In this document: in pieces, positions 1 to 64,000 of the stretch
Layout of the letters: the number at the start of each line of letters is the position of its first letter
Position numbering within the stretch: position 1 is the first letter of the stretch
From: Mustelus asterias
Lineage: Eukaryota
Direction: 5' to 3'
Length of the DNA stretch: 64,000 nt
Assembly (NCBI RefSeq): GCF_964213995.1
Contig: NW_027590119.1
Location: 558,001-622,000 of the forward strand
Program-made: the position numbers and the translations under genes
The notes under the pieces: generated by a model
What the model saw: only the letters and a program-made list of their open reading frames with translations
The model's database searches: none
What the model was told of the DNA's origin: nothing

Positions 1-191
1 GGCTATAATGAATGACGGATATCGTGAACTGAACTATCCATATCTGAAATTGTGCCCTCAGAGTGTCACCATGTTTGATCAACAGGTTTATTTTACGTTG
101 CATTTACACAAACAGAACAGTAAATATGTGAATGCAACTGCACTGAGGTGGTCATGTTCATGGTGCACTAGGCCTGTCCAAACTTAATACA

Positions 192-370
192 GTAAGAAGT
201 GTCACAACACCAGGTTATATTCCAACAGGTTTATTTGGTAGCAAATACCATAAGCTTTCGGAGCAATGCTCCTTCGTCAGATGGAGTGGTCTCTGTTCGG
301 ACTCTTTAACCTGGTGTTGTGAGACTTCTTACTGTGCTTACCCCAGTCCAACGCCGGCATCTCCACATCA
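192..370 (-). mobile_element. Miniature non-autonomous Penelope-like element with inverted ends, carrying a hammerhead ribozyme
   Basis: 12-bp target-site duplication AAACTTAATACA at 180-191 and 371-382; 29-bp inverted repeat 189-217 / 307-335 (1 mismatch); ends match the termini of the large Penelope at 40994-43641. Confidence 0.85.
248..284 (-). ncRNA. Minimal type I hammerhead ribozyme motif (Penelope-associated)
   Basis: Minus strand reads CCAT-CTGACGA-A-GGAGC-ATT-GCTCC-GAAA-GC-TT-ATGG: intact core, 5-bp stem II, 4-bp stem I, palindromic AGCT in place of stem III. Confidence 0.8.
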
Positions 371-814
371 AAACTTAATACAACAGCGCTGATCTGTGCA
401 CGGAATCCAGTTATGTTGAACCTGGAGTATCCACACCGAATACAACAGTACTTAACTGAACGTGTCCACATTAAGCATGCACACAGTTGCAATAAAGCAG
501 ATGTGTAATCTCAGAGAGGTTGGAAAACAACGTGCTCCCGGTTAATGATCAAACTGGCTCACAGAAATCATTGACACGATTCTGGAATGGAGTCAAGAGA
601 GAGGTTGGCTGATTTGGCCGAAGCTCATAACACAAAACCTTACCATTTTCACAATTAAGTTTTGTCAGGTTCATTCTGTTCATAATACTTTGGAGCTGTA
701 TCAGGTTCCATGAAAAATAAACATTTCGTTCAATGAAAAACAATAAATATCAGGGCAGCAGGTGCTGTACTAACGTGTATGTTACAAAAATAATCACCTT
801 AAACGTAAACCATC

Positions 815-850
815 TAATTATCTCCCAGGGGACTGCTGTCATGTATAAAT
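815..850 (+). promoter_or_regulatory. Proximal promoter of GPCR gene 1: homeodomain site, O/E (EBF) site and TATA box
   Basis: TAATTA 815-820, TCCCAGGGGA 823-832 (matches TCCCNNGGGA), TATAAAT 844-850; equivalent elements at the same distances (within 1 nt) from the ATG of the paralog. Confidence 0.65.
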
Positions 851-899
851 TTCACCATTTTTCAGTGCATGCAGAACGCGCTCAGAGCTTCAGATTGAA

Positions 900-969
900 A
901 TGCATGGAATACCAAAAGGCCTGGTGTTTGCGATTTACTATCCGGTCATTGCAGCTATCGGAGTTCCAG
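900..969 (+). CDS. GPR139/GPR142-like GPCR gene 1, coding exon 1 (MHGIPKGLVFAIYYPVIAAIGVP)
   Basis: ATG at 900, phase-1 donor CAG|GTGCTG at 969/970; 18/23 aa identical to paralog exon 1 (27829-27760); intron falls in TM1 before AN, as in GPR139. Confidence 0.85.
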
Positions 970-2536
970 GTGCTGTATTGCAGTTTGTTATCAGCTGTGT
1001 GAATCGTTGTTTAGTTGCATTAACACTGTCAGTTTACCAGTTGTGCATTTCCACGAAACAAATATTCCTTCTCCAATGTAATAGGATATCATTTTCAGAT
1101 TCAAAGGTATATTTTCTTCCGTTTCGTATCAGCATTTATATTTAGCAATATTGACACGCCATTCGTGGTGATAATTTATTCTCTCCATTGCCATATATTT
1201 GTGGTATAAATTGTTTAATTTTCACACTCACGCTCGCCCCTATCCCCTAACAATTTCTTGCTGACAGTATTCGGGCTCATTTGATCAAATCAGATGTGTA
1301 ATATGCCTCATTTATCACAATCACCTCTTGCTGTTTCGGTGCTCTGACTGCAAGTGAATGAGTGTACTGCTATCACAATATCAATGCATTGTTGACAATA
1401 TTATTGGAGATCGATTATCACAAAGTGTTTCGGATGTACAGTTTGTTTCAATATGGCATCAGCATTGCTGGTGCGACTGAATTTTCATGCTCTTTCACCT
1501 TCCACAATGATTCCTAATGTCTCGATGGCATTGTCAGTGACCATCCTCTTCGCTTCGAGGGATAGTCAGTTAAAAGATTTCCAACTGAATTGGTTGAAGG
1601 GACTATGTTTTGCAAATGCATTTTGACAGATACAAGAGCATTGTAAAGATTTCCCCTCCTGTGAACTGTTGGAATGTCCCCTCAGTCACAAAAAAAGTAT
1701 TTCGATCTTTATCCTATCACATTGACTACTTCACAAGGTTGCCCTTCTTCCAAATACGCTTCTGTAGTTTGTTGATTGCGGGATTTCCTTCTGCGCCCAT
1801 CGGCAACAATGTCGAGGATTGTTCTGTTCGCAATTAATTTATCAGCGTTATATTAGTTACCATGACTCCTGGCATCATCTCAGGTAACGTGCAAAATGTA
1901 TATTGCAAATATTCACTATCAGGTTAAACTGAGCATTCGGGTTGTCAGTTCCATTGGTTCTGATCAACGCAGAAGTGATTATTAGTTGTAGGAACAGACA
2001 TAACTCTGCATCCAGTTCAAAGTGTCAGCCGGAATGTAAAAATAATAGTCCATTTAATTCGCATAGTTTGAACAATCCGATTACTGACATTTCCGACAGT
2101 GAAATATTCGATTATTTTTTTATTGCTCCGGGGAACTTCTGATATAATTCAGATATAATCTGTGTTCTTGTTAGATTTCACACTTGTTATTCTTTTTCTA
2201 TTTTGTCGTGATTGAGCCAGTTCAATATTCTGCATGGTTATCTGATGTTGCGTTTTCATATTTGTCTATTCCATTCTTCAGTGATATGATTTTGATTCTG
2301 TGCCTTTATTTGTTACATCCCACGGCAATAATTTCTATTCCGAATTAATTTATCAGCCCCCTTTCGAAACCGAATGATTATTTTGAACTGATAGCGATTT
2401 TCCACAGCGTAAGGGATAAGTTTTTGGCAGCAGGAAGTGATTACTTCACACATAAACTGTAAAGTGGATGATGTCGTTTTTCGTCGATTCATCGATTCAT
2501 ACGCACACACTTTGTCTCTCCCTTTCTATATTACAG

Positions 2537-3453
2537 CTAACTTGGCAGTGATTGTGATCTTCTCTCGAGGACGATGTGGCCTGTCTGGATGTATCACTTA
2601 CTACTTGATGTCCATGGCGGTGACTGATCTCTTGGTCATTATAACAGCTGTAATATTAAACCGGATTGCTGGCATTTATTTCCCGTTCAGTTTCCTGTCT
2701 ATCACGCCGATATGCAGTCTCCGTTCTGCACTCATATTTACAGCAATCGACAGCTCAGCCTGGTTAACGGTCACTTTCACCTTCGATCGATTTGTTGCCA
2801 TTTGTTGCCAGAAGCTGAAATTGAAATATTGCACCGAGAAGACAGCTGCTTGGGTGATAGGAATCGTGGCTGCACTGACCTCCATAAAAAATGCCTTTTT
2901 GTATTTCATATATGAACCTAGATATACAATTAACCAAGTGCCCTGGTTCTGTAATGTAAAGGCATTTTTTTACATCTCAGCAGCTTGGGCTGCATATGAC
3001 TGGATTCGTTGCATTGTAACCCCTTTTCTCCCGTTCATTCTGATTTTACTGCTCAATGCTCTGACTGTCAGATACATCCTTGCGGCAAATGGGGCTCGCA
3101 AGAGGCTCCGAGCCCACGGAAATGGAGAGAATCAGACTGATCCAGAAATGGAAAAGCGGAAACGATCGATTATTTTACTCTTCACCATCTCGGGCAGTTT
3201 CATCTTGTTATATTTGTTATTTTTTATAACTATACTCTACGTCCGAATTGCAAAAGTTACTTACTTTTCAGGTTCCAATTCCAGTGAATCAACATTTACC
3301 CTGGAGGAAAAAGGATTTATGCTTCAGTTTCTGAGTTCTTGCATGAACCCATTCATTTATGCTGGGACACAGAAAAAATTTAGAAATGAGTTAAGAAATG
3401 GGCTGAAATACCCTTTTCGTCAATTTATTAAATTCCTTAGAATCTTAAAATAG
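2537..3453 (+). CDS. GPR139/GPR142-like class A GPCR gene 1, coding exon 2 (spliced product 328 aa, apparently intact)
   Basis: Acceptor tattacag|CT at 2536/2537 joins in frame (70+917=987 nt); seven hydrophobic segments; TM2 MAVTDLLV, TM3 WLTVTFTFDRFVAICC, ECL2 PWFC, TM5 PFLPF, TM7 SSCMNPFIY; no internal stops. Confidence 0.9.
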
Positions 3454-4309
3454 GAAAATCCTTCAAGGAATGAATGTTGTATTCCAATGTGTCCTATTCT
3501 TGTTCCTGTTAAACACGACCCGCAACAAATATACATTTGGAATTAATTTCATTCCCAATGTGTCAATGTATGAACGACAAAGTAAGACAACATAATTCCA
3601 TCAGTGAAATATGATCAGTTAGATTTCAGCTCTTTTGTCGCTGCTGACTCAGTTGTTTTATGTACTCCAATTAGCCTCGGGAGTTAATCTATAATTTTTC
3701 AAGCACTTGCTCGAATTATAATTTATTTGGATGTTTGTTTCCAACTCGGTTATTGCTCTGACCCCTCTGTGAGGAAATAATTATCATGCAATCGTTTAGA
3801 TCAGCCTTAAAACTGCGAATAGCTTCCGCCATCACTCTTGCCAGTGGATTCAGTTATGCGTCGATCAAAAAGTAATTTTGACATGTCATATTATATTTAT
3901 TTTGTTTCGTGTGCCATCATGACAAATTTGCCGTAGAATAAACAAAAGCTTAACATTTGAAAGTGGAAAATATGTGGTTTGTGTCTTTCTTCGGCGGAGA
4001 CTCTTTGAGAACTCAGATTATAAATGCTTTTTACTGACTTTCTTACAAGTTGGGCTAAACAGGAGAGTAGACTTCACTTCTGCACTTGTTAGGAACGTGC
4101 GTCGAGCACTCTGTTTTGTTTCCCTCTCTTTAGCTAAGAAAGGATGCTGTTGCCACAGATCAATGCGATCAAATTTCACTCAAGTGATTGCAACACATAC
4201 GAGGTCGTTCAAAAATCATTTCATGTCAGTTCTGTGCAGAACAATAATGTCAGTTCAATATCCATGCCTTATTCAAACAATCTTGCAATTTTATTTTCTA
4301 AATGTCCAA

Positions 4310-4390
4310 CACCACCATCATCAGTATCCTCATGATCATCACTTTCATCTTCATCACCATCATCAGAATCATCATCTTCTTCATCCTTCT
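4310..4390. repeat. Degenerate (CAT/CTT)n low-complexity tract
   Basis: accaccatcatcagtatcctcatgatcatcactttcatcttcatcaccatcatcag...; source of the His-rich spurious ORF. Confidence 0.6.
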
Positions 4391-4608
4391 CGCACTGCCA
4401 GTCAAATACTTATATTCATAGCTGCAGGACTCATATATATGCCATCACATAATTCCACCGCATCATAACCCTTCTTTTGTCGTTGTTCCCTTAGTCAAAC
4501 AGTTACATTCAGCTAAATGCATGTCCTTACTTAGTCCAGAACAGATGACAATCGATGTCAATGATGACCTTCCGTTTTCAATCTCTTCTCAGCTGCATTC
4601 TCCAATTC

Positions 4609-5225
4609 TTAGCTTTTATTAACAGGGGGTTGGAGTTTAAGAGCCGTGGGGTTATGCTGCAACTGTACAGGACCTTGGTGAGACCACATTTGGAATATTG
4701 TGTGCAGTTCTGGTTACCTCACTATAAGAAGGATGTGGAAGCGCTGGAAAGAGTGCAGAGGAGATTTACCAGGATGCTGCCTGGTTTGGAGGGTAGGTCA
4801 TATGAGGAAAGGTTGAGGGAGCTAGGGCTGTTCTCTCTGGAGCGGAGGAGGCTGAGGGGAGACTTAATAGAGGTGTATAAAATGATGAAGGGGATAGATA
4901 GAGTGAACGTTCAAAGACTATTTCCTCGGGTGGATGGAGCTATTACAAGCGGGCATAACTATAGGGTTCGTGGTGGGAAATACAGGACGGATATCAGAGG
5001 TAGGTTCTTTACGCAGAGAGTGGTTGGGGTGTGGAATGGACTGCCTGCAGTGATAGTGGAGTCAGACACTTTAGAAACATTTAAGCGGTTATTGGATAGG
5101 CACATGGAGCACACCAGGATGATAGGGAGTGGGATAGCTTGATCTTGGTTTCAGATAAAGCTCGGCACAACATCGTGGGCCGAAGGGCCTGTTCTGTGCT
5201 GTACTGTTCTATGTTCTATGTTCTA
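4609..5225 (+). mobile_element. CR1 LINE 3' fragment
   Basis: ORF2 C-terminal motifs LVRPHLEYCVQFW, LERVQRRFTRM, RGDLIEVYK; (gttctat)n tail. Confidence 0.92.
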
Positions 5226-5649
5226 TAATCTTCACTGACCACTCTGATACAATAGCTATTTTAATTGTTCTGACCAATCGTTCCAGATACCTGTCCTAAC
5301 ATTATAATGCAGTAACATGCATTCGTTGTTCCTCTCAGCTTGTTGATGCCATGTTTTCTTTAAATATTGTTTGCACTTAGAAATACAACAACAGGGGACT
5401 TACGTGCAGAAATAAGATATTCGGCCTTTCAGATCTGCCATTTTTTATTATCACCTTGCATAAAATTATTGATGAAACCACTTCTAAATTCTTTGAAAAA
5501 CACCCTAAATATCAATGAGCGAAAGTGAGTAAGGAAATCACTTCTAACTGGAAGGGAAGGACGTTATAGTTGATAGATGTCCTCTATTATGGCCACCCCA
5601 CTGAAACGGCACATTAGCACAACCTTATCGACCATATGACCTCGATCTC

Positions 5650-8600
5650 CTGATCATGTCCCCTCAGGATTTCGATGGTTTCAATAAGATCACCACTTCT
5701 ACTTTTTTTCTAATCTCGAATGGGTATGGGCTAACTCCTTTCAATCTGTTGTGATAATGTAAACACTTAACTACAGGAATGAGGAGAGCGCACATTTTCG
5801 TTTCAACTATTTCTCCTATTTCTTATGTTCTTATGTTCTTATGTTCTAACTCCTGCAAACGCAAATGTATTATTATTCCACAAAAGTGTACACAGTACCC
5901 TGGATGTGGTCTCACCAATGCTGTCAGCAACTGCAGGAAAACCTTTCAACATTTATATTCTACTCCCTTGCAATATGCTGCAGTAATTCAGTTGCCTTCC
6001 TGTTTCTTCGGTTACCTGCACAACCAACCTGTTTTGCTCAATGTAGTGGGCACGCCGACCCCTCTTTACCTTGGATGGTTCTATTCGTTCTCAATTTAAA
6101 TAGCACATTGTGTTCAATTTCTGCCTGCTGAAGTGGACAATTTCGAATTTTCCCACATCAAACTCGACGGGCAAATTACTCTTTGCCACTCAGGTATCCA
6201 TCAATATCCATTTGGAGGTCTCCACACTTACTTCGACAATGCATGCGCCCGGCCATCTTGGTGTTCTCGGCAAAAATATCTCCCATACTTTCTGCCTACT
6301 CAACCTGCTTCACGGTCTAATGATACATGCAGTTGAGCTCAAAGAACATGTCCCTGTGTCTTCCATTTTCTGCAGTTGGGAAGCCCCAAAATTAATTTTA
6401 ACTTTTGTTTCTTCTTTTTAGCTAATCAGCCCTCTGCCCATGACATGATGTTTTCCACTACAGAATCAGCTCTTACTGTGTCGTATGCTTTGACGCATAA
6501 ATTTATCAAACAACGTTTGGAAATCAATGTGTACCACAGCCACATGTTCTACTTTACTTGCTTTGAGTTAATTCCTCAATGAACTCTAATAAATGTTAAA
6601 ACACAATTTCACTTGCATGGAGCTATGCCAATCCTTCTTGAGACCAGTATGATTTCCTCAATGTCTTCTTATGTCCTGACAAATATTGAAGTATTTCACT
6701 TACCCGTGCAATCGATAGTCGGCTGACCAGATTATAGATTGCCGATTTCCGTCACCCACCTTTCTATAATAAGGGTGTTAGTTTAGATATTTTCCAGTCC
6801 ATTCATCGCGAAAAAGTTATTATATATTGACACTATTATTCATGTGCTGAAAATGAAACCCACTGCTTTTTTGTTTACAAAATAAATTCCGAAGTTTGAA
6901 ATAAAAAGACATAAATTATGTAGGTAACTACTTTAAATTTGTATTGAGAAATAGATCAATGTTCTGTTTCCAGGGTGCATTTGTAGGAGATCCGCAAAGG
7001 GTAGAATATCATGTAACTGTCACCGACTGTTAAAAATGGACAGGTGTTTCTTGAAGCGTTATTTCTCATAATATCACAACACTGTTTGCAAGGACTGGAG
7101 TCTTTATTCTTCGTGCCAGTTTCCTACACGGTGAAGGTCTCATACTGGCAGGGTGAAAAAAGGTCTCCAGTTCATGACAACTATAGGATCATAAGTTGTA
7201 GAAAGAGCATTAGGCCCATTTGATCCATCACATCTGCTCCGCCTTTCAATGAGATCTTGACAGATTAAATGTGATAATCATCTAATCATTCTGTCTCGCC
7301 TCATCCCCATAACCATTGATTCCCTTACTAATTACAATCTAGCCTCTCTCTGCGGTGAACATAACTAGTGGCCCAAACTCTGCAGTATTGGTAAAGCATT
7401 CAACAGATTCACCGCTCTATAAGAGAAGAATTACTATTTAACTCGTCTTGAATTGATGGCCGCTTACACTGAGGTTATTCTTCCTGGACCTAGACTCTCC
7501 GCTAAGGCAAATAAATCCCCTGAACCTCTCTTGTCTTCAGCCCTATGGGAATCTGATATGTCTCAAAGTGTTCACCTCATATTCTTATGCATTCCAATGA
7601 GTCCAGGCACAAACTATTCAACTTCTCAACATAAGAATATTCCTCCATGCCGGGAATCAATCATGTGAACATTACCTAGGCTGTCTCGACTTCCAGCATA
7701 CCTTTCCTAACATCTGGGATTCAAAAGGTAGATCCCTCTGTTGTCTCTTTGTGTCATCCTCACCTCTTGTCTTCACATCCATTTTTGTGTCATCTTCAAG
7801 CTTATCAATAAAGCATTCATTTCCATCGTCGAAGTTCTGAATATATACTGTAAATCATTGTGTTCCCAGCGCTGATCATGTTAACACTCCATGGGTTGTG
7901 TGTAGCCATATTTAAAATGCTTATCTTACCCCAACTACCTGTCCTCAAAGAGTAAGTCAAACCTGGATGCATGATTACCTACTGTAAAATATAACATTTG
8001 TTTGGTACATTGTATGGGGGCGGCACGGTATCACAGTGGTTAGCACTGCTGCCTTACAGCGCAGGGACCTGGGTTCAATTCCGACTGTGTGTGTGAAGTT
8101 TGCACATTATCCCTGTCTCTGCGTGGGTTTTGTCCAGTTGCTCAGGGTTTCCCCCACAGTCCAAAGATGTGCAGGTTAGGTGGATTGGGCATGTTAAATT
8201 GCCCCTTAGTGATGGAAGGGTCAATATGGGGATATGGCCTGAGTGGGATTGCGGCCGGGGCAGACTCACTGGGCCGAATGGACTTCTTCTGCACTGTACG
8301 CATTCAATGGTTATCAAACATTTTTCAAGTTTATCACAACAACTGTCTCCACTTCATCTATCCTGCTCAATTAATTGTAATGAATTTTGCAGACCGGATT
8401 TCCTCTGATGCTGCCATGCTGACTCTGCTTGGTTAAAGTGTGAGTTTCTAAACATTCGTTTCTTACATGCTTTACACTGAGCGCTCATAATTTCCCAATG
8501 GCAAATGTCAATCTAAAAGTCTTACAAATACGGTTTTGTTTTATTTCCCACCCTCCCTTTTTTAATATGGATGATATTTTAGCTGATTTACAAAATTCAG

Positions 8601-10980
8601 GGACAATTCCAGAATGTAAACATTCTTCGAAGATTACGACCAGTGCATCCATAATCTCTGTAGCTATTTCATTTAATATCCTAGGATGCAACTCATGGGG
8701 CCTACCGGACTTTAGCCCCATTAGTTCCCGTCGTGCTTTTTACCCAATTACCGTTATTGCTTTTGTTTCTTCTCCCTTTTGCCCCTTAATTGTTTTCAGT
8801 AATTTGAATGTCATTGGCAACTTTTTCCATGAAGTTTCGCAGAAGGTTTTGACGTAAATATCATCTCTTGTGTCCCGATTATTAGTTCCCCAATCTCAAT
8901 GTCTAAAGGCCCTGTATTCACTTCGGCTTTTCTCCTTTTTGTAGATGTTTATAAAAGTCATTACTAGCGGTTATTATATGACTCGTTAATTAACAATCGT
9001 AGTTTATCTTCTACTTTTAATTATTTTTTTGGTCAACTAGACCAGTTAGATCTGCTGTTGAAGCAGAAAACAACTTTCATTCTGCATACTTTCACTCATA
9101 GTTTCACTTGTTGAAATTTTGACAGTCCTTTGGGGATGAAATCCAAGTTATTATCGCCAGGTGCAACTTAGCGATGATGAACAGTTACACAAAGATTTTA
9201 CAAAGCTGCTTGATGACTTACACATTTCTACTTAATAATGATCGTTATTTAACAAGCATAGCAGTCGTTCTTCTGCTGACTGTGGAAGGTTGAGACTTGT
9301 ATACTCTTGAGTCTAATATTTAGCAGTTATGTTGCCACCATGGGACTTTTTATGTTCGACGTAAACTTACCATGATTGGCAAAAAAAAGTGTGCTCACTG
9401 AATTTGAACAGGGACTACAAGCAATTATTGCTCGTTAGGAATTAAAACTGGAAATACCTGAACTGTATCACATCCTGTTATAGTCACAACACCATTACAT
9501 ATTATCCTGCTCATGTGGAAATAATTGAAATTAGTTTGAGAAACAACTCTTTGAAACCTCGTACATATCATATTACGACAACTCTTCCCTACATATTGAC
9601 CGAGTGAACAAAATAATGGCCAAAATGTAGTACTGATGTGCTGAAGCATTAGCAATGGCTGCACGATGCGGATTGGGGGCAGTGTCTCTTTCCCATTGTC
9701 CATGTGGTGGCTTCAGAACAACCAACCATCGTTCTAAAGGGACACAGCACATCCACGGGACGGAAAATCTACCAGGCAGATGATGTGCATGGCTTGAAAT
9801 TCACAGAAGTCAAAACTATTGGCATCAGGAATAGTTTTCCATCAGACGTCCACAGCCTTCCTCAACATCATCCGAGGCTGTTAGGCTGTGCATGATACAG
9901 GGAAGTGTCACTGACCCAGTTAACAAGTAAACATAGAAACATAGAAAGTCGGCGCAAGTGTCGACCGTTGGGCCATTACAACCTGCTCTAAAATACAATA
10001 TGATTGCGGCTGATTATCTACCTCAAAGCCATATTCCTGCTTTCTCCCCACCCACCTTGATGCCATTATAATCTAAAATGTTATGTACCTCTTTCTTGAA
10101 TGCAAGCTCTGATTTGGATTCCAAGATTTATGTTAGGAATTCCACAAGTTCACTAGAATTTATGTGTTACATTTTTCCCAAATGGAAACACTCTGTGCCA
10201 AATGGCTGGTCCCATACCATTAGACCATGTATGCTGGTTCTAGACGCACGCCAGTGAAAAACAATATTTCTGAACATGGTCTAGCCAGTCCTGTAGAAAT
10301 GTAATATGCTTCAATCACGTTTCCTGCCAACCTTCTAAATTGTTGTCAATACAAGCCCAACCGAACCAATCACATCTCGTAGGACAGTCTCGGCAACCCG
10401 ATAACATCTGAGTATATATACAACGTATGTACTCTCTCTGTGACAGGTGTGTCGTTTGATAAGGGAAAGAGGCCAAGACTGTACGCAATTCTCCAGGTGT
10501 GATCTCACCAGGGCCCGTTATAACTGCAGTAAAACGCCGTTTTTTTGAAATCAAATCATCTTGCAACGAAGGCCGACATACCGGTTTTTCTCTCTAATTG
10601 CTTGGTGCCTCCCCAGTTTTAGTGACTGGTGTACAAGGATACCCAGATCCCTTTGTACATCCACACTTCCCAATATTTCAACATTTTAATATTACCATTT
10701 TTTTCTTCCAAAGTGCAGAACGTCACATTTTCCATTCTGTATTTCATATGTCATTTTTACCCAGTTAGTCAACTTGCCAAAATCCTCTTAAAGCCTCATT
10801 GCATCCGCTTCACAACTCACAACAGTACCTCATAATGAAACTTTGAAATATTACATTTGATGCTCTCATTAAGGTGATTTATAAGTATAATGAGCAGCTG
10901 GGTCTCAGCATTGACTCATGCGTGACCCCATTAGTCAGTGCATGGCACTCGGAAAAATGTCCTTTGATTTCCATTAATCA
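5650..10980 (-). mobile_element. Several old, degenerate CR1 fragments (approx. 5650-6260, 7200-7900, 8400-9000, 9930-10980)
   Basis: Residual motifs, e.g. ORF 8485-8721 GLKSGRPHELHPRILNE (cf. KSPGPDGMHPRVLKE); catagaaa-type tails; boundaries approximate. Confidence 0.6.
8018..8300 (+). mobile_element. HE1/V-SINE (tRNA-derived)
   Basis: GGGCGGCACGGT..CAGTGGTTAGCACTGCTGC head, GGTTCAATTCC B box, CR1-like 3' end gggccgaatgg. Confidence 0.85.
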
Positions 10981-11363
10981 AGGCAAACGATCAGGAGAAA
11001 CAGTTTTAAATCTCAGGGGGTGGAATGTAAATTCACTTAATAGATAATAATTGAAATATTTTGTCAATAATGGTGATTTTAACAATATAACTTTATAATC
11101 CTAACGTTTAAACAATTTTGTTCATTAATTGTTTTGGGGACAGAAACCTGTTCCCCCTCCCGGGTCTGGCTTTTATGTGACTCCGGATCTTTGGCAATGT
11201 CCTTGACACCTATTTGTCCACTGAAATTATAGAGCCATAGAATCGATTGAGATACATACATATGAATGGATTGACAAATCACTTAGTGAAGGGTAAAAGG
11301 TATGGCGAATACATCCATGCCTTGCCGGAGACGGCCACCTCCACGAAAGCATAAAGAAAAAAA

Positions 11364-11965
11364 ATAGAACCATAGAACCATAGAAAATTACAGCTCAGAA
11401 ACAGGCCTTTTGGCCCTTCTTGTCTGTGCCGAACCATTTTATGCCCAGTCCCACTGACCTGCACTTGGACCATATCCCTCCACACCCCTCTCATCCATGA
11501 ACCCGTCCAAGTTTTTCTTAAATGTTAAGCATTTACCACTTTATCCGGCAGCTCATTCCACACTCCCACCACTCTCTGCGTGAAGAAGCCCCCCCCCCGC
11601 CTAATATTCCATTTAAACTTTTCTCCTTTCACCCTTAACCCATGCCCTCTGGTTTTTTTCTCCCCTAGCCTCAGCGGAAAAAGCCTGCTTGCATTCACTC
11701 TATCGATACCCATCAAAATCTTATACACCTCTATCAAATCTCCCCTCAATCTGCTACGCTCCAGGGAATAAAGTCCCAACCTATTCAATCTCTCTCTGTA
11801 ACTCAGCTTCTCAAGTCCCGGCAACATCCTTGTGAACCTTCTCTGCACTCTTTCAATCTTATTTACATCCTTCCTGTAACTAGGTGACCAAAACTGTACA
11901 CAATACTCCAAATTCGGCCTCACCAATGCCTTATATAACCTTACCATAACACTCCAACTTTTATA
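11364..11965 (-). mobile_element. Young CR1 3' fragment (same subfamily as 19305-20207)
   Basis: ORF 11525-11947 with ALVRPNLEYCVQFW; (tatggttc)n tail; near-identical to the 19305 copy. Confidence 0.92.
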
Positions 11966-13919
11966 TATAGCTTGAATATGTTTTTCTTTTCTTTATTCTT
12001 TAGTTCTCATTTTTGTGTCTTGATTTCCACCACCATTGAATTTATAATCTGCAATGATATTTCATTGACTGGGAATATAGAACATAAATGACATGGAATC
12101 CAAATGCCACAGAAGGAGGAGATTAATCTGAGGTGCCCTTATTTCGCCATCCGCTGCCCATCCGTAAATATGGAGGTAATTGTTTGTCGTATTTTCCTTT
12201 GTAAGTAGCGGTGTAAATACACCGACACTTATCTTTAGAGTAAATCAATCCTCTATTAGTAACCCCACAACAAACCATAGTTAAATTAAAATACGAGGGC
12301 TTGATACTTTACGTATACACACAGAAAACACAGGAAGCGGTGTTTGCAATACCTTCTCCTATTACACTCATATAATGAAAGAGAAATTCGTAAAATAAAG
12401 AGGTACGGGGCAAGGCCACGATTACAAAGCAAAAGCTATCATTTAAGGTGAGTGTGGAGTCCAAAATCCAGAGGGCAATGATCACTTTCTTGAGAGGACA
12501 CCAGCTAAATGTTGGAGGATGATACTTTCCAGAGGGAAGGCCGTCCACGATGAGTGAAGAAACGGAGGGTAAGATTGCTCAGGAAGGTACAGGCACATAA
12601 ATTCCAGTATTCCAGTCTTACACAGTGCAGACCGTGGCTAAGCAATTTGGCTGGACAAGCATTCTGTTGCTATCTGCTCGATGACAAAATGACTGATCCT
12701 CTGAACCTTCCAGCACCTTCAGTTAATATCACCTTATGGTGAAGGAAACAAAGCAGCGAGTGACTCCATTCCCAATGAACATGATTTCACTCGAGTTGAG
12801 ATGTACATCAAATCTCAAGTCCAGTTCTACCTGATTGCAGAATTTATGTGCAAAAAACAACACATCAGGGATAATATATTGATGTTGTCCATGTACCAGA
12901 ATGAATTGACCAGAGTGACTCATTCTCTTTCTCTGAGTGCCTCTTTCTCATTCTCAGAGTGCCTGAGACTCTCAACACTCGGTAGCCTACATGCTACATG
13001 ATGGTCTCTACCAACAAGCACACGAACGAGGCAGGGGATAGAGGACAGCCCCTTTTTGTTCCAAACGTTATTGTTTTTATTTCAATTTATACATGGTTAA
13101 TATCTGTAGATCAGAGAGATACAAATGATTGTCCATTCCACAAAACACATTCAGTGTTTTTAAGGCCATTGACGAGATCAGAAGGACAATGGCAGGTGTT
13201 GAATTCCCTTTGCTTGTACGGGACAATTCTGTGGGATATTATTGAGGTGACTGAGGAATACATGAGGGTGGCATGAAGTAAAAAATCCAACTGAATCCTG
13301 AAAGCTAATGGACAGCTGGGATATATTTGATGGTGGCAACGCGCTGAACGTAAGTGGAAATGGAGACGACGATAAATTGATGGTGCAGATTTTTGGGGGT
13401 GGAGTTCTGGGAAACTACACACGATTTTGGTTCTTATCGAGGGTTTAACATAGCAGTTGCAAAGACGAAACGAAATCATTGCCGAGTTTGCTCAAATATG
13501 TTGAGGTATAACTGCAGAATCTGAAAGTATAATATAAACTGCAGTGTCGAATTTGCACCAACTGAGCAAAGACAGCAGAAATGGAAAAATGGAAGAACAA
13601 ACTAGGGTCTTACAATAGGCCGCTCCAGTGGATACCTGTACAGTATGGTTCTGGGCAGTTGTTGTGTTTATCATCTCTGAGGGCGAGAGCCTGACCCCAG
13701 AAATCTGCACATCAAATTCGTGGAAGGGAATGGAAAATGCAGAGGGGATCCAATACGTGACTAGGATCGAATTTGGAAGAAAACGATATGCGATTTTACA
13801 GGTCAGGGACTGACCAGAAGCAACGCTAATGCAGTCACCACTGTACGTGGAAAACAAGCGCGGCTGACAAACTTAATTCGGATTTGGAAACGAGTCGTCC
13901 ACAATTCCTTCTGAGTGCA

Positions 13920-15276
13920 ATACGTAGCGTGTCCTAATGACTGTCGGCCGGTGGCTCTGACATCCATCACTATGAAGTCCTTGGAAAGATTAGTCATGGG
14001 ACGAATCAATTCCCGCCTCCAGAACTACCTGGATCCACTACAGTTTGCCTACCACCGTAACAGATCCACAGCAGACGCCATTTCCCTGGCCCAGCACTCA
14101 TCCCTGGAACACCTAGATAACAAGGACATCTATATCAGACTCCTATTTATTGACTGCAGCTCAGTCTTCAACACTATTACTCCCACGAAACTCATCTCCA
14201 AACTCCGTGTCCTGGGCCTCAGCACTTTCCTCTGCGACTGGATCCTGAACTTCCTAACTCACAGACCACAATCAGTAAGGATAGGCAACAACACCTCCTC
14301 CACGATTATCCTCAACACCGGTGACCCACAAGGCTGTATTCTCAGCCCCCGACTGTATTCCTTATACGTCTATGACTTTGTGGCCAAATTCCCCTCCAAT
14401 TCGATTTTCAAGTTTGCTGACGACACCACCATAGTGGGTTGAATCTCAAACAATGACGAGACAGAGTACAGGAATGAGATAGAGAATCTGGTGAACTGGT
14501 GCGGTAACAATAATCTCTGCCTCAATGTCAACAAAACGAAGGAGATTGTCATTGACTTCAGGAAGCGTAAAGGAGAACATGCCCCTTTCTACTTCAAGGG
14601 GGACGAAGTAGAAAGGGTCGAGAGCTCCAAATTTTTTGGTGTCCAGATCACCAACAACCTGTCCTGGTAACCCCATGCTGACACTGTAGTTAAGAAATTT
14701 CACCAAAACCTCTACTTTCTCAGAAGACTAAGGAAATTTGCCATGTCAGTTACGACTTTCATCAACCTTTATAGATGCACCGTAGAAAGCATTATTTCTG
14801 ATTGTATCACAGCTTGGTATGGCTCCTGCTCTGCCCAAGACCGCAAGGAACTACAAAAGGTCGTGAATGTAGCTCAATCTATCACGCAAACCAGCCTCCC
14901 ATCAATTGACTCTGTCTACACTTCACGCTGCCTCGGCAAAGCAGCCAGCATAATTAAGGACCCCACGCACCCCGGACATTCTCTGTTCCATCTTCTTCCT
15001 TTGGGAAACAAATATACAAAAGTCTGAGGTCACGTACCAACCGACTCAAGAGCAACTACTTCCCTGCTGCTGCCAGACTTTTGAATGGACTTACCTTGCA
15101 TTAAGTTGATCTTTCTATGCACCCTATCTATGACTGTAACACTGCATTCTGCATTCTCTCGTTTCCTTTTCCATGAACCGTATGTTTTGTCTCTATAGAG
15201 CGGAAGAAACAATACTTTTCACTGTATGTTAATTCACGTGACAATAATAAATCAAATCCAATCAAATCAAATCAAA
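13920..15276 (+). mobile_element. Rex1/Babar-type non-LTR retrotransposon, 5'-truncated and decayed
   Basis: RT motifs [57 protein letters not shown]; C-terminal ESIISDCITAWYG; (aatca)n tail; in-frame stops. Confidence 0.8.
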
Positions 15277-15278
15277 AC

Positions 15279-15592
15279 ACACGGTAGCCCAGTGGTTAGC
15301 ACTGCTGCTTCACAGCTCCAGGGTCCTGGGTTCGATCTGTGTGGCGTTTGCACATTTTCCTCATGTCTGCGTGGGTTTCCTCCGGGTGCTCCGGTTTCCT
15401 TCCACAGTCCAAAGATGTGCGGGTTAGGTTGATTGGCTATGCTAAAAAATTGCCCTTAGTGTCCTGAGATGTGTAGGTTAGAGAGATTAGCAGGTAAATA
15501 TGTAGGGATATGGGGGTAGGGCCTGGGTGGGATTGTGGTCGGTGCAGACTCGATGGGCCGAATGGCCTCTTTCTGTGCTGTAGGGTTTCTAT
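15279..15592 (+). mobile_element. HE1/V-SINE
   Basis: Characteristic head and V domain gggtttcctccgggtgctccggtttcc, CR1-like tail. Confidence 0.88.
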
Positions 15593-16198
15593 GAAAACAT
15601 AGATAGAACTCAAGGATACACATAACAATAAACTTAACCTGAAGAAAACGAATGAGTTCGGGCACGCTACTCTGGCTATCAGTGTTAAGTCAGCATGGGC
15701 ATAATGTCACGAACTGTGCTGAATAAGAACGTCCAACAAGCTGGGTGAACATATGCGCCCATGAATTACAATCGCCGGTGGAAAAGCATTGTCCGCCAAA
15801 AATAGAAAAAAAATGCATACTTAAATTCAGCACCGATGGCTGCAGCAGCTTCGGACGCTCAACGCAGCCATTTCACCAGGTGCCAGCGCATCGCAAGAAA
15901 TTGCAAAGTACACCCCCTTATGAAGCAGCAAGCCTGGTAACGCTCTTGTGCTCCATGTTGCAAATGGCAGTTTTGCAGTGAAAATGGGACCCTTGCTCTT
16001 ATAAAAGGAAATTATTTGTATTTGCATTCCATTCCTTGCTATTTCTTTCAAATAGTTCATACTGATGATATTTTCTCACTCACACAGCATTTTTAAAAGT
16101 TATTTTAATTGTTAAAAATGAGTATTATTTGAGATGTGTAAATAAAAGTTTGATTTGTTTCAAATTTGTGAAAGTACTATTTAGAGTCATACAATCAG

Positions 16199-16327
16199 AG
16201 GGTTGAATTTTCCCTTTCCAGCCGCCACAGGAATTGTAGCGAATGAGGGGCGGACAAGGGAAAGATCCGTTGACCACGGGCGGGATTTACCAGTTTTGGA
16301 ATGAATGCAACCAACAAATTCTACTCG
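16199..16327. mobile_element. Possible short non-autonomous DNA element (Harbinger-type MITE remnant)
   Basis: Imperfect terminal inverted repeats gggttgaattt / aaattctactc. Confidence 0.35.
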
Positions 16328-16387
16328 AAGGACGCCATTCTGCCGATGGTTTCTGAACTGAAAAGAGTTCGGTAATCCTCCTCAATC

Positions 16388-16588
16388 TGAGGGCAATTTA
16401 GCATGGATAATCAACCTAACATGCACATAATTGGATGATGGAAGGAAACCGCAGCACCCAGAGGAAAGCCATACAGACAAGGGGAGAACGTGCAAACTCC
16501 ACACAGACAGTGACCCAAGGCAATAATTGAACCTGCCTCCCTGGGTCTGTGAGGCAGCAGTGCTAACCATTGTGTCACCGTGTCGCCC
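16388..16588 (-). mobile_element. HE1/V-SINE fragment
   Basis: Reverse-complement SINE head and V domain. Confidence 0.8.
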
Positions 16589-17102
16589 TAAATCTGCACT
16601 GTTTTAATATGTAACTTTTTAATAAGTGTGTCATGGTTATAACTGTTTGTGTGTTTTAATTTAGAACATTTTCAGAACTTTTTGAACCATGATTTGGATA
16701 TCTGCATGAAATTGATCAAAGGAGAGTTCCGTTTTGGGCCGTGGAAAATCTAAATGTGTTTGTCATTCGTATTTTCTGCCTTGCTTACTTTAATTATAAT
16801 TCTCATATTTAACTGGTATGTTTTAATAAAGCTTTTGTATCAATTCAGATTGAAATGTTGTTTTGTTTCAATAAAGCTTTACTAGAATTGTGTAGTTTAA
16901 GAAAGAATAATTATGAATAAATATAATGTTATAATCACAAAACATTGATACCATGTTCACATTAACGTAAACAGTTTATTCAGTAGCTGCACTGACATGT
17001 TTAATTGCCTCGTATCTTCAAGTTTCTTTCAAAATAAATTTCTGTAACCACAATCAATGAAATATCGATACATTAACACAACAATGCTGTTGTCGCTAAA
17101 CA

Positions 17103-17278
17103 AGGAGATGGGCGATGGATCAGAAGAGGGGTAAGGAGGGGATGGGACGGGTAAAGGAGGGGTAAGAGAGAGGAGCGGAGTGGAAAAGGAAGGGAGGGAA
17201 AAAGCAGAGGAGGGGGAAAGTTGGGAAGGGAAAAAGGATGGGAGAAAAAGAGGGAGAGAAAAATGGGAGGTGGAAGGG
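17103..17278. repeat. Polypurine/polypyrimidine tract with G-runs
   Basis: ~175 nt almost entirely G/A on the + strand, with several GGG(G) runs. Confidence 0.75.
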
Positions 17279-18034
17279 TTTAGATTTTACACATAGCGTG
17301 GCTCTTCCATGCCGACATCAAAGTCTCAAAAAGAACTTCAGTTAAGAATCAAGTGAAAAGTGTGATGCTCCAACGGTGGTAGATCACGACTCCAGTTTTT
17401 AAAGTTGCACTGGATGCTGAGTTCACATCAGCTCAAATGATCATCTGAAGGGATACGCTTTCCTGAAATATTTGAACTAGCCGAGTTACACAAGGATCAA
17501 CGTTGCATCAGGGAGACTCTTAAAATAGAGTTAAAATTGCTTCAACTACGTTGCAAATTCCAAACTCTGAAATTCGTTCCAAAAACTGACATCCACTTTG
17601 TTATACAAGAACGAAAATTTTAATGGAATTAGTTGTCATGACAAAGTTGATAAACAATCTTATTTTTTCACTTCCGTTGTTTTATTTATATCTTAAACAA
17701 CTTTTAAAAACATATACCAAAAGAAAACCAACCTCAAGAATGCCTCTACGCGTTGTAGCCAGACCAAAAAAAAGAGCAAATAAATAACGGCAATAACTCA
17801 CCTAAGCACAGCGGAAGTGTCGAGGTTTTGGCACAATTACAGTTTCGCGCTTCAGGGTCGGCAGCTTTCCGAACCTCCATAGGAGGTGTCAAATTAGCGC
17901 GCTTAATGTTCACAGGCGCATGCACCGTGACTTCCGTGACGCCCCACGCGCAAGCCCGTAATCAACGGATCCCAGCATTTCGGGCCAAAAGTTGCAGCCA
18001 GAGAATCTAGCATCAGCATTGGCAAAGTCAAGCA

Positions 18035-18106
18035 TGATTGCGTCAAGATTTGAACTCATATCGCTGAATTCAGGGTCCAGAATGCTCAACCGTGCACCAA
18101 AGAACA
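18035..18106 (-). pseudogene. tRNA-Gln(CTG) pseudogene
   Basis: Minus strand TGTTCTTTGGTGCACGGTTGAGCATTCTGGACCCTGAATTCAGCGATATGAGTTCAAATCTTGACGCAATCA aligns to vertebrate tRNA-Gln; acceptor stem broken. Confidence 0.75.
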
Positions 18107-18350
18107 CACTACTTTATCGAAAATTGAATTTTAAACAGCGGGGAAATTCAGCAAATTCCACTTCAATCACATTGCAGGCGATGCAGCAATTGACACTCCT
18201 GGCGTCACTGCGTCAGCCCCAGAGGACGATTGCTCAAGAATACAAAGCGACCAGGGGCAGAGAAGCTACATGGGGCAGGAGTCCACCAACAGGTGTGATT
18301 CACTCACTCATCTGTTCGAATTTTAACAGTAGCTGGGTCGACGAGAATAG

Positions 18351-18422
18351 TGGTTCCACTGAGATTCGAACTTGCATCCTGAATTCAAAGTTCCAGATTG
18401 CTAACCGTTACATCATGGAACC
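18351..18422 (-). pseudogene. tRNA-Gln(TTG) pseudogene
   Basis: GGTTCCATGATGTAACGGTTAGCAATCTGGAACTTTGAATTCAGGATGCAAGTTCGAATCTCAGTGGAACCA; acceptor stem intact, anticodon and T stems disrupted. Confidence 0.8.
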
Positions 18423-18777
18423 GATCGGACCCTGGTGTAATGCACGAGGCCTTTGCCTCAAACACACACACGCACAGAGATAAATGCACACACACACACA
18501 AACGCACATACACTTTCTCAATAATTGACAGACTCCAGTCGAATGGTTGTTATTATGTGACACCAGCTGCTCCTTTCTTTCAACAGAGCAGTTAAAGTGT
18601 AGCGAAGAGATGAAAAACATTGACGTTGCGGGCATCTGGCACCAGAGGCTCAATGATGTGCATTGTAATAGCAGCTGAACTTGCTGACAAATTGCCCTCT
18701 CCATTCGTACTTTGTGAAAAATTTAAACGAATCAGCAAATCAGCAAATCGATCTTCAGGCATTGGTAAAGAAAAGTA

Positions 18778-18848
18778 AGGTTTCGCCGAGACTTGAACTC
18801 AGATCGTTGAAATCAGAGTCCAGAGCTCTCCACATTACAAACAGAGCC
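18778..18848 (-). pseudogene. tRNA-Gln(CTG) pseudogene
   Basis: GGCTCTGTTTGTAATGTGGAGAGCTCTGGACTCTGATTTCAACGATCTGAGTTCAAGTCTCGGCGAAACCT; recognisable anticodon and T arms. Confidence 0.7.
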
Positions 18849-19304
18849 AGAAATCAGCAGGCAACTGCAAATGTTCGCTCAAAGCATTTGACGTCTTTCA
18901 TTCAATGTGGCAGCAACAGCAAATGTAACAACAATAAGCCAGAAATTCCCATCGCCGTCGGAAATGCATAAATAGAAAAAAAAAGTACATGCTTGCATTT
19001 CAGGAGCAGCTCCGCCGAAACTGGCGATGTCTGCAGCATCCGCAGACCAACAGCGAAACCTTCTGGCCAGGCCCCAGCGTTTCGCAAGAGATTGCTAACC
19101 GTGCCCCCTTATGACGTGAAAAGCCTGGGAACGCGCATTGAGGTCCAGGTTCAAAAAATCTTTCTTGCAGTGAAAACGGGACCCTGCTCTCCTACAGGCA
19201 TGTAGTCGCATTTCATTTCATTTTGCTATTTCTTTTAAGTTCTTAATATTGCTGTTATTGGCTCATTCACCTGTATTTTTTTTATTCATTGAACATGATT
19301 ATTA

Positions 19305-20207
19305 CCATAGAACCATAGAACCATAGAACCATAGAAAATTACAGCTCAGAAACAGGCCTTTTGGCCCTTCTTGTCTGTGCCGAACCATTTTTTGCCCAGT
19401 CCCACTGACCCGCACTTGGACCATATCCCTCCACATCCCTCTCATCCATGAACCCGTCCAAGTTTTTCTTAAATGTTAAAAGTGACCCCGCATTTACCAC
19501 TTTATCCGTCAGCTCATTCCACACTCCCACCACTCTCTGCGTGAAGAAGCCCCCCCTAATATTCCCTTTAAACTTTTCTCCTTTCACCCTTAACCCATGC
19601 CCTCTGGTTTTTTTCTCCCCTCGCCTCAGCGGAAAAAGCCTGCTTGCATTCACTCTATCGATACCCATCAAAATCTTATACACCTCTATCAAATCTCCCC
19701 TCAATCTTCTACGCTCCAGGGAATAAAGTCCCTACCTATTCAATCTCTCTCTGTAATTCAGCTTCTCAAGTCCCGGCAACATCCTTGTGAACCTTCTCTG
19801 CACTCTTTCAATCTTATTTACATCCTTCCTGTAACTAGGTGACCAAAACTGTACACAATACTCCAAATTCGGCCTCACCAATGCCTTATATAACCTTACC
19901 ATAACACTCCAACCTTTATACTCGATACTCCGATTTATAAAGGCCAATGTACCAAAGGCACTCTTTACGACCCTATCCACCTGTGACGTCACTTTTAGGG
20001 AATTCTGTACCTGTATTCCCAGATCCCTCTGTTCAACTGCACTGTTCAGAGTCCTACCATTTACCCTGTACGTTCTACTTTGATTTGTCCTTCCAAAGTG
20101 CAATATCTCACACTTGTCTGCGTTAAATTCCATTTGCCATTTTTCAGCCCATTTTTCCAGTTGTTCCAAATCCCTCTGCAAGCTTTGAAAACCTTCCTCA
20201 CTGTCCA
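19305..20207 (-). mobile_element. Young CR1 3' fragment
   Basis: ORFs 19732-20208 and 19339-19704 are consecutive ORF2 C-terminal pieces; (tatggttc)n tail. Confidence 0.92.
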
Positions 20208-21404
20208 TTACTTAACATGCATGAATACAAAATGTTTTATTGGTTTCAAATCTGTGAAGTTTGCTCTGTTTCCTACATTGCAATAGTGAATCCACTTCAA
20301 AATAACTTTATTGGCGAGAAAACACTTCGAGATTCCGGTGATGGTGAAAGGTGCTATGCAAATGAGTGTTTTTTTCTCTGAATCGATGTCACTGATTATT
20401 GTTCTCTATTTTCAACGCAGTAGATCAAACTTCCCCACTCGATCGAGGTCCCTCATTTTCAAAACTCAATATAATCTCCCCTTTGCCTCCAATACTCCAA
20501 TGAGAACAAACACATTCAATCAAATGTTCCCTCACAGCTCATTGCGTTGTGTGTACGTTCAGGAGCAATTCATGAATACTCTCCCCTCATCTCATCAAGA
20601 AATTGACGAAAGTAAGCCAAAAGCTCCAATATGTTCCATTCAGTCATCAATAACATCGTTCACAACTTGTTATTCAGAGCTGCATCTCCTTCCAAACAAT
20701 GCAAAATAATTTCCTCGGGATTTGTTCCGGCTTTATGCCCTCATTTTGAAATGAGATTCGCTTCAATATCTGACGCATGAATATCCTTGATCGTGAATGC
20801 TTTAATACACTTTTTTTTAACTCGCAAATTGATCACATCTCCATTAATTTGTCTCCAATTTGTTCGTATCTGTTCAAGCACACATTTCGAAATGACTTTC
20901 GCTTTAGTATCCAACACAAATTGAATTCCAAAACTGACGGACAAACACTGGGAAACAAATAACTGGGTAACACAAATCCGATTGTGTTCATTTTCAGATT
21001 CACAACACTCAGCCTTTCAATCAAATTGACTAATTTAAAACAGAAATTATTTAGAACGTTTAGGTAACATTTTTGTAAATCACTCGCTCGGGTATTTCGT
21101 AAATGCTGCTCGGAGGTTTCGTGAGCGTTCTCCTGTGCCTGTGCTCAGTGTATTGGGAGGTTTGACCCTGGTTGGAGCATCTTGTGTCCCAGGGATGGGC
21201 AGTAAGCTCTGATTAAAGCTGCAGTCGCCGCTTTCTGCTGGCATCTGGAGATTGAAGAATGTTGGGTAAAATCGTGCTGCTGCTCCCTGTTTCACTCACT
21301 GTAGAGGTGATTAAAGTATGTGATTATCTAAATTGCGATATATTTATAGATATGCAGTTGGTGAGGTGTAGACACATGATAGGGCTAGTTGCTTTCTCAT
21401 TATA

Positions 21405-21590
21405 CCATAGAATCCCGGCAGAAGAAGTCACTTGGCCCATCGAGTGCGCACCGACTCTCCGACAGAGAACCTAACTCAGGCCTACCACATTTTCCATAAC
21501 CCTATTCATTTCCCATAGCTAATACTGGGAAACTAAGAGGAAATTTAGCATGGATATTCCACTTAAATGTCCATCTTTGGACATATGCAT
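21405..21590 (-). mobile_element. HE1/V-SINE 3' fragment
   Basis: ggcccatcgagt..gcaccgac and aaatttagcatgg motifs. Confidence 0.6.
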
Positions 21591-22828
21591 CGGTACGCCT
21601 AGGGTGCTGTTGGGAAGGGTGTTCAGGATTTTGATCAGAGCACATATATTGAGAAATCAGGATGGCGAGTTCCACATGGTGTTTGTTTGATGTCTCAACT
21701 GCTATTGTCCTTCTGCATGCAAACAGTCGTGGATCTGCAACATGCTGCTCAAGGAGCCTTGCTGAGTTCATCAAATGCGCCAGATGGTGCTCACTGCTGT
21801 TATTTATCCAAATATTCACACTGCTCAGCAGGCCCTCAGATATTGTATGCATGACGAAGGATCTTACAAATTCGTCCAAGTTCATAGTCCAATAGTTCAC
21901 AAGGTAGAAGACTGATCAAAATGGTAGACGAGTAACAGCAGTCTTTCATTAAATTGCTGACACGTAAGCAAGTTTATGTGTGACAACAGCGTTTCTGTTT
22001 TGTTGTTAATAACAATGTCACTCGCAAGCAGCACTGCTTAAATTTGGACACCGGCTGAATAAATGAAAAGGTAACGGGTCAGTTTCAGTCTGGACATCAA
22101 AAGATCGAATGCGAGATGATAAATATTTCGCCTGACTTCATTGGTCCGGATCTGTCATTAGATACCAAATATTAACGATTTTATGCCGAAGCTTCGACAT
22201 CTCTCCTGCCTATCGGTTGAAACTTCATGTTAGCCTGTGTCTTGAAGCGGGAAATTGGGTGAAAGCTGAGACTGTCTCTGCTTTTGCACACCATGACCGT
22301 GAGAATTCCCAGGCCGACCATATGTGCAGTATTTACCAAAAATTAGAATAGAGATTCACTGTTGTGATTCATCCAGAATTTATAAACATTATATACACTA
22401 CTTTTGCAATGTCAACATGCCATTCAGAGCATAATCCGTGCTGAAGCTGATGATTCCACTGAATTTCATATAGATTTTTAAATTTGGCTGTTAATGATGC
22501 ATAAACATTTAAAAGCTAATTATGTAATTAGAGTCGATTCGCACTCTTCGTGGATACTATGAATGTTGTTCTCATTGATTATCTAAAAGAGTACCCAGTA
22601 AATAGATTGTTTTCTCCCTTGTCATTTCCCACCCCTGTTCCAATGTTTACAACAGAAGGGTTCCAGTGCAGGCTTGTGAGGGGGGAACAATCAGCGGGAG
22701 TAGTATTGCACACATTTCAAGGCACAATCTACCTTCCAGATACAAACCATACAGAGGAGGAATGCCGAGAGGAGTACACTAAGTAGTTAACGTATTGTAT
22801 TTAATATAGACAACATAGATCGACAACA

Positions 22829-23687
22829 TTAGAACATAGAACATAGAACAGTACAGCAACAGAATAGGCCCTTCGGCCCACGATGTTGTGCCGAGCTTTA
22901 TCTGAAACCAAGATCAAGCTATCCCACTCCCTATCATCCTGGTGTGCTCCATGTGCCTATCCAATATCCGCTTAAATGTTCCTAAAGTGTCTCACTCCAA
23001 TATCACTGCAGGCAGTCCATTCCACACCCCAACCACTCTCTGGGTAAAGAACCTACCTCTGATATCTTTCCTATATCTCCCACCATGAACCCTATAGTTA
23101 TGCCCCCTTGTAATAGCTCCATCCACCCGAGGAAATAGTCTTTGAACGCTCACTCTATCTATCCCCTTCATCATTTTATAAACCTCTATTAAGTCTCCCC
23201 TCAGCCTCCTCCGCTCCAGAGAGAACAGCCCTAGCTCCCTCAACCTTTCCTCATAAGACCTACCCTCCAAACCAGGCAGCATCCTGGTAAATCTCCTCTG
23301 CACTCTTTCCAGCGCTTCCACATCCTTCTTATAGTGAGGTGACCAGAACTGCACGCAATATTCCAAATGTGGTCTCACCAAGGTCCTGTACAGTTGCAGC
23401 ATAACACCACGGCTCTTAAACTCCAACCCCCTGTTAATAAAAGCTAACACACTATAGGCCTTCTTCACAGCTCTATCCACTTGAGTGGCAACCTTTAGTG
23501 ATCTGCGGGTATGGACCGCAAGATCTCTCTGTTCCTCCACAGTCTTCAGAGCCCTACCTTTGATCCTGTAATCCACATTTAAATTAGTCCTACCAAAATG
23601 AATCACCTCACATTGATCACGATTAAACTCCATTTCCCATTTTTCAGCCCAGCTTTGCATCCTATCTATGCCTCTTTGCAGTCTACA
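22829..23687 (-). mobile_element. Young CR1 3' fragment (subfamily of the 4609 and 39958 copies)
   Basis: ORF 22992-23774 carries ORF2 C-terminal motifs; (gttctat)n tail. Confidence 0.92.
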
Positions 23688-24630
23688 ACATTGGACGCAC
23701 TGCATAGGTATCTCTGCCGCCCCCATGACTGTTGCCATGCTATTCCCTCGAGGCACAGGGAATAACATTTGCAATTCATGTCATGTTTTATTTTGATCAT
23801 AATTTAAATAACTTAACAAAAGGACGTAATATATATTTCACGGAATTCTAAATTTGCATTGGGTCCCCGCATAAATAAATGGATTAATGCAGGAACTCAA
23901 AAGTTGCAGCATTAGTCCACTTTCTTCAAGAATATAATTGGATTTGCTGAAACTTGAACCTTCTAAATAAATAACGCTCGCAATTCGGACATAAAGGAAA
24001 GTTACAACAGCGAGCAAATATAATAGGATGAAACTGGCTGAGATGGCAAATAGTAAAATAATGGACTTATTCCTTTTCTCCATCTCTGGATCATTCTGAC
24101 TCTCTGCAATGCTCTGGGCTCGGAGTCTTCTGCGGGCTCGATTGGCTGCAACAATATGGTTGACAGTTAGAACATTGAGCATCAAAATAAGGACAAATGG
24201 GAGACAAGGTATTAAAATGGCATTTATGCTGCCATATGCGATCCATCCGGATGAAGTATTAAAATACTGATGTTAACTTGCAGTACCGAGGAATATTGTT
24301 AATGATAATGGAAGGTTCACAAGCAAAGAACAAGGGAATTTTTTTAGCACAGTGAACAAAACAGACAGTTCCTATCACCAAAGCTGAAATTTTCTTTTTG
24401 CAGTATTTTGTTTTTAGCCTTTGGCAACAAATAGCTATAAATCGATCGAAGGTGAAAGCGACTGTTAACCAGACAGAAGAATCCCTAACACCATATATCA
24501 GCACAAGACTGAGAGCAAAGGCTGGAGTGATTGAGAGGAAACTGAATGGAAAATATACACCCAAAATGCGATTTATTATCACCGCCAGGATCATGACCAG
24601 GAGATCTGTCACTGCCATGGACATCAAGTA

Positions 24631-25316
24631 CAAAGAACAAAGAACAGTACAGCACAGGAAACAGGCCCTTCGGCCCTCCAAGCCTGTGCCGCTCCTTGGT
24701 CCAACTAGACCAATCGTTTGTATCCCTCCATTCCCAGGCTGCTCATGTGACTATCCAGGTAAGTCTTAAACGATGTCAGCGTGCCTGCCTCCACCACCCT
24801 ACTTGGCAGCGCATTCCAGGCCCCCACCACCCTCTGTGTAAAAAACGTCCCTCTGATGTCTGAGTTATACTTCGCCCCTCTCAGCTTGAGCCCGTGACCC
24901 CTCGTGATCGTCACCTCCGACCTGGGAAAAAGCTTCCCACTGTTCACCCTATCTATACCCTTCATAATCTTGTATACCTCTATTAGATCTCCCCTCATTC
25001 TCCGTCTTTCCAAGGAGAACAACCCCAGTCTACCCAATCTCTCCTCATAGCTAAGACCCTCCATACCAGGCAACATCCTGGTAAACCTTCTCTGCCCTCT
25101 CTCCAATGCCTCCACGTCCTTCTGGTAGTGCGGCGACCAGAACTGGACGCAGTACTCCAAATGTGGCCTAACCAGCGTTCTATACAGCTGCATCATCAGA
25201 CTCCAGCTTTTATACTCTATACCCCGTCCTATAAAGGCAAGCATACCATATGCCTTCTTCACCACCTTCTCCACCTGTGTTGCCACCTTCAAGGATTTGT
25301 GGACTTGCACACCTAG
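24631..25316 (-). mobile_element. Young CR1 3' fragment inserted in frame in exon 2 of GPCR gene 2
   Basis: ORF 24705-25478 switches from GPCR (SGCITYY) to CR1 (LGVQVHKSLKV); GPCR resumes YLMSMAVTD after the (ttctttg) tail. Confidence 0.93.
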
Positions 25317-26504
25317 GTAGTAGGTGATGCATCCGGAGAGACCACATCTTCCTCGTGACAGGATCACAATTACTGCCAGATTAGCTGTGAGAGGGAAACA
25401 TACCGAGTGAAAATGCAATCGTGATAAAGGAATGCTGAAGAAACATTTTTGAAAAATTTTCAGATTGGACATCAGCAAACTAAAAGCAGAGCCAGCATTT
25501 CAGGTTTGTGATCTAACGGTTTCATTGGAGAAAACGGATGCTAATGTTTAATAAATCCACAATACTGCTCTGTACTCCCAGGAAGAATGCCGGCTCAGTC
25601 CTACAGTAAACACGTTACTTCATACTTTGTGACTCAGTTAAATGAAAGACAATGAGTTATTTTCGCATTCACTGAGGCAGAACACGTTTTGGCTGGAATA
25701 TTGGGGAGAATTAAAAAAGAAAACGCAATAATAGAGCGACATCTGAATTGAGCAGCAAGGCATCAGAAGGTGTTTTCTGGGAAAAGATACTAAATGCTTT
25801 CGATGCGAACAAATCCTGGAAAACACATCAATGCGCAGAAGCATTTTGGGACAAAAAGTACGTGACCAGGAACTCTTGAACTGTAATGATCAGAAGGTAA
25901 AGGAATAGTGATTCACGGGAACAAGAAAAGCTACCAACATATCGGAAATATTCATTGTAAGTTGGACGTCTATCGCTTCACAGTGAAACGGCATGTTTTC
26001 AAAACGTATTTTACCACTGAGAGAATTATACACTGCCCAGGATGCCATATATTTTCTCAGCCGATAAACTGAGGACCCATGCGATAAAATGCGACACAGA
26101 TTCAAGAAGTGCACACTGATCTTATTCCAGCTCAATGTAAATAAGCATAAATAAAATAATGCAGTAGCTGTGTCTAGAATATGTTACAAGTATGGTAATT
26201 GTGTGATGATTCATACAAGGTAACATCGCTGGATAAACATTAGAAATGCAGATGCATCGTGGTGATATTGCGGTACTTCCCTCCTAATAATCATGTAAAT
26301 GAACAGAAGGACACAGGAAATGAGATATGATAACTGTAAATGGGAACAATTTCTAACCATGTGGTCACAGGAACATTATATATTGTCAAAGTATAAAACA
26401 GAAACCAGAAATGGGAAGAAATTATGATAAAGGAAAGAAATAACACCGTTAAAAGGAAGCAAATCCAGCAATCGTGCAAGTAAATAAAGAACACAGATCA
26501 AATA

Positions 26505-27490
26505 AGCTTACAAGACAGGAACAGGCCCTTGGGTCCTCCAGGCCTACGCCGACCACGCTGTTCATCTGAACTAAAACCCCTGACTATATTCCTTTATTCC
26601 CAACCATTCATGTACTTGTCAAGACGCCCCTGAAAAGTCACTATCGTATCTGCTTCCACTTACTCCTCCAGTAGTGAGTTCCAGGCACCCACCACTCTCT
26701 GTGTAAGAACATACCTCGTACATATCCTTTTAAACCATGCTCCTCGCACCTTAAACCTATGCCCCCTTGTGATTGACTCTTAAACCCTGGGAAAAAGCTT
26801 CTCACTATCCACTCCTTCCATTTTCTTCATAATCTTGTCGACTTCTATCAGGTCGCCCCTCAACCTGCGTCGTTTCAGTGAGAACAAACCAGCTTTCTCC
26901 AACCTCTCCTCATAGCTAATGCTTTCCATACCAGGCAACATCATGGTAGGTATTTTCTTTACCCTCTTCAAAGCCTCCACACCCTTCTGCCAGTGTGGCG
27001 ACCAGAAAGAGACACAAGATTCCAAGTGCGGCCTAACTAAGGTTCCAGAAAGCTGCAATATTACTTGCGGATTTTAAACTCAATGCCCCGGCTGATGAAG
27101 GCAAGCACGCCGCATGTCTTCTTGACTACCTTCTCTATCTGCGTTGCCACTTTCAGTAACCTGTGTACCAGTACACCCAGACCCCTCTTTCTATCGATAC
27201 TCTTAAAGGCTCTACCATGTACTGGATATTTTCCATCTGTATTAGACCTTCCAAAATCAAGTACGTCACATTTGTCCGGATTAAACTCCATCTGCCATCT
27301 CTCCGCCCAAGTCTCGAACCGAATTATTTCCTGCTGTATCCCCTGACGGTCATCACTGCTGTCTGCAATTCCACCAACCTTTGTGACGTCCACATAAATA
27401 CAAATCAAACCAGTTATATTATTCTCCAAATCATGTGCATATATTACAAACAGCAATGGTCCCAGCACTGATCCCTGAGGAACACCTGTA
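26505..27490 (-). mobile_element. CR1 3' fragment in the intron of GPCR gene 2
   Basis: RT motifs GVPQGSVLGPLLF, WQMEFNPDKC; stops present. Confidence 0.88.
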
Positions 27491-27879
27491 GCAACAGCCT
27501 TGGAATTAATTAGATTGGTAAAGTGGAACATTAAACAGAAAATTGTTATTTCTTAAAATTCAACGACTATATTGCAAAATGCGATAGAAAGGGAAGTTGT
27601 CGCAGTGAAATTAACAGATCATGTTGGATATGAATGCCAGTATGATAAAAAAAATAATAACACTTCCAGGGAACGGGGGCGGTGATGAGCTGAAATCAGA
27701 AAGCAATAGCAGCGATTGACAATGATTTCCGTACCGAATACTTCATGAAATGTGCTTACCTGGAATCCCGATCACTGCAAGCACGGGATAGTAAATGACA
27801 AAGACCAACCCTTTTGGTAATCCATGCATTTCTGTCAGCAGCTGCCAGTTTATTCTGCTCGACAATTAGAGATTGACAG

Positions 27880-27915
27880 ATATATAACCTAGGCCAGGCT
27901 TCAGGGAGTTCATTT
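27880..27915 (-). promoter_or_regulatory. Decayed homeodomain-O/E-TATA promoter of GPCR gene 2
   Basis: AAATGA 27915-27910, 2 nt, TCCCTGAAGC 27907-27898, TATATAT 27886-27880; O/E at -78 and TATA at -57 versus -77 and -56 in gene 1. Confidence 0.55.
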
Positions 27916-29264
27916 GATCTTTTGCAATAATTACACTAATTGAAATAAACAACTTGAAGCTGGGTCTGCTTTGAAAATCTTCATGCTTTGATGAAGTGGA
28001 AAAAAAACTTTTCAAGGTCGCTGACACAGTTCTGAAGTAAATTGCTCAGAATGTACAGTATGAGAACTGTAACATTCACCAGCATGCAGACGAAATAGAC
28101 AGTAGCATGGGGGGATTCTCACGTCATGAAGTTTCACCATCAGATATAACTGAGCAGAGCTGTTCTGGCCCAAAAGTAATAATCAGCCAATGTCTCGCTC
28201 CAGATTATTATTCCCTCTGTGTGATCACCGATCCAGTGCGTTAGATCGACCTCAAACTTTGCGTGTCAACACGTCCAGTTTGTTATTGTCTCTTCCATTG
28301 CATATTAGCCGATCTCAGTTTCATGTTATTCAAAATGAACAGGTCAAGATTATGCTCATCAGGTCCATTTTCGGAGTTGCACATGATTTGGGCATTTTCA
28401 GTTCAGTGCTTTTGCATTCAGCGTGGACAGGCCCCGTTCAGTACGTTTACTTTCAGTAAAATCTCGCCCAATCCAGCATAGTTACATGTTGTCATAAAGG
28501 ATCAGGCCGGCACAGAGACGGTCATTAATTGCAGCTTCATTCCAGCAAGATTGTACAAAAACCGGGCGACGTCCACTTCAGCACAATTAGATTTAACGCA
28601 AGAAGGCTCCAGTCAGTCCCATTACTTTCAATATCAACGTATCCACTTTCTGCTTAGATCCCGGAAATTATGACTATCATTGTCGAATGTCCCGCCTGAA
28701 CAAGGTTAAAGAATGGTGGACTTGTCTCCGGAACACCCATGCACACCCTACCATCCCGCAGCCCCAACCTCTTCCCTGCCCCTTATAATTGCGGCAAACC
28801 GAACCAGAAAACCAGTTCAGTGATTTTCGGCTGCGAGCATTGACGAGTTCGCTGAATGAAAATTATTTGGAGACAACACGTGCAATTTCAGTTCAGCGTG
28901 TTTTCATTCAGTTTGCGCGTGTCGAGCTCAGGACTGTTTCAGTGGAATGTGCAGGGCCAGCTCATTGAAAATGTACATTTATCACTTTCCCCATTTGCAA
29001 ATCACTGGCCATAATCCTCTCCATTTGTGAATGGGCAGTCAGTTACCTGATCTCATCTGAATGATCTGTCTTTCTTCTGTGAACTGAGAACCAACAACTC
29101 TCACAACTGAGATTCGATGAGCGTATTCTCACAGGGAAAATAAAATCATCTCTTTTAACTCCACCTGATTCTGACAAATAGAAGGTGTTGCCCTATGTAC
29201 GCTCCTGTGTCCCAGCAACGTCGGTCTCTTCTTTTATGACATCTGAAACATTCGTTTTGTTCAC

Positions 29265-29860
29265 GAAGACAAGCTGGAGCAGGAGAAGGAGGATGAGGGG
29301 CGGCGAGGGGGCGAGGTGGACGTCCTGCCGAATGGGGAGTCAGGGTAAAGAGGGCAGGCGGCGATGGCAGTTGTCCGGCAGGGAAGGGCAATAAGGGATG
29401 TCTTAATCGCAGCCCAATTCACATAGTTGGTGCTGTGCAATGAGGAGGCTGCAACCAACACGCATCCACGCACCCCAGGAGCAACTGCAGCCGCCATTCC
29501 CCCTTCAAAGCGACCAGGGCCCTCAAACCACATTAACCTTCCCCAGCCTCTGTCACCCAACACCCTGTCCCCCAGAAACATCCAAACATGTTAATGCGCC
29601 GGGCTGGCAAGGTTGTGAGTCTTGGTTGAAGGCTGGAGGACGATGACGACTCGATGTTGTGCACACTGGGATCCTACCCCTTGTGCCTCTCAAGTCTGAC
29701 TCCTACATGTTCTCTGAATGCACGCTGTCACCCTGGCCCACGTAGCAGCAAGGGTTGGGGGCACGAGTTTGTGGGATAATCAGTGAGCATGAGGTGCACT
29801 GGGTTAGGCACTGTGTAACATGTGGCTGAGTCTCACAAGGCACAACAGTCAACACCTCTG
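29265..29860. mobile_element. PIF/Harbinger DNA transposon internal remnant
   Basis: + strand acidic stretch then AMAVVRQGRAIRDVLIAAQFT* (ends 29426), resembling Harbinger transposase C-termini; the GC-rich convergent segment after it may be the second gene. Confidence 0.5.
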
Positions 29861-29929
29861 TGCATGAAAACCCCCGGACACAAAGGGGCAATTTAGAATG
29901 CCAAATTAACCTAACCAGCGCATCTTTGG

Positions 29930-31345
29930 ACTGGGTTATCAACTGGGATTCAAACAATATGAGGGTTTCTGAGGGAGAAGAATTCATTCTGTGAGTCCAG
30001 GAAAATATTTTCAACAAATTAGTGACAAACCCAAAAAAGAAAAGATGAAATTCTTAACCTAGTTTTGGGAACGAAGAAGGGCAAGTGGGTGAAGTGGGAG
30101 TCGATGACCATATCAGGGATAGTGATCACATTCAGTTGGATTCAGCCTTACCATGCAAAAGGACAGAGACAAAGCAGGAACAAAAGTTTCGAACTAAGAG
30201 AAGACAATGTTTTCAGGAATGAGAAGGGACTTGCCTGGCGTGGGCTGGACAACACTGATCGGGGATAAACCAGTGGAAAACCAGTCGGAAACACGAAAAA
30301 GTGTGATCGGGAATCATAGAAACCCGACAGTGCAGATGGAGGTAATTTGAGTCATCATCAACCCACCTAACCAGCCCATCTTTGGATTGTTGAAGGAAAC
30401 TGGAACACCCAGAGGAAAATGACGCAGACACGGGGAAAATGTCTAAGCTCCACTCAGTCAGTCACCCATGTTGTTGTGAGAAAATGTACGAAGTAAACAT
30501 GTCCCCTCCAAAAATAAGAGTGGTTCTGCTAATTCTAGATCCCCTGATTGTCTGCAAGAATACAGGGGACGGTCAAACAGAAAAGGAAAGTGTCCGATAG
30601 ACACAAAGCAGGAATCACTGCAGATAGCCTCGATGAATATAGGAAGGGCAGGAGCAAAGTGAAAAGGAATTAAGGAAATCTAAGAGAGGGCACGAAAAAT
30701 GGTTATCAAGTAAAGTTAAAGAAAACCCAAAGATGTTTTGCCAATATCTTAATGGTAAACGTTAAGGCAAAAGTGTGACCTATCAGCAATGAAGAACAGA
30801 ACGTCTGTGTAGATGCAGAGGATGTGGGAAGGATTTTAAATGGATATTTTGTCTCAGTATTTACAATGCAAAGGGGTGATGCAGATTTTGCCCTGGAGGA
30901 ACGCTGAGGTATTGGACGGAGCAAGCTGAAAGGGATTTCTCGAAGGGCCAGATGGACTGTTTCCGAGGCTGCTGAAAGAGAATCATAGAATCCTACAGTG
31001 CCAAAGGAGGCCATTTGGCACATCGAGTCTGCACCGACCACAATTCGATGCAGGCCTTATCCCCATAACCCCATGCATTTACACGAGCTAGTCTCACTGA
31101 CACTGAGGTGAAATTGATCATGGCCAATCCAACTAACCCGCATATCTTTGTACTATGGGAGGAAACCGGAACATCCGGAGGAAACCCATGCAGACACGGG
31201 GAGAATGTGCAAACTCCACAAAGACAGTGACCCAAGCTGGGAATCAAACCCGGGTCCATTGCACTGAGAAGCAGCAGTGCTAACCAAATTGCCACCATGC
31301 CGAGGTCTGGGATGAGATCGCAGATGCTCTGAGAATGATTTTCCA
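29930..31345 (+). mobile_element. Old CR1 ORF2 fragment with nested HE1 SINEs (30310-30470 and 30979-31301, both -)
   Basis: Degenerate endonuclease/linker sequence; SINE V domains and heads on the minus strand. Confidence 0.65.
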
Positions 31346-32976
31346 ATCCTCACTAGATAACAAGTAAACCGTTTTGGATCCTTTGGGGGATTGCCTATCA
31401 GAGGATAACAGCAGCAGCATACAGAACAGTGGCACCACGGCTGGCCCTGGTGTTAAGCAGAGACGGACAAAGAGCACTCGAGCAAGAGTTAAAGGGCACG
31501 CTATAATTCGGGGGAAAGATGGGCATTTCTGTGTACGTGAAAGAGACTCCAGGATGTTGCCTCTCAGGCGCCACATTCCAGGATGTCGCTAAACGGGCAG
31601 AACGCATTCTGAAGGGAGAGAGTGAACAGCCAGAAGTCATGGTACATATGGGTACTCACGACCATGGAAGGAAGAGTGACGAGGTCCTGCAGCAGTAGTT
31701 TAGGGAATTAGGCATACATTTAAAATGCAGGACCTCGAGGGTTGTAATCTCAGGACTACTCCCTGTGCCACGTGCCGGTGAGGCTCGAAATAGGAAGATA
31801 CTTCAGCTCAGCATATGGCTAAACAGCTGGTGTCGGAGGGAGGGCTTCCGACATCTGGAGCATTGCGTTCTCTTCCAGGACAGGTGTTGCATCTAAACTG
31901 GAGGGGCAGGAAAATTCTGGCCGGAAGGTTTGCTAGTGTCACACGGAAGGATTTAAAGTAGTTTGGCAGCGGTATGGGAACCAAAGCAAAGGTGAATTAA
32001 CTGAAGGGGCACGAGAGAGTAGGGCCAGTAAGACTCAGAGGAACAGCAGGCAGGGCGTGGTTGCTGATCAACGAGGGTCTGGTGGACTGAAGTGCATTTG
32101 TTTCAATGTGACAAGTGTAACAGGTAAGGCAGATGAACTTAGAGCTTGGATTGGTACTTGGAACTATGATGTTGTTGCCATTACGGAGACTTGGTTAAGG
32201 GAGGGACAGTACTGGCAGCTTAACATTCAGGATACAAATGTTTGAGGTGGGATATAAAAGAGGGGAATATAAAAGGGGTGGAGGAGTTGCATTACTGGTT
32301 AAGGAGAATATCACAGCTGTACTTCCGGGGGGGGAGGGGTTGTGGGGGGGGGGGGGGCACCTCAGAGGGCTCATTCTGTGAGGCAATATGGGTCGAGCTC
32401 AGGAATAGGAAGGGTGTAGTCACAGTGTTGGGGGTTTTCTAGAGGCCTCCCAACAGGCAGCGGGAGATAGAGGAACAGATATGGAGGCAGATGTTGGCAA
32501 AGTGTAAAAATAACAGGGTTGTTGTGGTGGGAGAATTTAACTTCTCCGATATTGACTGGTACTCACTTAGTGTTCGATGAGTGAATGGGACATATTTTGT
32601 GCGGATCATCCAGGAGAGCTTCTTGAAACAGCATGTAGATAGTCCAACTAGGGAAGGGGCCGTACTGCACCTGGTATTGGGGAATGAGCCCGGTCAGGTG
32701 TCCGACGTTTCTGTACAGGGGCAGTTCGAGAAGACTGGCCACAAATCAGTAAGCTTTAAGGTAATGATGGATGAGGATACGTGTAATCCTCACGTGAAGG
32801 TGCTAAATTGGGTGAAAGGTTAATTACAGAAATGTATGGCAGGAACTAAGGAATGTAGATTGGGGACAGATATTTGAGGAGAAAGAAACATCTGACATGT
32901 GGGGGCCTTTCAAGTGTAAGTTGATAGGAATTCAGGACCGGCATATTATTGTAATAATGAAGGATAAGTACGGCAA

Positions 32977-33898
32977 AGATACTAGAGGGCTCGGTAGTAT
33001 TGAGGAAGCGCGTGGGGGGAGGGGGGTGTTGCAGAAGGACTTGGAAAGGTGAGGCGAGTGGGTAAAGAAGTGGCAGATGGAATACAATGTGGAAAAGTGA
33101 GAGGTTATGCATTTTGGAAGGAGGAAAAGAGGCATAGACAATTTTCTAAATGGGAAAATGCTTAGAAAATCAGAAACACAAAGGGACGTGGGAGTCATTG
33201 TTCAAGATTCTCTTAAGGTTAACGTGCAGGTTCAGTCGGCAGTTGGACAGGCAAATGCAATATTAGTATTCATGTCGAGAGGGCGAGAATGCAAGAGCAG
33301 GAATTTACTTCTGAGGCTGTATATGGCTCGGGTCAGACCCTATTTGGAGTATGGTGAGCAGTTTTGGGCCCCATGTCTGAGGAAGGTGTGCTGGCCTTGG
33401 AAAGGGCCCAGAGGAGGTTCAAAAGAATGATCCCTGGAATGAAGAGCTTGACGGAAGAGGAATATTTGAGGACTCTAGGTCTGTGTTCGTTGGAGTTTTG
33501 AAGGATGAGGGGGATATTATTGAAACTTACAAGATACTGCGAGGCCTGGATAGAGTGGAAGCAGAGAGGATGTTTCCACGAGTGTGAAAAACTTGAACCA
33601 GAGGGCAGAACCCCAGGCTAAAGGGATGATCCTTTAGAATAGAGATGAGGAGGAATTTCTTCTGCCAGAGAGTGGTGAATCTGTGGAACTCTTTGCCGCA
33701 GAACGCTGTGGAGGCCAAGTCATTGAGTGTCTTTAAGACAAAGATAGATAGGTTCTTGATGAATAAGGGGATCAGGGGTTAAGGGATAAAGGCAGGAGCA
33801 TGGGGATGAGAAAGATATCAGCTATTATTGAATAGTGGAGCAGACTCAATGGGCCGCATGGCCTAATTCTGGTCTGATATCTTATGGTCTTATGGTCT
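32977..33898 (+). mobile_element. CR1 3' fragment nested in the host CR1
   Basis: Flanked by tacggcaa (32969-32976) / tatggcaa (33899-33906); (cttatggt)n tail. Confidence 0.8.
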
Positions 33899-35246
33899 TA
33901 TGGCAAGCTTCGGGAACCTTGGATAACGAGAGCCTAGTCAAAGCGAAAAAGGAAGAATTTGTCAAGGCTCGGAGGCTGGGAACACACGAAGCAAGTTTGG
34001 AATACTCGGAAAGTAAAAAGAAACTTAAGCAGGGTGGCAGGAGGGATAAAAGGGGTCACAAAAAATCATTGGCCAGCAGGATGAAGGAACATCACAAGGT
34101 TTGTTATACATATATAAAGAGCAAGGGGGTAGCGAGGGAGCAGGTTGGCCCACTCAAGGACAAGGGAGGGAATCTATGCGTGGAGCCAGAGGAAATGGGC
34201 GAGGTATTAAATTAGTACCTTGCGTCAGTATTCACCAAGGAGAAGGACTTGGTGGATGATGAGTCTGGGGAAGGGTTTGCAGATAATTTGGAACATGTAG
34301 AGATCAAAATGTTGGAGGTATTGCGGTTCTTGAGAAACATTAAAGTAGACAAGTCCCCAGGACCTGATGGGATAGACCCCAGAATACTGAGAGGCGCAAG
34401 GGAGGGAATTGCTGGGGTCTTGGTAGAAATCTTTGTATCCTTACTGGCTACAGGAGAGGCCCTCGAGGATTGGAGAATAGCCAGTGTTCTTCCTTTGTTT
34501 AAGAAGGATAGCAAGGAGAAGCTAGGTAATTGCAGGCCGGTGAGCCTTATGTCAGTGGAAGGGAAATTTTTGGAGAGGATTCTTCGAAACAGGAATGACT
34601 GCATCTTGGAAAAAAAGTGGACGTATTAGGGAGAGGCAACCTGTTTTTTGTGAAGAGGCGGTCGTGTCTCACTAACTTGATCGAGTTTTTCGAGAAAATT
34701 ACGAAGATGATTGATGAGGGTAGGGCAATGGATGTTGTCTACATAGACTTCAGTCAGGCCTTTGACAAGGTCCCTCATTGCAGACGGTACGGAAGGTGAA
34801 GCTGCAAGGGCTCAGAGGTGAGCTGGCAAGATCGATACAAGATGGCTCGGTTTTCGAAGACAGAGGGTAGCAGTGGACGGGTGCATTTCTGAATGGAGAG
34901 TAGTGACAAGTGGCGTTCTTAAGGATTCAGTGCTGGGATCTTTGCTGTTTGTAATACATATAAATGATTTGGAGAAAAATGTAACTGGTTTGATTCGTAA
35001 CATCGTGGATGACAGAAAGGTGGGAGGAATTGCAGATAGCGATGAGGCTGTCAGACGATACAGCAGGACATAGAGTGGTTGGAGACTTGGGCGGAGAGAT
35101 GGTAGATGGAATTAAATCCGGACAAATGTGAGGGAATGCACACTGATGGGAAATATGCACTAAATGGCAGAACCCTAAAGAGATTGGCAGAGGAATCTGG
35201 GTGTACAGGGACACAGGCCACTGAAAGTGGCAATGCAGGTGGAGAA

Positions 35247-38200
35247 CATAAGAACATAAGAACATAAGAAATAGGAGCAGGAGTAGGCCATCTCGCCCCT
35301 CGAGCCTGCCCCGCCATTCAATAAGATCATGGCTGATCTGACGTGGATCAGTACCACTTACCCGCCTGATCCCCATAACCCTTAATTCCCTTACCGATCA
35401 GGAATCCATCCATCCGCGCTTTAAACATATTCAGCGAGGTAGCCTCCACCACCTCAGTGGGCAGAGAATTCCAGAGATTCACCAGCCTCTGGGAGAAGAA
35501 GTTCCTCCTCAACTCTGTCTTAAACCGACCCCCCTTTATTTTGAGGCGGTGTCCTCTAGTTTTAACTTCCTTACTAAGTGGAAAGAATCTCTCCGCCTCC
35601 ACCCTATCCAGCACCCGCATTATCTTATAAGTCTCCATAAGATCCCCCCTCATCCTTCTAAACTCCAACGAGTACAAACCCAATCTCCTCAGCCTCTCCT
35701 CATAATCCAAACCCCTCATCTCCGGTATCAACCTGGTGAACCTTCTCTGCACTCCCTCCAATGCCAATATATCTATCCTTCCTCATAGAAGGGGACCAAT
35801 ACTGCACACAGTATTCCAGCTGCGGCCTCACCAATGCCCTGTCCAGGTGCATCAAGACATCCCTGCTTTTATATTCTATCCCCCTCGCGATATAGGCCAA
35901 CATCCCATTTGCCTTCTTGATCACCTGTTGTACTTGCAGACTGGGCTTTTGCGTCTCATGCACAAGGACCCCCAGGTCCCTTTGCACGGTAGCATGTTTT
36001 AATTTGTTTCCATTGAGATAGTAATCCCATTTGTTATTATTTCCTTCAAAGTGTATAACCTCGCATTTCTCAACGTTATACTCCATTTGCCATATCCTCG
36101 CCCACTCACTCAGCCTGTCCAAATCTCTCTGCAGATCTTCTCCGTCCTCCACACGATTCACTTTTCCACTTATCTTTGTGTCATCTGCAAACTTCGTTAC
36201 CCTACACTCCGTCCCCTCCTCCAGATCATCTATATAAATGCTAAATAGTTGCGGCCCGAGTACCGATCCCTGCGGCACGCCACTAGTTACCTTCCTCCAA
36301 CCGGAAAAACACCCATTTATTCCGACTCTTTGCTTCCTGTCGGATAGCCAGTCCCCAGTCCACTTTAACACACTACCCCCAACTCCGTGTGCCCTAATCT
36401 TCTTCAGCAGCCTTTTATGGGGGACCTTATCAAACGCCTTTTGGAAATCCAAAAACACCGCATCCACCGGTTCTCCTCCATCAACCGCCCTAGTCACATC
36501 TTCATAAAAATCCAACATGTTCATCAAGCACGACTTTCCACTCATGAATCCATGCTGCGTCTGATTGATTGAACCATTTCTATCCAGATGCCCTGCTATC
36601 TCCTCTTTAATAATGGATTCCAGCATTTTCCCTACTACAGACGTTAAGCTGACCGGCCTATAGTTACCCGCCTTTTGTCTCCTTCCTTTTTTAAACAGCG
36701 GCGTAACATTAGCCGTTTTCCAATCAACCGGCACTACCCCAGAATGCAACGAGTTTTGATAAATAATCACTAACGCATCCACTATTACCTCTGACATTTC
36801 TTTCAATACCCTGGGATGCATTCCATCCGGACCCGGGGACTTGTCCACCTTCAGTCCCATTAGTCTACCCAGCACTGCCTCTCTGGTAACATTAATTGTA
36901 TTAAGTATTTCTCCTGCTGCCAACCCTCTATCGTTAATATTTGGCAAACTATTTGTGTCCTCCACCGTGAAGACCGACACAAAAAACTTATTTAAAGACT
37001 CAGCCATATCCTCATTTCCCACTATTAACTCCCCCCTCTCGTCCTCCAAGGGTCCAACATTCACTCTAGCCAGTCTATTCCTTTTTATATATTTATAAAA
37101 ACTTTTACTTTCATTATTTATATTAATTGCTAGCCTAACTTCATAGTCTATCCTTCCTTTCTTTATCGCTTTCTTAGTCTCTCTTTGTTGTTTCTTAAAT
37201 TTTTCCCAATCACTTGTTTCTCCACTATTTTTGGCCACTCTGTACGCAGCTGTTTTTATTTTAATACTCTCCTTTATTTCCTTCGTTATCCTCGGCTGGT
37301 TCTCCCTTTTCTTACAATCCTTGTTTTTTGCTGGAATATATTTTTGCTGAGAACTGAAAAGGATCTCCTTAAAAATCCTCCACTGTTCCTCAGCTATCCT
37401 ACCTGCCAGCCTGCTCTCCCAGTCTACCTTAGCCAATTCATCCCTCATCCTATCATATTTCCCTCTATCCAAACAGAGGACACTGGTTTGGGACCAAACT
37501 TTCTCCTCTTCCATCTGAATCAGAAATTCGACCATATTGTGGTCACTAGACCCAAGAGGGTCCTTCACAATAAGATCCTTAATTCTACCTACCTCGTTAC
37601 ACAATACCAGATCCAAAATAGCTCGTTCCCTCGTCGGTTCCGTAACATGCTGTTCAAGGAAACTATCCCGACAGCATTCTAAGAACTCTTCCTCCATTCC
37701 ACCCTTACCGACTTGAGTCTGCCAGTAAATGTGCATGTTGAAGTCCCCCATGATTATTGCCATTCCGTTTTTACACGCATCCCTTATCTGCTTGTTTATA
37801 GCCCTCCCTACCTCAACATTATTATTTGGGGGCCTATATACCACACCTACTAGTGTCTTTCTCCCTCTACTATTCCTCATCTCTACCCATAATGATTCCA
37901 CGTTTTGTTCCTCAGAGCCTATGTCATCCCTCAGCACTCCCCTGATATTATCTCTTATTAATAGCGCGACCCCACCACCTTTTCCTTCCTGTCTATTCTT
38001 CCTAAACGCCTGATACCCCTGGATATTCATCTCCCAGTCCTGGTCACCTTTCAGCCACGTTTCTGTAATGGCCACTTGATCGTACCCACTTGTGCTGATT
38101 TGCACCATCAACTCATTTACCTTGTTCCGAATGTTTCGTGCATTCAGGCAAAGTGTCCTTATTCCAGCTTTTATCTGGACCCGCTTTGCTGAGTCGCGAA

Positions 38201-38372
38201 CAGCCTCTCCCTCTACTCCCTTATCTAAATTACCGCCTTCATTCACTTGCACCCTCTCCTCTACCATTAATTTTGTAATTCCCCTTACCCCTGCATCCTC
38301 CCCCCCCCCCCCCCCCCCCCCCCCATCAATTAGTTCCTTGATCCTAGTCAACTCTTCTAGCTCCCCTCCTCT
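35247..38372 (-). mobile_element. Young CR1 with essentially complete ORF2 (APE endonuclease + RT), one frameshift
   Basis: 883-aa ORF (LCLNARNI, AITETW, GDFN, SDH, YRPVSLTS, FADD) continues in ORF 35348-35767 after an apparent 4-nt insertion near 35770; TSD TGGAGAA 35240-35246 / 38373-38379; (ttatgttc)n tail. Confidence 0.93.
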
Positions 38373-50933: not shown

Positions 50934-51006
50934 TGTTTCTACCTGATTTCGAAGCGGGGACTGTTTGCTTGTTTGGCGCATGTGTTAACCACTACACTAC
51001 AGAAAC
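50934..51006 (-). pseudogene. tRNA-Val pseudogene
   Basis: Equivalent position in unit 6; many substitutions. Confidence 0.75.
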
Positions 51007-52166
51007 AGCTTCAAGCACGCTAGAGCAAATCTGCCTGTCTGCAATGTTCAACTACGTTGTGTTGCTGCAGGTTCCGATGGTGAGACTGAGAGCCCATGTC
51101 ACTGAATTCAGGAAGATAATCGTTACTTTCAATCTGATTGCTCAATTTATCTCAAACATCAAAATTTTAAAGCGTTCGTCCCGCAATTATCTAAGGCAGC
51201 AATGATTTCTGCCCATTCATTAATGCATTATTCTCATCTTTCTTCGAATAATCTCAACCAACTGTACTCAGTAATGAAAGCAAATTACTGCGGATGCTGG
51301 AATCGGAAACCAAAAGAGAAAATGCTGGAAAATCTCAGAAGGTCTGACAGCAAATGTAAGGAGTGAAAAGGGCTGTCGTTTCAAATCCAGATGACACTTT
51401 GTCAAGGCTCATTTTACAATTGTACTCAGTATTTGTTTCAACATTTAGCATCAATGCATTATTTAACACACGTCTTCATTATGAATTGAATATCTCTGAA
51501 ATTGAATATCATTGAATTGCAAATATAACTGACCAACAGAAGGAATCGAATCACCGGGTAATACAGATCGCAATTTTGATATTGACCATCGCCAGCTTTT
51601 ACACAGAGTTATCTTCATTTGAATGGAAGAGATTCAAGAATTATCTGTTCGTGACACTTGAGCCTTTTTTATTATGGGCGTGAAACATTCAGGCGCATAA
51701 ATTCTGGCCATTAATAGGAAAGTCCAGTAGAACCGCACTGACTCTCGATTCCCTCATCTGTCTGAGTTTTTTTCTCTCCCTATTTCTTTGTTGTGAAGAA
51801 CGATTTCAGAAAAGAATCTTGTGGGAAATGAGTGTCATTTCCTGTAGATTACTTGTGTCAGTCTTCTGGAGCACACACTACTATTAGATATGTTTCAGAT
51901 GGTGATTAACCATATTAGTCTGCACCTATAAACCCATTAAATTCTGTCGTAGACTGAACGAGATGCGAATATGTGTCACAATCGAAACGTTTCTTTCCTG
52001 CCAGCGCGTCAAAAAATGAATCAGCATTTCTTATTTTATAGAAAACATTTGAGGCCCAGGTTTAGGGCAGAGACCATATGGCTGTAACATCGAGATTCGG
52101 AAGATGTTCAGCAATGAACTGAAATGATACAGATTTCTCTCCCCCTACATGAGAAAGCTCAATGAA

Positions 52167-52239
52167 TTTTTCTGCTCGGTTTCGGACCGGGGACGTCTCG
52201 CGTGTGAAGTGAACGTGATCACCACTTCACTACAGAAAC
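52167..52239 (-). pseudogene. tRNA-Val(CAC) pseudogene
   Basis: Anticodon loop TTCACAC; degenerate stems. Confidence 0.7.
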
Positions 52240-53470
52240 AGCTGATAAGTGACGAGAGCAAATCGGCCTGTTTGCAATGTTCAACTGTGCTGTAGTGCTG
52301 CACGTTCAAATGGTTAGACTTACAGCCCTCCTCTCCTCTGCCCCCCCCCCACCCCCCCGCCGCCCCCCCCCCCCCCCCATGTGACTTGTTTCGGGAAGAT
52401 AACCGCGACTTTCAACCTGATTACTCAACTTATCTTGAACTTCAAAACTTAGAAGCGTTCGTCTGCCAAATATCTGAGGGAGCAATGATTTCTGCTCATT
52501 CATTAATGCATCATTCTCATCTTCCTTCGAATAATCTCAACCAATTGTACTCAGTCATAAAAGCCAGTTACCGCAGATGCTGGAATCTGAAACCAAAAGA
52601 TAAAATGCTGGAAAATCTCACAAGATCTGGCAGCATCTGTAAGGAGCGAAAAGAGCTGGCGTTTCGAGTCAAGATGATACTTTGTCAAAGCTCATTGTGC
52701 AATTGTACTCAGTATTTGTTTCAATATTTCATATCAATGCATTATTTAACACATATGTCTTCATTATGAATTGAATATCTCTGAAATTGAATATCACTGA
52801 ATTGCAAACATAACTGACCAACAAAGGAAATCGAGTCACCGGGTAATACAGATCACAATTTTTTTTGATTGACCATAGTCAGCTTTTAAACAAAGTCAAC
52901 TACATTTAAATGGAAGAGTTTGAAGAATTGTCTGTTAGTGACAGTTGACCCTTTTTTATTATGGGCGTGAAACTTTCAGGCGCATAAATTCCGGCCATCT
53001 ATTGGAAAGTCCACTAGATCCGCATTAAGTCTCGATTTCCACATCTGTCTGAGTGTTTTCTTTTTCCTATTTCTTTGTTATGAAGAACGGTTTCAATAGA
53101 GATTCTTCTGGGAAATGTGCGCCATTTCCTCTAGTTCACTTACAGTAGCACTTGCGTCAGTCTTCTGGAGCACATACTACGATTAGAAAAGTTTCAGATG
53201 GTGAATAACGATGTTAGTCTGCACCTATAAACCCATTAAATTCTGTTGTAGACTGAACGTGATGCGAATATGTACACGGTGTCAAAATCGAAACGTTTCT
53301 TTCCTATCAGTGCATCAAAAAACTATCAGCATTTCTTACTTAGCAGAAAGAATTTGTGGCCAAGGTCAGAACAAAGATAATATGGCTGTCACATCGAGAT
53401 TCGGATAATGTTCAGCAACGAACTGAAATCACACAGGTTTCCCTCACCCTGCATGGGAAAGCTTAATGAA

Positions 53471-53543
53471 TGTTTCTACTCAGTTTCAAACCCGGGGCCG
53501 TTTGCGTGTGAGGCGAACATGATAGCACCTACACTACAGAAAC
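53471..53543 (-). pseudogene. tRNA-Val(CAC) pseudogene
   Basis: TTCGC-CTCACAC-GCAAA; degenerate D and T arms. Confidence 0.7.
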
Positions 53544-53669
53544 TGCTGACAGCAGACTACAGCAAATCGGCCTGCCTGCAAGGTTCAACTGCGCTGTATT
53601 TCTGCAGGTTCCAATGGTTAGACTGAGAGCCCATGTCACTTGTTTCAGGAAGATGCCCGTTACTTTCAA

Positions 53670-54486
53670 AGAACAAAGATCAGTACAGCACAGGAAACAG
53701 GCCCTCCGGCCCTCCAAGCCTGTGCCGCTGATTGGTCCAACTAGACCATTCGTTTGTATCCCTCCATTCACAGACTGCTCCTGTGACTATCCAGGTAAGT
53801 CTTAAACGATGTCAGCGTGTTTGCCTCCACAACGCTACTTGGCAGCGCATTCCAGGCCCCAACCACTCTGTGTAAAAAACGTCCCTCTGATATCTGAGTT
53901 ATACCTCGCCCCTCTCACCTTGAGCTCGTGACCCCTCGTGATCGTCACCTCCGACCTGGGAAAAAGCTTCCCTCTGTTCACCCTATCTATACCCTTCATA
54001 ATTCTGTACACCTCTATTCGGTCTCCCCTCATTCCCGTCTTTCCAGGGAGAACAAGCCCAGTTTACCCAATCTCTCCTCATAGCTAAGACCCTCCATACC
54101 AGGCAACATCCTGGTAAACCTTCTCTGCACCCTCTCTAAAGCCTCCACGTCCTTCTGGTAGCGTGGCGATCAGAACTGGACGCAGTACTCCAAATGTGGC
54201 CTAACCAGCGTTCTACACAGCTGCAACATCAGACTCCAGCTTTTATACTCTATACCCTGTCCTATAAAGGCAAGCATACCATTTGCCTTCTTCACCACCT
54301 TCTCCACCTGTGCTGCCACGTTCAAGGATTTGTGGACTTGCACACCTAGGTCCCTCTGTGTTTCTATACTCTTGATGGCTCTGCCGTTTATTGTATAACT
54401 CCCCCCGACATTCGTTCTTCCAAAATGCATCACCTTGCATTTATCTGGATTAAATTCCATCTACCATTTCTCCGCCCAATTTTCCA
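53670..54486 (-). mobile_element. CR1 3' fragment inserted in array unit 8 (subfamily of the 24631 copy)
   Basis: Splits the unit sequence tactttcaa|tctgattg; ORF2 motifs in ORFs 54170-54460 and 53835-54032. Confidence 0.92.
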
Positions 54487-55511
54487 TCTGATTGCTCAAC
54501 TTACCTGGAACATTAAAATTTAAAAGGGTTCGTCTGACAAATATCTGAGGGAGCAATGATTTCTGCTCATTCATTAATGCATCATTCTCATCTTCCTTCG
54601 AATAATCTGAACCATTTGTACTCAGCAATAAAAGCAAATTACTGCGGATTCTGGAATCGGAAACCAAAAGAGAAAATGCAGGAAAATCTCACAAGGTCTG
54701 GCAGTAAGGATAGAAAATAGCTGACATTTCGAGTCCAGATGAGACTTTGTCAATGCTCATTGTACAATTGTACTCAGTATTTGTTTCAATATTTAATATC
54801 AATGCATTATTTAACACATATGTCTTCATTATGAATTGAATATCTCTGAAATTGAACATCACTGAATTGCAAACATAACTGCCCAACAGAATGAAGCGAA
54901 TCACCGGGTAACACAGATCGCAAATTTGAGATTGACTATGGTCAGCTTTTAAACAAAGTCAACTCCATTTAAATGGAGGAGAATCAAAAATTATCTGTTC
55001 GTGACACTTGAGCCTTTTTTATTATGGGTGTGAAACATTCAGGCGCATGAATTCCGGCCCTTTACAGGAAAGTCCAGTAGATTCGCGCTGAGTCTCGGTT
55101 CCCTCATCTGTCTGAGTGGATTTTCCTGTTTCTTAGTGATGAAAAACCATTTAAAAAAAGATGCTTCTGTGAAATATGCGCCATTTCCTCTAGTTCACTT
55201 ACAGTAGCACTTGTATCTGTCTTTTTGAACACACACTACTATCAGATATTTCAAATGGTGATTAACCATATTAATCTATAAGCCCATTAAATTCTGTTGT
55301 AGTCTGAACGGGATGCGAATAAGTGCTCGGTGTCAAAATCGAACTTTCCTGTCAGTGCGTCAGAAAAAGTCGTTTCTTATTTCACAGAAAACACTTGAGA
55401 GTGATGCCAGAGCAGTGATAACATGCCTTGAACATCGGGTTTCGGATAATGTTGAGCAATAAACTGAAATCAAGCAATTTTCCCTTACCTGACCTGAGAA
55501 AGCTTAATGAA

Positions 55512-55584
55512 TGTTTCTGTGCGGTTTCGAAGCGGGGACTGTTTGCGTGTTACGCGAACGTGATAACCACGATACTACAGAAAC
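55512..55584 (-). pseudogene. tRNA-Val(AAC) pseudogene
   Basis: Unit 9 copy, substitutions in all arms. Confidence 0.72.
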
Positions 55585-56751
55585 AGCTTAAAACACGTTA
55601 GAGTAAATCTGCCTGTCTGCAATGTTCAACTACGCTGTGTTGCTGCAGGTTCCGATGGTGAGACTGAGAGCCCATGTCACTTAATTCAGGAACATAACCG
55701 TTGCTTTCAATCTGATTGCTCAGCTTATCTTAAACATCAAAATTTAAAAGGGTTCGTCCCGCAAATATCTAAGGGAGCAATGATTTCTGCCCGTTCATTA
55801 ATGCATTATTCTCATCTTCCGTCGAATAATCTGAACCATTTGTACTCAGTAATAAAAGCAAATTACTGCGGATTCTGGAATCGGAAACCAAAAGAGAAAA
55901 TGCAGGAAAATCTCACAAGGTCTGGCAGTAAGGATAGAAATTAGCTGACATTTCGAGTCCAGATGAGACATTGTCAAAGCTCATTGTACAATTGTACTCA
56001 GTATTTGTTTCAATATTTAATATCAATGCATTATTTAACACATCTGTCTTCATTATGAATTGAATGTCTCTGAAATTGAATATCACTGAATTGCAAACAT
56101 AACTGACCAACAGAAGAAATCGGTTCACTGGGTAATACAGATCTCAATTTTTTTGATTGACCATAGTCAGCTTTAAAACAAAATCAACTATATTTAAATG
56201 GAAGGGATTGAAAAGATATCTTAGTTACGCTTGAGCTTTTTTATTATGGGCGTGAAATATTCAGGCGCATAATTTCCGGCCATCTTTTGGAAAGTCCAGT
56301 AGATCCGGACTGAGTCTCCATTCCCTCATCTGTCTGAGTGTTGTTTCCTATTTCTTTGTTATGAAGAACGATTTTAAAAAAGATTCTTCAGGGAAATATG
56401 CTCCATTTCCTCTCGTTCACTTGCAGTATCACTTGTGTCTATCCTTTTGAGCACACACTACTATTGGACATGATTCAGATGGTGATTAACGATGTTAGTC
56501 TGCACCTATAAACCCATTAAACTCTGTTGTGGACTGAACGTGGTGCTATTATGTGCATTGCGTCAAAATCGAAACGTTTCTTTCCTGTCAGTGCGTCAAA
56601 AATAAATCGGCATTTCTTATTTTACAGAAAACATTTGAAGCCGAGGTCAGAGCAATGATAATATGGTTGTAAGGTCGAGATTCGGATAATGTTCAGCAAC
56701 GTACTGAAATCATACCGATTCCCCCCACCCGACATGAGAAAGCTTAATGAA

Positions 56752-56824
56752 CGTTTCAGCCCGGTTTCGAGCCAGAAACTTTGCGTGTGTTCAGCGAATG
56801 TGATAACCACTACACTACAGAAAC
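56752..56824 (-). pseudogene. tRNA-Val pseudogene
   Basis: Unit 10 copy; 5' half conserved, 3' half degenerate. Confidence 0.7.
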
Positions 56825-57648
56825 AAGAGACAGTACCACGCCTCCAATTCGCCTGACTACAATGTTCAACTCCACTGTTTTGCTGCAGGTTCTCATGGTT
56901 AGATTGAGAGCCCATGTTACTTAATACAAGAACATATCCGTCACTATCCACCTGATATCTCAACTCATCTTGAACTTCAAAATTCAAAAGCGTTCTTCTG
57001 GGAAATGTCTATGGGAGCAATGATTCCTGCTCAATCATTAATGCATCATAATCATCTTCCGTCGAATAATTTCAACCAGTTATATCCAGTATTTGTCGTT
57101 ATTCAACATTTTATATCAAACATAACTGACCAACAAAAGGAATCGAGTCACCGGTTAATAGATGTAACTAACATTCAGGCGCTTACAAAATTCTGTCCAT
57201 CGATAGGAAAGTCCAATAAATCCGCACTAAGTTTCGATTTTCTCATTTGTCTGAGTGTCTTTTTTCTATTTCTTTATTATGAGAACGATCTTTAAAAAAG
57301 AATGCTCCTTTATTTCACTTACAGCATCAGTTGTGTCTGTCTTTTTGAGCGCGCACCATTATTAGACATGTTTCAGATGGTGATTAACTATGTTAGTCTG
57401 CATCAATTAAACCAACTAAATTCTGTTGTAAACTGAAGCAGATGCTAATATGTGCACGGTGTCAAAATAGGAACGTTTCTTTCCTGACATTGCGTCATAA
57501 AATTCAGCATTTCTGATTTTCGAGAAAGCATTTGAGGCCGAGGTCAGAGCAATGATAATATGGCTGTAACATCGAGATTCGGATAATATTCAGCAAGAAA
57601 CTGAAATCATACAGACTTACCTCACCCTACATGAGAAAGTTTAATGAA

Positions 57649-57721
57649 TGTTTCTGCCTAATTTCAAACCGGGATCTTTTTTGCTTTGGAGGCGAACGTG
57701 ATAACAACTACACAACTGATA
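57649..57721 (-). pseudogene. Highly decayed tRNA-Val pseudogene
   Basis: Unit 11 position; ggcgaacgtgataac still recognisable on +. Confidence 0.6.
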
Positions 57722-59264
57722 CCGCAGGCTGCCGGTGTGTTGAAAAATGTCTGTTTGGATTTTCTGGCCGAGTCAGTGTTTTAGAGCAGGGGAAGAACCC
57801 CTGGAAATTAATTCACTTAATTCAGGATGTGAAAGAGAGTTTCACAAACTCGACCAACATACGATGCCACCACCGGGTGGCGTGACTTTCATTGCGAAGT
57901 TTTCAAGTTGGCGCCTGAGAATCAATAAATGTCTTATCTATTTGTCTCATTCAGTGAATTCATAGTGAGCAGAGAGCATGAGGATGCCACAGTAACTATG
58001 AAGCGGACAGATGAAGTCAGCAATACCCATTGAATGTCACTTGTGTTCCCTGCTGTTGCATTGGCTGGAAATAGATATTGTTCAGCTAACATAAGGAGAG
58101 ATGGAATTAGGCGCTTTGGAATCACAGAAAAATAGGCAGAGGAATCGACAGAAATGCAAGGACAATGACAAGTCAGTGAGAGAGTTAAGCGGAGACACAG
58201 TGAGAAAAATAAATAGACAAAGGGAGAAGCAATGGCTGAGATGGCAGCAGAAATTCAAGGAATATATGAAGTCAACAATATAAAGTACAATCTGATATGG
58301 GAAAGGTTTATCCTGAAACATTTACTCGATTGAACTGTGATTGTAGAGCATCAGGCCACTGGTTCATTTAAATAAGTTTAAATTTGGGGCACAGGTCAGG
58401 GCACAGTTGGTTATGTCGAGAGTGGTCATCACTAACAATGGAATTTGATCAATGTAAAAGAGTCAAAAACAAACATAGTGGTCCCCTAACAAGTAAGACA
58501 AATTATAAGGATGTTTGCAGATTTCTGAATTGGCAACTTATGATGAGAATAATGAAAGTCCTCATTCCCCAGTGCCATGCGACTTCTTGATTGATTAGTT
58601 GCAGTGGTCATGAATACGTGATGCAAGAGCTCCCTCTGTTGGTGCTGAGTGGTAAATGGCCTTCTTTCTGGAGATTCAATGTATTCATTATATTTTCAAA
58701 ATATGTTTCTGCCAAATCTTTCCTGATTTGTATTATTGTTACTGTGATGCAACCTGTAGATTTTATGACTCCTGTGAAATTGAATGCGAGTTGTTTTCTA
58801 CACAGATAGCTTTGAAATTTGCTGTTGAGTGCAATGACGGTGGGTTCAATGCCTGTAATGTTTTGAGAACTGTCCCCAATTAACAAAGAAGGCTTTTATT
58901 CCCAACCGTGGTCGCAGCCAATTGAAAAATTCCCACGACCAGGACATTAATTGTGTCGCAGCTTGAGGTATTTCCATTCACTGGTATACAGCTCACCACC
59001 GACTGGTGGAGCCAGACCAGAAAAGTGGCATGATTGTCTTTTGGAAGAATGAGTCGAGTATGGTTCTGTGCTGGATCTGCCTGACAGATTGGATTCTGCA
59101 GTTTGTTTTCTCCATTGCGGCTGTAAAGAGTTAGGTGTCAGTTGCATCTGCGGTTAACTTGGTTTCCTCTGTTTGTGTTTGAGCGGCCGAAAACTCACTT
59201 AACATCTGGCCATGAGTCTCAGCAATCCTCAGTCGCCACGAGCTCACATCTCCAGTGTTAAGCA

Positions 59265-59303
59265 GGTTTCTGAATGAGAGTGAGCTTTCTTTCTATCTCT
59301 GTG
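59265..59303 (-). other. 23-bp-spacer recombination signal sequence
   Basis: CACAGAG (59303-59297) + 23 nt + TCAGAAACC (59273-59265). Confidence 0.85.
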
Positions 59304-59400
59304 AGTCTGGACGCGCAATGATAAACGGCAGCATCAGTCAGGCTCAGATCAAATATACTTAAACTCATGAATTTGTACGAGGTCTGGAGATAGACGTAGA

Positions 59401-60510
59401 GTCATGAAGTCATAGAGGTTAACAGCATGGATCCAGGCCCTTCGGCCCAACTTGTCCATGCCGCCCTTTTTTAAAAAAATCCAAAGCTAGTCCCAATCGC
59501 CCGCATTTGACCCATATCCCTCTATACCCATCTTACCCATGTAACTGTCGAAATGCTTTTTAAAAGACAAAATTGTACCCGCTTCTACCACTACCTCTGG
59601 CAGCTTGTTCCAGACACTCACCATCCTCTGTGTGAAAAAAACTGCCCCTCTGGACACTTTTGCATCTCTCCCCTCTCACCTTAAACCTATGCCCTCTAGT
59701 TTTAGACTCCCCTACCTTTGGGAAAATATATTGACTGTTTAGATGATCCATGCCCCTCATTATTTTATAGACCTCTATAAGATCACCCCTCAACCTTCTA
59801 CGCTCCGGAGCAAAATTTCCCAGTCTATCCAGCCTCTCCTTATAACTCAAACCATCAAGTCTCGGTAGCATCCTAGTAAATCTTTCCTGCACTCTTTCTA
59901 GTTTAATAATGTCCTTTCTATAATAGGGTGAACAGAACTGTACACAGTATTCCAAGTGTAGCCTTACCAATGTCTTGTACAACTTCAACAAGACGTCCCA
60001 ACCCCTGTATTCAATGTTCTGAGCAATGAAACCAAGCACGCTGAATGTCTTCTTCACCACTCTGTCCACCTGTGGCTCCACTTTCAAGGAGCTATGAACC
60101 TGTACCTCTAGATCTCTTTGCTCTGTAACTCTTCTCAATGACCTACCATTAACTGAGTAAGTCCTGCCCTGGTTCAAACTACCAAAATGCATAACCTCGC
60201 ATTTATCTAAATTAAACTCAATCTGCCATTCGTGAGCCCACTGGCCCAATTTATCAAGATCCCGTTGCAATCCGAGATAACCTTCTTCACTGTCCACTGT
60301 GCCACCAATCTTCGTGTCATCTGCAAACTTCCTAAATATGCCTCCTTTTTTCTCACCCAAATCATTAATATAAATGACAAATAACAATGGATCCAGCACC
60401 GATCCCTGAGGCTCACCGCTGGTCACAGGCCCCCAGTTTAAAAAGCAACCCTCTACAACCGCCCTGTGGCTTCTGTCATCAAGCCAATTTTGTGTCAATT
60501 TAGCTACCTC
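59401..60510 (-). mobile_element. CR1 3' fragment inserted in the V exon of pseudogene A
   Basis: 312-aa ORF with RT C-terminal motifs (KFADDTK); TSD-like tctaYgt at 59394-59400 / 60530-60536. Confidence 0.92.
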
Positions 60511-61519
60511 CTACACAGCTACATTAGCTACATAGAAGCGACTTTTAAAAACATCTGCTTTATTTTCATAACTATCAGTATCTTTCCGCACTATAAACAC
60601 GGGCTGCGTGTCTGGATGTTGTCGGTATCAGTGCAGCCTATAGTCGCTCTCTGCTCCCTGAAAGTGGAGTCACAGGTGGACAGAGTGGTGAAGAAGCCAT
60701 TCAGCGTGCTTGGTTTCATTGCTACAGGTTAAAGTCACGATCTCGCCTTCTCTCTTCACATCTGATGTGAGCGGCTGGGTGACAGAATCTCCATGTCTCA
60801 AATATGGAAATAACAACACAGAAAATGGTCAGAAGGGTGTATGATTAATTTGTGGTCTGGAACCAAGCTTGGGAAACGTGTGAAACAGTGCAGTGTTTTT
60901 TGCACGTAATTACCTGTCAGGAATGATCCCCACAGCAGCTGCATTGCCGCTGTCGCTCTGTAAAAGGGGAGCTGCGTGTTTGATTTTATCCGGTCTAATC
61001 CCAGCCTTCAATAATCAGCTTCCTTTCTCCGGATGTTCTCAGCTCCCTCCCTTCTGTCTCCAGTGGTGCTGTGTGACACCCAGGTGGTGAGATAACAGAC
61101 AGTAACCAGACGCACCGTGAGCTGGATTAATATAATCATCCTTACAGAGACAACTTACACATTTAGCGATTGACTTGGGGAAGAATGTAGAAAAATGGGG
61201 TGCAGGAACATGAGAACAGCAGTAGGCCATTCTGTCCTTCGATTCTGCTTCGTCATTCAGTTAGATCAGGGCTGATCAGCCTGAACGCAACTTTCCGGCG
61301 CTATCTGCATAGCGCTTAATGCCATTAGGCTCCCAAAAGCTGTTGATTTTTTTGAACATGCTCAATAATTGACATTCCACAAAAAACCCTTATTTTCTTA
61401 CTGTGACCCGGAAGCTAATGGAGGCTAAATAGTTCTGTCCTTGTTTTTTTTTCTCAATACGTCCATTAGCCTTATTATCAGGACAGTTTTAACAGTGATT
61501 CCAGTGAATTTTTTCTGTG

Positions 61520-61802
61520 TGTGGGACATGGATACCACTAGTTGTCCATCGGTAGTTGAGATCAACCACATTGTTTTGGCTTTGGAGTCACGTGTCGGCC
61601 AGACCAGGTAAGGACGGCAGATTTCATCCCCCAAAGTACATGAGTGAACAAAGTGGGTTTTTCCGACAATCGACAATGGCTTCATGGTCGTCAATAGATT
61701 CTTAGTTGTTGATATTGTTTTAGTTGAATCGGGTCCGCACAACATTCGCTGAGTTTCTGGATTAATAGTCTCAGGATAATACCCCTCGGCCATCACCTCT
61801 CC
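61520..61802 (-). mobile_element. SacSINE1-like (Deu-domain) SINE
   Basis: ggagtcac..ggccagaccaggtaaggacggcagattt central segment and a tRNA-like head at the right end. Confidence 0.6.
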
Positions 61803-61925
61803 TGTTGTGAATATCAGCAATACCGAAAATGTATAGAAGCACCACAGAGTGAATCATGCTCTATTTATAGCCCAATATTATTACCATTCTCTGCTCCGTT
61901 CATCTTGTCACTCTGGGGCAATGTT

Positions 61926-63444
61926 TTTTTTCATACCAGGCTCCCTCTGGTTTCTGTCATTGCGTCTCTCAGTCCACAGTAATACACCGCGCTTTCCGAC
62001 AGCCGCAGCTCACACATGCTGAAGTTCCCCTCGCTTTTCGACCTCTCGATATATGCAGAAAATAGTGTTCCCACACCCTTTGCACTGGAAATATCTTCAT
62101 AATAAGAGATATAGATCAAGAAGATGGGGGCTTTCTCCGTTCTTTTTGCTGGGAACCTTCTCCCGGTCCTGGCGATACAATTGAATGTAATATGCACCAG
62201 CTGCTGTGCCGTTAATCTATTGGTCACCGGGGCATTGAGTTTAAAAAATGGCGAGTCCTATTGCAGCTTTATAGCACGTTAGTTAGGCCGTACTTGGAAT
62301 ATAATTTTCAATTTTGATCGCCACACTACCAGAACGATGTTGAGGCTTTGGAGAGGGTGCAGAAAAGATTTACCAGGATGTTGCCTGGCATGGAGAGCAT
62401 CAGAATCATAGAAACCCTGCAGTACAGAAGGAGGCCATTCGGCCCATCGAGTCTGCACTGACCACAATCCCACCCAGACCCTACCCCCACATGTACACGT
62501 TAATCCCTCAAACCTACGCATCTCAGAACTCTAAGGGGCAATTTTAGCATGACTAATAAACCTAACCCGCACATTTTTGGACTGTGGGAGGAAATCCGAG
62601 CACCTGGAGGAAACCCACGCTGACACGAGGAGAATGTGCTTACGCTACAGACCGTGACCAAAGCCGAGAATCAAACCCAGGTCCCTGGAGCTGTGAGGAA
62701 GCAGTGCTAACCGCTGTGCTACCATGCCGCCCATTAGCTAAGAAGAGAAGTTGGAGAAACTTGGTTTGTTCTCACTTGAACGACGGAGGTTGAGGGACGA
62801 CCTGATACAAGTCTACAAGATTCTGAGGGGCATGGCTAGAGTGGATAGTCAGAAGGTTTTTCCCAGGGTGGAAGAGTCAATTACTAAGGGGCATAGGTTT
62901 AAGGTGCGAGGGGCAAGGTTTAAAGGAGATTAATGAGGTAAGTGTTTTACACCGAGTGTGATGGGTGCCTGGAACACGCTGCCGGAGGAGGTAGTGGAAA
63001 CAGATACGATAGTGACATTTAAGGTGCGTCCGGACAAATATATGAGTAAGATGGGAATAGAGGGATATGGTCCCCGGAAGGATAGCGGGTTTTAGTTCAG
63101 TCGGGCAACATGATCGGTCCAGGCTTGGAGGGCCTAAGAGCCTGTAACTTTCTTTGTTCTTTGTTCTTTGAGTCCCATTCAAACTTCATCGCTGTAACCG
63201 GCTCCTTTGATATTGAGTCTCCAGTAGTGACACCGGCAGAAATTTAGAAATATTGAAAGTTAAGGTGTTATTATCATTCTATTGTAACTCATAACATCAG
63301 AACACGGATCACATTATCATCTACAGCAAAGCGGACCTAAATTACTGTCGACATCGCTTGCAAGAAGAAGTTTATGTCCCTTGTAGACTTACCAGGCAAA
63401 AGAGCTGAAACAGTGAGAAACGAATACAAAATGATACCCAACAT
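61926..63444 (-). pseudogene. T-cell receptor alpha/delta-type V gene pseudogene B
   Basis: Leader 63444-63393 MLGIILYSFLTVSALLP with G|GTAAGT; acceptor mutated to CG; V 63233-63169 GVTTGDSISKEPVTAMKFEWDS, CR1 insertion, then 62227-61965 with frameshifts (YYIQLYRQ in one frame; APIFLIY..LRLSESAVYYCGLR in another); decayed RSS CGCAATG-23-ATGAAAAAA (61964-61926). Confidence 0.9.
62228..63168 (+). mobile_element. CR1 3' fragment in the V exon of pseudogene B, with a nested HE1 SINE (62401-62732, -)
   Basis: CR1 ORF2 motifs either side of a SINE; (ttctttg)n tail at 63150-63168. Confidence 0.88.
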
Positions 63445-63568
63445 GTTTGCAGCGAGTTTATTGCGGAATTAAACAGAATGGGTTCAATCTGTAATTGTTT
63501 GGGTGAAGATATTTACATGTATTTCCGGTCTCTCCAGCGATTGGTTAGTTCCCAAACGAATCAACTGG

Positions 63569-63646
63569 TGACGTCCAATCATGTCCCTGATTCTCCAATT
63601 CATCCAATCAGCTCACAGACCCTTTGTTCTCCAGTTTATTACGTCA
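63569..63646 (-). promoter_or_regulatory. CRE/ATF-type elements upstream of V gene B leader
   Basis: TGACGTC 63569-63575 and TTACGTCA 63639-63646 with nearby CCAAT boxes, 125-200 nt upstream of the leader ATG; CRE sites are typical of TCR V promoters. Confidence 0.5.
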
Positions 63647-64000
63647 GAGCAGGGCCAGTGAATCAATGAAGTTGTTTTCCCCACAGCGGGACCGAAACGA
63701 GGATTCACCGCAATGTTGGCCCTTTGGCCAAGACAGCTTCTGAGGTGGTGACAATGAGGTAAATGGTTAATGTTGTCCTTGTAACAATGTCGGGAGTTCC
63801 CATTCAACAGTCTGAATATTTTGCATATCCTTTTTCACGTTATATGATATTGAAAATATCTACAACGAAGAACGAATGGTCCAAAATACCCTTTTTGATT
63901 TTGATGCCCTTGCATTTAATATCAGCGGGGTTCTTGTCAAACATTTTGGAGGGCCGAAGGGCCTGTTTCCTGTGCTGTACTGTTCTCAACAGTGGGTGGG

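What the first reader, a model, noticed from the sequence alone, without database searches (positions are those of the whole stretch)
815..3453. GPR139-like receptor with an olfactory-type homeodomain + O/E promoter: candidate unrecognised shark chemoreceptor family
Seen: TAATTA-TC-TCCCAGGGGA (815-832) then TATAAAT (844), at -85/-77/-56 from the ATG of an intact 7TM gene with an N terminus of only about 7 residues. The pseudogene paralog has AAATGA-AC-TCCCTGAAGC and TATATAT at -86/-78/-57: same layout, decayed. Established: adjacent homeodomain (Lhx2-type) and O/E (EBF) sites are the hallmark of vertebrate olfactory receptor promoters and enhancers; mammalian GPR139 and GPR142 respond to aromatic amino acids such as L-Trp; cartilaginous fish have very small OR, TAAR and V1R repertoires. 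Inference: these duplicated GPR139-like genes may be expressed in olfactory sensory neurons as amino-acid or peptide odorant receptors. EBF is also a B-cell and general neuronal factor, so other expression sites remain possible.
Basis: partly seen in the sequence, partly recalled or inferred. Interest (0 to 1): 0.88.

Follow-up and report, generated by a model that had tools for sequence, protein, structure and literature searches.

The report
Shark orphan receptor with olfactory-style promoter
An intact gene from a very large, shark-expanded family of orphan receptors has, just upstream, the same pair of DNA motifs that switch on smell-receptor genes in other vertebrates, so the family may be an overlooked set of shark chemical sensors, but no expression data could be obtained.

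Summary
TAATTA (815-820), TCCCAGGGGA (823-832) and TATAAAT (844-850) lie 85/77/56 bases upstream of the ATG at 900. The gene is intact and has two exons (900-969, 2537-3453). It is a 7TM gene of Mustelus asterias.

It belongs to a very large shark family labelled "probable GPR139": 2059 database proteins at E<=1e-10, and all 119 named proteins among the best 120 come from sharks. The GPR139 label is only a weak best hit. A family profile scores the TRH receptor above GPR139, and the polar GPR139 agonist residues are missing.

The motif combination occurs once in the 64 kb. DNA contigs put the motif stretch at about 4-5x single-copy depth while its flanks are single-copy, so close paralogs share it. 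In every contig laid, however, base 830 is A, so the O/E site is imperfect. The old pseudogene copy keeps the layout in a decayed form.

Variation in the family concentrates in the outer halves of the helices and at pocket positions, as in chemoreceptor families.

Olfactory use is plausible (about 0.35-0.4) but unproven.

First readers noted the same cassette on eight other pieces of this genome. I did not check those notes.

The parts
815..820 (+). Palindromic homeodomain-type core TAATTA, 85 bases upstream of the ATG
   Evidence: Read. Unchanged in the 95%-identical paralog or allele contig, X3 record 17. TAATTA occurs 18 times in the window, so on its own it is not informative.
823..832 (+). 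O/E (EBF)-type palindrome TCCCAGGGGA, 2 bases downstream of the homeodomain core
   Evidence: The only TCCCNNGGGA in the 64 kb. Base 830 reads A in all contigs of four DNA runs. Depth at 830-852 is 134.5 (X1) and 220.4 (X2), against 30.7 and 41.9 at 748-797.
844..850 (+). TATA box TATAAAT, 56 bases upstream of the ATG. The predicted start of transcription is near 870-880 (inferred).
   Evidence: Read. Paralog variants at 842, 852 and 856 flank it but do not touch it. The pseudogene has TATATAT at the matching offset.
900..969 (+). Coding exon 1: MHGIPKGLVFAIYYPVIAAIGVP plus 1 base (short N-terminus and most of TM1); donor GT at 970
   Evidence: The same peptide begins 86 of the 120 best homologs.
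970..2536 (+). Phase-1 intron (GT..AG), 1567 bases
   Evidence: DNA contigs are at single-copy depth over most of it. A paralog contig diverges from the window just upstream of 2531 (loose ends).
1862..1883 (+). Alternative first exon (MTPGIIS) used by the public gene model P0001; probably spurious
   Evidence: P0001 begins MTPGIISANLAV. That model has only 7 residues before the ANL that ends TM1 in the family, so it lacks most of TM1.
2537..3453 (+). Coding exon 2: rest of TM1 to the C-terminus, stop TAG at 3451-3453
   Evidence: Pfam 7tm_1, E 5.1e-23, 82.3 bits against a cut-off of 30.5. 100% match to P0001 of Mustelus asterias.
27880..27915 (-). Decayed promoter of the pseudogene paralog: AAATGA-AC-TCCCTGAAGC, then TATATAT
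   Evidence: Ungapped identity to the intact promoter (-110..-40) is 52.9% at offset -1, against 27.1% +/- 5.4% at 190 other offsets.
27760..27829 (-). Pseudogene exon 1 (MHGLPKGLVFVIYYPVLAVIGIP)
23846..25388 (-). Pseudogene exon 2. It is split by a retroelement insertion of about 680 bases (about 25313-24631). It also has a frameshift near 24262 and an early stop after KFRIP.

Best explanation
Shown: this is an intact two-exon gene for a rhodopsin-class receptor with an extracellular N-terminus of about 6 residues. It belongs to a very large, fast-diversifying orphan family that is greatly expanded in sharks and only distantly related to GPR139 and the TRH receptor.

Shown in part: the roughly 90 bases before the ATG form a conserved proximal promoter, in the order homeodomain core, 2-base gap, O/E-type site, 11-base gap, TATA box. 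Close paralogs share this stretch almost unchanged while the DNA on either side has diverged.

Inferred: transcription starts about 25-30 bases after the TATA box, giving a 5' UTR of about 20-30 bases. A LIM-homeodomain factor of the Lhx2 type and an EBF (O/E) dimer would bind side by side about 50 bases upstream of that start. That would restrict expression to cells that hold both factors, most likely chemosensory neurons of the olfactory epithelium, each perhaps expressing one or a few family members. The variable pocket would let the paralogs bind different ligands. Nothing here shows that those ligands are amino acids.
For: Gene model.

Family size:
- 2059 proteins at E<=1e-10 among 6038 candidates. 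By my hand count of the listing, the best 120 comprise 119 named proteins from 11 shark species (73 from Heterodontus francisci) and 1 unnamed JGI protein.
- 132 clusters at 50% identity reach E<=1e-30.
- Contig depth over 2733-2839 is about 55x single-copy in two runs. The tool warns that depth is not a copy number.

Promoter:
- The composite occurs once in the window.
- Depth over 830-852 is 4.4x (X1) and 5.3x (X2) the depth at 748-797 and 997-1014.
- Identity to the pseudogene promoter is 52.9% against a 27% background, while blastn aligns nothing outside the exons.

Diversification:
- Mean column entropy is 0.90 bits in the outer halves of the helices and 0.49 in the inner halves (Mann-Whitney p = 7e-7).
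- The most variable helix positions include 3.29, 3.32, 3.35, 4.57, 5.42, 5.43, 6.51 and 7.37.

Background from passages I read: O/E, homeodomain and TATA motifs are typical of OR promoters (PMC12547500). Juxtaposed Lhx2/Ebf sites bind cooperatively (PMC5608512). Sharks have very few OR and TAAR genes and rely on V2Rs (PMC11979771; PMC10116579).
Against: There is no expression evidence of any kind.

I could not fetch DNA of any paralog outside the window. Family-wide positional conservation therefore rests on read depth, one pseudogene and unchecked first-reader notes.

The common form of the O/E site has a mismatch (A at 830), and the pseudogene site matches only 5 of the 8 specified bases.

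EBF and homeodomain factors also act in B cells and in many neurons.

Catshark olfactory neurons appear to be all microvillous, TRPC2/Go-positive cells without the ciliated type that expresses class A ORs and TAARs elsewhere. The 50 most specific genes of the catshark 'brain & olfactory epithelium' library include no GPCR. That argues only weakly against olfactory use, because a receptor expressed in sparse cells would not rank among them.

Outer-half variability is common to many GPCR families.
Confidence: 0.42

Rival explanations
1. The promoter is real and conserved, but it drives expression outside the nose: in other sensory or central neurons, solitary chemosensory or taste-related cells, or EBF-positive blood cells. 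The family then serves as peptide, neuromodulator or immune-type receptors that expanded in sharks.
For: The closest solved relatives are peptide receptors (TRH receptor 59 bits, GPR139 55 bits, PrRP receptor 50 bits), and single-sequence hits include CCR5 and CCR2. Mammalian GPR139 is a CNS receptor. Catshark ORs, TAARs and ORAs are mostly expressed outside the nose.
Against: By general knowledge, not tested here, a family of this size with radical changes at pocket positions among close paralogs is unusual for receptors of endogenous ligands. The motif pair matches the olfactory grammar.
Confidence: 0.3
2. The resemblance to homeodomain plus O/E sites is coincidental. The conserved block before the TATA box is a family-specific core promoter bound by other factors, or it is kept similar by gene conversion together with exon 1.
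For: The palindrome is imperfect in all read contigs and decayed in the pseudogene. TAATTA is common, with 18 copies in the window. The motif was recognised after the fact. The high-depth stretch runs on into exon 1, so conversion or coding-linked conservation could carry the promoter along.
Against: A relaxed composite that allows the A-830 form is still unique in 64 kb, against 0.04 (HD + O/E) and 0.0 (with TATA) per shuffled window. Conservation begins between 797 and 830, exactly at the element.
Confidence: 0.2
3. The gene is a non-functional or barely expressed recent duplicate in a decaying cluster, and the promoter motifs are relics.
For: The neighbouring copy is a pseudogene broken by a retroelement. 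The region is full of retroelement fragments. The public model of this gene misses exon 1, which would fit a lack of transcript support.
Against: The reading frame is open over 327 codons with canonical splice sites and all family-invariant residues that I checked, including DRF, NPFIY and the 3.25/ECL2 cysteines.
Confidence: 0.08

Closest known systems
Vertebrate odorant-receptor gene promoters and the Lhx2/Ebf 'composite motif' of OR enhancers (Greek Islands)
   Same: A homeodomain core and an O/E-type site sit next to each other close to a TATA box in an AT-rich upstream region (GC 0.37 over 601-900). O/E, homeodomain and TBP motifs are described for OR promoters, and juxtaposed sites for OR enhancers.
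   Different: In mouse the tight juxtaposition marks distant enhancers and is said not to occur in most OR promoters. Here it sits 12-30 bases from a TATA box. The exact spacing of the mouse composite is given only in figures and supplements, which I could not see. The downstream gene is not an OR (Pfam 7tm_1 only, no 7tm_4 hit).
GPR139 / GPR142 (aromatic amino-acid and peptide-activated orphan receptors)
   Same: It is the name given by the annotation. It is the best full-length human match for the single sequence. TM1 shares the signature YY...G(L/V)PAN..(V/I)ILS, and there is an Asn after TM5's Pro region (alignment). GPR139 also has a two-exon gene.
   Different: The score is only 27.6 bits (single sequence) or 55 bits (profile), whereas true GPR139 orthologs are 70% identical between human and zebrafish. 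The residues aligned to E108, W241, R244 and N271 are I/N, Y, F/L/Y and M. Another protein labelled 'probable GPR139' (P0270, a caecilian) has no PDB match at E<=1e-20, so the label is used broadly.
Thyrotropin-releasing hormone receptor and other peptide receptors of class A
   Same: The TRH receptor is the top solved-structure match of the family profile (59.3 bits, E 3.5e-15).
   Different: The similarity is at the general class A level. The family lacks Pro 6.50 and mostly has Tyr for Trp 6.48. Its N-terminus is about 6 residues long.
Lineage-specific class A chemoreceptor expansions (TAAR/TARL, V1R/ORA and the like)
   Same: Many paralogs and pseudogenes, and variation focused on the ligand pocket.
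   Different: There is no detectable specific sequence kinship, and no expression data.

Membership tests
Rhodopsin-class (class A) GPCR | Match to Pfam 7tm_1 above its gathering score | tested here: met
   82.3 bits against a cut-off of 30.5, E 5.1e-23, covering profile positions 2-260 of 260.
Rhodopsin-class (class A) GPCR | Seven helices with the D/E-R-Y-like and NPxxY motifs | tested here: met
   DRF and NPFIY are present. The AlphaFold model of homolog P0003 shows 7 long helices plus helix 8, but at low confidence (pLDDT 50.8).
GPR139/GPR142 subfamily | Close sequence similarity to GPR139 (orthologs 70-96% identical among vertebrates) | tested here: not met
   27.6 bits, E 1.9e-5 for the single sequence. 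55 bits for the profile, below the TRH receptor.
GPR139/GPR142 subfamily | Agonist-pocket residues E108, F109, H187, W241, R244, N271 | tested here: not met
   The aligned family residues (55 sequences) are: I 23/N 22; Y 46/F 5; H 26/R 9/L 8; Y 40/W 9; F 26/L 11/Y 9/R 2; M 53. The window protein has I, F, R, Y, F and M (my mapping).
GPR139/GPR142 subfamily | Two-exon gene | tested here: inconclusive
   There are two coding exons here, and GPR139 is said to have two exons. I did not compare the intron positions.
Odorant receptor (OR) family proper | Match to the OR-specific profile (Pfam 7tm_4) | tested here: not met
   Only 7tm_1 was reported at E<=0.01.
Olfactory chemoreceptor gene (functional class) | Expression in olfactory sensory neurons | not testable with these tools
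   No RNA run was found. The four runs laid are DNA.
Olfactory chemoreceptor gene (functional class) | Large multigene family with pseudogenes and lineage-specific expansion | tested here: met
Olfactory chemoreceptor gene (functional class) | Homeodomain and O/E motifs near the transcription start, conserved across paralogs | tested here: inconclusive
   Present here, shared by close paralogs judging from depth, and decayed in the pseudogene. DNA of other paralogs could not be fetched.

The most novel reading that the evidence does not exclude
This family supplies the 'missing' odorant receptors of sharks. On this reading it is a clade of dozens to hundreds of class A genes per genome, expressed sparsely in the microvillous olfactory neurons and controlled by the same Lhx2/Ebf grammar that governs OR choice in bony vertebrates. 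That grammar would then be older than, and independent of, the OR family itself, and the shark nose would not be a purely V2R organ.
Probability: 0.3. Interest if true: 0.9.

Novelty: new variant of a known kind. Interest (0 to 1): 0.68.

Why it matters
[quoted passage not shown] A class A family with dozens to hundreds of variable members and an olfactory-type promoter would change that picture.

It would also show that the homeodomain/O-E control logic can serve a receptor family unrelated to ORs. It would provide a short, testable cis-element as well.

Even if expression turns out to be elsewhere, this large expansion, annotated only as 'probable GPR139', did not appear in any of my five literature searches. 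Its misleading name and frequently mis-modelled first exon are also worth correcting.

Tried and rejected
Expression: the look-up of sequencing runs returned four runs, none recorded as RNA. I suspected that the two small runs (share 0.33-0.34) might be RNA covering exons only. Read laying showed contigs in the intron, Nextera adapter ends and no splice joints, so they are DNA.

Paralog promoters:
- A degenerate exon-1 DNA pattern found nothing in metagenome contigs.
- The protein search of the same collection gave 59 pattern matches, but none was a relative.
- The genome-contig collection holds only bacteria and archaea, so I did not use it.

Mouse composite motif: I could not compare its spacing with this element. 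No sequence is given in the text of PMC5608512 or PMC7804114. The logos and probe lists are in figures and supplements, and supplements are closed.

Other steps:
- The bacterial-type promoter scan is irrelevant to a eukaryotic gene, so I ignored it.
- The AlphaFold model of P0003 had pLDDT 50.8, so I ran no fold search on it.
- I considered that P0270 might be a true GPR139 ortholog to use as an outgroup. It is not.
- The ESM Atlas look-up only repeated the annotation names and pointed to invertebrate FMRFamide-receptor-like clusters. I treat that as a lead only.
- The supplements of PMC11979771 (tissue expression tables, dataset S8) may already hold expression values for catshark members, but I could not see them.
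Full report
**The observation**

Reading the window confirms every coordinate. TAATTA is at 815-820, followed by TC, TCCCAGGGGA at 823-832, TATAAAT at 844-850 and ATG at 900.

The ATG opens a 70-base exon encoding MHGIPKGLVFAIYYPVIAAIGVP. It ends at a GT donor at 970. An AG acceptor at 2535-2536 leads into an open 304-codon exon that ends with TAG at 3451-3453.

The minus-strand paralog has AAATGA-AC-TCCCTGAAGC and TATATAT at -86, -78 and -57 from its ATG at 27829. It is a pseudogene. Exon 2 is split by a retroelement of about 680 bases right after CITYYL. It also has a frameshift near 24262 and an early stop. A tblastn of a full-length homolog against the window found only these two copies.

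**Is it more than chance?**

- TCCCNNGGGA occurs once in the 64 kb, at this site (expected 0.74).
- The 18-base composite with up to two mismatches occurs once (expected 0.42).
- A deliberately relaxed composite is again found only at 815. It requires a TAAT[TG][AG] core, 0-6 bases, TCCCNNG[AG]G[AG], 5-30 bases, and then a TATA-like heptamer. In 300 block shuffles it occurred 0.0 times per window, and the first two elements alone occurred 0.04 times.
- The pattern was chosen after it was seen, so the real test is conservation.

**What the gene is**

Exon 2 matches Pfam 7tm_1 at 82.3 bits. It is 100% identical to a Mustelus asterias protein named 'putative G-protein coupled receptor 139' (P0001).

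That public model starts with MTPGIIS, encoded at 1862-1883, and so lacks most of TM1. The other 26 lack it, and 4 of those are truncated fragments.

**The family**

- The search returned 2059 proteins at E<=1e-10 among 6038 candidates.
- By my hand count of that listing, the best 120 (66-100% identity) are 119 proteins from 11 shark species plus one unnamed metagenome protein. Of these, 73 come from Heterodontus francisci and 16 from Rhincodon typus.
- A profile of 55 full-length members (A2) finds 132 clusters at 50% identity with E<=1e-30 and 618 with E<=1e-10.
- Sampled weaker hits come from a stingray (268 bits), salamanders (193 bits), coelacanth (184 bits) and teleosts (168 and 119 bits), in small clusters of 1-5 members.
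- The clade is therefore old in jawed vertebrates, and the large expansion appears to be in sharks. Only ten clusters were sampled.
- In the reads, the TM3/DRF stretch (2733-2839) has a contig depth of 1700 and 2621 against baselines of about 30 and 47. This suggests dozens of copies at 95% identity or more in this species. The tool warns that depth is not a copy number.

**Is it 'GPR139-like'?**

Only loosely.

- With the single sequence, human GPR139 scores 27.6 bits (E 1.9e-5), in the same range as CCR5, the CCK-A receptor and galanin receptor 2.
- With the family profile, the TRH receptor scores 59.3 bits, GPR139 55.2 and the PrRP receptor 50.1.
- The printed alignment shows a real resemblance in TM1 (YY...G.PAN...ILS).
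- Of the agonist-pocket residues listed in the GPR139 review (E108, F109, H187, W241, R244, N271; passages), the family keeps only an aromatic residue at the F109 position (Y 46, F 5 of 55) and His at the H187 position in 26 of 55.
- The polar residues are replaced: I/N for E108, F/L/Y for R244 and M for N271.
- True GPR139 orthologs are 70% identical between human and zebrafish.
- Another protein labelled 'probable GPR139' (P0270) has no PDB match at E<=1e-20 and is 26% identical to P0003. The label is a catch-all.
- L-Trp/L-Phe agonism cannot be carried over to this family.

**Diversification**

On alignment A2, the outer halves of the helices have a mean column entropy of 0.90 bits and the inner halves 0.49 bits (99 against 106 positions; Mann-Whitney p = 7e-7).

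I placed the helix anchors from the conserved class A motifs, using recalled numbering conventions. They agree with the helices of the AlphaFold model, which has low confidence.

The most variable helix positions are 3.29, 5.43, 4.57, 3.35, 5.42, 6.51, 7.37 and 3.32. The changes are radical among proteins that are 70-90% identical: for example R/H/C/V at 5.43, H/R/L/F at 5.42 and I/N/S/M at 3.32. This fits ligand-driven diversification, but it is not specific to chemoreceptors.

**Is the promoter conserved?**

Three lines of evidence bear on this, none complete.

1. Read depth. All four runs that hold the stretch are DNA: they cover the intron and show no joints.
   - In X1 and X2 the depth is 30.7 and 41.9 at 748-797, 134.5 and 220.4 at 830-852, 161.3 and 253.6 at 906, and 31.2 and 42.9 at 997-1014.
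   - The stretch from the O/E site through the TATA box into exon 1 is thus shared almost identically by about four to five copies. The DNA upstream of about 800, and the intron, are single-copy at the 95% threshold.
   - Conservation begins between 797 and 830, at the element.

2. Variant contigs. These differ from the window at 830, 842, 852 and 856. Where they cover it, TAATTA, TCCC and TATAAAT are intact.
   - One contig (X3 record 17, 14 differences over 700-996) has 8 of its 12 listed differences in 748-797, 3 in 801-899 and 1 in exon 1.
   - All contigs read A at 830, so the common form is TCCCAGGAGA and the perfect palindrome was not seen in any run.

3. The pseudogene. Its exon 2 is only 70% identical at the DNA level, and blastn aligns nothing outside the exons. 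Even so, the ungapped identity of -110..-40 is 52.9% at an offset of one base, against 27.1% +/- 5.4% at 190 other offsets. The densest matches are at ATC.AAT.A.CTCCC and TATA.AT. Its homeodomain core and the second O/E half-site are lost, and another TAATTA lies 18 bases further upstream, at 27933-27928.

Eight first-reader notes on other pieces of this genome describe the same cassette in front of GPR139-like genes. They are unchecked leads from readers of the same kind, and I could not see their DNA.

**Comparison with what is known**

- In the passages I read, OR promoters are AT-rich and carry O/E, homeodomain and TBP motifs within a few hundred bases of the start (PMC12547500).
- Lhx2 and Ebf sites placed directly side by side form the 'composite motif' of the OR enhancers. 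[quoted passage not shown] It also works in the class I J element (PMC7804114).
- The element here therefore looks more like an enhancer-type composite placed inside a TATA promoter. I could not compare its spacing with the mouse logo, because the logo appears only in figures and supplements.
- On the shark side, the catshark has 2 ORs plus a few OR-like genes, and few TAARs and ORAs, mostly not expressed in the nose. It relies on about 32-34 V2Rs.
- Catshark olfactory neurons all appear to be microvillous and TRPC2/Go-positive (PMC11979771; PMC10116579).
- The top 50 genes of the catshark 'brain & olfactory epithelium' library include no GPCR. That says little about receptors expressed in sparse cells.
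- None of five full-text searches found a paper on this shark family. The 'cartography' paper lists extra coelacanth, gar and fish subtypes next to GPR139/142. These may be the bony-fish relatives.

**Verdict**

The sequence observation is right, and the promoter block is very probably functional and shared across the family. The family has the evolutionary profile of a chemoreceptor family.

The step from motif to olfactory expression is inference. I put it at about 0.35-0.4 for olfactory neurons and somewhat higher for chemosensory cells of any kind. The link to amino-acid ligands through GPR139 is not supported.

The decisive data are paralog promoters genome-wide and tissue RNA.

Noticed in passing
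window 44694-53543, minus strand: An array of ten tRNA-Val genes (eight with anticodon AAC, two with CAC). They occur partly as pairs about 100 bases apart that recur roughly every 2.6-2.7 kb, which suggests a tandemly duplicated unit.
   Followed up: partly
window 1862-1883 and protein P0001: The public gene model for this locus uses a 7-residue alternative first exon (MTPGIIS) and lacks most of TM1. Of the 120 best homologs, 26 likewise lack the canonical exon-1 peptide (4 of them are truncated fragments). The first exon is probably mis-annotated across the family.
   Followed up: partly
window 830: The assembly has G, but every contig laid from four DNA runs (three samples) has A. This could be a private allele, paralog-only coverage or a consensus error.
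   Followed up: partly
window 4555-5142, 19732-20208, 22992-23774, 24705-25310, 27061-27531, 35700-38351, 40078-40755, 59560-60498: There are many fragments of reverse-transcriptase-type retroelements that share a C-terminal motif (...LEYCVQFWSP.Y.KD...RVQRRFTRMLPG...). One is an 883-residue ORF, and one copy interrupts the pseudogene's exon 2.
   Followed up: no
I did not check this. From memory, OR genes flank the TCR alpha locus in mammals, so the neighbourhood may deserve a look.
   Followed up: no
window 185-345: An inverted repeat is visible in the sequence: gtaagaagtgtcacaacaccaggtta and its complement are about 100 bases apart. It looks like a small foldback or SINE-type element upstream of the gene.
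   Followed up: no
family alignment A2 (homologs, not the window): The family has Tyr in place of Trp 6.48 in 40 of 55 members, and P0003 has Leu where class A receptors have Pro 6.50. An intracellular-loop-1 motif RCGLS.C with two cysteines is invariant, and position 4.50 is variable (R/W/V). These are unusual features for class A receptors.
   Followed up: partly
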